A stretch of DNA of 32,000 bases, taken from assembly GCA_016205145.1 (NCBI GenBank), contig JACQJH010000002.1, positions 60,001 to 92,000 of the forward strand. Reading direction: 5' to 3'. Position numbers and translations under genes: made by a program. Origin of the DNA: Candidatus Iainarchaeum sp. (GTDB lineage: Archaea; Iainarchaeota; Iainarchaeia; Iainarchaeales; JACQJH01). How positions within the stretch are numbered: the first letter of the stretch is position 1; each line of letters begins with the position of its first letter. Below the pieces are notes generated by a model. It saw only the letters and a program-made list of their open reading frames with translations, had not been told where the DNA came from and made no database searches. Positions 1-32,000 of this stretch are shown piece after piece.

Positions 1-514
1 CGACCTTCTTGTCGCCGATGAACTGCTTGGCAATCATGTGCATCATGAGTTCGGTGTCATTGTTCTGAATCAGATGATACTTGCTTTTTTCAAGCGAAGC
101 CTTCAGCTCGGAAAAATTCGCGATGTTGCCGTTGAAGCCGAAACTGAACCATTTCCAGATCCTGCCGTGATGCCTTTCAAACGGCTGGGCGCAGCACGCG
201 TCATCCGACCCCGAAGTGGCATACCTGGTGTGGCCTATGCCCTTTGTGCCGGAATACTCGTCAAAAATCCGTTCGAACTTTACGTGGTCCGAGCTGTGGA
301 AAACCTCGTTGACCGTGCCAAGGTCCCTGTACGTGTCAAGCATCTGCATCCTGTCAGCGCGGTAGGTGCTGATGCCCGCACTCAGCTGGCCGCGGTGCTG
401 CTGCTGCAAAAGCATTTTGTATAAATAGGATACAACCCCGCCTTTCGGATACTTGCTCAAGGGTTTAGGCAAAAACGCGGCCGCAATACCGCACTTCTCC
501 TTAGCCTCAGCCAT
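1..514 (-). CDS. purF: Amidophosphoribosyltransferase-like class II glutamine amidotransferase, N-terminal part (gene continues left of window)
   Basis: Own minus-strand translation from ATG 514-512: MAEAKEKCGIAAAF..LLQQQHRGQLSAGIS..GIGHTRYATSG..CCAQPF..FNGNIANFSEL. It shows a nucleophile Cys after a short propeptide and the HRGQ, GHTRYxTxG and NGN motifs of PurF-type amidotransferases. It is absent from the ORF track because it runs off the edge. The + ORF 38..424 is its antisense shadow. Confidence 0.75.
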   Translation of the reverse strand, partial: MAEAKEKCGIAAAFLPKPLSKYPKGGVVSYLYKMLLQQQHRGQLSAGISTYRADRMQMLDTYRDLGTVNEVFHSSDHVKFERIFDEYSGTKGIGHTRYATSGSDDACCAQPFERHHGRIWKWFSFGFNGNIANFSELKASLEKSKYHLIQNNDTELMMHMIAKQFIGDKKV

Positions 515-673
515 CAGCACACCAGACGGAAAAAAGAAAGAAAATGATAAGAAAATAATAGTTGGCTAACATTTAAAATAAAAAGGTTTGTCATGCAGCC
601 AGAAAAAACCGCAAGCGCAAGCCAGCATTTAAAAAAAAGCTAAAAAAACAGGAAAAAGATGCCTGCAAAAAAA

Positions 674-736
674 GCTTACTCGGCGTTCTGCGATAGCAGA
701 ACGCCTTGGTTTCGAACCAGCCGGACGAAACCGGCT
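674..736 (-). repeat. Copy A of a modular two-hairpin element, followed by a T7 run
   Basis: Minus-strand read: AGCCGG-TTTCGT-CCGGCT GG TTCG AAACCAA GGCGTTCTGC-TATC-GCAGAACGCC GAGTAAGC TTTTTTT. It starts inside the stop codon of the small ORF 735..917. Related copies are at 2697-2767, 26744-26897 and 28342-28366. Confidence 0.8.
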
Positions 737-917
737 ATTTGCAGGCCGGGCAGACGCCTTTGACGTGCGCAAGCTTTGACACGCCGAACAGGCCCAAGGC
801 CGTGCCCGCGACAAGGTGGGCAGTGCTGACATCCAATGATTTCATGCCCATCAAAAGAAACGAAACGCCTGCCACAAGGACAAGAACGCCCATAACCAAT
901 CCACAGTTCCCTTTCAT
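735..917 (-). CDS. Small (60 aa) two-TM membrane protein with C-terminal CPAC
   Basis: ORF track 735..917. GGAGG lies about 8 nt upstream of the ATG, and a TATA-like ATCTTATAAC lies further upstream. Two hydrophobic segments. No family recognised. Confidence 0.5.
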   Translation of the reverse strand: MKGNCGLVMGVLVLVAGVSFLLMGMKSLDVSTAHLVAGTALGLFGVSKLAHVKGVCPACK

Positions 918-1043
918 ACCAGAATTCCTCCAAAAAAATTATGGAAACTATGTTATAAGATACAATTTTCCGGTATAAAAATCCATTAGTCCGAAAAGCG
1001 GCCTGACCGCAAGCATTTTATTCCTCCAAAGCTTAATTCGTTC

Positions 1044-1529
1044 ATGCCGCCAAAAATAACTTTTTCCATCACCCTGCTTCCGGAACAAAAAGGCGAATTC
1101 GAAAAGCTCAGGCACAGGATATGGCGGCTTGGAACCATGCCGCCCAACCCGAAAAGATTCCACAGGATTTTCGCATATCAGGATGACCGCCTTGTCGGCT
1201 ATATCCAGCTCATTGACCAGCCGGAATCGCTTGCAATGTATGTCGACGAAATCGCGGTAAGGGAAGATTTTGATTCCGGAAAAGGCAGTAGAGGCGCGGA
1301 GGCGAAAGGCGAAAACGCGGGCTTCGGTCTTGCTACAAGGCTAATGCTTGAAGCCAAAAAAGAGGCCATCCGGCGCAATTACAGGCACTTGGCTGCAGAA
1401 AGGCTTGTTCCAAGATTCCCTGCGGGAAGCGGCAGGATGCTTTTTGTCCGGGAACGGGGCGGATTTGCAAGGCTCATACCCTTGCCGGGCGCAAAAAAGG
1501 GCATAAGGGTGCTGCGCGGGCCGCACTGA
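1044..1529 (+). CDS. GNAT-family N-acetyltransferase-like protein
   Basis: 161-aa ORF. YVDEIAVREDF .. GFGLATRLMLEAKKEA resembles GNAT motif A (beta4-alpha3, GxG/A). TATA-like CATTTTATTC lies about 25 nt upstream of the ATG, suggesting a leaderless mRNA. Confidence 0.5.
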   Translation: MPPKITFSITLLPEQKGEFEKLRHRIWRLGTMPPNPKRFHRIFAYQDDRLVGYIQLIDQPESLAMYVDEIAVREDFDSGKGSRGAEAKGENAGFGLATRLMLEAKKEAIRRNYRHLAAERLVPRFPAGSGRMLFVRERGGFARLIPLPGAKKGIRVLRGPH

Positions 1530-1543
1530 CTGCGCCGTATGAA

Positions 1544-1852
1544 GTGCTCACACCCCCAAAAATTATTAACTTTGAAGGCACCAATATTAACGTATCAGTG
1601 CAGGCGGTCGGAATGAGGCAGAGCATCGGGGCCATAATCATCGCCGTCATCACGTTCTTTGCGGGCGCGCCGCTGTGGGTTTCCATAGTGCTGCCTGTAA
1701 TCTACGTGGTTGCCGCCGCATCCAACGGGCAGAAAAAAACCGAAGAAAACTACGACCAGTACAAGGGGGCCCTTGTAGGCATTGGCATAATCGCCACGGC
1801 CTTTGCAAGGCGCCTTGAAACCCAGTTGTTGTGGATGGCAATGACGGCGTGA
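1544..1852 (+). CDS. Hypothetical small membrane protein (GTG 1544, or internal ATG at about 1613)
   Basis: ORF track only. Two to three hydrophobic helices. No recognisable motif and the start is uncertain. Confidence 0.35.
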   Translation: MLTPPKIINFEGTNINVSVQAVGMRQSIGAIIIAVITFFAGAPLWVSIVLPVIYVVAAASNGQKKTEENYDQYKGALVGIGIIATAFARRLETQLLWMAMTA

Positions 1853-1922
1853 AAAAACGCATTCTCCGCAAACGCGGCATTCAAGAGCCGTCAGTCTAAA
1901 AACTAATCCGGGCCACAATTGT

Positions 1923-2690
1923 TCACGGCATTACCACAAACACGCCTTTTCCAATCTTCCCGGCCCGCACTATTGCGGCATCAACAAGCTTTTCCGCCAC
2001 TTCAACTGCACGAACCACAGGCATGCCCTTGGCGAGGTTTGCGGCAATTGCGCCTGCAAGCAGGCAGCCAGCGCCATGGCATTTCCTGCCGGCATCCTTT
2101 TTTTCAAAAACCCTGAAACGCACAACGCCTTTTTCCTTCCATGCAAGCAGGTCGCAAACCCTGCCTTTTTCCCTGGCCGCGTCTTTCACCAAAACGTGCT
2201 TTGGCCCAAGGGCAAGGATTTTGCAGGCAGTGCCTTTCGCGTCCTGCAAACCAGAAATTTTCATGCCGGACAGTTTTTCCGCCTCGAACCTGTTCGGAGT
2301 GCAGATTTCCGCGTTTTTCAAAAAGCTTTTCAGGGCGCCCGGTTCCGTGGCAAACTCGTGCGCTGTTGCCGCAACCATGACGGGGTCGACGACAAAACGC
2401 CTGCCTTTCAGCATTCTTTCCATTATGCCAAAATGATTTTTGTTAGTGACAACGCCGACCTTGACAACGTCAAATTCAATGTCATCCAGAACCGCTTTGA
2501 GCTGTGCCTCGAACAATTCGTCCGAAACGCTTTCCACCATGGAAACGCCTTGCGTGTTCTGCGCGGTAATGCACGTCAAAACCGTTGCTGCGTAAACACC
2601 CAGGGCATGGCTCGCCTTCAGGTCCATCTGCACCCCCGCGCCGGCATCGGAAGAAGAGCCCGCGATGACAAGCATTTTGGGAATGGGCAT
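1923..2690 (-). CDS. thiD: Hydroxymethylpyrimidine/phosphomethylpyrimidine kinase
   Basis: 255 aa. N-terminal VIAGSSSDAGAGVQMDLKA, and a ribokinase-fold anion hole/ATP region GAGCLLAGAIAANLAKG near the C-terminus, both typical of ThiD. Confidence 0.9.
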   Translation of the reverse strand: MPIPKMLVIAGSSSDAGAGVQMDLKASHALGVYAATVLTCITAQNTQGVSMVESVSDELFEAQLKAVLDDIEFDVVKVGVVTNKNHFGIMERMLKGRRFVVDPVMVAATAHEFATEPGALKSFLKNAEICTPNRFEAEKLSGMKISGLQDAKGTACKILALGPKHVLVKDAAREKGRVCDLLAWKEKGVVRFRVFEKKDAGRKCHGAGCLLAGAIAANLAKGMPVVRAVEVAEKLVDAAIVRAGKIGKGVFVVMP

Positions 2691-2696
2691 AAAAAA

Positions 2697-2767
2697 CCAG
2701 CCGGCTTACCCGGCCTTTCACAAAAAGTGAAAGGCCTTGGTTTCGCTCCACGCAGCCGAAACTGCGT
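2697..2767 (-). repeat. Copy B of the two-hairpin element, filling the whole gap between tRNA-Glu and the thiD start codon
   Basis: Minus-strand read: ACGCAG-TTTCGG-CTGCGT GG AGCG AAACCAA GGCCTTTCAC-TTTTT-GTGAAAGGCC GGGTAAGC CGGCTGG TTTTTT ATG(thiD). Confidence 0.8.
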
Positions 2768-2770
2768 AAT

Positions 2771-2845
2771 TGCTCCGACCGGGATTCGAACCCGGGTTAC
2801 CGGCTTGAAAGGCCAGTGTGCTTGGCCGGACTACACCATCGGAGC
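2771..2845 (-). tRNA. tRNA-Glu (anticodon UUC), no intron, CCA not encoded
   Basis: Reverse complement GCTCCGATGGTGTAGTCCGGCCAAGCACACTGGCCTTTCAAGCCGGTAACCCGGGTTCGAATCCCGGTCGGAGCA folds as a cloverleaf. It has a 7-bp acceptor, a TTCGAAT T-loop and anticodon loop CTTTCAA. Confidence 0.93.
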
Positions 2846-2976
2846 TTCTGCCTGTGCGCTTTTTTAATTGTTTTGCTTTAAAAAAACTTAATAGCAAGCA
2901 GGATTTTAATTGGATTCTGTTAAGACTAGTTCAATATTGAATTGTTTTTAAGGCTATCATTGGCTGGTGAGGTTTA

Positions 2977-3138
2977 ATGGCAAAGTTTGAGGTTGCTGTG
3001 GCAAGGCTTTTTGAGAACGTCTGGATCTGCATGAAATGCAATGCGCGCAATCGCGGCAGCGAGGGCAAGAAGCCTGACCGCTGCAGGAAATGCGGCAGCA
3101 TCAGGCTCAGGTTGAAGCATAAAACCAAGAAGGCTTGA
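2977..3138 (+). CDS. rpl40e: Ribosomal protein L40e (53 aa)
   Basis: Own translation; the ORF is below the track cutoff. MAKFEVAVARLFENVWICMKCNARNRGSEGKKPDRCRKCGSIRLRLKHKTKKA has the C4 zinc-ribbon pattern and length of archaeal L40e. GGTGAGG lies 6 nt upstream of the ATG. Confidence 0.85.
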   Translation: MAKFEVAVARLFENVWICMKCNARNRGSEGKKPDRCRKCGSIRLRLKHKTKKA

Positions 3139-3143
3139 ATGAA

Positions 3144-3962
3144 ATGGACATCGCCGGTTTTGTGAGGCTTGCAAGGCCAGTCAACTGCCTAATGGCATCC
3201 GTTGCGGTTCTGGCGGGCTTTGCCGTTTCATCCGGTTCTTTTTCCTTCGGAATGCCGGTTCTGCTTGCAATGGCGGCCGCGTTCCTGGTCTGCGCCGCGG
3301 GCCAGACGGTGAACGACTATTTTGACCACAAAATCGACGCGGTTCTGCATCCAGACAGGCCGATTCCGAGCGGCAACGTCAAGCATTATGACGCACTGAT
3401 CTTTGCCATGCTTTTGTTCATTGCAGGCAACTACCTTGCCGCGCAAATCAATTACATTGCGTTCGTGATCGCCGCGACGATTTCAGTGCTCCTGTTCTTT
3501 TACTCCGCATTCATGGAGAAATTCAAATACGTTGGCAACTGGGTCGTAGCGCTTGGGACTTCCCTGACTCTGGTTTTCGGCGCAACCATAGCCATGGACT
3601 TTTACGCGGTTTCATTCCTTGCCGCGCTTGCATTGTTCTCCAATGTCGGCAGGGAGATAACCAAGGACTTTGAGGACAGGGAAAAAGGCGAAACGGGGAA
3701 AATTACCTTGCCGAGGCTCATCGGAAAGAAAGCCAAGCTTGTTGTCCTGTCCCTGTTTTTCGCCGCAATTGCGTTGAGCTATTTTGTTTTCTTTGCGGGA
3801 ATTTTCGGCAACATTTTTTATCCTGCAATAGTTTCGCTTGCAAATCTGGCTTTCCTTTACGCGTTCCTGCTTCTCAAAAACGATTCGTTTGAAAAGGCGC
3901 AGAAATACTGCAAGCTCGGCATGGTTTTGGCCCTGGCGGCATTCTTTGCCGGCGCAATGTAG
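3144..3962 (+). CDS. UbiA-family prenyltransferase, probable digeranylgeranylglyceryl phosphate synthase
   Basis: NDYFDHKIDAVLHPDRPIPSG (first Asp-rich motif) and KDFEDRE (second motif). About 8 TM helices. The ATG at 3144 is preferred over the track TTG at 3135. Confidence 0.85.
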   Translation: MDIAGFVRLARPVNCLMASVAVLAGFAVSSGSFSFGMPVLLAMAAAFLVCAAGQTVNDYFDHKIDAVLHPDRPIPSGNVKHYDALIFAMLLFIAGNYLAAQINYIAFVIAATISVLLFFYSAFMEKFKYVGNWVVALGTSLTLVFGATIAMDFYAVSFLAALALFSNVGREITKDFEDREKGETGKITLPRLIGKKAKLVVLSLFFAAIALSYFVFFAGIFGNIFYPAIVSLANLAFLYAFLLLKNDSFEKAQKYCKLGMVLALAAFFAGAM

Positions 3963-3970
3963 GTGTGCCG

Positions 3971-4918
3971 ATGCGCCAGGCCCTGCTGGAAAAGATTTCG
4001 GGCCTGCTTAAACGGAACGGGTTTTTCGTTTCAACCTTTTTCGCGTCAAACTCGTGCTTCGACATCATAGCAAAAAAGCCCGGGACCGGCACGATAATCC
4101 TGAAGGCGCTTGAGAACATCGATGCCATCAGGCCCGGCCAGGCCGCGGAACTCGAACGCCTCGCGGAAGTCTTCGGCTGTTCAGCCATGATTGTCGGGGA
4201 AAAGACAAAGGCTTTCAGGCTCAACGACAACACGGTTTATTCGCGGTACGGCATTTACGCCGTCAGCTTCGCCACACTGGAAAATTTTTTTTCCGGCAGG
4301 ATTCCGGAGATAAGCTATTTCAAGGGCAAGGAAATAGTGGAGCTTGACCCTGAACTGCTCAGGAGAAAAAGGCTTGAATCGCAGTTGTCGTACGCATCCC
4401 TTGCCGACAGCCTTGGCACGACGATTGAAACATTGTACCGCTACGAGCAGGGCAACAAGGCTTCCCTGGAAATGGCAAAAAGGCTCGAGGACTTTTTCGG
4501 CCAGGGATTCGTGAAGGAAATAGACTTTTTCGGGCGCAGGGAAAAAGCCAAATCGGAAAAATCGGAAAAGCCGGCGCCCGCACCGCAAGGAAACAAAAGC
4601 GACCTGGCGGAAAGGCTCGAAAAACTCGGCGCCAGTGTTTCGGTTTTCAGGCACGCGACATTCCACGAGGCCGCGCTCGGCGGAAAGGAAAGGCTTGTCA
4701 TAAGCGAGGCCGCTTCAAAGCGTGAAATCCTCCGCAAGGCCCCGGCGCTTGAAAAAACCGGCTCAGCACTGGAGGCTCATTCCGTGATTTTCGTTGACAG
4801 CCAGAAAGACGCGGGAATGCGCGGCCTTGACACCCCGCTCATGGAGAAAGAGGAAATCGCCTCGGTTTCAAAGTTCAAGGACATCATAAGACTTATCAAG
4901 GAAAAGAAAAAAGATTAA
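3971..4918 (+). CDS. Archaeal putative HTH-type (XRE-like) transcriptional regulatory protein
   Basis: About 315 aa. The N-terminal GFFVS..SCFDIIAKK..ILKALENID region and a central cro/C1-type HTH (LSYASLADSLGTTIETLYRYEQG) match the conserved archaeal family of this architecture. AGGTG lies 6 nt upstream of ATG 3971. Confidence 0.75.
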   Translation: MRQALLEKISGLLKRNGFFVSTFFASNSCFDIIAKKPGTGTIILKALENIDAIRPGQAAELERLAEVFGCSAMIVGEKTKAFRLNDNTVYSRYGIYAVSFATLENFFSGRIPEISYFKGKEIVELDPELLRRKRLESQLSYASLADSLGTTIETLYRYEQGNKASLEMAKRLEDFFGQGFVKEIDFFGRREKAKSEKSEKPAPAPQGNKSDLAERLEKLGASVSVFRHATFHEAALGGKERLVISEAASKREILRKAPALEKTGSALEAHSVIFVDSQKDAGMRGLDTPLMEKEEIASVSKFKDIIRLIKEKKKD

Positions 4919-4965
4919 CGAAATAGAAATGAAAAATCAGAGAGAAATGAAAAACCCGAGCAGGA

Positions 4966-5991
4966 TCAGAACCACTTGTCGAGGCTGCTCTGGTTGCCCT
5001 TTTCCTGCGCCTTTGCCTCGATTTTTTTCAGGGCATTCGAAACGCGTTCCTCGGAAAAGCCGCGCTGTGCGCACAGGAAGTCGATTATTTTTTCGCACTG
5101 GGGCTCTCGGAATTCAAGCGAATAGCTTGTTTCAGGCTTCTGCTCCAGAAAAATCTCTTCAATTTTGCGGTAGTCGAAATCCGGTGCGTGCCCGGTTTCC
5201 TCAATAATTTTTTCGAACGAATCGTGCGCCTGCACAAGCTTGAGCGCTGTTTTAGGGCCGACCTTTGGAAACTTTTCATTGAAGTCCGTGCCGACCAGGA
5301 TGCCTATCCAGACCAGTTTGCGGCGGTCGATGTTGAGAATGCGCAAAGTCTTTTCAAGTTCGATGCGCTCCGGCTCAACATCAATGTAGATGTTCCTGCC
5401 GGGAACCTTTCTCTTGCCGGAAACAGCGATGTTCCTGAACAGCAATGGCGCGCCGAAAAGCAATGAATCGTAGTCCTGTGAAACGCAGCCGAAAACATCG
5501 CCTTTCGCGCACATGAATGCTGCCTGCGCCTCGCCCTCGCTCGGCGCCTGGACAATCGGAATGCCCATCAGGGACGCAAGCTCTTTTGCTTCTTTCACCA
5601 TGTCGCCGGTGATTGTCGCGGCCTGCGAGGCAAACTTTCTGGCATCCTCTTCCCTGCCCTCGCGCTTTGCCAGCTCGAATTTTTCCTTCGCCTGCGTCCT
5701 GATTGCCGAACGCTTTTCGCGGGTTTCGGCTTTCAGCTCGGATGGCTTGCCGTCGAAAACAAAAACCGGCCTGATGCCCTTTTCCATCAGGTTTGTCGTG
5801 CGGTAAAGCATTCCAGTGAGATGGCTTGTAATCCTGCCCCTCGAATCCATCAAAGGCGTGCCGTCCTGCCCGCGGATGGTTGAAACGAACTGGTAAAGCG
5901 TGTTGAAAGCGTCAACCCCGACAATCCTGCCCTGCAAGTGCTCAAGAGAAATCTTCTCCTTTTCCAAAAGCTCGCCGATTTGGGTGCCCAT
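4966..5991 (-). CDS. fen: Flap endonuclease 1
   Basis: 341 aa. MGTQIGELL..GRIVGVDAFNTLYQF..DSRGRITSHLTGMLYRTTNLMEKGIRPVFVFDGKPSELK, XPG-N and XPG-I regions, and a C-terminal PIP-like SSLDKWF. Confidence 0.95.
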   Translation of the reverse strand: MGTQIGELLEKEKISLEHLQGRIVGVDAFNTLYQFVSTIRGQDGTPLMDSRGRITSHLTGMLYRTTNLMEKGIRPVFVFDGKPSELKAETREKRSAIRTQAKEKFELAKREGREEDARKFASQAATITGDMVKEAKELASLMGIPIVQAPSEGEAQAAFMCAKGDVFGCVSQDYDSLLFGAPLLFRNIAVSGKRKVPGRNIYIDVEPERIELEKTLRILNIDRRKLVWIGILVGTDFNEKFPKVGPKTALKLVQAHDSFEKIIEETGHAPDFDYRKIEEIFLEQKPETSYSLEFREPQCEKIIDFLCAQRGFSEERVSNALKKIEAKAQEKGNQSSLDKWF

Positions 5992-6119
5992 GCAAAATGT
6001 TAAACATGGCAGAAATAAAAAATCAATTGGTTATTTTTCGGAAGCGGCCCGCCCAATTTGTACGAATTTCGTAAATTTGCCGGAAAGCCTTAAATACGTC
6101 GGAAGCACCATTTGTTATG

Positions 6120-6252
6120 TGGCGGTTTTCCGCCCGTTCGAGCTTAGTTTGGTGAGCCTATCCGGATGTTGCCGGCAAAAGCCGGCGCTAAGTTCAAAGT
6201 TGGATGCGAAGGAAGGGATTTTCCCTTTTCCTTCCACATCCACCCCATTTTT
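6120..6252 (+). ncRNA. Candidate structured small RNA (strand and ends tentative)
   Basis: TATA-like CTTAAATA at 6089-6096. Then three hairpins with homopolymer tetraloops: GGCGG-TTTT-CCGCC (6121-6134), GCCGGC-AAAA-GCCGGC (6171-6186), and a long imperfect GGATGCGAAGGAAGGGA-TTTT-CCCTTTTCCTTCCACATCC (6202-6241), ending in a T5 run at 6248-6252. No convincing ORF in this 330-nt gap. Confidence 0.3.
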
Positions 6253-6322
6253 CATTCTACACCCGCAATCTTCACCGGCCAGCCAAACCGATAAAAAAAT
6301 GGGCTGCCTTGCGCAGTTAAAG

Positions 6323-6592
6323 TCACTGCCTGTGCACGCGCTTGAGCCACCAGGCCCTGAAAAACGGGATTGAAAGCGTTGAAAGCACGAACGCAACCGA
6401 CGGGATGAGCGCGTTAAGCAGAGGGTTTGGCGTGCCCATCGCAAAAAACAATGCGACGACCACAAAATAAGTCAGCGCAAAAATAACCGCCTTCCGCGAC
6501 CTGCTTGTTTCCCATGCCTTGTCGGCCTCGACGCGCGCGTTCCTCTTCTTTATTTGCAGGATTTCGTTTTCAAGTTCTTTGACGGACGCCAA
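6323..6592 (-). CDS. Small coiled-coil plus two-TM membrane protein, translationally coupled to eno
   Basis: 89-aa ORF with a TTG start. AGGTG lies 5 nt upstream and overlaps the enolase stop codon. A charged N-terminal helix is followed by two hydrophobic helices. A T7 run follows the stop. Confidence 0.55.
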   Translation of the reverse strand: MASVKELENEILQIKKRNARVEADKAWETSRSRKAVIFALTYFVVVALFFAMGTPNPLLNALIPSVAFVLSTLSIPFFRAWWLKRVHRQ

Positions 6593-6600
6593 AAAAGCAC

Positions 6601-7863
6601 CTACTTTTTACCGAAAACCGCGTTTTTGCCGAGGCAGTCCTCTATGCGCAGCAGCTGGTTGTATTTCGCGTTGCGGTCGCTTCTGGCCGGGCCGCCGAAC
6701 TTGCTTTGCCCGCAGCCCAAACCTACAACCAGATCTGAAATGAATGAATCCTCGGTTTCGCCGGACCTGTGGGAAACAACGACGTTCCAGCCGCTGCCGG
6801 AAGCAAGCTTTGATGCGTCAATGCTTTCGCTGAGCGTTCCAATCTGGTTGACCTTCAAAAGCAGTGCGTTGCACGATTTTTCTTCAATGGCGCGCTCAAT
6901 GCGCGTTGTATTCGTCACAAGCAAATCGTCACCGACGATTTGAATTTTTTTGCCAAGCTTTGAATTCAATTCCTTCCATCCCGGCCAATCCTGCTCGGCC
7001 AGGCCATCCTCGATGGAAACAACAGGATAAGTTTTGCAAAGCCCTGCATAAAAGTCCGCAAGCTCGCCCGCGGAATATTTTTTGCCGTAGAGATGGTACG
7101 CGGAACCGTCGAAGAATTCCGATGCCGCGGAATCAAGCGCAATTTCAATTTTGCCGCCATAGCCGGCCTGGCTGACCGCTTCAAGCATGAAGTCCAGCCT
7201 TTCCTGAACAGACTTAACAGGCGGAACAAAGCCCCCTTCGTCGCCTAGAAGCGTGGCCTGGGCGCCGAACTTTTTTTTCAAAATTTTTCCAAGGCAATGG
7301 TAGCTTTCAACCGACATCTGCAGCGCCTCTGAAAAGCTTTTCGCGCCGGATGGGAAAAACATCTGTTCCTGTATGTCCTGTTCCAGGCCGGCGTGCTTTC
7401 CGCCGTTGAGGACATTAAGCTGCGGCACGGGCAGGCAGAATTTTTTGTTGCCCGCAATGCTTCCCAAATGCTCGAAAAGCGCAATTCCCTTTGACGCTGC
7501 GCCGGCCCTTGCGCAGGCAAGCGAAACCGAAAGGATTGCATTCGCGCCGAGGCTTGACTTGTTTTCCGTGCCGTCGATGCCGAGCAGAAAATTGTCGATT
7601 TCCCGCTGGTTTTCCGGGTTCATGCCCAGAGTTTTCGGGCAGATTTTTTTGTTGACGTTTTCAACGGCTTTCAGTACGGACTTGCCGCCGAAACTTTTTC
7701 CCCCATCCCTCAATTCAAGCGCCTCGAACGAGCCTGTCGACGCGCCGCTCGGCACGATTGCAGAAAAAACGCCTTTTTCTGTTTTGACTTCCGCTTCTAC
7801 AGTTGGATTGCCCCTTGAATCCAGAACCTGCCTTGCATGAACCGACAAAATCTTTGACACCAT
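6601..7863 (-). CDS. eno: Enolase (phosphopyruvate hydratase)
   Basis: The true start is the internal ATG at 7863 (MVSKILSVHARQVLDSRGNPTVEAEV..SGASTGSFEALELRD..), with GGTGAGG upstream. The C-terminal SHRSGETED motif is present. The 134-aa N-terminal extension in the track ORF (to 8265) is an artefact that overlaps mbf1. Confidence 0.95.
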   Translation of the reverse strand: MVSKILSVHARQVLDSRGNPTVEAEVKTEKGVFSAIVPSGASTGSFEALELRDGGKSFGGKSVLKAVENVNKKICPKTLGMNPENQREIDNFLLGIDGTENKSSLGANAILSVSLACARAGAASKGIALFEHLGSIAGNKKFCLPVPQLNVLNGGKHAGLEQDIQEQMFFPSGAKSFSEALQMSVESYHCLGKILKKKFGAQATLLGDEGGFVPPVKSVQERLDFMLEAVSQAGYGGKIEIALDSAASEFFDGSAYHLYGKKYSAGELADFYAGLCKTYPVVSIEDGLAEQDWPGWKELNSKLGKKIQIVGDDLLVTNTTRIERAIEEKSCNALLLKVNQIGTLSESIDASKLASGSGWNVVVSHRSGETEDSFISDLVVGLGCGQSKFGGPARSDRNAKYNQLLRIEDCLGKNAVFGKK

Positions 7864-7934
7864 GTTTTCCTCACCCGCAAGAAAAGATAACCGGCATTTG
7901 GTTATTAAGTTTTTCTTTGCCAAAGTTCTTCTGC

Positions 7935-8504
7935 ATGCAATGCGAAATCTGCGGCAAAAGCTTTTCAACCGGAAAAAAAGTCGAACTTGACGGAACGCTA
8001 ATGTTCGCGTGCGAAGACTGCGCCGGCTTCGGCAAGGCAAAAGAGGACATAAGGCCGATTGTGCGGGAAAAGCCGAGGCAAAACCCGAATGCCGGCAGGC
8101 ATGGCACGGCCGGACAGGCATTTGCGCCCGCGCCAAAAACCCTTGACACGCAATTCGATTTTGGCCTCGATTTGGCACCGGATTTCGGCCGGAAAATCCG
8201 GCACGCAAGGGAAAAGCAGGGCATGACAATCGAAGAGCTTGGCCTGAAAGCCTACGTTCCGGCATCCGAAATCAGGCGCATCGAATCGCAGTCACTGAAA
8301 CCCAATGATTTGCTCATAAAAAAGCTTGAATCGTGCCTCGGCATTTCTCTTAAGGAAAAAAGTGCCGGCAAAAGCGCGCCGGAAGGAAAAACCGCTACAG
8401 CACAGCCGGCAAAAAATGCCTTGCTGGGCGGGTCAACGCACGCTTTCACTCTTGGCGACATGATAAAAAGGAAGTCAGAGGAAAAACAGCAAAGTGAAAA
8501 GTGA
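7935..8504 (+). CDS. mbf1: Archaeal multiprotein bridging factor 1 (zinc ribbon plus XRE HTH)
   Basis: From the internal ATG at 7935: MQCEICGKSF..FACEDCAGFG (C4 ribbon), then HTH KIRHAREKQGMTIEELGLKAYVPASEIRRIE. Divergent from eno across a 71-nt gap. Confidence 0.85.
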   Translation: MQCEICGKSFSTGKKVELDGTLMFACEDCAGFGKAKEDIRPIVREKPRQNPNAGRHGTAGQAFAPAPKTLDTQFDFGLDLAPDFGRKIRHAREKQGMTIEELGLKAYVPASEIRRIESQSLKPNDLLIKKLESCLGISLKEKSAGKSAPEGKTATAQPAKNALLGGSTHAFTLGDMIKRKSEEKQQSEK

Positions 8505-8509
8505 AATCT

Positions 8510-9916
8510 ATGGCCGACCTTTTTTTGCTGTTCTCCGCATTCCTCGCCTTCGCGCTCATCACGACCTGGCTGCTGAAAAGGTTTGCCGGCGCGCAGACTT
8601 TTTACGTCGCCTCTCTTGTCCGGACGACCAAACTTTTGCATCTGCTTGACAAGCCGCTGTTTCTCGGAAAATGGCTCGACAGGCTCTGCGACCTCGGTTT
8701 TGTTCTGGGCTTCGGGGCGCTTGCCGTGGATTACCTGCATGGCAGGAAAAGAAAACCGTGGCAGCGCGCCGGCATCTTCGTTGTTTCATCCGCAATCCTG
8801 TTCATTTTTTTTGAAACTGTTTTTGCGGCAGTTCTCTCAAACCCATTCATTGCCGGTGAACAGCGCCTGCTGTCGGTTTTCTTCGCGCTGTCCGGCTTTG
8901 CGGGTTTCACTATTGCCTCGCTTGCGGCATACGCGGTTTTCATAATCTCGAATTCGCTGGCAGGCCAGGCGGTCTGCCCCGGCATCGCGCCGATCATTCC
9001 GGGCGTTGACATTCCAAAAGTGCCGATTTCCGTGCCCCTGCACGCGTGGATATCGTTTTTCATCATTCTCGCGGTGCATGAGGGAATGCACGGCGTTCTG
9101 GCAAAAAGGTTCAAGGTCAAAATAAAGAGCGCGGGCCTGCTTTTGCTCGGCCTGCTTCCCATCGGGGCGTTCGTCGAACCAGACGAGGAAAAGCTCAAAA
9201 AAATAAAGCACCAGAATGCCATAAGGATTTTCAGCGCAGGCCCGACAGCAAACCTGCTGTCCGTACTGGCAATAATAATCGCAGCCAACCTGGTTGTTGC
9301 ATTCGTGTTCATGCCGTTCATTTTCCCGCAGGCGCAGAAAATCAGGAACAGCATTTCCGCAGGCGTTTTTGTGGGGGAAGTCGAAAAGGAAATCAGCTTC
9401 TGCGGAAAAAAATATTCCAGCCCGGCCAGCGGAATACTTGACGGGGGAATGCAGATAGTTGCCGTCAACGGCGTCAAAGTCAAAACCCTTGCGGAACTCG
9501 TGCCAAAACTGCAGGAAAAAGCAGCAAACACTTTCACTGTCTTGGACGCGCAGGGCAATGTTTCCGAAAAAACCGTTGTCCCGAACGAACTCGGCGCAAT
9601 GGGCTTTGCCGTCGAGGAAAAACAGAAGGAAAACGCCGTTGTGCCGCAATGGTACAAGGCGTACTCCGAAATTGTTTCGTTCCTGGCAAGCTTTTTCGTG
9701 TGGCTGGCCATTTTGAGCGTTCTTGTCGGCATAGTCAACTTCCTGCCGGTTGAGCCCTTTGACGGCGGAAAAATAGCAAAGCTTTTGCTCCTGCCATATT
9801 TTTCATTCGCAAAAATGCCGGAAGAGGACACGAAAAAGCTGATTGGCAGGATACTTGCATGGCTGGTTTTCAGCCTGCTCGCGATAAACGCTTTGCCGTT
9901 CATACTGCCGTTTTAA
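8510..9916 (+). CDS. Site-2 protease family (M50) intramembrane metalloprotease with PDZ-like insert
   Basis: HEGMHGVLAKR (HExxH) in a TM helix. Distal NFLPVEPFDGGKI (NxxPxxxxDG) motif. PDZ-like segment GMQIVAVNGVKVKTLAEL. ATG 8510 lies 6 nt after the mbf1 stop. Confidence 0.88.
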   Translation: MADLFLLFSAFLAFALITTWLLKRFAGAQTFYVASLVRTTKLLHLLDKPLFLGKWLDRLCDLGFVLGFGALAVDYLHGRKRKPWQRAGIFVVSSAILFIFFETVFAAVLSNPFIAGEQRLLSVFFALSGFAGFTIASLAAYAVFIISNSLAGQAVCPGIAPIIPGVDIPKVPISVPLHAWISFFIILAVHEGMHGVLAKRFKVKIKSAGLLLLGLLPIGAFVEPDEEKLKKIKHQNAIRIFSAGPTANLLSVLAIIIAANLVVAFVFMPFIFPQAQKIRNSISAGVFVGEVEKEISFCGKKYSSPASGILDGGMQIVAVNGVKVKTLAELVPKLQEKAANTFTVLDAQGNVSEKTVVPNELGAMGFAVEEKQKENAVVPQWYKAYSEIVSFLASFFVWLAILSVLVGIVNFLPVEPFDGGKIAKLLLLPYFSFAKMPEEDTKKLIGRILAWLVFSLLAINALPFILPF

Positions 9917-10014
9917 AGGCAAAAAAACGCTCAAATGGCAGAAAAGGAATCATTTAACCCTTTAACCGTACAAGGGCAACGCTTTTATTCTTTTTTTGGC
10001 ATATGCTATAGTGC

Positions 10015-10215
10015 ATGGATGAGTTTCTCAGCCTTGCCACTGACCGGCAAACGACAATGGGCCTTATTCTGGTCATTTTCGGCATCATTTTCGTGCTGAA
10101 CGCAATCGGCATGTTCAGATTCTCCGCAGTATTCTTTTCACGCGACCTTGATACCCTGTTCGCATTCGTGCTATTCGGCATCGGCATGGCGACAATCTAC
10201 AACGATTCAAATTGA
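10015..10215 (+). CDS. Hypothetical small two-TM membrane protein
   Basis: 66-aa ORF. TATA-like CTTTTATTC lies about 28 nt upstream of the ATG (leaderless geometry). No family recognised. Confidence 0.35.
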   Translation: MDEFLSLATDRQTTMGLILVIFGIIFVLNAIGMFRFSAVFFSRDLDTLFAFVLFGIGMATIYNDSN

Positions 10216-10251
10216 ACAAAGCATTTAATCAATACTTCAAACAAACAGGCA

Positions 10252-10698
10252 TTAGCGCCTTTTTAGCGGGTTGATTGCTTCGATCCAGCTTATTTTTCTG
10301 AAATCTTTCTCGTTTTCCGTGAAAATCACGGTTATTCCGTGCTCGCGCATTGTTGCCGCGACAAGCGCGTCCCAGAAATGGACTTTGCACGCCTGCTTTA
10401 CGTTTAGGGCTTCGATAACCGTTTTTTCGTTGTGCGAAACAACCCTTGATGCTTTTGACAGGTCCAGCAGGATTTGCTTGGCTGTTTCAGTGCCTAACGC
10501 GTTTTCAAGCTTTTCCGTGGCAGCCGAAGAGAATTCCGAAAAAACCTGGGCCGAAAAAACCGCGCTGCCATTCAAAACCATTTCTGAAACGAATTCCGCG
10601 GCCAGCGGATGCTTCTCGGTTTCACTTGCGTCATAAGCGTAAATCAGAATGTTTGAATCAATGAGGCCTTTTTTGCCGCCCAAGTCATTTCCTGCCAT
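10252..10698 (-). CDS. vapC: PIN-domain ribonuclease toxin (VapC-like)
   Basis: GLIDSNILIYAYD (first acidic PIN motif), a later conserved D in WDALVAAT, and a C-terminal ENEKDF. The ATG at 10698 overlaps the upstream antitoxin ORF by 14 nt. Confidence 0.8.
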   Translation of the reverse strand: MAGNDLGGKKGLIDSNILIYAYDASETEKHPLAAEFVSEMVLNGSAVFSAQVFSEFSSAATEKLENALGTETAKQILLDLSKASRVVSHNEKTVIEALNVKQACKVHFWDALVAATMREHGITVIFTENEKDFRKISWIEAINPLKRR

Positions 10699-10939
10699 AC
10701 AGTTCAGCCCTGTGCGAGAAATTGATTTTGCCAAGCTTGAAGCCCTTTTTCATCCACTGCGCCTGCCTTTGCGCGGCGCTTTTGGCGTCGTTTTCTGCCG
10801 AAAGCATTTCCACTGCCTCCGCAATGACCTTTGCCATGGAACCCTTCCTTCCATCGTATTTTTCATCGGCAAGCTCGCGCAGTTTCTTTTCCGCGGATTC
10901 GTCCAATGAAACTGTGATATTGGCCAAAATTACCACCAA
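10685..10939 (-). CDS. vapB: RHH/CopG-like antitoxin (VapB-like)
   Basis: 84-aa ORF directly upstream of and overlapping the PIN gene. The N-terminal beta-strand-like ITVSLDESAEKKLRELA is typical of ribbon-helix-helix antitoxins. There is no ATG at the 5' end, so the start is TTG 10939 or GTG 10936. Confidence 0.65.
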   Translation of the reverse strand: MVVILANITVSLDESAEKKLRELADEKYDGRKGSMAKVIAEAVEMLSAENDAKSAAQRQAQWMKKGFKLGKINFSHRAELYGRK

Positions 10940-10960
10940 CAGATATACGTAGATAACAAT

Positions 10961-10970
10961 TATTTAAATA
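10961..10970 (-). promoter_or_regulatory. TATA box (TATTTAAATA) for the vapBC operon
   Basis: A palindromic consensus-like archaeal TATA element centred about 26 nt upstream of the TTG/GTG start. This implies a leaderless transcript. Confidence 0.55.
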
Positions 10971-11193
10971 CATCTGTTTTTCGTCTTTTGCCGTTTTCCG
11001 GCATTGCTTTTTATTCGGAATGGCACGACCGGCGCATCAGAAAAAAGGCGACTACCGCGGTTTTAAGGCTTCAGCCCCGCCAATTCAATCAATTGCAGAT
11101 AAACTGGTTGCAGGCACGCCTGACAAAATAGAAAAAAAGAAATGGAAGGGAGAAGGCAAACGCCCCTCCCTAAAAAAAGTTTTGGCCGGCCGC

Positions 11194-12285
11194 TTACCTG
11201 ATGAAATCCAGGCCTATGTCGTTCCTGCCGCTGCCCCTGCTTCTTGACGAAGCAGAGGAGGACTCCGGACTCCCGCTCTTTATGTAAGGGGAGTGCACGC
11301 CAGTGAAAACCGTGATGACTTCCATCTTGTTTTCAAAGGTCGGGTCAACCCTCGCACCCCAGATGACCGTTGCATTGGGATCGATCCTTTCCGTGAGCAG
11401 TTCGCCGACGGCGTTCGCATCTCCAAGAGTCAGTTCGGGTCCGCCGGTGATGTGGATGAGCGCGCCCGTTGCCCCGGTGATGTCAACGTCAAGCAAGGCG
11501 TTCTTGAGGGTGTCCTCGACAACCTCGCCGACCTTGTTGACCGACTTGGATTCGCCGACTGCTATGACTGAAAGGCCCTTGTTGCTCATTACAGACCTGA
11601 CGTCCGCGTAGTCCAGGTTGATCAAAGACGGCTGGGTTATTGTTTCGGTTATGCCCCTGACTGTCCTTGCTATGACTTCGTCCGCAACCTTGAATGCGTC
11701 CTGAATCGGCAGGTTCGGCACCAGTTCGACAAGCCTGTTGTTGTCGATTACGACAACCGTGTCGGTTACGCCGCGCAAAGCGTCAATGCCTTCCTCGGCC
11801 TTGATGAGCCTTGCCTTTTCCAAAGCGAAAGGATAGGTGACCATTGCAATGACAATTGCGCCCTGCTCCTTTGCGATTTCGGAAACAATCGGCGCTGAGC
11901 CTGTGCCCGTGCCGCCGCCCATGCCCGCGCAGACAAACAACAAGTCGACGCCGGACAAAACCTCTTCCAGTGCGCCCCTTGAAACTTCCGCTGCCTTCGA
12001 GCCGATTTCAGGGTAGCCGCCCGCGCCAAGACCGCGCGTCACGGACTTTCCGATAAGAATCTTTGTCAGCTCGTCGCTCACCAATGCGAGGTGCTGCTTG
12101 TCAGTGTTGATTGCGACAAGCTGTGCGCCGCTGATGCCCATTGTTGCGAGCCTGTTGACTGTGTTGCAGCCTGCGCCGCCGCAGCCAATAACCATTATTT
12201 TAGGCGTGCCAAACTCTTCCAGCTTGTCATCCTCGACTTTGGACTGCGAAGACTTCTGGACGGCACTATCTATAACAGATTTCAC
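11194..12285 (-). CDS. ftsZ: Cell division GTPase FtsZ
   Basis: IMVIGCGGAGCNTVNRL, tubulin signature GMGGGTGTGSAPIVSEIAKE, and NLDYADVRSVM. GTG start with GGGGTGG upstream. Confidence 0.95.
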   Translation of the reverse strand: MKSVIDSAVQKSSQSKVEDDKLEEFGTPKIMVIGCGGAGCNTVNRLATMGISGAQLVAINTDKQHLALVSDELTKILIGKSVTRGLGAGGYPEIGSKAAEVSRGALEEVLSGVDLLFVCAGMGGGTGTGSAPIVSEIAKEQGAIVIAMVTYPFALEKARLIKAEEGIDALRGVTDTVVVIDNNRLVELVPNLPIQDAFKVADEVIARTVRGITETITQPSLINLDYADVRSVMSNKGLSVIAVGESKSVNKVGEVVEDTLKNALLDVDITGATGALIHITGGPELTLGDANAVGELLTERIDPNATVIWGARVDPTFENKMEVITVFTGVHSPYIKSGSPESSSASSRSRGSGRNDIGLDFIR

Positions 12286-12980
12286 AAAACCACCCCTCTC
12301 CGAAAAAAAACTCTTTCCAATCGGATCCTTCCACCAACAAGTTCAATGGAATTCGATGAAAAAATCCAATTGCTATTACAATACCTAAACTCCTTAATAT
12401 AGGTTTCTTATTGCCAGCGCAAAAATATTAACGCTGAAAAGCAGGAAAAAGCCCAAAATAAGCCCTGTTTGCCAAACAGCCACAAAAAAGGCAAACAAAA
12501 TGTTCGCAAAACCCGGCAAAACATGAATTCAGGGCTATAAAAGCGCAAAAAAAGCGGCACAATCAAAAATATGCCAACAAAAAGCTTTTCAGCCAAAAAT
12601 AAGCCAGCTGACAGTGTTTTAAGGCGACGGAAAATGAGCCGAAAACGCCAATTTTTATGTAGCTGTGCTGAAGGGGGCATTTCCGAATCCATAGGCAGGC
12701 CAAAACAAAAAATAATTTATGTAGAATGGGCCTTTTCTGTTTTAAATCATGCAAAAAAGCAGGAAAAAATGCCTTAACGCAGGCAAAAACAGCCAACAAA
12801 AAAAAGGCCGAAAACGCAGGCAAAAACTCAAACAAAAAACAGCGGCAAAGCAAACCAAACAACAAACTTTTGGCCAACGTGGTTTTTTCGCCTGGCAAAA
12901 ACAGCTTTTTAAAAGCAACGCATATTAATGTTTTGAGCCAAAAAAACTTAGCGAAAATTGCTGTTTTATCGGCTGGCCAT

Positions 12981-13053
12981 GCCCAGGTAGCTCAGTAGGT
13001 AGAGCAATCGGCTGTTAACCGATCGGTCGCAGGTTCAAGTCCTGCCCTGGGCG
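12981..13053 (+). tRNA. tRNA-Asn (anticodon GUU), no intron
   Basis: GCCCAGGTAGCTCAGTAGGTAGAGCAATCGGCTGTTAACCGATCGGTCGCAGGTTCAAGTCCTGCCCTGGGCG folds as a cloverleaf with anticodon loop CTGTTAA. T-rich sequence follows. Confidence 0.93.
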
Positions 13054-13213
13054 CTTTAATCTTGTTCTTTCAACCATTCGTGAAACTCATTAGTTGCCTC
13101 CCCTTTTGAAATAGCCAAAGAATGCAACCAAAAAAGACTAAAAAAAGCTTTTCACGGCAGCCGGATTCAGCCTGTTTATAAGTTGTTTCACGAAAAGCAT
13201 TTTTAGGGGTCGA

Positions 13214-13375
13214 ATGCTCGATTGGCTGTTCAAAAAGAGGAAAAGGAAGCGGGAGATGGACGGCGAAGAATTCTTTGACAGCGACGAGGATTCTGATGCC
13301 GGCGCGGATGACGCCGGCCCCACTGACGCGGATTCGGATGATGCCGGTGCCGACGACGGCGATGCCGACGATTGA
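13214..13375 (+). CDS. Hypothetical 53-aa protein with a basic N-terminus and a poly-acidic tail
   Basis: Own translation: MLDWLFKKRKRKREMDGEEFFDSDEDSDAGADDAGPTDADSDDAGADDGDADD. AGGGGT lies 5 nt upstream of the ATG and TATA-like GTTTATAAG lies about 35 nt upstream. The opposite-strand ORF 13138..13323 has no such signals. Confidence 0.4.
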   Translation: MLDWLFKKRKRKREMDGEEFFDSDEDSDAGADDAGPTDADSDDAGADDGDADD

Positions 13376-13460
13376 GGCCTTGCCGGAAAAACCGGGCGGT
13401 CAAGGCCGATTGCCGGATAAAATCGGTTAAAGGCCCGCCTGAGCGGGCCCCTGTTCGTTT
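13376..13460. terminator. Hairpin-rich convergent intergenic region, probable bidirectional terminator
   Basis: GGCCTTG..CAAGGCC, CCGAT..ATCGG and a perfect GGCCCGC-CTGA-GCGGGCC (13432-13449), flanked by T-runs on both strands. It lies between the small acidic ORF (+) and thi4 (-). Confidence 0.4.
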
Positions 13461-13463
13461 TGG

Positions 13464-14276
13464 TTATTTTTTTGCTTTTACCTGTTCTTTTTCAATCTGC
13501 CCCAGTTTTTCGTGCGCGATCTGCGCGGCTTTTTCCCCGCTCAAGAACATTGCCCCAAAAATGGGGCCCATTCTCGGCAGGCCGTAAGCCGAGTTGACGG
13601 CCATTCCGCATACAACCAGGCCGGGATAGATTTCCTGCGTCTGTTCGACCGTCACTTTTTCGGATTTGTCGGCCCACATGCTGCCCTCTCTGCCGCGCAC
13701 TGGAAACCCGATTTTGTCGCCGGCAACGGAAACTATTTCTGTTGCATGGCCTGACGCGTCAATGACTATTTTTGACCTGAACGCCAGCGGGTCGACGCAG
13801 GTAACCCATTCCGGGTAGTTTGAGACGGCGTGCCAGTTTGCTACGACTCCTTTTATGCCGTCGTCGCGGTAAACCACGTCAACCACTTCGACCGCGTTCA
13901 GCATTCTTGCGCCGGCATCAAGGGCCTTTGCAAGCAGCTTTGTGGAAACCTCGCATGCGTCCCCGACATAGAGGCTGTCCTTGTAGGGCTTCATCGACCT
14001 GACGCCCGCTTCCCTGAGCAAATGCATTGCATTTTCCTCGACGACAAGCTTGTTCATCAGCATTCCGCCCAGATACATGCCCCCGCCCGGCTTGATGTTT
14101 TTTTCCATTACCACCACTTTATGGCCTTTTTCGGCAAGCTTCCATGCCGCAATCGTGCCGGCAGGCCCGGAGCCAATCACTATGGCATCGGCATCCGTGC
14201 ACGAATAGAGTTCCTGCATGAACTCCGAAATTATCGCCTGCGAAATGTCCTTTTCGTCTATTTCAGTTTTAGCCAT
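13464..14276 (-). CDS. thi4: Thiamine thiazole synthase (Thi4 family)
   Basis: 270 aa. DAIVIGSGPAGTIAAWKLAEKG (FAD dinucleotide fold), then EKNIKPGGGMYLGGMLMNKLVV, typical of archaeal Thi4. GGAGGT lies 9 nt upstream of the ATG. Confidence 0.9.
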   Translation of the reverse strand: MAKTEIDEKDISQAIISEFMQELYSCTDADAIVIGSGPAGTIAAWKLAEKGHKVVVMEKNIKPGGGMYLGGMLMNKLVVEENAMHLLREAGVRSMKPYKDSLYVGDACEVSTKLLAKALDAGARMLNAVEVVDVVYRDDGIKGVVANWHAVSNYPEWVTCVDPLAFRSKIVIDASGHATEIVSVAGDKIGFPVRGREGSMWADKSEKVTVEQTQEIYPGLVVCGMAVNSAYGLPRMGPIFGAMFLSGEKAAQIAHEKLGQIEKEQVKAKK

Positions 14277-14308
14277 TTTCCATTACCTCCCAAAAAATTG
14301 CTGTTATT

Positions 14309-14446
14309 TCAGATTCTTTTGACTATTATGTCCTTGCCACGGACAACGTACCGCAGCAAACCGCGCTGGGCCATGCCCTTTTCGCGCAGCTCGTTCAGGA
14401 TTTCCATTGAAAGCGTTTTCGCGTTGACTTTTCCCTGATGCCTCAA
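14309..14446 (-). CDS. Candidate 45-aa ORF coupled to the thiE stop (TTGA overlap)
   Basis: Own translation from TTG 14446: MRHQGKVNAKTLSMEILNELREKGMAQRGLLRYVVRGKDIIVKRI. GGAGGTG lies 5 nt upstream, inside the thiE 3' end. It fills most of the 166-nt thiE-thi4 gap. No family recognised. Confidence 0.3.
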   Translation of the reverse strand: MRHQGKVNAKTLSMEILNELREKGMAQRGLLRYVVRGKDIIVKRI

Positions 14447-15096
14447 GATTGCACCTCCAAATGTTTGCCTTTGCGCACGCTTGCCTTTGCATTTCGGATC
14501 AGCGCCTCGATTTGCGCCGCCTTTTCCCGCACGTTTTCCGCACAGGCGATTTCCGAAACCATGCATGCGAAATCCGCGCCCGCGCAGATGACCGATTCAA
14601 CGTTTTCCGCTTTTATTCCGCCGATTGCGCCAAGCGGCTTGGAAACAGCCGCACGCGTTTCCCTTAGAACTTCAAGACCGAGAGGCGGGGTTGAATGGTG
14701 TTTTGTGCTTGTCGGAAAAATGTGGCCGAGGCTCAGGTAGTCGACATGAAAATCATCGGCCCGCCGTGCCTGTTCAACAGAATGCACGGTACGGCCCAGA
14801 ATGCCGGAAAAATGCCTTCGGATGTCTTCCACGCTTAAGTCGTCTTCGCCGGCGTGCAACCCGTCAGCGTCAGAGGCAAGGGCAATGTCCAGCCTGTCGT
14901 CAACAATGAAGTCCGCCCTGCCGGCGCAGATTTTTTTCAGCTTTTTCGCGGTTTCCGACATCGTGCGCGAATCAAGGCTTTTTTCGCGGTATTGCACGGC
15001 CCTGACGCCGGCATTGACGGCCGCTTCGGCGTCATCCAGAACGGTTTTTACTGTAAGCCGCGAATCGGTTATGAAATAAAGGTTCCAGCCGCGCAT
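14443..15096 (-). CDS. thiE: Thiamine-phosphate synthase
   Basis: LYFITD.. VRAVQYREK.. DGLHAG.. IGGIKAENV motifs of ThiE. ATG 15096 is preferred over the track TTG 15141 because TATA-like TTTTTAAAATC lies about 30 nt upstream of 15096. Confidence 0.88.
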   Translation of the reverse strand: MRGWNLYFITDSRLTVKTVLDDAEAAVNAGVRAVQYREKSLDSRTMSETAKKLKKICAGRADFIVDDRLDIALASDADGLHAGEDDLSVEDIRRHFSGILGRTVHSVEQARRADDFHVDYLSLGHIFPTSTKHHSTPPLGLEVLRETRAAVSKPLGAIGGIKAENVESVICAGADFACMVSEIACAENVREKAAQIEALIRNAKASVRKGKHLEVQS

Positions 15097-15318
15097 GCAA
15101 ACCGAAAGACAAAAGAGCGGAATTGATTTTAAAAACGGCAAAAAAAATTCCGCGAAAACCGGGCAAAATTCGGTGTTCGACGGAATTTAAGCCGGCTGTA
15201 AAATATTGACCGGCCCCATGGTTACCCGCATCCTCGTTCGTCCTTGACCAGCCCAATCATGTGCTGATTTCATCATACTTCTTCATACAAGCGCATACCA
15301 TAGCTTCTGCGAAACAAA

Positions 15319-16332
15319 ATGCAACATTTTAAATATTTGGATGCATATTTTTGTTTGTCAACGGGGTTGGTTTTTTTGGACCGGAATCTTGCCTTGGAGT
15401 TTGTCAGAGTCACTGAAGGCGCGGCAATTTCCTGCGCGCGCTTTGTCGGCTTGGGCGACAAGAATGCGGCCGACCAGGCCGCAGTTGCGAGCATGCGCAA
15501 GCTTTTCAACGACATCCCCTTCAGCGGAACAATTGTCATCGGCGAAGGCGAACGCGACGAGGCGCCGATGCTTTTCATCGGCGAGAAGGTCGGAGGCGGA
15601 AACGGCACAAAGATCGACATTGCAGTCGACCCCCTTGAGTGCACGAACAGCGTTGCCTTCGGCAGGCCGAACGCCATTTCGGTTCTGGCTGCCGGGCCTG
15701 ACGGCTGTCTGCTGCATGCGCCCGACACTTACATGGACAAGATTGCGGTAGGCCCGAAAGCCGCGGATGCCATTGACATTCACGCGCAGGTTGCAGAGAA
15801 TTTGAAGCAGATTGCGGATGCATTGAACAAGGAAATCAAGGATCTGATGGTTGTTGTCCTGGACAGGCCGAGGCACGAAAAGCTGGTCGGGGAAATACGG
15901 GCTGCGGGAGCAAGGATTACACTGATTCCGGATGGCGACATTTCCGGGGCGATTGCGCCTTCGATTGAAGGTTCCGGAATAGACGTTTTGATGGGCGTCG
16001 GCGCGGCACCGGAAGGCGTGATTGCGGCCGCTGCATTGAAATGTTTGGGCGGAAACATGCAGGGCATCCTGAAACCGAGAAACGAAGAGGAAATCGAAAG
16101 GGCGAAAAAAATGGGCGTAAAGGATTTGAACAAGGTTTTTGAAATCGATGACCTGGCGAAAGGCGACAATCTCATGTTTGCTGCAACCGGCGTCACGGAC
16201 GGGCCGATGCTGAAGGGCATCAATTTCACGAGCTTTGGCGCGGTTTCGCATTCAATGGTCATGAGGAGCAGGAGCGGCACGGTCCGTTTCATTGAATCAA
16301 GGCATGTTTTTGAAAAAGAACCAAAATACTGA
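15319..16332 (+). CDS. glpX: Class II fructose-1,6-bisphosphatase (GlpX type); start uncertain
   Basis: LALEFVRVTEGAAISCARFVGLGDKNAADQAAVASMR..IVIGEGERDEAPMLFIGEKVG..DIAVDPLECTN closely parallels bacterial GlpX. A TTTAAATAT box at 15329-15337 lies inside the ATG-15319 reading. In-frame TTG 15367 or 15376 (M-DRNLALEF) therefore fits the GlpX N-terminus better. Confidence 0.88.
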   Translation: MQHFKYLDAYFCLSTGLVFLDRNLALEFVRVTEGAAISCARFVGLGDKNAADQAAVASMRKLFNDIPFSGTIVIGEGERDEAPMLFIGEKVGGGNGTKIDIAVDPLECTNSVAFGRPNAISVLAAGPDGCLLHAPDTYMDKIAVGPKAADAIDIHAQVAENLKQIADALNKEIKDLMVVVLDRPRHEKLVGEIRAAGARITLIPDGDISGAIAPSIEGSGIDVLMGVGAAPEGVIAAAALKCLGGNMQGILKPRNEEEIERAKKMGVKDLNKVFEIDDLAKGDNLMFAATGVTDGPMLKGINFTSFGAVSHSMVMRSRSGTVRFIESRHVFEKEPKY

Positions 16333-17281
16333 TGGAGGCTGGTTTGGATTGAATGGGCACAATTTCAGGGTTCCGGCGGATGTCCCGCCGGCAATGAGGG
16401 AAACGTATGCGAAAAACCTTTCCGAGGCAACGCATGGAACCGGAAAGCTGATGCTGTTCGCGGGCGACCAGAAACTTGAGCATTTGAACGACGATTTTTC
16501 CGGCGAAGGCATTGCAGCCGACGACAACGACCCTGAGCACATGTTCAAAATCGCAGGCAAGGCCACGATCGGGGTTTTCGCAGCTCAGCTCGGCCTGATT
16601 TCGCATTACGGTTTGGACTACAAAGGCGTGCCATACCTTGTAAAGCTGAATTCAAAAAGCCATCTCGTCAAAACCGACCAGGCCGATCCATTCAGCGGCC
16701 AGCTTGTCAGCGTGGATGACGTGGTTGAGTTCAAGAAAAACAGCGGCCTGAGGATTCTTGGCGTCGGATACACTGTTTATTTGGGAAGCGAATTTGAAAG
16801 CAGAATGCTTGCAGAGGCGTCCGAAATAGTCAGGAAGGCGCACCAGCACGGCCTGCTTGTCGTGTTGTGGGTTTACCCCCGCGGCAAGGCAGTGAAAGAC
16901 GAAAAGGACCCGCACCTGATTGCAGGCGCAACAGGCGCTGCAGCCTGCATCGGCTCGGATTTCGTCAAGGTCAATTATCCGAAAAAAGAGGGCGCGAATT
17001 CCGCTGAAATTTTCAGGGAAGCAGTGAAAGCTGCGGGCAGGACAAAGGCAATCTGCGCGGGCGGCTCCTCGACTGACGCTCGCAAGTTCCTGCAGGGCCT
17101 GCACGACCAAATCCATATCAGCGGCGCGCAGGGAAACGCGACCGGAAGGAACATCCACCAGAAGCCTTTGGATGAGGCTGTGAGGATGTGCGACGCGATT
17201 TCAGCGATAACCCTTGCCGGCAAAAGCGTGGAAGAAGCAATTGAAATCTACGATGGAAAGAAAAAGCTGGCTTTGAAATAA
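16304..17281 (+). CDS. Class I fructose-bisphosphate aldolase, DhnA/FbaB (archaeal-type) family
   Basis: LFAGDQKLEH, VKLNSKS, VGYTVYLGSE, LWVYPRG and the Schiff-base region GSDFVKVNYP parallel E. coli FbaB motifs. The start is ambiguous (TTG 16292, ATG 16304, TTG 16349) and overlaps the glpX 3' end. Confidence 0.8.
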   Translation: MFLKKNQNTDGGWFGLNGHNFRVPADVPPAMRETYAKNLSEATHGTGKLMLFAGDQKLEHLNDDFSGEGIAADDNDPEHMFKIAGKATIGVFAAQLGLISHYGLDYKGVPYLVKLNSKSHLVKTDQADPFSGQLVSVDDVVEFKKNSGLRILGVGYTVYLGSEFESRMLAEASEIVRKAHQHGLLVVLWVYPRGKAVKDEKDPHLIAGATGAAACIGSDFVKVNYPKKEGANSAEIFREAVKAAGRTKAICAGGSSTDARKFLQGLHDQIHISGAQGNATGRNIHQKPLDEAVRMCDAISAITLAGKSVEEAIEIYDGKKKLALK

Positions 17282-17349
17282 GAGATTTGTTTTAAACTGA
17301 AAAAAAGCCACACCAAGCCAGGGCCGCTTTTTCACTCGCCATATCCGCT

Positions 17350-18321
17350 TCAAACAATTTTTCCGGAGCCGATTATTCTAGGCTTGGAATCCACGTCAAT
17401 CAGCGTTATCTTTTCCCCTTTGCACAGCGCAATCGGCTTGGCTGTCTCGATTTTCAGCGGGTTTTCAGCGGAAACTATTTTGCAGCCCGTAATCTGGCAC
17501 CTGCACTGCAATTGCAGTGAAAGCTGCGGTGAAAGGTCTTTTTTGAAATATTTTGACTTGCGGAATTCCGCGGAAAACTGCTTTGAACCGGAAAAAGCCG
17601 GGTCGTTTGTCAGGACGAATCCGCGCGAAAAATCCTTTGCTTCAATGCCCTTCAACGCCAAACCCACGCGCTCCGGCTGTTCGGCCTCATTAAAGTCCTT
17701 GTCCTGCTTTTGGATGGATTTGACCACAACCTCCGCTTCCAGAGGCAAAACTTTCAGCTTGTCAAACTTTTTCAGCCGGCCGGACGCGACAAAACCCAGG
17801 CCGATTTCGCCGATGCCTTTAACGTTGAACATCGAATCCAAATCCACAACCGTTCCGCCTTGTTCCGGTGGCAGTTCAACCTGCGCCACCCTGTCGAGTA
17901 TTTCCTCCCGCGTTATGCGCTCAAACTTTTCAAGAGTCGTTCCGGAAACAAGCTTGTTGAACATTGATTCGTCCACTCCCGGGGCAAGGATGATGAAGCC
18001 TTTTTCCTTTTGCATTGCGTCGATTGCCACGATCAGCTCGCCCAGAACAGCGTCAATGCGCCCGGCTTCAAGCAAAACGGTTTTTGACAGGAAAAGCGCC
18101 TGCAAAAGCGAATTGATTTTTTCTGGATGGCTTGCCGGCAGGATGAACGTCAAAACCTTGCCATTGTGGGGGCGGTGGTAGAACTCCAAATCGGATTCGC
18201 TTTCCCTTTTGCCGAGAAACTTTGCAAGCTCCCCGCTGAAAACCGCGCACGTCATCGAATTCATAAGCTTCGGGAACAATCTTGCCTGCGAATTGTTTAA
18301 ATTGCTTGCCGAAAGTTTCAC
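17350..18321 (-). CDS. EF-Tu/SelB-like protein with a degenerate G domain
   Basis: The domain-II-like barrel VVDLDSMFNVKGIGEIGLGFVASGRLKKFDKLKV..VVVKSIQ..AEQPERVGLALKGIEAKDFSRGFVL is clear. The N-terminal region lacks GxxxxGK(S/T), DxxG and NKxD, showing SGELAKFLGKRES and LPASHPE instead. The GTG start overlaps the upstream stop (GTGA). Confidence 0.65.
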   Translation of the reverse strand: MKLSASNLNNSQARLFPKLMNSMTCAVFSGELAKFLGKRESESDLEFYHRPHNGKVLTFILPASHPEKINSLLQALFLSKTVLLEAGRIDAVLGELIVAIDAMQKEKGFIILAPGVDESMFNKLVSGTTLEKFERITREEILDRVAQVELPPEQGGTVVDLDSMFNVKGIGEIGLGFVASGRLKKFDKLKVLPLEAEVVVKSIQKQDKDFNEAEQPERVGLALKGIEAKDFSRGFVLTNDPAFSGSKQFSAEFRKSKYFKKDLSPQLSLQLQCRCQITGCKIVSAENPLKIETAKPIALCKGEKITLIDVDSKPRIIGSGKIV

Positions 18322-18605
18322 AAACCACGTGCCGCAAGCAACGCTTTCCGATTTTTTGGCAGCCTTTTGATTTCCGCCTCGCGTTTCATCGCCCGGCTCT
18401 GGCTTTCCGCCTTTTCCGAGAAAACCAGCCTTACCGGCAATCTGGCGCGCGTGTACCTGCTGGCCTTTCCCGCGTTATGCGCTTCAACGCGTTTTTCCAA
18501 ATCATTCGTCCAGCCGCAGTAGAACGAATTGTCGGAGCACCGGAGCAGGTAAACAAAGAAACCCCGTTTTGCCCCCTTAACTTCACTGCCTGCCAAGGGT
18601 TTCAA
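18318..18605 (-). CDS. GIY-YIG nuclease superfamily protein (URI domain, YhbQ-like)
   Basis: FFVYLLRCSDNSFYCGWTNDLEKRVEAHNAGKASRYTRARLPVRLVF..REAEIKRL matches the GIY..YxG..R..H..G..Y..E pattern. TTG start (18605 or 18596). Confidence 0.8.
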   Translation of the reverse strand: MKPLAGSEVKGAKRGFFVYLLRCSDNSFYCGWTNDLEKRVEAHNAGKASRYTRARLPVRLVFSEKAESQSRAMKREAEIKRLPKNRKALLAARGL

Positions 18606-19050
18606 TCACCATGCTGCCGTTCTGCATGTAAACGACTGCCCTGTCCTTTTCCAAAAGCTTGTGCAAAACCGCCGGCCACGGAAAGCCGTCGGGCCGTTCA
18701 ATCACTATCTTGTAGCCCGCGCCCGCGATGCTTATCGAGGCGTTGCCTTCAACCAGGGACTTTAGTTCCTCGAAGAGGTCGGGCTGGCCTGTGGACATGA
18801 GCTCGATTGACCGGACATAGGCAAGGAACCTGTCCGAAACGCGCCTGTTGAGCTCCTTGAACTCCCTCACCACCATTTTCCTTATCTCGGCGCTTTCGAT
18901 TTCGCCCCGTTTTTTTCCGGCCTTAGACGCAATCCTTTCGGAAACCTCGGCGGCCTGTTTAGGGGTTGCCCCCGCCAGTTCCAGGGATTTTTTGAGCTTG
19001 AGTTCGTTGAAATCCTCCCTGGACCCGTCGCGTTTTATGACCTTCACCAT
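18583..19050 (-). CDS. ATP-cone domain protein with an uncharacterised C-terminal domain
   Basis: From ATG 19050: MVKVIKRDGSREDFNELKLKKSLELAG..SAEIRKMVVREFKEL is an ATP-cone signature. GGGGTGA lies 7 nt upstream and overlaps the transporter stop. Confidence 0.75.
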   Translation of the reverse strand: MVKVIKRDGSREDFNELKLKKSLELAGATPKQAAEVSERIASKAGKKRGEIESAEIRKMVVREFKELNRRVSDRFLAYVRSIELMSTGQPDLFEELKSLVEGNASISIAGAGYKIVIERPDGFPWPAVLHKLLEKDRAVVYMQNGSMVIETLGRQ

Positions 19051-19055
19051 TTTTT

Positions 19056-20459
19056 TCACCCCTGCAAAAGCAACGGAATCTGCAAGAAAATTGCGCCGAA
19101 CGCAATTAAAGACGTTACCGCCACAATGGGAAACGCGGTTTTTATCCATCCAAGCAGGTCCATGCCGTGAATCCCCTTCCTTTCAAGAATACCGATTGCC
19201 ACAATGTTTGCCGTGCTGCCAATGGGCGTGAGGTTACCGAAAAGCGTTCCGCCGAAAAGCATGCCCCACCACAGGTGCGCGGATGGAACGCCTGCGGACG
19301 CCATGCCCTGCACGATGGGAACGAAGATTGCGACCGCGAGGACGTTGTCAAGGACCGCGCTCAGGCCGCCGATGGAAAGCATTACGACCGCAAGCGTCCT
19401 GACCGGGTCTGTGCCCGTGAAACTGACCATCCTCTCCGCAATGATGTCGGTTACACCCAAAAACTTGAGCGAGCCCACGGAGGCAAACAGCATCATGAAG
19501 AAGATTATAGTCCACCAGTCAACGCGCGTTTCAAGCAGGCCCCTCGCGTTCTCGCCTTCCGCGAACAGGACAATCGCCGCGCCCACCAGCGCGGACGCGA
19601 TCAGGAGAACGTTTTTTTCAAGGTGCAGCGCCTCTTCAATGCCGTGATGCGATACGAGAAGGCCCAGAACAAGCAGGAAAACGCCCGCGCTGAACCACAG
19701 GTTACTGCCTTTCACGGGCTCGAAAAGTTCCCCTTTGGCGGCCCTCAGCTTCTCCGAAAATTCCTTCACTGCGGGCGAAAAAATTTTCATCGCCAGAGGA
19801 ATTGCCGCGGCCAGCGCGATGACGCTTATCGGCGCGGCCCACCTCAAAAAATCCGAGAACGAAAACCCGCCGCGCAGGGCAATGAGCACGCCTATGGGGT
19901 TTCCGACGACGGTTGCGCTGCTGCCGATATTGGTTGCGAAGACAATCATGAGAATGAACGGAAGGGGGTTCAGCTTGAGCTTTGACGTGAGGTGCAGCAT
20001 TATGGAGGTCATGAAAAGAATCGACGTGACCTCGTCCACGAGCGCCGCGGAAACCGCGGCAAGGACCGAAAACAGGACAAGCGACTTGAGGCCGTCATGT
20101 CCGGAAAAGTGCAGGAGCTTTGACACGATGAATTCGAAGAACTGGTTTTTTTCAAGGAACCCCACCACAATCATCATTGCAATCAAAAAGACGATTATGT
20201 CAAGGGACGCGAACTCGACGAAATGCGCTATGTCGAGGACGCCGAAAAAGAACAATGCGGCGATGCCGGCAAACGCAAAGGCAACCCTCATGCGCCAGAA
20301 CAAAAGCGTTCCGTAAATGAAGGACATCATCGTCGTGAGTGCGACGACCTGTTTTCCGTTCATGCCCGCGGCAATCGAAATTATTACGGTCAGGAGGACA
20401 AGGCCGAACAAGACCAAAAGCCTGTTGTGAAAACCGGAAAGCCGCATGAAAAAAACCAT
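19056..20459 (-). CDS. ArsB/NhaD-superfamily (CitMHS-like) ion/anion permease
   Basis: 467 aa, about 12 TM. FATNIGSSATVVGNPIGVLIA and GNLTPIGSTANIVAIGILERKG are the duplicated hairpin-loop motifs of this permease superfamily. Confidence 0.75.
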   Translation of the reverse strand: MVFFMRLSGFHNRLLVLFGLVLLTVIISIAAGMNGKQVVALTTMMSFIYGTLLFWRMRVAFAFAGIAALFFFGVLDIAHFVEFASLDIIVFLIAMMIVVGFLEKNQFFEFIVSKLLHFSGHDGLKSLVLFSVLAAVSAALVDEVTSILFMTSIMLHLTSKLKLNPLPFILMIVFATNIGSSATVVGNPIGVLIALRGGFSFSDFLRWAAPISVIALAAAIPLAMKIFSPAVKEFSEKLRAAKGELFEPVKGSNLWFSAGVFLLVLGLLVSHHGIEEALHLEKNVLLIASALVGAAIVLFAEGENARGLLETRVDWWTIIFFMMLFASVGSLKFLGVTDIIAERMVSFTGTDPVRTLAVVMLSIGGLSAVLDNVLAVAIFVPIVQGMASAGVPSAHLWWGMLFGGTLFGNLTPIGSTANIVAIGILERKGIHGMDLLGWIKTAFPIVAVTSLIAFGAIFLQIPLLLQG

Positions 20460-20525
20460 CTACCGATGATGTTATAAAAAAAAGCATTTTTTAAGGGTTG
20501 TTCAAGGATCGCACGGCCGCTGGCA

Positions 20526-21422
20526 TTATTTTCTCTGGATCAGGTACTTTCCGACCGCCTTTGAAAGGTCTTTCGCGTCCCACAATTCGACTTTGTTGCC
20601 TTTAGCCGCAACCTTTGCCTTCACTTCAAAGCCGGCTGTGCCGATAATGATGCCTTTTGTCGCGCCGATGCCGGGCGCCTTCATTTCCGCGAGAAGCCTG
20701 CCCATGCTTTCGGCTGAAACCAGCGCCTTTTCAGTGAACAATTGTATGCCAATCGCTTCCCCGCCTTTCCTTGCAAGCAAATGCAGGCCGAAATTGCCGA
20801 TGGGATGCACGACCTGCACGTCATAATCCATTTGCCTGAAAAGGTTCGCGCACATCGCCTCGAATTCCTGCCCGTCAAGGTTTGAAAAATTGGTTGTCAG
20901 GCCGAAATCGATTTTCTGGCGCTTCTGCGCCTCGTCAGGCGGAAGCCACAATCCCTTGTATTCGACAAGGCCCTTTGAAGACTGTTTGGCCAAAAACTTT
21001 TCCCTGCGCTCGGACAAGGCCTTTGCTTCCGACACCGCTTTCTCGTCATCCGATTGCCTGCCGACGGAAATCGCCCTGAAAAACCAGAAAAGCGGCATCC
21101 CCGCCAAAACCAGGAGGATGAACGCCGATGCAACAACCCATCCAAAGAACATGAACAGGCCAAAAACCAGCAGCAATGCGCCCCAAACGTAAAAACTGCG
21201 CTTCAAAGACGCGGGGTTGAAAAAAGGATTAACATCGCGTTCAAACTTTTTGAGCAGGAAAAAAACCGAAGCCGCGAAAACCAACCCGAAGATTGCCCCG
21301 ACCCATGGCAATCCGAAAAATGAAAAAACGCACAGAAGAGCAAGGGATGCAAGCGAAACCGCAAAAACCCTGTTCTTCAACAGCAAACCGGCAACTGGCG
21401 CGGGTGCAATCGGTTCAGGCAT
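20526..21422 (-). CDS. Membrane-anchored restriction-endonuclease-like (Mrr_cat-like) protein
   Basis: Four N-terminal TM helices, a charged linker, then LDGQEFEAMCANLFRQMDYDVQVV.PIGNFGLHLLARKGGEAIGIQLFT. This resembles the Mrr catalytic fold (FE..L...GY......gDgGiDi......vQcK), but with N/H/F at the expected D/D/K positions. Confidence 0.6.
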   Translation of the reverse strand: MPEPIAPAPVAGLLLKNRVFAVSLASLALLCVFSFFGLPWVGAIFGLVFAASVFFLLKKFERDVNPFFNPASLKRSFYVWGALLLVFGLFMFFGWVVASAFILLVLAGMPLFWFFRAISVGRQSDDEKAVSEAKALSERREKFLAKQSSKGLVEYKGLWLPPDEAQKRQKIDFGLTTNFSNLDGQEFEAMCANLFRQMDYDVQVVHPIGNFGLHLLARKGGEAIGIQLFTEKALVSAESMGRLLAEMKAPGIGATKGIIIGTAGFEVKAKVAAKGNKVELWDAKDLSKAVGKYLIQRK

Positions 21423-21557
21423 ATGCTATAACACAAAACTAAACGGTTTTCAGGTATTTATTCTTTTATTCGTTCTTTTTTGGAAAAAAAAGCCGCATAA
21501 CCGCACGCCATCCGACCGAGATTAGCTTAAAAAATACTAACGCGCAGGTGTGTTTCC

Positions 21558-22313
21558 ATGGTTGACGCCTGGCTTTATTCCATTGCAAGCGTTTTCGCCG
21601 TCAGCCTGATTTCACTTGTCGGCATCCTCACCATCCGGATGGACGCCGAACGCCTGAAAAAATTCGTGTTTTACCTTGTCGGATTCGCCGCCGGCGCATT
21701 GTTCGGCGACGCTTTCATCCACCTCCTGCCGGAAGCAGTTGAAACCTTCGGGTTCGGCCTTGAAATTTCGTTGTCAATCCTAGCCGGAATAGCGTTCTCG
21801 TTCATAGTTGAAAAGTTCATTCGCTGGCGCCACTGCCACATTCCCACATCCGAGGAACACCCGCACCCGATGGCAGTGATGAACCTTGTCGGCGACGCCG
21901 TGCACAACTTCATCGACGGCGCAATCATTGCTGCAGGCTACCTTACAAGCTTTCCCGTCGGATTCGCGACAACAATGGCTGTTTTCTTCCACGAAATACC
22001 GCAGGAAATAGGCGATTTCGGGGTCCTCATTCACGCCGGAGTTACAGGCAAAAAAGCGCTTTTCCTGAACTTTGTGACTGCGCTTACTGCAATTGCAGGC
22101 GCGATTGCAGTGCTTTTGCTGGGCTCGCTTTTCGACAAAATAGAATTCTTCATCACGCCTTTCGCCGCCGGAATGTTCATTTACATCGCCGGCTCCGACC
22201 TCATACCTGAATTGCACAAGCGCGAGGAAAACCTGGCGAAATCATTCTTCCTTTTGCTCGTGTTCTGCGCAGGAATAGCCGCCATGGCATTGCTGCTCGG
22301 CCTCGAGGCGTGA
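21558..22313 (+). CDS. ZIP-family divalent metal transporter (ZupT-like)
   Basis: HNFIDGAIIAAG and HEIPQEIGDFGVLIHAG are the ZIP signature helices. 251 aa, about 8 TM. Confidence 0.88.
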   Translation: MVDAWLYSIASVFAVSLISLVGILTIRMDAERLKKFVFYLVGFAAGALFGDAFIHLLPEAVETFGFGLEISLSILAGIAFSFIVEKFIRWRHCHIPTSEEHPHPMAVMNLVGDAVHNFIDGAIIAAGYLTSFPVGFATTMAVFFHEIPQEIGDFGVLIHAGVTGKKALFLNFVTALTAIAGAIAVLLLGSLFDKIEFFITPFAAGMFIYIAGSDLIPELHKREENLAKSFFLLLVFCAGIAAMALLLGLEA

Positions 22314-22340
22314 AAAAACAACCAGCTCCGGCAAGTAAAT

Positions 22341-22970
22341 CTAAAACATTCTCACGGCAATCAGGCGGCCTTTTTTGAGGCTTATCAGGGCCTTTCTTCC
22401 CGCAAGCTCGTTGCTCATTCCCCTGCCTTCGCCCACTTTCAGGGAAATGTTGCGCGCATTGAATTTGAATCCGGACAATGACAGGCCGGAAACGTTTTCA
22501 ACCGGAATCAGGGAAACCCTGTCGCCCTTTTTTCCTTTGACCGCGCGGCTTTTGCGCACAAGGAACAGCTCGCTTTTTTCCTCTAGAATGCGCGCGTCAA
22601 CGCCTTCCGGCACCTGCGACAACAGCATGACGTTTGAAAGCAGATGATCGGTGCGGCTGCCGGTTGCGCCCAAAAAAACTATTTCCCTGAAGCCGTGCTC
22701 CAGGGCAAGCCGCAAGGCAAGCTCCGAATCAGTGAAATTCATGTTTCTGGGATAGGCAAGCTTTTCCACTCCGGAAAAAATCCTTTTCGCGTTTTCCGTT
22801 ATCGAGTCCATGTCCCCGACAATTATGCCTGGAATGATTTTGGTCTTCAGGAAATGGTTCGCGCCGCCGTCCGCGCAAACGAGGAAATCGTTCTTTCGGC
22901 AGGTTTTTTCAATCAGGCCGGTTTCAATGTTGCCGTTGCAGGCTATGATTGCACGCTTTTGCGCAGCCAT
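22341..22970 (-). CDS. Thiamine pyrophosphokinase
   Basis: From ATG 22970: CADGGANHF..IPGIIVGDMDSI..NFTDSELALRLA..LGATGSRTDH, plus a C-terminal beta-sandwich. These are TPK catalytic motifs. Confidence 0.8.
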   Translation of the reverse strand: MAAQKRAIIACNGNIETGLIEKTCRKNDFLVCADGGANHFLKTKIIPGIIVGDMDSITENAKRIFSGVEKLAYPRNMNFTDSELALRLALEHGFREIVFLGATGSRTDHLLSNVMLLSQVPEGVDARILEEKSELFLVRKSRAVKGKKGDRVSLIPVENVSGLSLSGFKFNARNISLKVGEGRGMSNELAGRKALISLKKGRLIAVRMF

Positions 22971-22992
22971 GCTAAAAATGGCTTGGCAATAT

Positions 22993-23001
22993 GTTTTAAA
23001 C
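22993..23001. promoter_or_regulatory. Shared palindromic TATA element (GTTTTAAAC) between divergent TPK and VIT genes
   Basis: This is the only AT-rich box in the 62-nt divergent gap. It lies about 27 nt from ATG 22970 (-) and about 36 nt from ATG 23033 (+). Confidence 0.4.
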
Positions 23002-23032
23002 CAAATACAGGCCATTTGCCTTACTGGTCAAA

Positions 23033-23764
23033 ATGAGTTCTGTGACGCGGTTGTCGGAACAGCGCAGGCTGCATGACCTTAAAGAGAACACTGTTAGGGG
23101 CGCCATTCTCAGGCAGCTCATTCTCGGCGGGCAGGATGGAATTGTCAACACTTTGGGCATACTCCTGGGCGTTGCAACCGCGACAAGCGAGGCAAGGCTC
23201 GTCATAATAACCGGCATTGCCGCGGCTTTCGCGGAAAGCATTTCCATGGCGGCCGTTGCCTACACTTCGGCAAAGGCGCAGAAAGAATACTATCACAGGC
23301 AGCGCGAACGCGAAGCCTTTGAAATAGAAAGGTTTCCGGACATAGAGCGCGAGGAAGTCGAGCACATCTACAGGAAAAAGGGCTTTGACGGAAAAATCCT
23401 GAATGACATAGTAAGGCACATCACAAGCGACAGGCAGAGGTGGCTTGACGAAATGATGCTTAACGAGCTGGAGCTCACTGAAACTGATTTCGACCACCCT
23501 GCAAGGGAAGGCGTTGTAGTGGGATTCTCGTCGCTTGCCGGCGCGTTCGTGCCCCTGCTTCCATTCATTTTCCTGCCGGTCCAGGCGGCAATAGTACTGT
23601 CCGTGGCTTTCTCGGCATTGGTGCTGTTCTTTGCCGGCGCGTTCAAGACAAAGCAGACAATCGGCAACTGGGCGAAAGGCGGCATGGAACTCGCAATTGT
23701 CGGCATTTGCGCGGCAATCGCGGGCTACATCATCGGCATGCTTTTGGGCGCCAGCGGAATTTAA
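23033..23764 (+). CDS. VIT1/CCC1-family iron/manganese transporter
   Basis: LGGQDGIVNTLGILLGVA, AFAESISMAAVAYTS, a central acidic metal-binding helix region (EIERFPDIEREEVEHIY), and C-terminal TM helices. Confidence 0.85.
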   Translation: MSSVTRLSEQRRLHDLKENTVRGAILRQLILGGQDGIVNTLGILLGVATATSEARLVIITGIAAAFAESISMAAVAYTSAKAQKEYYHRQREREAFEIERFPDIEREEVEHIYRKKGFDGKILNDIVRHITSDRQRWLDEMMLNELELTETDFDHPAREGVVVGFSSLAGAFVPLLPFIFLPVQAAIVLSVAFSALVLFFAGAFKTKQTIGNWAKGGMELAIVGICAAIAGYIIGMLLGASGI

Positions 23765-23829
23765 AGCAGGCGGCTTTTGCGGCCTCCCGCCTAACCGGCT
23801 TAAAAAAGGTTCCAGACACAATATTTTCC

Positions 23830-24006
23830 ATGGCAATGAGGATTTTCACCGCGGCAGCGGTGATAGCCTTGCTGGCATTCCTCTGGCTTTATTACAATTA
23901 CGGTCTGCCGGTGCTTTTGGCCGGCTTAATCCTGGCGCTCCTGGCGGGATTCGTTGGAGTAGGGGCATTGAAAAAAGACAACGCCCAGAAAAGGAAATGG
24001 CAATAG
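23830..24006 (+). CDS. Hypothetical 58-aa two-TM membrane protein
   Basis: Internal ATG of track ORF 23707..24006: MAMRIFTAAAVIALLAFLWLYYNYGLPVLLAGLILALLAGFVGVGALKK. CTTAAAAAAGG lies about 25 nt upstream. Confidence 0.4.
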   Translation: MAMRIFTAAAVIALLAFLWLYYNYGLPVLLAGLILALLAGFVGVGALKKDNAQKRKWQ

Positions 24007-24022
24007 CATTCCCTTTCCCGGT

Positions 24023-24271
24023 TCACGCCAAAATTTTCTGTTTTTCAGCTGCCTGCTCTTTTTCAAGGCAGTCGAGTTCCTCAATCAGGTAAAAGAGAAA
24101 ATCAAAGCCGGTTTCAGCGCTGATTTTATCCAATTCAAGGCCTTCATCCAGGCCGCGCTCAAGGCAATACGTCCTGAAAATTTCGTTCACGGCCCAGTCA
24201 AGGACCGGGTCATCCAGCGGAATGTTTCCGTCCTGCAGTCTTACGACTAACCGTTTAAGCTCCTGTCTCAT
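24023..24271 (-). CDS. Hypothetical acidic cytosolic protein (82 aa)
   Basis: ATG 24271 with GGGGTGAG 4-5 nt upstream. No family recognised. Confidence 0.45.
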   Translation of the reverse strand: MRQELKRLVVRLQDGNIPLDDPVLDWAVNEIFRTYCLERGLDEGLELDKISAETGFDFLFYLIEELDCLEKEQAAEKQKILA

Positions 24272-24475
24272 CAACTCACCCCAGTACACGGGACTTTCTT
24301 CCAAGAAAAAATCCCGGGAAAAATTTCCGCGAAACGCGGAAAAAACTGAATTTCCACAAAAAAACGTGGAAGTAAATGAGAAAACAGAAAAGGCTTTTAT
24401 AACTACTTGGGGTTTACATAATGATTTTCGTTTTCCAAAAAAATCCGCGCATAAAACATGCAGCCGGCTTTTTTA

Positions 24476-24661
24476 TCACAGGAGACCGGAAGTGAAATGC
24501 AGTATTATGCCGCCGAAAAACAGGCCAAGGTACAGGATAACAGCGCCCGGCTGGGTCAGGAAAACGAATGCGGAGCCCATGAACAGGAGGATTGACACCA
24601 TAGCGTGCTTGTCAGCCTCTTCGAAACGAAGGAAGAACCAGACGCTCGGATCCTCTTCCAT
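24476..24661 (-). CDS. Hypothetical 61-aa membrane protein
   Basis: ORF track. Two hydrophobic helices. A T7 run follows the stop. Promoter geometry is unclear. Confidence 0.35.
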   Translation of the reverse strand: MEEDPSVWFFLRFEEADKHAMVSILLFMGSAFVFLTQPGAVILYLGLFFGGIILHFTSGLL

Positions 24662-24745
24662 GCCACTATTATATATACAAGAGAAATTGGTTTAAGCTTT
24701 TCGCTTTAATGCATTTCCGCAAAAAACAGCCCCGAAGGCAAAAAC

Positions 24746-25120
24746 TCACAAAACCTCGAAATCCCTGGTGCCGCCAAGCTTTTTCATGCGCTCGTTCAGG
24801 GCCTTCTGCCGCTCGGGGGTTGCGGCCGGCGCATCCCTGTTCCGGCCGGTCAAAAACTCCGCATCCGAGGACGACTGCCTCGATCTTGCGGACCGCCTCG
24901 CGGCGTTGATGACGTCCATGGAATCATAGTTCATGTTCCCTGAATAACCGCATTTGGCGCAAACCAGTATGCCGTTGGACATTTTCATGTCAAGGCTGAC
25001 GCACTGCGGGCAATACCTGAATTTCAATCCAACACCAGAAAAATAATTCCAATAAAACCAATAAAAGGCTTGCGCCACGCAAAAATCCGGCCGAATCGTT
25101 TTGTTTAAATTCGTTTCCAT
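24746..25120 (-). CDS. Hypothetical zinc-ribbon protein (CPQC..x14..CAKCG); start uncertain
   Basis: Four-Cys ribbon YCPQCVSLDMKMSNGILVCAKCGY. ATG 25120 lies only 14 nt from the divergent GGR start. Confidence 0.45.
   Translation of the reverse strand: METNLNKTIRPDFCVAQAFYWFYWNYFSGVGLKFRYCPQCVSLDMKMSNGILVCAKCGYSGNMNYDSMDVINAARRSARSRQSSSDAEFLTGRNRDAPAATPERQKALNERMKKLGGTRDFEVL
25103..25111 (+). promoter_or_regulatory. TATA box (GTTTAAATT) for the geranylgeranyl reductase gene
   Basis: Centred about 28 nt upstream of ATG 25135, which is leaderless geometry. It lies inside the annotated 5' end of the divergent zinc-ribbon ORF. Confidence 0.45.
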
Positions 25121-25134
25121 GACATTTTTTACCA

Positions 25135-26358
25135 ATGGAGACCGATTCTTTCGACGCAATCGTTGTCGGCGCCGGCCCCGGCGGAAGCAGCTGCGCCGCA
25201 CTGCTTGGAAAACAGGGCTTCAATGTCCTGTTGCTTGAAAAATCAAAATACCCGCGCGACAAGATCTGCGGCGACGCGATTTCAGGCAAATCAATGTCCG
25301 TGCTGCGCGATCTCGGCCTTGAAAGCGAAGTCAGAAAACTGCCGCACGGAAAAACGCATGGCGTGGTTTTTTCCTCGCCGAAAAAGGACGTCGTGCAGAT
25401 TCCGTTCGGAAGGGACGGGAAACGCGTCGAGGGCGTGGTGTGCAGGAGAATGTTTTTCGACAACCTCGTGTTCGGCACAGCCAAAAAATACGCGCACGCA
25501 ATCGAAGAGTTCATGGTCACTGAAATCATTCAGGAAAACGGTTTTGTTGTCGGAGTGAAAGGCACGGATTTGAAGTCAAAAAAGGCCATGGAATTCAGGG
25601 CAAAAGTCGTGATCGGGGCTGACGGCGCGCAGTCAGTCGTGGCAAAAAAGCTCGGCCTCGCGGAACAACAAGACAAGCACCATTGCACCGCGCTCAGGGC
25701 ATACTATTCCGGCATCGAAGGCATGTCAGACAACATCGAACTGCATTTCATCGATTCCGTGCTTCCGGGATATTTCTGGATTTTTCCGCTTGAAAACGGC
25801 AACGCGAACGTTGGAGTCGGGGTTGTCACGGCGGAAATGAAAAAAAGGAACATAAATCTCAAACAGGCAATGTTTAACGCCATTGAAAACGACAGCCTGC
25901 TGAAAGACAGGTTCAGGAACGCCAAAATCGAGGGCGACATCAAGGGGTGGACCCTGCCTTTCGGCTCAACCAGGCGGAAAGCGCATGGCAACGGCTTCGT
26001 GCTCATAGGCGACGCGGCCTCGCTCATCGACCCGTTTTCCGGGGAAGGCATCGGCAACGCAATGCATTCCGGAAGGCTGGCTGCGCGCATTGTCGGAGAG
26101 GCAATCAAGGCAAACAATGTTTCGGAAGAATTCTTGAAGGAATACGAGGACACCTTGTGGAATGAAATCGGAACCGAACTCAAAAACAGCTACAACCTGC
26201 AGCGCATCGGCAACATCAAGCCGATCCTCAACTTTGTCATCCACAAGGCCGCAACCAAAAAGGAAGTGCAGGAACTCATTTCAGGCATGCTCTCCAATGA
26301 AGAAGCCAAGCGGGAATTCTTCTCGCCGCTGTTTTACCTCAAACTGCTTCTGCCATGA
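25135..26358 (+). CDS. Geranylgeranyl reductase family flavoprotein (probable digeranylgeranylglycerophospholipid reductase)
   Basis: FDAIVVGAGPGGSSCAALLGKQGFNVLLLEK..RDKICGDAIS, later GDAASLIDPFSGEGIGNAM. 407 aa. Confidence 0.9.
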   Translation: METDSFDAIVVGAGPGGSSCAALLGKQGFNVLLLEKSKYPRDKICGDAISGKSMSVLRDLGLESEVRKLPHGKTHGVVFSSPKKDVVQIPFGRDGKRVEGVVCRRMFFDNLVFGTAKKYAHAIEEFMVTEIIQENGFVVGVKGTDLKSKKAMEFRAKVVIGADGAQSVVAKKLGLAEQQDKHHCTALRAYYSGIEGMSDNIELHFIDSVLPGYFWIFPLENGNANVGVGVVTAEMKKRNINLKQAMFNAIENDSLLKDRFRNAKIEGDIKGWTLPFGSTRRKAHGNGFVLIGDAASLIDPFSGEGIGNAMHSGRLAARIVGEAIKANNVSEEFLKEYEDTLWNEIGTELKNSYNLQRIGNIKPILNFVIHKAATKKEVQELISGMLSNEEAKREFFSPLFYLKLLLP

Positions 26359-26516
26359 ACGTCATGCCGGCAGAGAGGCTTCTTTTTAAATTTGTTTTAA
26401 TAGTCAAATAACCTATAGACTGCATGCGTTGCAGATGCCGGTTTGTTGCGAGCGCAGCGAGCCAGCCCGATGAAGCGAAGCGGAATCGGGCGCGTACCCG
26501 GCGGACGCGACGCCGT

Positions 26517-26743
26517 GCGGGGGTGGCGGAGTGGTCTAACGCGGCAGCCTGCTAAGACCCTTTTTCTTTCTTTGCGAAGAAAGAAAAAGTGTTCCGTTGC
26601 GAAATCAAAGATTTCGCGACGCGACGCAAAACCGAAAGGTTTTGCATCGTACCCCAAAAAGAAAGCCTTTCTTTTTGCGGAATAGAATGTTGCAGCAAGC
26701 TGTTTCCCGAAAGGGAGCGCGGGTTCGAATCCCGTCCCCCGCG
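26517..26743 (+). tRNA. tRNA-Ser (anticodon GCU) with a ~143-nt canonical-position intron (about 26555-26697)
   Basis: Exons are GCGGGGGTGGCGGAGTGGTCTAACGCGGCAGCCTGCTA and AGCTGTTTCCCGAAAGGGAGCGCGGGTTCGAATCCCGTCCCCCGCG. They give a 7-bp acceptor, a long variable arm (TCCC-GAAA-GGGA) and a TTCGAAT T-loop. Anticodon-loop CUGC pairs with intron-terminal GCAG to form the 4-bp core of a bulge-helix-bulge motif. Confidence 0.88.
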
Positions 26744-26897
26744 AGCCGTCACGCTCGGCTGGTGCGTGCACTATGCTCGTTTCACTCGCATAGCGCTGCG
26801 CGCTGTTGCGCGAAGCCGCCACAGCCGGCTGGTCTGAGCGCCATGCTTGGCATGGCCGAAACCAAGGCCTTTCACTGTTGTGAAAGGCCGAGTAAGC
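26744..26897 (+). repeat. Copy C (expanded) of the two-hairpin element, forming the tRNA-Ser trailer
   Basis: AGCCG-TCACGCT-CGGCT GG TGCG, then about 90 nt of extra GC-rich hairpins (CTATGC..GCATAG; GCCATGC-TTG-GCATGGC), then CG AAACCAA GGCCTTTCAC-TGTT-GTGAAAGGCC GAGTAAGC (26857-26897). Confidence 0.8.
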
Positions 26898-26912
26898 AGA
26901 CAAAAAAAAGGT

Positions 26913-27524
26913 TCACTTGCTTGCCTGCGCCGTTCTTTTTCTTCTGGCAATGAAGCCAGCTATTTGCAGGATTATAACGATGCCCGCAAGCAACAGCAAG
27001 GCGATTTCGGCATAGTTCAATGTTTTCGCCTGCGCGGTCCACGGCAGGCCGTTGGCAACCTGCACGAAGTGCGCGAGAATGAGTATGAACGCAATGTAAA
27101 CCAAGCGGTGCAGGCGCTTCCAGTTTTTTCCCATGACGCGCATTGCCCAATCGGTTGACGTCAAAGCCATGGCAAAGATTATGAAAAACGCGGGAATCGC
27201 GATTGTGAGCTGGGGCATCGTGCTAAGCAGGGCAAAATCGAAGTTGAAGTAAAGCATGAGCACTAGCAGGTAATGAGCCGCCATGAAAATGAAGGCGGAA
27301 ACGCCGACCGCCCTTCTCGGCTCGAAAAGCTGTGCAAACGTTTTAGGCCAAAGCGTTACAAGCGGCCCTATCATGAGCGAAACGCATAGAAGGAAGAATC
27401 CGCCCAGGCCCAAAGTCCTTATTATCTGGGTTGCGGGCGACGGCCCCGGAAGGAAGGCGTTGTAAAACGCCAAAAGCGCGATTCCTGCCACGATTATGAG
27501 CCACATTTCGCTTGAACGCTGCAT
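26913..27524 (-). CDS. Ferric-reductase-like transmembrane (MsrQ/YedZ-like) heme-binding membrane protein
   Basis: Six TM helices with conserved His in helices 3 and 5 (FIFMAAHYLL; ILILAHFVQV), and the R..G..AF pattern of the Ferric_reduct domain. The start is ATG 27524 or 27506. Confidence 0.55.
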   Translation of the reverse strand: MQRSSEMWLIIVAGIALLAFYNAFLPGPSPATQIIRTLGLGGFFLLCVSLMIGPLVTLWPKTFAQLFEPRRAVGVSAFIFMAAHYLLVLMLYFNFDFALLSTMPQLTIAIPAFFIIFAMALTSTDWAMRVMGKNWKRLHRLVYIAFILILAHFVQVANGLPWTAQAKTLNYAEIALLLLAGIVIILQIAGFIARRKRTAQASK

Positions 27525-27655
27525 GATTTTGCCTTAAATGGAATAGCACAAAGCGGTTTTTATTTTTATTCCCGAGCCCAAAAACGCATGCCCGCGCTTT
27601 TTTCCCGGCAACACCTTTTTTAACCAGAAAAGCCGTTTTATGTAGAGGGGTTTTT

Positions 27656-28078
27656 TTGGGACTGCTTGACGTTCTCGAACTCAAGGGCAGAAAGCCGAAA
27701 GACATATGCGTTCCGGAGCACGCGAAAAAGCGGCTTGCCGAGCAGGCGAAAGCCGAGGCAAGAGAGCTTGTCGCAATCGCATCGGAGAAGCGCGCAGAGG
27801 AGAAAAAGAAAAAGCCCGAATTCTTCGACGACATCGCGCGCTTTGAAGTCGAATCGTTCTACCGCACCCCGAAAGCGTTTTTTGTAATGGGCACATGCCT
27901 TTCCGGAAAAATAAGCAAAAAATCGGTTCTCAGGCGCGGCAGCAGAAACTTAAAGCTGAAAGACGTGAAAGCCGGGTTCTTCAAGGGAAAAAAGCATCTT
28001 ACAAGATGGGACAAGGGAACGATCCAGTTCGAAGAGCCGATGCCGCTGTATTCGGGCGACATACTCAAATTCTGGTGA
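27656..28078 (+). CDS. Hypothetical protein with a charged N-terminus and a possible EF-Tu domain-II-like beta-barrel C-terminus
   Basis: 140-aa ORF with a TTG start and GAGGGG 6 nt upstream. The C-terminal FFVMGTCLSGKISKKSVLRRGSRNLKLKDVK..GTIQFEE..YSGDILKF loosely follows the translation-factor domain II pattern. Confidence 0.4.
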   Translation: MGLLDVLELKGRKPKDICVPEHAKKRLAEQAKAEARELVAIASEKRAEEKKKKPEFFDDIARFEVESFYRTPKAFFVMGTCLSGKISKKSVLRRGSRNLKLKDVKAGFFKGKKHLTRWDKGTIQFEEPMPLYSGDILKFW

Positions 28079-28148
28079 AAACGCAAAAACGCCAAGGCCA
28101 TGGCACGGCCCGGAAAAAACCGGCTGAAAGCATTCACCAAAAGCCAAA

Positions 28149-28158
28149 TTTATTTAAA
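28149..28158 (+). promoter_or_regulatory. TATA box (TTTATTTAAA) for tRNA-Leu
   Basis: About 30-35 nt upstream of the tRNA 5' end, implying a short leader. Confidence 0.5.
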
Positions 28159-28190
28159 TTGTCTCCCCCAAAATTGTTCTTTGCTTGCAT

Positions 28191-28340
28191 GCAGGGGTAG
28201 CGAAGTGGTTAAACGCGCCAGACTCAAGAAACCTTTTTTCTTTGGAAAAGAAAAAAGCTTTGCCAAAAAAGAAAGGCAAAAAAAGGTTTGAGCAATCTGG
28301 TGGCTTAGTGCCTTCGGGGGTTCGAATCCTCCCCCCTGCA
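28191..28340 (+). tRNA. tRNA-Leu (anticodon CAA) with a ~66-nt canonical-position intron (about 28229-28294)
   Basis: Exons are GCAGGGGTAGCGAAGTGGTTAAACGCGCCAGACTCAAG and ATCTGGTGGCTTAGTGCCTTCGGGGGTTCGAATCCTCCCCCCTGCA. They give a long variable arm and a TTCGAAT T-loop. CUCAA in the anticodon loop pairs with intron-terminal UUGAG (BHB core). Confidence 0.88.
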
Positions 28341-28341
28341 A

Positions 28342-28366
28342 AGCCGGTTTCGTCCGGCTGGTTCGA
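28342..28366 (+). repeat. Copy D (hairpin-1 module) of the element; exact 25-nt inverted-orientation match to 712-736
   Basis: AGCCGGTTTCGTCCGGCTGGTTCGA starts 2 nt after the tRNA-Leu discriminator. It is followed by a different hairpin (GGGTATT..AATACCC) and GAGAGTAA-A7. Confidence 0.85.
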
Positions 28367-28443
28367 CGACGGGTATTTCGCTTTTGCTCAATACCCATCT
28401 GCTTTTGAGAGTAAAAAAATGGCTGCATTCTTGCTAGCCCGGA

Positions 28444-29439
28444 CTACTTTTTCATCCACGCGATTATTTTGTCCGCCAGGCCGGAATCGTTTGCCAGCAT
28501 CTGCGTTCCGTGGCCGGCTTTTTCAAGGTTTATGAGTTCGGTGTTTTTCGGCGCGCCTGCCGCAATCTTCTGGCTTGAATCGTAGGAATACTTGTCGTCG
28601 GCGCTTGAAACAAGCAGGACTTTCGTCATGCCTTTCTGGCTGTTCATGGAACTCACCATGCCGCCGCTGACAGTCAGGCCATGGTAACTTTCTCCCGCGG
28701 ACAATAGGACGACTTTTTCGACTTCTGGGTTGCTTCTCGCGAAGTTGATGCCTGCATTAGCGCCGATGCTTGCGCCGGCAACGATTATGCCGTTGTTTGA
28801 AAGCTTGTCCTTTGTGCCGAAAAGGAAGTCTCTCGCAGACTTCTGGTCCTGCGTCAGCAATTGCCAGTCATCGTCAAGGAAGGCCTTGTAGGTTATTATG
28901 GAACCGTTCTGGATTTTGCTTTCGCCATGGCCCCTGAAATCAATTGCCAGGACATTATAGCCGGCATCCAGAAGCTTTGGAATGAAATTGTCCCAGACGT
29001 GCCTGTCGTTTCCGAGTTCGTGAAGCAGCAGAACGGTTTTGGCGCCGGCGCCGGAAAAATAAAAGTCTCCAACTATTGTCACGTTGTCGAATGTCCTGAA
29101 CGAAACCTTTTCAGGCTGAACGGCGGGAGTTTCGGTTTGCTGGGCGTTTCCGGAATCGCCAGACGTGCCGTCACCGGAGACTTCAGAATTCACGTCGTTT
29201 GTTTGCGTGTTGTCCTGGCTGCCGGTTCCGACTGCCGCATCAGCGTCATCTGTTTGGCTGCCGGCTTCGCCGGAAATTTCCGTGCCCGGCTGCTGTGCAT
29301 TGCCTCCGGTGTTTTCTGCCGCGCCGATGCCTGGCGCAGGCTCATTGGCCTGCGGTTTTTCCTGCTGCTGTGAAACGCAGCCTGCGGCAAGCGCAAGCAT
29401 GACAAACAACATTGCCATGGCAAAAAAAGCATTTTTCAT
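28444..29439 (-). CDS. Secreted lipoprotein alpha/beta-hydrolase
   Basis: Signal peptide with lipobox LAAGC. About 90 aa of low-complexity Q/T/D/G-rich linker. Then LLLHELG, DFRGHGES and nucleophile elbow GASIGA, with a C-terminal GHG. ATG 29439 has GGTGG 6 nt upstream. Confidence 0.8.
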   Translation of the reverse strand: MKNAFFAMAMLFVMLALAAGCVSQQQEKPQANEPAPGIGAAENTGGNAQQPGTEISGEAGSQTDDADAAVGTGSQDNTQTNDVNSEVSGDGTSGDSGNAQQTETPAVQPEKVSFRTFDNVTIVGDFYFSGAGAKTVLLLHELGNDRHVWDNFIPKLLDAGYNVLAIDFRGHGESKIQNGSIITYKAFLDDDWQLLTQDQKSARDFLFGTKDKLSNNGIIVAGASIGANAGINFARSNPEVEKVVLLSAGESYHGLTVSGGMVSSMNSQKGMTKVLLVSSADDKYSYDSSQKIAAGAPKNTELINLEKAGHGTQMLANDSGLADKIIAWMKK

Positions 29440-29499
29440 TTCCAACCACCGCCAAAAACAAAACGCAAATCCCAGATAATGGAAAAGCGTTTTCTGCTT

Positions 29500-30690
29500 T
29501 TAAAGCATATGCCCCATTTTTTTTTCCTTTGTTTCCAGGTATTTTTCGTTGAACTGCGTTGGCTTGGTCGTCAGGGGAACCCTTTCCGTCACTTTCAGGC
29601 CGTAGCCTTCAAGCGCAACCATTTTTTTCGGATTGTTTGTCATGAGCCGGATTGTTGAAAGGCCGAGCTTTGCCAGCACCTGCGCGCCCAAACCGTATTC
29701 GCGCAAATCCATCGGAAAGCCAAGGGCCTTGTTCGCTTCAATGGTGTCAAGGCCGTTGTCCTGCAAATGGTATGCCCGGATCTTGTTCATTAAACCAATG
29801 CCCCTGCCTTCGTGCCGCGGAATGTAAAGTATGACCCCCTTGCCTTCTTTTTCGACAAGCCGCATGGCATTCTCAAGCTGTTCCCTGCAGTCACACCTGC
29901 TGCTCCCGAAAACGTCGCCCGTCAGGCAGCCGGAATGCACTCTCACCAGGACGTTTTTTTTGCCCCTCACGTCGCCTTTCACCAGGGCAATGAATTCCTC
30001 GCCGACCGCACTCGCAGTGAAACCGGTTATCCTGAAATTTCCGAAGCGCGTCGGCAGGTTGGCCGAATCGACTTTTTCGACAAGCGATTCGCGTTTGAGC
30101 CTGAACTGGATGAGGTCTTTCAGCATCATGATTTTTATGCCATGCTTGGCCGCGAACTTTTCAAGGTCCGGCAGCCTTGCCATTTCCCCATCCGGGCGGA
30201 TTATTTCGCAGATGACCGCGGCCTCGCCCAGCTTTGCAAGCCGCATCAAATCGGTTGCGGCTTCGGTGTGGCCGGCCCTCTGCAAAACCCCGCCTTGTTT
30301 CGCAATCAGCGGAAACATGTGCCCCGGCTTTGTCAGGTCCCGGCTGGAAGCGTTGCCGTTCACGAAAACGCGCACTGTTTCCGCGCGGTCATGCGCGGAA
30401 ATGCCTGTCGTGATGCCATAGGCCGCGTCAACGGATTCAGTGAAATTGGTTTTCATTTTATCCGAGTTTTTGGGCACGGCGTGCAGGTCAAACTTTTTGG
30501 CGAGGGCTCCGGAAACGGGAATGCATACCAGTCCCTTTCCGTGGGAAATCATGAAATTTATCCTGTCCGCGCTGACCTTTTCGCCTGCAAGGACAAGGTC
30601 GCCTTCGTTTTCCCTGGCCTCGTCGTCAACGACTATGACGAATTTTCCGGATTTCAGGTCGCGGATCGCCTGCTCGACAGAACAAAACAT
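29500..30690 (-). CDS. ribBA: Bifunctional 3,4-dihydroxy-2-butanone-4-phosphate synthase / GTP cyclohydrolase II
   Basis: [18 protein letters not shown] (RibB), and [24 protein letters not shown] plus [14 protein letters not shown] (RibA zinc and GTP motifs). 396 aa. Confidence 0.93.
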
Positions 30691-30841
30691 TTTTCCACCA
30701 AAAAAACGCTTGCTTTAAGAGAAGAACTGGAAAAAAGCTTTTAAAGAACACGCTGGGCACATAAAATGTATCTGGCTGCATTAAGCGGACGGAAGCAAAA
30801 TCAACCCATGCAATCCACTGGTCAAAAATAAAAATTGCCGG

Positions 30842-31804
30842 CTATTTCAGGTATTTTGCGTAAACGGCAAAAAACCTGTCAAAGGTTTTTTTGTATTTCT
30901 CCAGAAAAAAGCGTTCCAGGTTTTCGGAGTAACCGTTCTGGAAATCTTCAAGACAGTTTATATATGAAAGCCGCTGGGTTTTTCTGATAATGAGCGGAGG
31001 ATAACCGTTGTTAACCAAAATCGTGTTTATGATGAAACGCCCAACCCGCCCGTTCCCGTCAGCAAACGGGTGTATTCGCTCGAATTTGCCATGAAACAAG
31101 GCCGCCATTTTCAACGGGTGGGTCTTGGTTATTGCCTTGCCATACCATTCAATCAGCAGACCCATCTCTTCTTTGACTTTTTCTGGCGGAGTGAGTTTCA
31201 CCCTTGAGCCGACTATTTCATTCGGAAACTGCTTATAGCCAAGCCGCGGGTCAATGTTTTCCATCAGCAGTTTGTGCATGCTGACTATGTCCTTTTCGCG
31301 GACCTTGAATTTCTTTGATAGGATTTTCTCAACAACTTTCCTTGAGTTTCTTGTTTCATATATTTCCCTCAGGTCCTTGTTTTCAACCGACCTGTTCTCA
31401 AACATCACTATCGCAACATCCTTCAGTGTGAGAGAGCTTCCCTCGATTGCGTTTGACTCATAAGTGAAGTTTGCCGTAAACCTATCAAAAACGTCCCTCA
31501 ACTGCTCCTTTGAAAACCCATTTATCAGGCGCTTGTAATCAACCCGTATGGCTTCAACCCTTCTGACCTGTAGTTCCGGGAAGACAGAATCCGTGCCAAA
31601 TGCTTTGACGGCAAAACTTGCCGCAAGACTTTTTTCTTTCTGCAGGAAATAGTCTGCATGCTCACGCTCGAGTTCCTTCAGTGGCCTGTTGTCATTGCCT
31701 ATGAGCTTTTGGATTGTCGTTACAGTGCCATCCGGCAAACGCACGGATTTGACCAGATAACAGTATGTCCCGCCGGAAATCTTTTTCCTGGAAATGTAAA
31801 CCAT
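30842..31804 (-). CDS. Fic-domain protein (probable AMP transferase) with an N-terminal inhibitory motif
   Basis: Fic motif HPFADGNGRVGR, and upstream SNAIEG matching the (S/T)xxxE(G/N) auto-inhibition helix. The gene is visibly more AT-rich than its neighbours. Confidence 0.88.
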   Translation of the reverse strand: MVYISRKKISGGTYCYLVKSVRLPDGTVTTIQKLIGNDNRPLKELEREHADYFLQKEKSLAASFAVKAFGTDSVFPELQVRRVEAIRVDYKRLINGFSKEQLRDVFDRFTANFTYESNAIEGSSLTLKDVAIVMFENRSVENKDLREIYETRNSRKVVEKILSKKFKVREKDIVSMHKLLMENIDPRLGYKQFPNEIVGSRVKLTPPEKVKEEMGLLIEWYGKAITKTHPLKMAALFHGKFERIHPFADGNGRVGRFIINTILVNNGYPPLIIRKTQRLSYINCLEDFQNGYSENLERFFLEKYKKTFDRFFAVYAKYLK

Positions 31805-31814
31805 AAAGAAAGAG

Positions 31815-31859
31815 TTTAACCTTACACTTTTTAAATATAAGCAAAAACGTAAGGTTAAA
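31815..31859 (-). promoter_or_regulatory. fic promoter: TATA box bracketed by a perfect 11-bp inverted repeat (candidate operator)
   Basis: TTTAACCTTAC (31815-31825) and GTAAGGTTAAA (31849-31859) flank the TATA-like TTTTTAAATATAA. The minus-strand TATA lies about 30 nt upstream of ATG 31804. Confidence 0.5.
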
Positions 31860-31879
31860 TCTGCTCTGCCAAGGCCCTT

Positions 31880-32000
<121 letters not shown>

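Follow-up and report, generated by a model that had tools for sequence, protein, structure and literature searches.

Pseudoknotted, structured interspersed repeats at tRNA gene ends in a small clade of DPANN archaea

Introduction

Two described systems come closest to the repeated elements reported here. The first is the bacterial REP/BIME (REPIN)-RAYT system, which is built on short, GC-rich, structured repeats in transcribed extragenic DNA whose stems carry compensatory changes. These repeats are found in either orientation, form arrays, and turn over quickly, and all these properties are shared by the archaeal units. A further likeness would be that REP/BIME can act as 3′ RNA stabilizers or terminators. 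The second system comprises the tRNA-linked small RNAs (for example, the MHV68 TMERs, E. coli 3′ETS-leuZ, and the tRNA-C/D dicistrons). Like the units, these are structured RNAs located directly 3′ of a tRNA and ending in a T-run, and they are freed by a tRNA 3′ endonuclease, as would presumably also be the case for the units. The MHV68 TMERs are tRNA-pre-miRNA hairpins that are released by tRNase Z.

DPANN archaea have tiny genomes, and their RNA biology is poorly known. Here, five loci in the genome of such an archaeon (A, B, C, D, and E) are analyzed, which are best read as a lineage-specific family of structured interspersed repeats of ~60–80 nt.

Genomic context

The window, i.e., the whole stretch of 32,000 nucleotides that was analyzed, originates from an uncultured DPANN archaeon whose nearest GGR homologues outside its own small clade belong to ‘Micrarchaeota’ (about 60% identical). 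It harbors housekeeping genes, including those for enolase, FEN1, FtsZ, Thi4, ThiE, ThiD, FBPase, aldolase, and RibBA, and no transposase, integrase, reverse transcriptase, HUH nuclease, or RAYT was detected among the 30 proteins of the 32-kb window that were scanned against Pfam. Four thiamine genes (ThiD, Thi4, ThiE, and thiamine pyrophosphokinase) are spread over these 32 kb of a DPANN genome, at 1923–2690, 13464–14276, 14443–15141, and 22341–23015. The enolase ORF (6601–8265) encodes 554 aa with an Enolase_N domain from residue 139, and its first ATG is probably not the true start. Two long ORFs overlap on opposite strands (8501–9916 on the plus strand and 8731–9903 on the minus strand), of which the minus-strand ORF has no Pfam match.

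Four tRNA genes were identified in the window with Rfam: tRNA-Glu(UUC) (2771–2845, minus strand, CCA not encoded), tRNA-Asn (12981–13053, plus strand), tRNA-Ser (26517–26743, plus strand, 39.2 bits) with a very long intron, and tRNA-Leu (28191–28340, plus strand, 46.6 bits) with an intron of 69 nt. The latter two, with their long introns, were missed by ARAGORN. Both introns are A/U-rich, palindromic, and very long (69 to ~140 nt). The tRNA-Leu intron is nearly alike in the window and in a contig of a relative (L060:5017–5164), and the tRNA-Ser gene measures 227 nt in the window versus 166 nt in another relative (L057:2916–3081). A palindrome, TGCATGCA, spans the 5′ boundary of tRNA-Leu (28186–28193).

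Architecture of the units

A compact H-type pseudoknot, a further hairpin, and a short conserved tail make up each unit. In the pseudoknot, the loop of a 5–6 bp stem pairs with 5–6 nt that begin 3–4 nt past the stem. Two subtypes can be distinguished. Type I is characterized by UUUCG/CGAAA loop pairing, a hairpin of 10 bp behind a YYAA linker, and G(A/G)GUA(A/G/U)GC as its tail; A, B, the L006 copy, S1 and S2 of L057, X1 of L060, and the degenerate C3′ belong to this subtype. In type II, the pseudoknot varies in sequence, the hairpin measures 6–8 bp and has a UCG...CUC loop, and the tail is CUGC. This subtype includes C5′, E, L057m, and the body of D; the hairpin stems of these four members have four different sequences, all of which pair. 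Conserved motifs of the units are CGAAA, YYAA, and GAGUAAGC, and the exact motif CGAAACCAAGG occurs three times in the window.

Unit A (type I; 674–737, minus strand) scored 87.2 bits with the covariance model R1 (see below) and was also matched by the pseudoknot scan. Its stem 1 is formed by AGCCGG (736–731) and CCGGCT (724–719), which enclose the loop UUUCGU (730–725) and are followed by the L3 segment GGUU (718–715), the pseudoknot 3′ strand CGAAA (714–710), the linker CCAA (709–706), hairpin 2 (705–682), and the tail GAGUAAGC (681–674). Behind the unit lies a T7 run (667–673, minus strand) that, judged by its sequence, may be an archaeal oligo-T terminator. The first bases of unit A overlap the TAG stop codon (737–735) of a 60-aa small membrane-protein ORF (735–917, minus strand), which was called as a gene on Logan contig L012 and belongs to no Pfam family; a start inside a stop codon had also been claimed for this copy by a previous reading of the sequence alone (hereafter, the sequence-only reading).

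Unit B (type I; 2704–2768, minus strand; 91.5 bits with R1) has a near-identical orthologue in a relative (L011:2268–2333). Stem 1 is formed by ACGCAG (2767–2762) and CUGCGU (2755–2750) with the loop UUUCGG and the L3 segment GGAG, after which CGAAA (2745–2741), the linker CCAA, hairpin 2 (2736–2712), and the tail GGGUAAGC (2711–2704) follow. A T6 run (2691–2696, minus strand) abuts the ATG of thiD (2690). This run into the ATG (2688–2696) leaves no space for a separate promoter, and read-through from tRNA-Glu or a promoter within unit B may drive thiD expression. A thiD riboswitch at this position was considered and rejected, as the other copies have unrelated or no downstream genes.

Locus C accommodates two units on the plus strand. 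C5′ (type II; 26744–26799), detected by the pseudoknot scan and covariation, has a stem 1 of AGCCG (26744–48) and CGGCU (26756–60), the loop UCACGCU, an L3 segment GGU, the pseudoknot 3′ strand GCGUG (26764–68), a hairpin 2′ of CUAUGC (26771–76) and GCAUAG (26788–93), and the tail CGCUGC. C3′ (degenerate type I; 26823–26897) scored 52.9 bits with R1 (core 26842–26897). Its stem 1 has collapsed to AGCCGGCU, the loop is absent, and an extra hairpin is present (26840–56), followed by CGAAA (26857–61), CCAA, hairpin 2 (26866–89), and the tail GAGUAAGC (26890–97). The hairpin 2 stem is identical between B and C3′.

Unit D (28341–28419, plus strand) is a chimera, to which R1 assigned 25.7 bits (E 2.5e-4) at 28341–28402. 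Its type I head (28342–28366) is identical to the head of A, with the pseudoknot 3′ strand shortened to CGA, and is joined to a type II body composed of hairpin 2′ (GGGUAUU, 28371–77, with AAUACCC, 28390–96) and the tail AUCUGC, followed by GAGAGUA-A7. The 25-nt head common to A and D occurs twice versus zero occurrences expected. The two heads (712–736 and 28342–28366) constitute a perfect 25-nt inverted repeat, 27.6 kb apart, with CCTGCAA before each, and may be the trace of an inversion or of gene conversion; ordinary housekeeping genes occupy the sequence between them.

Unit E (type II; 26420–26516) is inverted, i.e., lies on the minus strand, and was recognized by the pseudoknot scan, by alignment with D, C5′, and L057m, and by covariation. 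It features a stem 1 of CGGCG (26515–26511) and CGCCG (26503–26499), the loop UCGCGUC, an L3 segment GGU, the pseudoknot 3′ strand ACGCG (26495–26491), a hairpin 2′ of CCCGAU (26490–26485) and AUCGGG (26471–26466), and a tail that ends in GCAUGCAGUC.

The four loci A–D thus exist as they had been described in the sequence-only reading, and R1 recovers all of them. The single architecture ascribed to them holds for A and B, but locus C consists of two units, D is chimeric, and the inverted fifth locus E had been overlooked. A weaker relative proposed behind ftsZ (11172–11198) was not recovered by R1; its GGTAAGC contains the ftsZ stop codon, and the resemblance is ascribed to chance. Two independent type I units have a C·A mismatch at position 7 of hairpin 2, and another one has a bulged A there (L057:3179–3202, L060:4962–4984, and L060:5200–5224); the opposite strand would pair G·U at this position.

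The pseudoknot and its covariation

The module had initially been interpreted as two hairpins with invariant, single-stranded flanks. The hairpins withstood closer inspection, but AAACCAA is more than a flank, since the loop of hairpin 1 pairs with CGAAA: the loop UUUCG is the exact complement of CGAAA, which lies 3–4 nt downstream of the stem. Units without UUUCG/CGAAA retain the loop pairing in the same register through other sequences, as seen in C5′ (AGCCG-uCACGCu-CGGCU-ggu-GCGUG, pairing CACGC/GCGUG), E (CGGCG-uCGCGUc-CGCCG-ggu-ACGCG, pairing CGCGU/ACGCG), and L057m (AGACG-uCAUCGCc-CGUCU-ggu-GCGAUG, pairing CAUCGC/GCGAUG). Both the pairing of the loop with a downstream strand and the covariation of both helices, as established on a hand-made alignment, are in line with an H-type pseudoknot. 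An L3 of 3–4 nt is short for crossing a 5–6 bp stem in H-type pseudoknots, so that the two helices may form in turn rather than at the same time.

MAFFT alignments of the pseudoknot heads and of the type II units were not structure-consistent, and a hand alignment was used in their place. For the pseudoknot, this alignment (A5) comprises nine heads and was built by hand and fitted to the structure, with N as gap placeholder. In this nine-head hand alignment, 98.9% of the cells are paired over the 12 pairs of both head helices, nine of which show double-sided changes; for the pseudoknot helix, 97.8% of the cells are paired and five of six pairs carry double changes. When the partners were slid by 1–3 columns as a control, pairing over the whole structure amounted to 30–48%. 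The nested stems were assessed on 10 model-aligned copies, where 94.9% of the cells are paired and 12 of 16 pairs are altered on both sides, which was equaled by none of 500 shuffles; these covariation statistics rest on copies that are related to one another. The seven double substitutions on which the sequence-only reading had based its claim of a repeated, RNA-like module under compensatory evolution proved correct, and the claim itself is borne out by the 10 copies.

Single-sequence folds compared with shuffled sequences gave z-scores of −4.4, −4.2, and −2.5. A sequence-agnostic pseudoknot descriptor (stem of 5–6 bp, loop of 6–8 nt, spacer of 3–4 nt, and at least 5 bp between the loop and the downstream strand) produced four matches in the window, all within units, versus 0.6 per shuffled window, and about nine distinct unrelated matches in ~460 kb of other loci. 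Taken from sequence comparison, this evidence clearly points to a fold that has been selected in the single-stranded state.

Copies in related genomes and their turnover

The covariance model R1 was trained on units A and B, the orthologue of B, and one metagenome copy and was run with filters off. Over the 32-kb window, it gave no credible match beyond loci A–D. Contigs of relatives were obtained via neighboring proteins, and sequence collections were scanned with the pattern CGAAACCAAGG-N18-28-CCGRGTAAGC. Further copies were found in four contigs of relatives (L006, L011, L057, and L060). The copy at L006:1780–1844 is the only true one among seven JGI metagenome pattern matches; it begins 4 nt past tRNA-Gln and has T9 at its end. 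The B orthologue is located on L011 and is nearly unchanged in this relative, whose ThiD is 85% identical. In L057 (GGR 95% identical), tandem type I units with new stem sequences follow tRNA-Ser (3082–3145 and 3147–3210), and a third, inverted unit (2915–2856) abuts the 5′ end of the same gene. L060 (RibBA 84% identical) contains a complete type I unit behind tRNA-Leu (5016–4954; stem 1 GCCCGC/GCGGGC) and an inverted, partly degenerate unit (5168–5232) that abuts the tRNA-Leu 5′ end. The known set amounts to ~13 units from about three to four closely related genomes.

Outside this group, the searches were negative. In the GTDB genomes, a collection that excludes the window's genome, all three matches fell in bacterial coding sequence and lacked the fold. 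IMG/VR yielded 34 and 18 loci in two relaxed scans, with best R1 scores of 18–20 bits that are pattern-driven, and hence no viral copy. The best viral match (L067:7784–7847, IMG/VR contig 3300014913_000026; R1 19.7 bits, E 0.034) has CGAAAUCAAGG, a partly paired hairpin, and CCGAGUA, lacks the UUUCG loop, and was judged a by-product of the search pattern. No unit was present in distant Micrarchaeota/Diapherotrites loci (~120 kb; ThiD 46–51% and GGR 61–62% identity), an absence that is weakly informative because few tRNAs occur there. In agreement with the sequence-only reading, which recognized no known RNA family, only tRNAs reach the gathering score of Rfam 15, and a search with unit A and L057 S1, S2, and m at E up to 10 yielded sub-threshold chance matches only. 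No description of the repeat was found in the literature. So far, the repeat is confined to one small DPANN clade.

Within this clade, units have been gained, lost, and swapped between relatives whose neighboring proteins are 84–95% identical, and they are also located at rearrangement breakpoints. The trailer of tRNA-Ser carries a type II unit and a degenerate type I unit in the window versus two type I units in L057. The leader of tRNA-Leu has no unit in the window versus a ~125-nt array of modules in L060, with the same promoter motif in both. The position orthologous to the chimeric unit D holds a complete type I unit in L060. Unlike the tRNA-Ser and tRNA-Leu loci, unit B is almost unchanged between relatives. 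In L060, a glycosyltransferase, an 85-aa ORF, and a short-chain dehydrogenase (2767–4953) lie between the tRNA-Leu trailer unit and a hydrolase; these three genes are missing from the window (28403–28444), where the breakpoint falls within unit D. The motif GCATGCA borders the L060 leader array (~5164–5280) on both sides and is present as one copy in the window. It is the sole candidate for a target duplication, and deletion microhomology is equally possible; its recurrence at the array borders (also at 26421–26427) could be explained by a target-site duplication, by microhomology in recombination, or by its belonging to the type II tail.

Placement at the ends of tRNA genes

Units flank three of the four tRNA genes in the window, and tRNA-Asn has none. 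That three copies lie tight on tRNA 3′ ends (Glu, Ser, and Leu) had already been proposed from the sequence, and the Rfam coordinates agree: stem 1 of B (from 2767) follows the end of tRNA-Glu at 2771, the stem of C (from 26744) follows that of tRNA-Ser at 26743, and the stem of D (from 28342) follows that of tRNA-Leu at 28340, with spacings of 0–3 nt past the discriminator base. With the relatives included, trailer units begin 0–4 nt past the discriminator of tRNA-Glu, -Ser, -Leu, and -Gln, either singly or in tandem. On the 5′ side, inverted units adjoin tRNA-Ser in the window and in L057, and tRNA-Leu in L060. Every tRNA-adjoining unit points its pseudoknot end toward the tRNA; eight trailer units are in sense, and four leader units are inverted. 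Among type I units, seven of eight are in sense and intact, and the sole antisense copy is degenerate and has lost its pseudoknot and tail. Oligo-T runs are found behind A, B, and the L006 copy.

TATA-like boxes sit outside the leader units. A TATA-like box, TTTTTAAAT (26384–26392, plus strand), lies upstream of the tRNA-Ser leader, with a like arrangement in L057, and a promoter-like motif, CAAATTTATTTAAATTGTC (28145–28163, plus strand), lies ~30 nt upstream of tRNA-Leu in the window and ~150 nt upstream in L060. Because the promoter-like boxes are outside them, the leader units would be transcribed as antisense copies; going by its position, unit E would form an antisense segment of a ~100-nt tRNA-Ser leader.

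Interpretation and alternatives

Our tentative preference is for a REP/MITE-like structured repeat that is transcribed in pre-tRNAs, probably with an additional, strand-specific role as trailer RNA; a dedicated small RNA ranks second and a selfish single-stranded DNA element third, and both remaining explanations are unlikely. The polarity on both sides of the tRNA, the arrays and chimeras, and the homogenization within a genome combined with fast replacement are REP/MITE-like behavior. Of the roles offered by the sequence-only reading, a REP/MITE-like palindromic unit fits the turnover best, and a purely sense-strand 3′-end function would not predict the inverted leader copies. According to the preferred explanation, the units would insert 3′ of the tRNA cloverleaf in single-stranded DNA on either strand. 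Since the acceptor stem is self-complementary, such an insertion on either strand would account for the mirror-like head-to-tRNA arrangement. The units would then evolve as REP/MITE-type repeats through birth and death, gene conversion among copies, and recombination breakpoints. They would be transcribed within pre-tRNA trailers or leaders, and tRNase Z or RNase P would detach them from the tRNA. Type I units would additionally provide a stable 3′ structure in the primary tRNA transcript ahead of an oligo-T terminator and might be released by tRNase Z as a pseudoknot-capped small RNA of ~65–75 nt. Type I probably has a host role because seven of its eight copies are in sense and intact and the only antisense copy is degenerate; together with the conserved unpaired motifs, this bias in the sequences suggests an additional role at the RNA level. 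Several points argue against the preferred explanation: no transposase, reverse transcriptase, or HUH nuclease was detected in the window, the unit ends are not inverted repeats of each other, i.e., they lack the terminal inverted repeats of a MITE, the sole candidate target duplication may equally be deletion microhomology, and covariation in a pseudoknot is more typical of functional RNAs than of DNA repeats. The short L3, the hand fitting of alignment A5, and the small set of ~13 known units also count against it.

The second explanation is a dedicated small RNA or RNP, which we regard as doubtful. Type I units would be co-transcribed with the tRNA, and tRNase Z would release them, leaving a defined 5′ end at which the pseudoknot would shield them from 5′–3′ decay. 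They would act in trans or bind a protein via the unpaired tail G(A/G)GUA(A/G/U)GC and the YYAA linker, and the inverted and degenerate copies would be recombination by-products. The positions of the units fit the class of tRNase Z-released small RNAs (0–4 nt past the discriminator, a T-run behind, and the promoter upstream of the tRNA). The conservation of the unpaired motifs alongside covarying stems, the fact that seven of the eight type I units lie in sense within a trailer or 3′ UTR and that the antisense copy is broken, the T-runs at the end of several units, and the nearly unchanged B orthologue at 85% ThiD identity all speak for such an RNA. On the other hand, type II units with intact pseudoknots are present in antisense in leaders, the unit content at orthologous tRNAs is replaced between close relatives, and neither a target nor a partner is identifiable.

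A purely selfish element is improbable. Here, single-stranded DNA would be moved by a trans-encoded HUH/Y1-type transposase that reads the folded hairpins and inserts them 3′ of cloverleaf-forming tRNA DNA on either strand, with no RNA function involved. The two orientations, which are always head-to-tRNA, the arrays, chimeras, and degenerate copies, the differing presence and absence among relatives, and the segments homogenized within a genome are consistent with this proposal. Yet no HUH/Y1 enzyme was found within the 32 kb, the junctions lack a conserved target tetranucleotide, and type I is biased to the sense strand. Moreover, a 5–6 bp Watson-Crick pairing between loop and flank is not known from REP/RAYT or IS200/IS605-PATE systems.

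Far less probable are processing stems in which an inverted leader unit pairs with a sense trailer unit, extending the acceptor stem into a long duplex that, akin to the processing stems of archaeal rRNA, would be cut by endonucleases. The minimum free energy structure of the window's pre-tRNA-Ser does pair the leader (26430–26516) with the trailer (26744–26830), and this leader prefers its own trailer (−54.8 versus −35 to −42 kcal/mol). However, duplex and separate local folds are energetically tied (−84.1 versus −83.6 kcal/mol), and the leaders of L057 and L060 show no preference for their own trailers. The tRNA-Glu, tRNA-Gln, and window tRNA-Leu genes have trailer units and plain, short leaders, four of the seven tRNA loci examined have no complementary partner on the other side, and no bulge-helix-bulge motif was seen. 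Finally, a pistol-like, small self-cleaving ribozyme that trims the trailer has next to no credibility, for although the order of elements resembles pistol and a cut at this position would be useful, no Rfam ribozyme family was matched even at E up to 10, an equivalent of pistol P2 is absent, stem 1 and the pseudoknot strand are linked by just 3–4 nt, and the conserved nucleotides of type I are missing from type II.

It is conceivable, albeit not probable, that the units represent a new class of archaeal element whose fold is read by the tRNA maturation machinery or by a mobility enzyme that recognizes the cloverleaf in single-stranded nucleic acid and places the unit head-first at either tRNA gene end. 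If true, this would be the first structure-targeted, tRNA-boundary-specific repeat in Archaea, and type I would be an abundant pseudoknotted small RNA produced via tRNase Z. The units might stand for an unrecognized layer of pre-tRNA processing or small RNAs, or for a mobile element with a novel target choice, namely tRNA boundaries on both strands. In practical terms, they mark rearrangement breakpoints, would interfere with the annotation of tRNAs and the assembly of contigs in these MAGs, and provide a ready lineage marker.

Comparison with known systems

Several mobile or structural elements were considered as identities and rejected. IS200/IS605-derived PATEs do not fit, as the junctions differ (GCA|AUU, GCG|, GCA|A, CUA|AGCG, and CGC|A) and show no fixed target of 4–5 nt. 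An integron attC site is not present either: the tail GTAAGC has no GTT core, and there is no complementary R″ at the 5′ end. For the K-turn, loop E/sarcin-ricin, hammerhead, HDV-like, H/ACA, C/D, and group II domain 5 motifs, inspection by eye revealed that required motifs or spacing are absent.

Three systems share single features with the units. In pistol, too, a hairpin loop and a downstream strand form a ~5–6 bp pseudoknot, behind which a short linker leads to a second hairpin and a 3′ tail, but the units have neither a P2 helix nor the pistol consensus nucleotides nor an Rfam match, and their tail has no P2 partner. Type III antitoxin RNAs (ToxI-like) are likewise short pseudoknot units that can be arranged in tandem and are cut from a precursor. 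The units, in contrast, are not beside a toxin gene, are tRNA-linked and dispersed, are about twice as long, and contain an extra hairpin. TYMV-type tRNA-like structures resemble the units in that stem and pseudoknot helix total ~11–12 bp, similar to an acceptor/T minihelix, and ACCA follows this helix in four type I units. The ACCA of the units, however, is internal rather than 3′-terminal, is ACUA or AUUA elsewhere, and is missing in type II; a mimic of the acceptor minihelix plus ACCA was rejected for this lack of conservation.

The two closest systems also differ from the units in distinct ways. Compared with bacterial REP/BIME, the units are archaeal, combine a pseudoknot with a second hairpin instead of a single palindrome, and have no GTAG-type 5′ motif; they are located almost exclusively at tRNA ends with a fixed polarity, and no RAYT is known for them. 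Compared with the tRNA-linked small RNAs, the units form an H-type pseudoknot, are repeated behind many tRNAs, and are also found inverted in leaders. The family is best called a previously undescribed repeat with kin among two known kinds, the structured interspersed repeats and the tRNA-linked trailer RNAs.

Follow-up and report, generated by a model that had tools for sequence, protein, structure and literature searches.

Why would a tRNA of 84 nt be encoded together with some 400 additional nucleotides in an archaeon of a group with very small genomes, where pressure is expected on every intergenic base? The gene in question, a tRNA-Ser(GCU) on the plus strand of the 32,000-nt stretch analysed here (referred to as the window), has a GC-rich leader, a long intron and a long trailer, and the original prediction saw in its leader and trailer a long-range processing stem recalling those that flank archaeal rRNAs. 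Here we ask what these flanks are made of and whether they form such a stem.

The tRNA-Ser(GCU) with its intron is a genuine gene of an uncultivated DPANN archaeon. The Rfam tRNA model matched 26517-26743 with 39.2 bits and an insertion of about 145 nt, and once the 5′ exon (26517-26554, plus strand) and the 3′ exon (26698-26743, plus strand) were joined without the intron, ARAGORN returned a tRNA-Ser(gct) of 84 nt with a restored cloverleaf and a standard 7-nt anticodon loop. The 3′ exon carries the long variable arm and a discriminator G, and CCA is not encoded. The intron (26555-26697, plus strand) has 143 nt and lies between positions 37 and 38. Its borders were set by hand and by a script analysis of the BHB, which was located at (26549, 26692) and reads AGC-CUGC-UAA-GAC against GUU-GCAG-CAA-GCU. 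This is a canonical hBHBh′ with every helix fully paired: the 4-bp central helix CUGC/GCAG stands between the two 3-nt bulges UAA and CAA, in which the splice sites lie, and each flanking helix is paired at 3 of 3 positions. The predicted sizes of the mature tRNA and the intron were thereby confirmed by Rfam, ARAGORN and the BHB, and the trailer has the predicted 154 nt. On the raw sequence ARAGORN had proposed the anticodon AGA and a 133-nt intron; this was overruled by the BHB splice sites, which agree with those of the related strain L004. With standard tRNA finders, both of the tRNAs that contain introns in the window go undetected or are spliced wrongly.

In its canonical position at 37/38, its two 3-nt bulges and 4-bp helix, and the class II tRNA-Ser left after its removal, this intron is like other archaeal BHB tRNA introns, although it is unusually long and folds into four near-perfect hairpins (z against shuffles −7.5; GC 42%). 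Its homologue in L004 is shorter by about 60 nt, and the first hairpin of the window intron, polypyrimidine on one side and polypurine on the other, is common to the introns of the L004 tRNA-Ser(GGA) and of the tRNA-Leu(CAA) of the window. No C/D-box sRNA was found within the intron; the C box is absent from the whole transcript, in which CUGA occurs once, in the trailer. A 168-aa ORF on the minus strand (26397-26903) had no Pfam match, lies antisense to the tRNA and was regarded as spurious.

Upstream of the gene, the closest A/T-rich 8-mers lie at −136 to −106 and none occurs between −105 and −1, while tRNA-Leu and tRNA-Glu have the same kind of box at −39 to −32. Since no such box is nearer than about 106 nt, a leader of about 100 nt is implied. 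The nearest A/T-rich block, TTTTAAAT, was taken as the tRNA-Ser promoter; it is the sole candidate, as had been predicted, and lies at 26384-26391 (plus strand), one nucleotide away from the predicted coordinates. Judged from its position, transcription would start at about 26414-26418. L004 has kept both this box and the block CTATA(A)GACTGCATG, with the same spacing. TTTTAAAT also overlaps T-runs that are probably the terminator of GGR, the gene upstream. The leader (26416-26516, plus strand) is GC-rich as predicted, with 66% GC and a local peak of 74% against 51% for the whole window, and the three local hairpins attributed to it can be read from the sequence at 26420-26434, 26466-26490 and 26491-26509 (fold z against shuffles −2.4).

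The trailer (26744-26897; GC 62%, fold z −2.6) is, judged from its sequence, a tandem dimer of a structured repeat of about 66 nt, of which the first copy is degenerate. Copy 2 (26823-26897, plus strand), which has a good 3′ half, was recognized by a covariance model at 26836-26897 (53.7 bits, E 3e-10) and has exact matches to CGAAACCAAGG, to hairpin B (GGCCUUUCAC/GUGAAAGGCC) and to the tail CCGAGUAAGC. Copy 1 (26744-26822, plus strand), which is colinear with copy 1 of L004, keeps a hairpin-A-like AGCCG/CGGCU plus GG and has extra hairpins; the motifs otherwise conserved in loop, linker and tail are lost from it, and the covariance model detected in it only a hairpin-B-like fragment of 8.3 bits at 26795-26816. 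Thus, the trailer does contain the repeat, as predicted, but the "~90 nt of extra hairpins" are better described as the degenerate first copy of the dimer. No plus-strand T-run follows the trailer before 26933-26944. A T8 on the minus strand (26902-26909) belongs to a ferric-reductase-like gene that converges on the tRNA (26913-27524, minus strand); it lies 3 nt past the stop codon and is the terminator of that gene.

In the full repeat, hairpin A, with UUUCGK as its loop, is followed by a linker, by CGAAACYAAGG, by hairpin B and by CCGAGUARGC, the tail; a T-run usually comes next. The two hairpins covary and the loop, linker and tail motifs are invariant; 11 of 16 stem pairs are changed on both sides and 95% of cells are paired, values reached by none of 500 shuffles. 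Four copies were detected in the window by the covariance model. Apart from the one in the trailer, these are a full copy at 674-739 (minus strand, 89 bits), which comes right behind the stop codon ending a 60-aa ORF and is followed by T7; a full copy at 2704-2770 (minus strand, 77.7 bits), directly after tRNA-Glu (2771-2845, minus strand) and followed by T6; and a partly decayed copy at 28339-28402 (plus strand, 27.8 bits), directly after tRNA-Leu(CAA), which shares an identical hairpin A with 674-739 and has diverged in its remainder. Outside the window, copies of 75-90 bits were identified in L004 (two), L010/L017, L013, L014, L016 and L027. Over the window and the related metagenome contigs, 8 of 10 repeat loci start 0-4 nt after a tRNA discriminator, on the strand of the tRNA, the tRNAs being Glu (in two strains), Ser(GCU), Ser(GGA), Leu, Pro, Gln and Lys. 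The copies that do not adjoin a tRNA are 674-739 and that of L016. The orientation is always that of the upstream gene, and a T-run stands 0-13 nt after four copies (674-739, the tRNA-Glu copy, L013 and L014).

The copy after tRNA-Glu is identical at 66 of 66 nt in strain B (L027), whereas the genes beside it differ between the strains at 21-24% of third codon positions (about 22% neutral divergence). The repeat is therefore conserved, and it is a more interesting object than the stem. What appeared as about 400 "extra" nucleotides around the tRNA is a conserved, covarying, tRNA-linked repeat that is listed in no RNA database: no Rfam family matched it at the gathering threshold, and with E up to 1 all four window copies returned only tRNA and noise. 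The consensus shows neither C/D or H/ACA boxes nor a pseudouridylation pocket, and a C/D box, H/ACA or K-turn RNA was ruled out on reading it. A T-loop (GGUUCGAAACC) was likewise discarded, as positions 54 and 55 differ among the copies. A pseudoknot between the loop UUUCG and the linker CGAAA is sterically plausible, but its 5 pairs, all invariant, speak neither for nor against it; in 7 of 8 copies hairpin A is more stable than the alternative helix GGUUUCG/CGAAACC. Where the stems are mismatched, the transcribed strand always has C·A and never G·U. An RNA folding on this strand would not be expected to show such a pattern, which points to the antisense strand as perhaps the functional one; the MFE is equal on both strands (sense −304.5, antisense −304.8).

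As regards the distribution of the repeat, the metagenome scan gave five true loci, and the matches in L011, L012 and L015 were dismissed as chance matches in coding DNA. The scan of a genome collection, in which the own lineage is not among the species representatives, gave five matches, all in Alphaproteobacteria and equal to the number expected by chance. In viral contigs all 44 matches to a loose pattern failed the covariance model and no real copy was found. Three relatives about 60% identical in GGR (L018, L020 and L021), with 21 kb around GGR covered, have no tRNA and no repeat downstream of it. A scan of 8 ORFs from the 3′ third of the window (23033-31804) gave no match to a transposase family, and neither a target-site duplication nor a conserved target word was found at the flanks of the repeat, where the upstream tRNA ends are unrelated. 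The tRNA-Ser unit is bounded only by the 4-6 nt word CTGCAT/ATGCAG. Insertion of the IS200/IS605 or REP type, an integron attC and a CRISPR repeat were weighed and set aside; the repeat has no conserved target word, forms no array, has no recombinase nearby and has its internal palindrome wrongly placed.

The leader repeats, in inverted orientation and degenerate form, the first ~100 nt of its own trailer; it aligns on the frame of the repeat, but the conserved motifs of the latter are lost. When the reverse complement of the leader was aligned with the trailer, about 100 nt were aligned in nested order, with 67 Watson-Crick pairs and 8 G·U (score 50, z 3.6-5.4); against dinucleotide shuffles z was 3.6 and 1 of 300 reached the observed score. 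In direct orientation leader and trailer gave nothing (z 1.3). The same dinucleotide test of own leader against own trailer gave z 4.9 at the L004 tRNA-Ser(GGA) and nothing at nine other tRNA loci (z −1.1 to 1.4), and each tRNA-Ser leader fits its own trailer better than other copies. The pairing is, in these comparisons, real and locus-specific. Both word pairs cited in the original prediction are present, GCGCAGCG (26452-26459) against CGCTGCGC (26794-26801) and CCAGCC (26462-26467) against GGCTGG (26757-26762), and they belong to a nested complementarity above chance, yet they represent only one of several possible registers. At the very ends, CUGC (26420-26423), where the transcript is predicted to begin, may pair with its putative partner GCAG (26896-26899, plus strand) with a probability of about 0.9, albeit over a short stretch; the L004 equivalent, CUGCAU/AUGCAG, also has a pair probability of about 0.9.

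L004, a strain 90% identical, has a tRNA-Ser(GGA) in place of the tRNA-Ser(GCU), which documents the replacement of one isoacceptor by another at one site between close strains. Its flanks and downstream genes are unlike those of the window, yet its flanks match each other, and its trailer consists of two clean repeat copies colinear with the window trailer. Of the expectation that leader and trailer persist in a relative, the inverted arrangement was found again, while no conservation of the sequence of the tRNA-Ser flanks was seen in this closest relative. The inverted leader is present at both known tRNA-Ser paralogues and at no other tRNA.

We favour, at about even confidence, a functional tRNA-Ser(GCU) whose flanks are repeat copies and whose flank complementarity stems from inverted duplication or gene conversion at the DNA level, rather than from a selected BHB-bearing helix. 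Leader and trailer would be long because the flanks consist of a lineage-specific ~66-nt repeat, and complementary because this repeat was duplicated in inverted orientation, or converted, locally in the DNA. Transcription would most likely begin about 100 nt upstream, at the sole TATA-like box, and maturation would be conventional, with RNase P cutting at +1, RNase Z cutting after the discriminator, and the 143-nt BHB intron removed by the splicing endonuclease and a ligase. The repeat, in its usual place immediately 3′ of a tRNA and in the same orientation, would be co-transcribed and may be freed by RNase Z as a small RNA, like those of dicistronic tRNA-sRNA precursors. The leader, a decayed inverted copy of its own two-copy trailer, most likely arose by such a duplication or conversion, and the primary transcript could fold into a long imperfect stem which would not have been selected as a processing helix. 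Against this reading, the preference of each leader for its own trailer is also expected from selection for pairing, the predicted ensemble of the window locus contains about 55 pairs between leader and trailer, and the arrangement is kept in both tRNA-Ser paralogues only; the C·A-only mismatches and the copies away from tRNAs (674-739 and L016) also count against it.

If the stem were instead functional, it would be cut at a relaxed BHB by the splicing endonuclease, with its broad specificity, or else by some other nuclease specific for double strands, and a short-flanked, possibly circular pre-tRNA-Ser would be excised, as with archaeal rRNA and permuted tRNAs. Such an rRNA-like stem gains from the ~55 locus-specific pairs, which the MFE structure also uses, from their retention in both paralogues though the sequences differ, from the pairing of the extreme 5′ CUGC(AU) with the 3′ (AU)GCAG in both loci, and from a BHB-like motif, weak because its central helix holds a C·C mismatch, found at a homologous place in both (26492-26504 with 26755-26767 in the window, 2890-2902 with 3095-3107 in L004); in addition, the micrarchaeal endonuclease is reportedly broad in substrate specificity (PMC3239211). 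However, the two loci are paralogues and thus not independent evidence, and the energy gained by pairing relative to separate folds (−10.9 kcal/mol) was that of shuffled leaders (−10.3 ± 4.0). The BHB motifs suggested for the leader-trailer helix did not exceed chance (17 candidates against 14.2 ± 4.9 in shuffles), none being convincing in register in both strains, and relaxed criteria gave dozens of matches in the GC-rich flanks. Transition differences showed no G·U bias (11 G·U against 8 A·C). Since energy, BHB number and substitutions all behave in this way, a selected helix is disfavoured. Moreover, about 30% of the leader-trailer alignment columns are mismatches or gaps, the hairpins of each arm would fold first during transcription, and in L004 only ~22 long-range pairs are predicted, local hairpins dominating beside the tRNA. 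We therefore consider a processing stem unlikely. A combined scheme, in which the repeat is an undescribed class of structured DPANN sRNA, made as the 3′ half of dicistronic tRNA-sRNA precursors and freed by RNase Z, and the antisense leader at tRNA-Ser pairs with it in a regulated or nuclease-processed stem that gives the tRNA an rRNA-like maturation, possibly through a circular intermediate, seems to us distinctly improbable.

A different possibility is that the repeat has no RNA function and is a selfish, mobile or recombinogenic element of MITE, REP or BOX type, CTGCAT-inverted copy-tRNA-Ser-direct copies-ATGCAG being a cassette moved or swapped between sites. Many dispersed hairpin-forming copies exist, at which short-read contigs break; tandem, inverted and decayed copies occur, some of them away from tRNAs; one site holds different tRNA-Ser isoacceptors, flanks and downstream genes in two strains; short terminal inverted words are present; and the C·A-only mismatches fit a constraint off the transcribed RNA strand. 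Still, the orientation follows the upstream gene and the start lies 0-4 nt after the discriminator of tRNAs whose 3′ ends are unrelated and thus offer no sequence target, and neither a target-site duplication at the repeat flanks nor a transposase nearby was found. The covarying stems with their invariant loops and linkers, the perfect conservation of the tRNA-Glu copy, and the lack of a copy in viral contigs and in the 21 kb around GGR of the three ~60%-identical relatives also run counter to it. We regard this explanation as unlikely. Finally, the leader might not be transcribed with the tRNA: there may be an unrecognised promoter near 26517, or the leader may be a separate small RNA gene or the GGR 3′ UTR. 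The start proposed above is deduced from the box, the A/T-rich block also resembles a T-run terminator of GGR, and the leader folds better than shuffles. On the other side are the lack of any A/T-rich 8-mer from −105 to −1, the boxes of tRNA-Leu and tRNA-Glu at −39 to −32, the same spacing and conserved block around the predicted start in L004, the lack of an Rfam match with E below 1, and the loss of the conserved repeat motifs from the leader copy. We regard a separate leader as very improbable.

The small intergenic repeats REP/BIME, BOX, Correia/NEMIS and ERIC of bacteria and repeated structured RNAs of archaea such as SscA are multi-copy hairpin units of about 40-150 nt at the 3′ ends of genes; such repeats are modular, can be paired in tandem or inverted fashion and share transcripts with their neighbours. 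The repeat described here is like them in being multi-copy, hairpin-forming and found in tandem and inverted pairs. It differs from REP/BIME, BOX, Correia/NEMIS and ERIC in being archaeal (DPANN), tied to the exact 3′ end of tRNAs and in sense orientation, and from REP/BIME, BOX and their kin by its invariant loop and linker, its covarying stems and the fact that no associated RAYT or transposase was seen. With archaeal 16S/23S rRNA stems and the leader-trailer BHB of permuted tRNAs the locus shares a long nested inverted repeat around a stable RNA, with pairable ends, but the tRNA-Ser helix is without BHB above chance or wobble-biased substitution and is ~30% mismatched or gapped, and a dispersed repeat is the source of the hairpin arrays that make up its arms; what it has in common with rRNA processing stems is architecture only. 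As in the split tRNA halves of Nanoarchaeum and Caldivirga, GC-rich complementary sequences adjoin tRNA exons in a DPANN archaeon. However, the tRNA-Ser(GCU) gene is contiguous, unlike permuted or split tRNAs, and both flanks come from one complete gene and are not needed for tRNA assembly.

A closer parallel is offered by the DPANN archaeon Nanoarchaeum equitans, in which an sRNA lies immediately downstream of a tRNA and has its 5′ end made by RNase Z (tRNA-Val-sRNA8, PMC3491384). As there, and as in plant tRNA-snoRNA genes, the repeat abuts the 3′ end of the tRNA, lies on its strand, has a terminator behind it and lacks a separate promoter. The RNase Z cut of the tRNA would form the 5′ end of the putative RNA, as in dicistronic precursors. 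Unlike the dicistronic sRNAs, the putative RNA has no C/D or H/ACA boxes and no Rfam family.

For archaea with very small genomes, the repeat offers a concrete candidate for a tRNA-associated RNA module of a new kind. With the tRNA-Ser locus, nature provides a tRNA precursor able to form an rRNA-like stem, at which the action of a broad-specificity endonuclease or other nucleases outside introns can be tested, and both bear on archaeal RNA processing and DPANN genome evolution. As to the source, the MAG is labelled Candidatus Diapherotrites, and its proteins are closest to Micrarchaeota.

Rfam tRNA matches with long insertions were found at 26517-26743 and 28191-28340, and neither tRNA was detected by ARAGORN in its default mode. 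A scripted search for the hBHBh' (bulge-helix-bulge, BHB) motif returned one solution with every helix paired, in the anticodon arm of the first, tRNA-Ser(GCU), with a central helix CUGC/GCAG, bulges UAA and CAA, and flanks paired 3/3. This motif delimits a 143-nt intron at 26555-26697 (plus strand), between positions 37 and 38, and the spliced sequence was called as an 84-nt tRNA-Ser(gct); thus, the tRNA and intron lengths of the original prediction were correct. The intron folds into four near-perfect hairpins. A 168-aa TTG-start ORF covering exactly the examined locus on the minus strand (26397-26903) showed no Pfam match and is antisense to the tRNA, and was dismissed as an ORF-listing artefact.

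The second match, tRNA-Leu(CAA) at 28191-28340 (plus strand), has a canonical 66-nt BHB intron (28229-28294) with a central helix CUCA/UGAG, and was miscalled as Val(cac) by ARAGORN when introns were allowed. The first intron hairpin, with a polypyrimidine and a polypurine arm (CCUUUUUCUUUCUUUG...AAGAAAGAAAAAG), is common to tRNA-Ser(GCU) (26555-26590), tRNA-Leu(CAA) (28229-28260) and a tRNA-Ser(GGA) on the metagenome contig L004 (2954-2990), and the sequences suggest that the introns of these three genes form a related family. The Ser intron of the window holds about 60 extra nt, making two more perfect hairpins.

The source of the window is a DPANN archaeon. Upstream of tRNA-Ser lies a geranylgeranyl reductase (GGR) gene (25135-26358, plus strand), whose named relatives are almost all from Candidatus Micrarchaeota at ~60% identity. 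On the downstream side, the convergent gene gave an identical match, MBI4053095.1, on a 637-kb contig of a MAG that bears the label Candidatus Diapherotrites. A closely related population, represented by contigs L003, L004 and L027, is referred to here as strain B; its nucleotide identity to the window is 90.5% in GGR and 85.9% in a kinase gene, with differences at 21-24% of third codon positions.

The A/T-rich 8-mers closest to tRNA-Ser occupy positions -136 to -106 relative to the start of the gene, the nearest block being a TATA-like box, TTTTAAAT, at 26384-26391 (plus strand), and no A/T-rich sequence was found from -105 to -1. Since boxes of the same type are located at -39..-32 for the tRNA-Leu and tRNA-Glu of the window, we infer a transcription start near 26414-26418 and a leader of about 100 nt, as originally predicted. 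Strain B keeps the box plus the block CTATA(A)GACTGCATG around the predicted start. Three leader hairpins and the words complementary between leader and trailer, quoted in the original prediction, were all located within one base of their assigned places. Against a GC content of 51% for the window, the leader has 66% (local peak 74%), the intron 42% and the trailer 62%, with fold z-scores of -2.4, -7.5 and -2.6, respectively.

The end of the tRNA-Ser trailer is a sequence that recurs elsewhere in the window. The trailer had been described as an expanded copy of this repeat; the repeat is indeed present, but the 154-nt trailer is colinear on alignment with the strain B trailer, which has two clean copies, and therefore the apparent expansion is the degenerate first copy of a tandem dimer. 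Copy 1 (26744-26822, plus strand) kept a hairpin-A-like stem and GGCUGG and lost the invariant motifs, and copy 2 (26823-26897, plus strand) has a good 3′ half.

The structure of the repeat was derived from eight aligned copies (window 674-739 and 2704-2770; contigs L004, L010, L013, L014 and L016). The ~66-nt unit runs from hairpin A (6 bp, loop UUUCGK) through a short linker, CGAAACYAAGG and hairpin B (10 bp, loop of 4-5 nt) to CCGAGUARGC, with both motifs invariant among the eight copies and a T-run usually 0-13 nt after the repeat. Eleven of the 16 stem pairs were changed on both sides with 95% of cells paired, which was matched by 0/500 shuffles, and slid registers fell to 26-48% paired. 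RNAalifold independently recovered the two hairpins, with hairpin B closed by an additional 3-bp helix. A covariance model scored true copies at 54-90 bits, with nothing else above noise in ~58 kb, and no Rfam family matched the repeat.

In the window, copies follow tRNA-Glu (2704-2770, minus strand), tRNA-Leu(CAA) (28339-28402, plus strand, partly decayed) and a 60-aa ORF (674-739, minus strand). A pattern scan of the metagenome contigs detected further copies directly after tRNA-Pro(UGG) (L010/L017), tRNA-Gln (L013) and tRNA-Lys (L014), and one on L016 with no adjoining tRNA; three other matches were chance, in coding DNA. In strain B, tRNA-Ser is followed by a tandem pair of copies and tRNA-Glu by a single copy. 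The same scan gave only chance matches in one genome per species and no copy in viral contigs. Every tRNA-linked repeat begins 0-4 nt past the discriminator on the tRNA strand, the tRNA 3′ ends being unrelated in sequence; two copies are without a neighbouring tRNA. Short-read contigs break off at repeat copies, as expected of a multi-copy sequence. Ahead of the copy that follows the 60-aa ORF stands CCUGCAAAU-AGCCGG (737-760, minus strand), similar to the junction between the 3′ end of tRNA-Leu and its repeat, CCUGCA-AAGCCGG (28333-28348, plus strand). The likeness, over 8 nt, may reflect part of a tRNA 3′ end that travelled with the repeat, or chance.

Between the window and strain B, the copy after tRNA-Glu matches at 66/66 positions, with one extra loop base, where neutral divergence would predict ~14 differences. 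Upstream of tRNA-Glu, 115 nt (window 2846-2960, minus strand; L027 2076-2190) are 96.5% identical, and the flanking genes only 82-86%; from these identities, the whole region (promoter, tRNA and repeat) appears either strongly constrained or recently exchanged. Stem mismatches reached from a pair by transition were all C·A on the transcribed strand, none G·U: at hairpin B column 42-54 in four copies, at column 10-17 in L016, and at the closing-helix column 33-62 in 3/8 aligned copies. These sites would be G·U on the complementary strand, and the C·A pattern would fit with that strand or with DNA in single-stranded form; sense and antisense fold energies did not discriminate between strands.

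The repeat looks functional because of its conservation, covariation and position, the last of which fits co-transcription with the tRNA and predicted release by RNase Z. In Nanoarchaeum equitans, an sRNA immediately downstream of tRNA-Val is co-transcribed and freed by RNase Z (PMC3491384); that sRNA has a C/D box, whereas the repeat has neither C/D nor H/ACA boxes. Caution is called for on two counts, the C·A-only mismatches on the transcribed strand and the two copies that have no tRNA beside them.

The reverse complement of the tRNA-Ser leader aligns to its own trailer over ~100 nt, beginning 3-4 nt from the tRNA ends, with 67 Watson-Crick and 8 G·U pairs in 103 columns (score 50 vs 31 ± 5 for dinucleotide shuffles, reached by 1/300), and the direct orientation scored at chance. 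In strain B, the corresponding position behind GGR is occupied by another isoacceptor, tRNA-Ser(GGA) (L004 2916-3081); its 82-nt intron is homologous, its 70-nt leader differs in sequence, and other genes come next. Here, too, the leader is an inverted version of the first trailer copy of the same gene, the match running from the first base at either flank (z 4.9; 0/300 shuffles), and the covariance model gave this leader a weak score on the minus strand (15.7 bits, E 0.08). Each leader scored far lower against generic repeat copies (z 0.2-2.5) than against its own trailer, the window leader showed no match to the trailer of strain B (z 1.0), and no leader-trailer relationship was found at nine other tRNA loci, seven with the repeat (z -1.1 to 1.4). 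Neither leader copy kept the invariant motifs. The two Ser tRNAs have identical acceptor stems and D arms, with compensatory differences in the anticodon stem, variable arm and T stem; the next gene is tRNA-Leu(GAG) in L004 and a ferric-reductase-like gene in the window. The comparison indicates an isoacceptor replacement or rearrangement at a tRNA locus.

The original observation was confirmed, and its reading of leader and trailer as a long-range processing stem, recalling those of archaeal rRNAs, drew partial support from the architecture: the minimum free energy fold of 26415-26903 has 57 leader-trailer pairs, the ensemble expectation is ~55 in the window and ~22 in strain B, and a short helix of the 5′ end CUGC(AU) with (AU)GCAG just past the last repeat is predicted in both loci. 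However, the pairing gain over separate folds (-10.9 kcal/mol) equals that of shuffled leaders (-10.3 ± 4.0), and the arms, being hairpin arrays, would fold locally first. The suggested search for BHB motifs between leader and trailer yielded 17, vs 14.2 ± 4.9 in shuffles (dozens with relaxed rules), and the sole candidate that occupies equivalent positions in the two loci has its central helix interrupted by a C·C mismatch. Transitions between the reverse-complemented leader and trailer showed no bias to wobble pairs (8:4 and 3:4), alongside 18 transversions and 20 gap columns. Moreover, the two loci, with acceptor, D arm, intron and architecture in common, are paralogues and thus not independent evidence. 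The tests that would reveal selection or a BHB thus lent the stem reading no support. A functional processing stem is an unlikely reading, and so, to about the same degree, is a selfish cassette.

The simplest account would be that tRNA-Ser is an ordinary BHB-intron gene, with its trailer supplied by the conserved tRNA-linked repeat as a dimer, its leader by an inverted duplicate of the trailer, and the long stem a tolerated by-product; the leader-trailer similarity would be maintained by local gene conversion, or the duplicate may be recent. The locus is akin to known kinds: a BHB-intron tRNA, a structured intergenic repeat and, putatively, a tRNA-sRNA dicistron. The most useful outcome is the tRNA-trailer repeat family.

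Another intron-containing tRNA, without the repeat after it, is present at the start of contig L014 (26-127). On L010, a 270-nt GC-rich spacer between two tRNA-Pro genes (3140-3413) had no Rfam match at the gathering threshold and no repeat-model match; it is strongly structured (z -3.5), with CCGGCUGG/CCAGCCGG closing a multi-branch fold, and may be another unannotated RNA or the long leader of tRNA-Pro(GGG).
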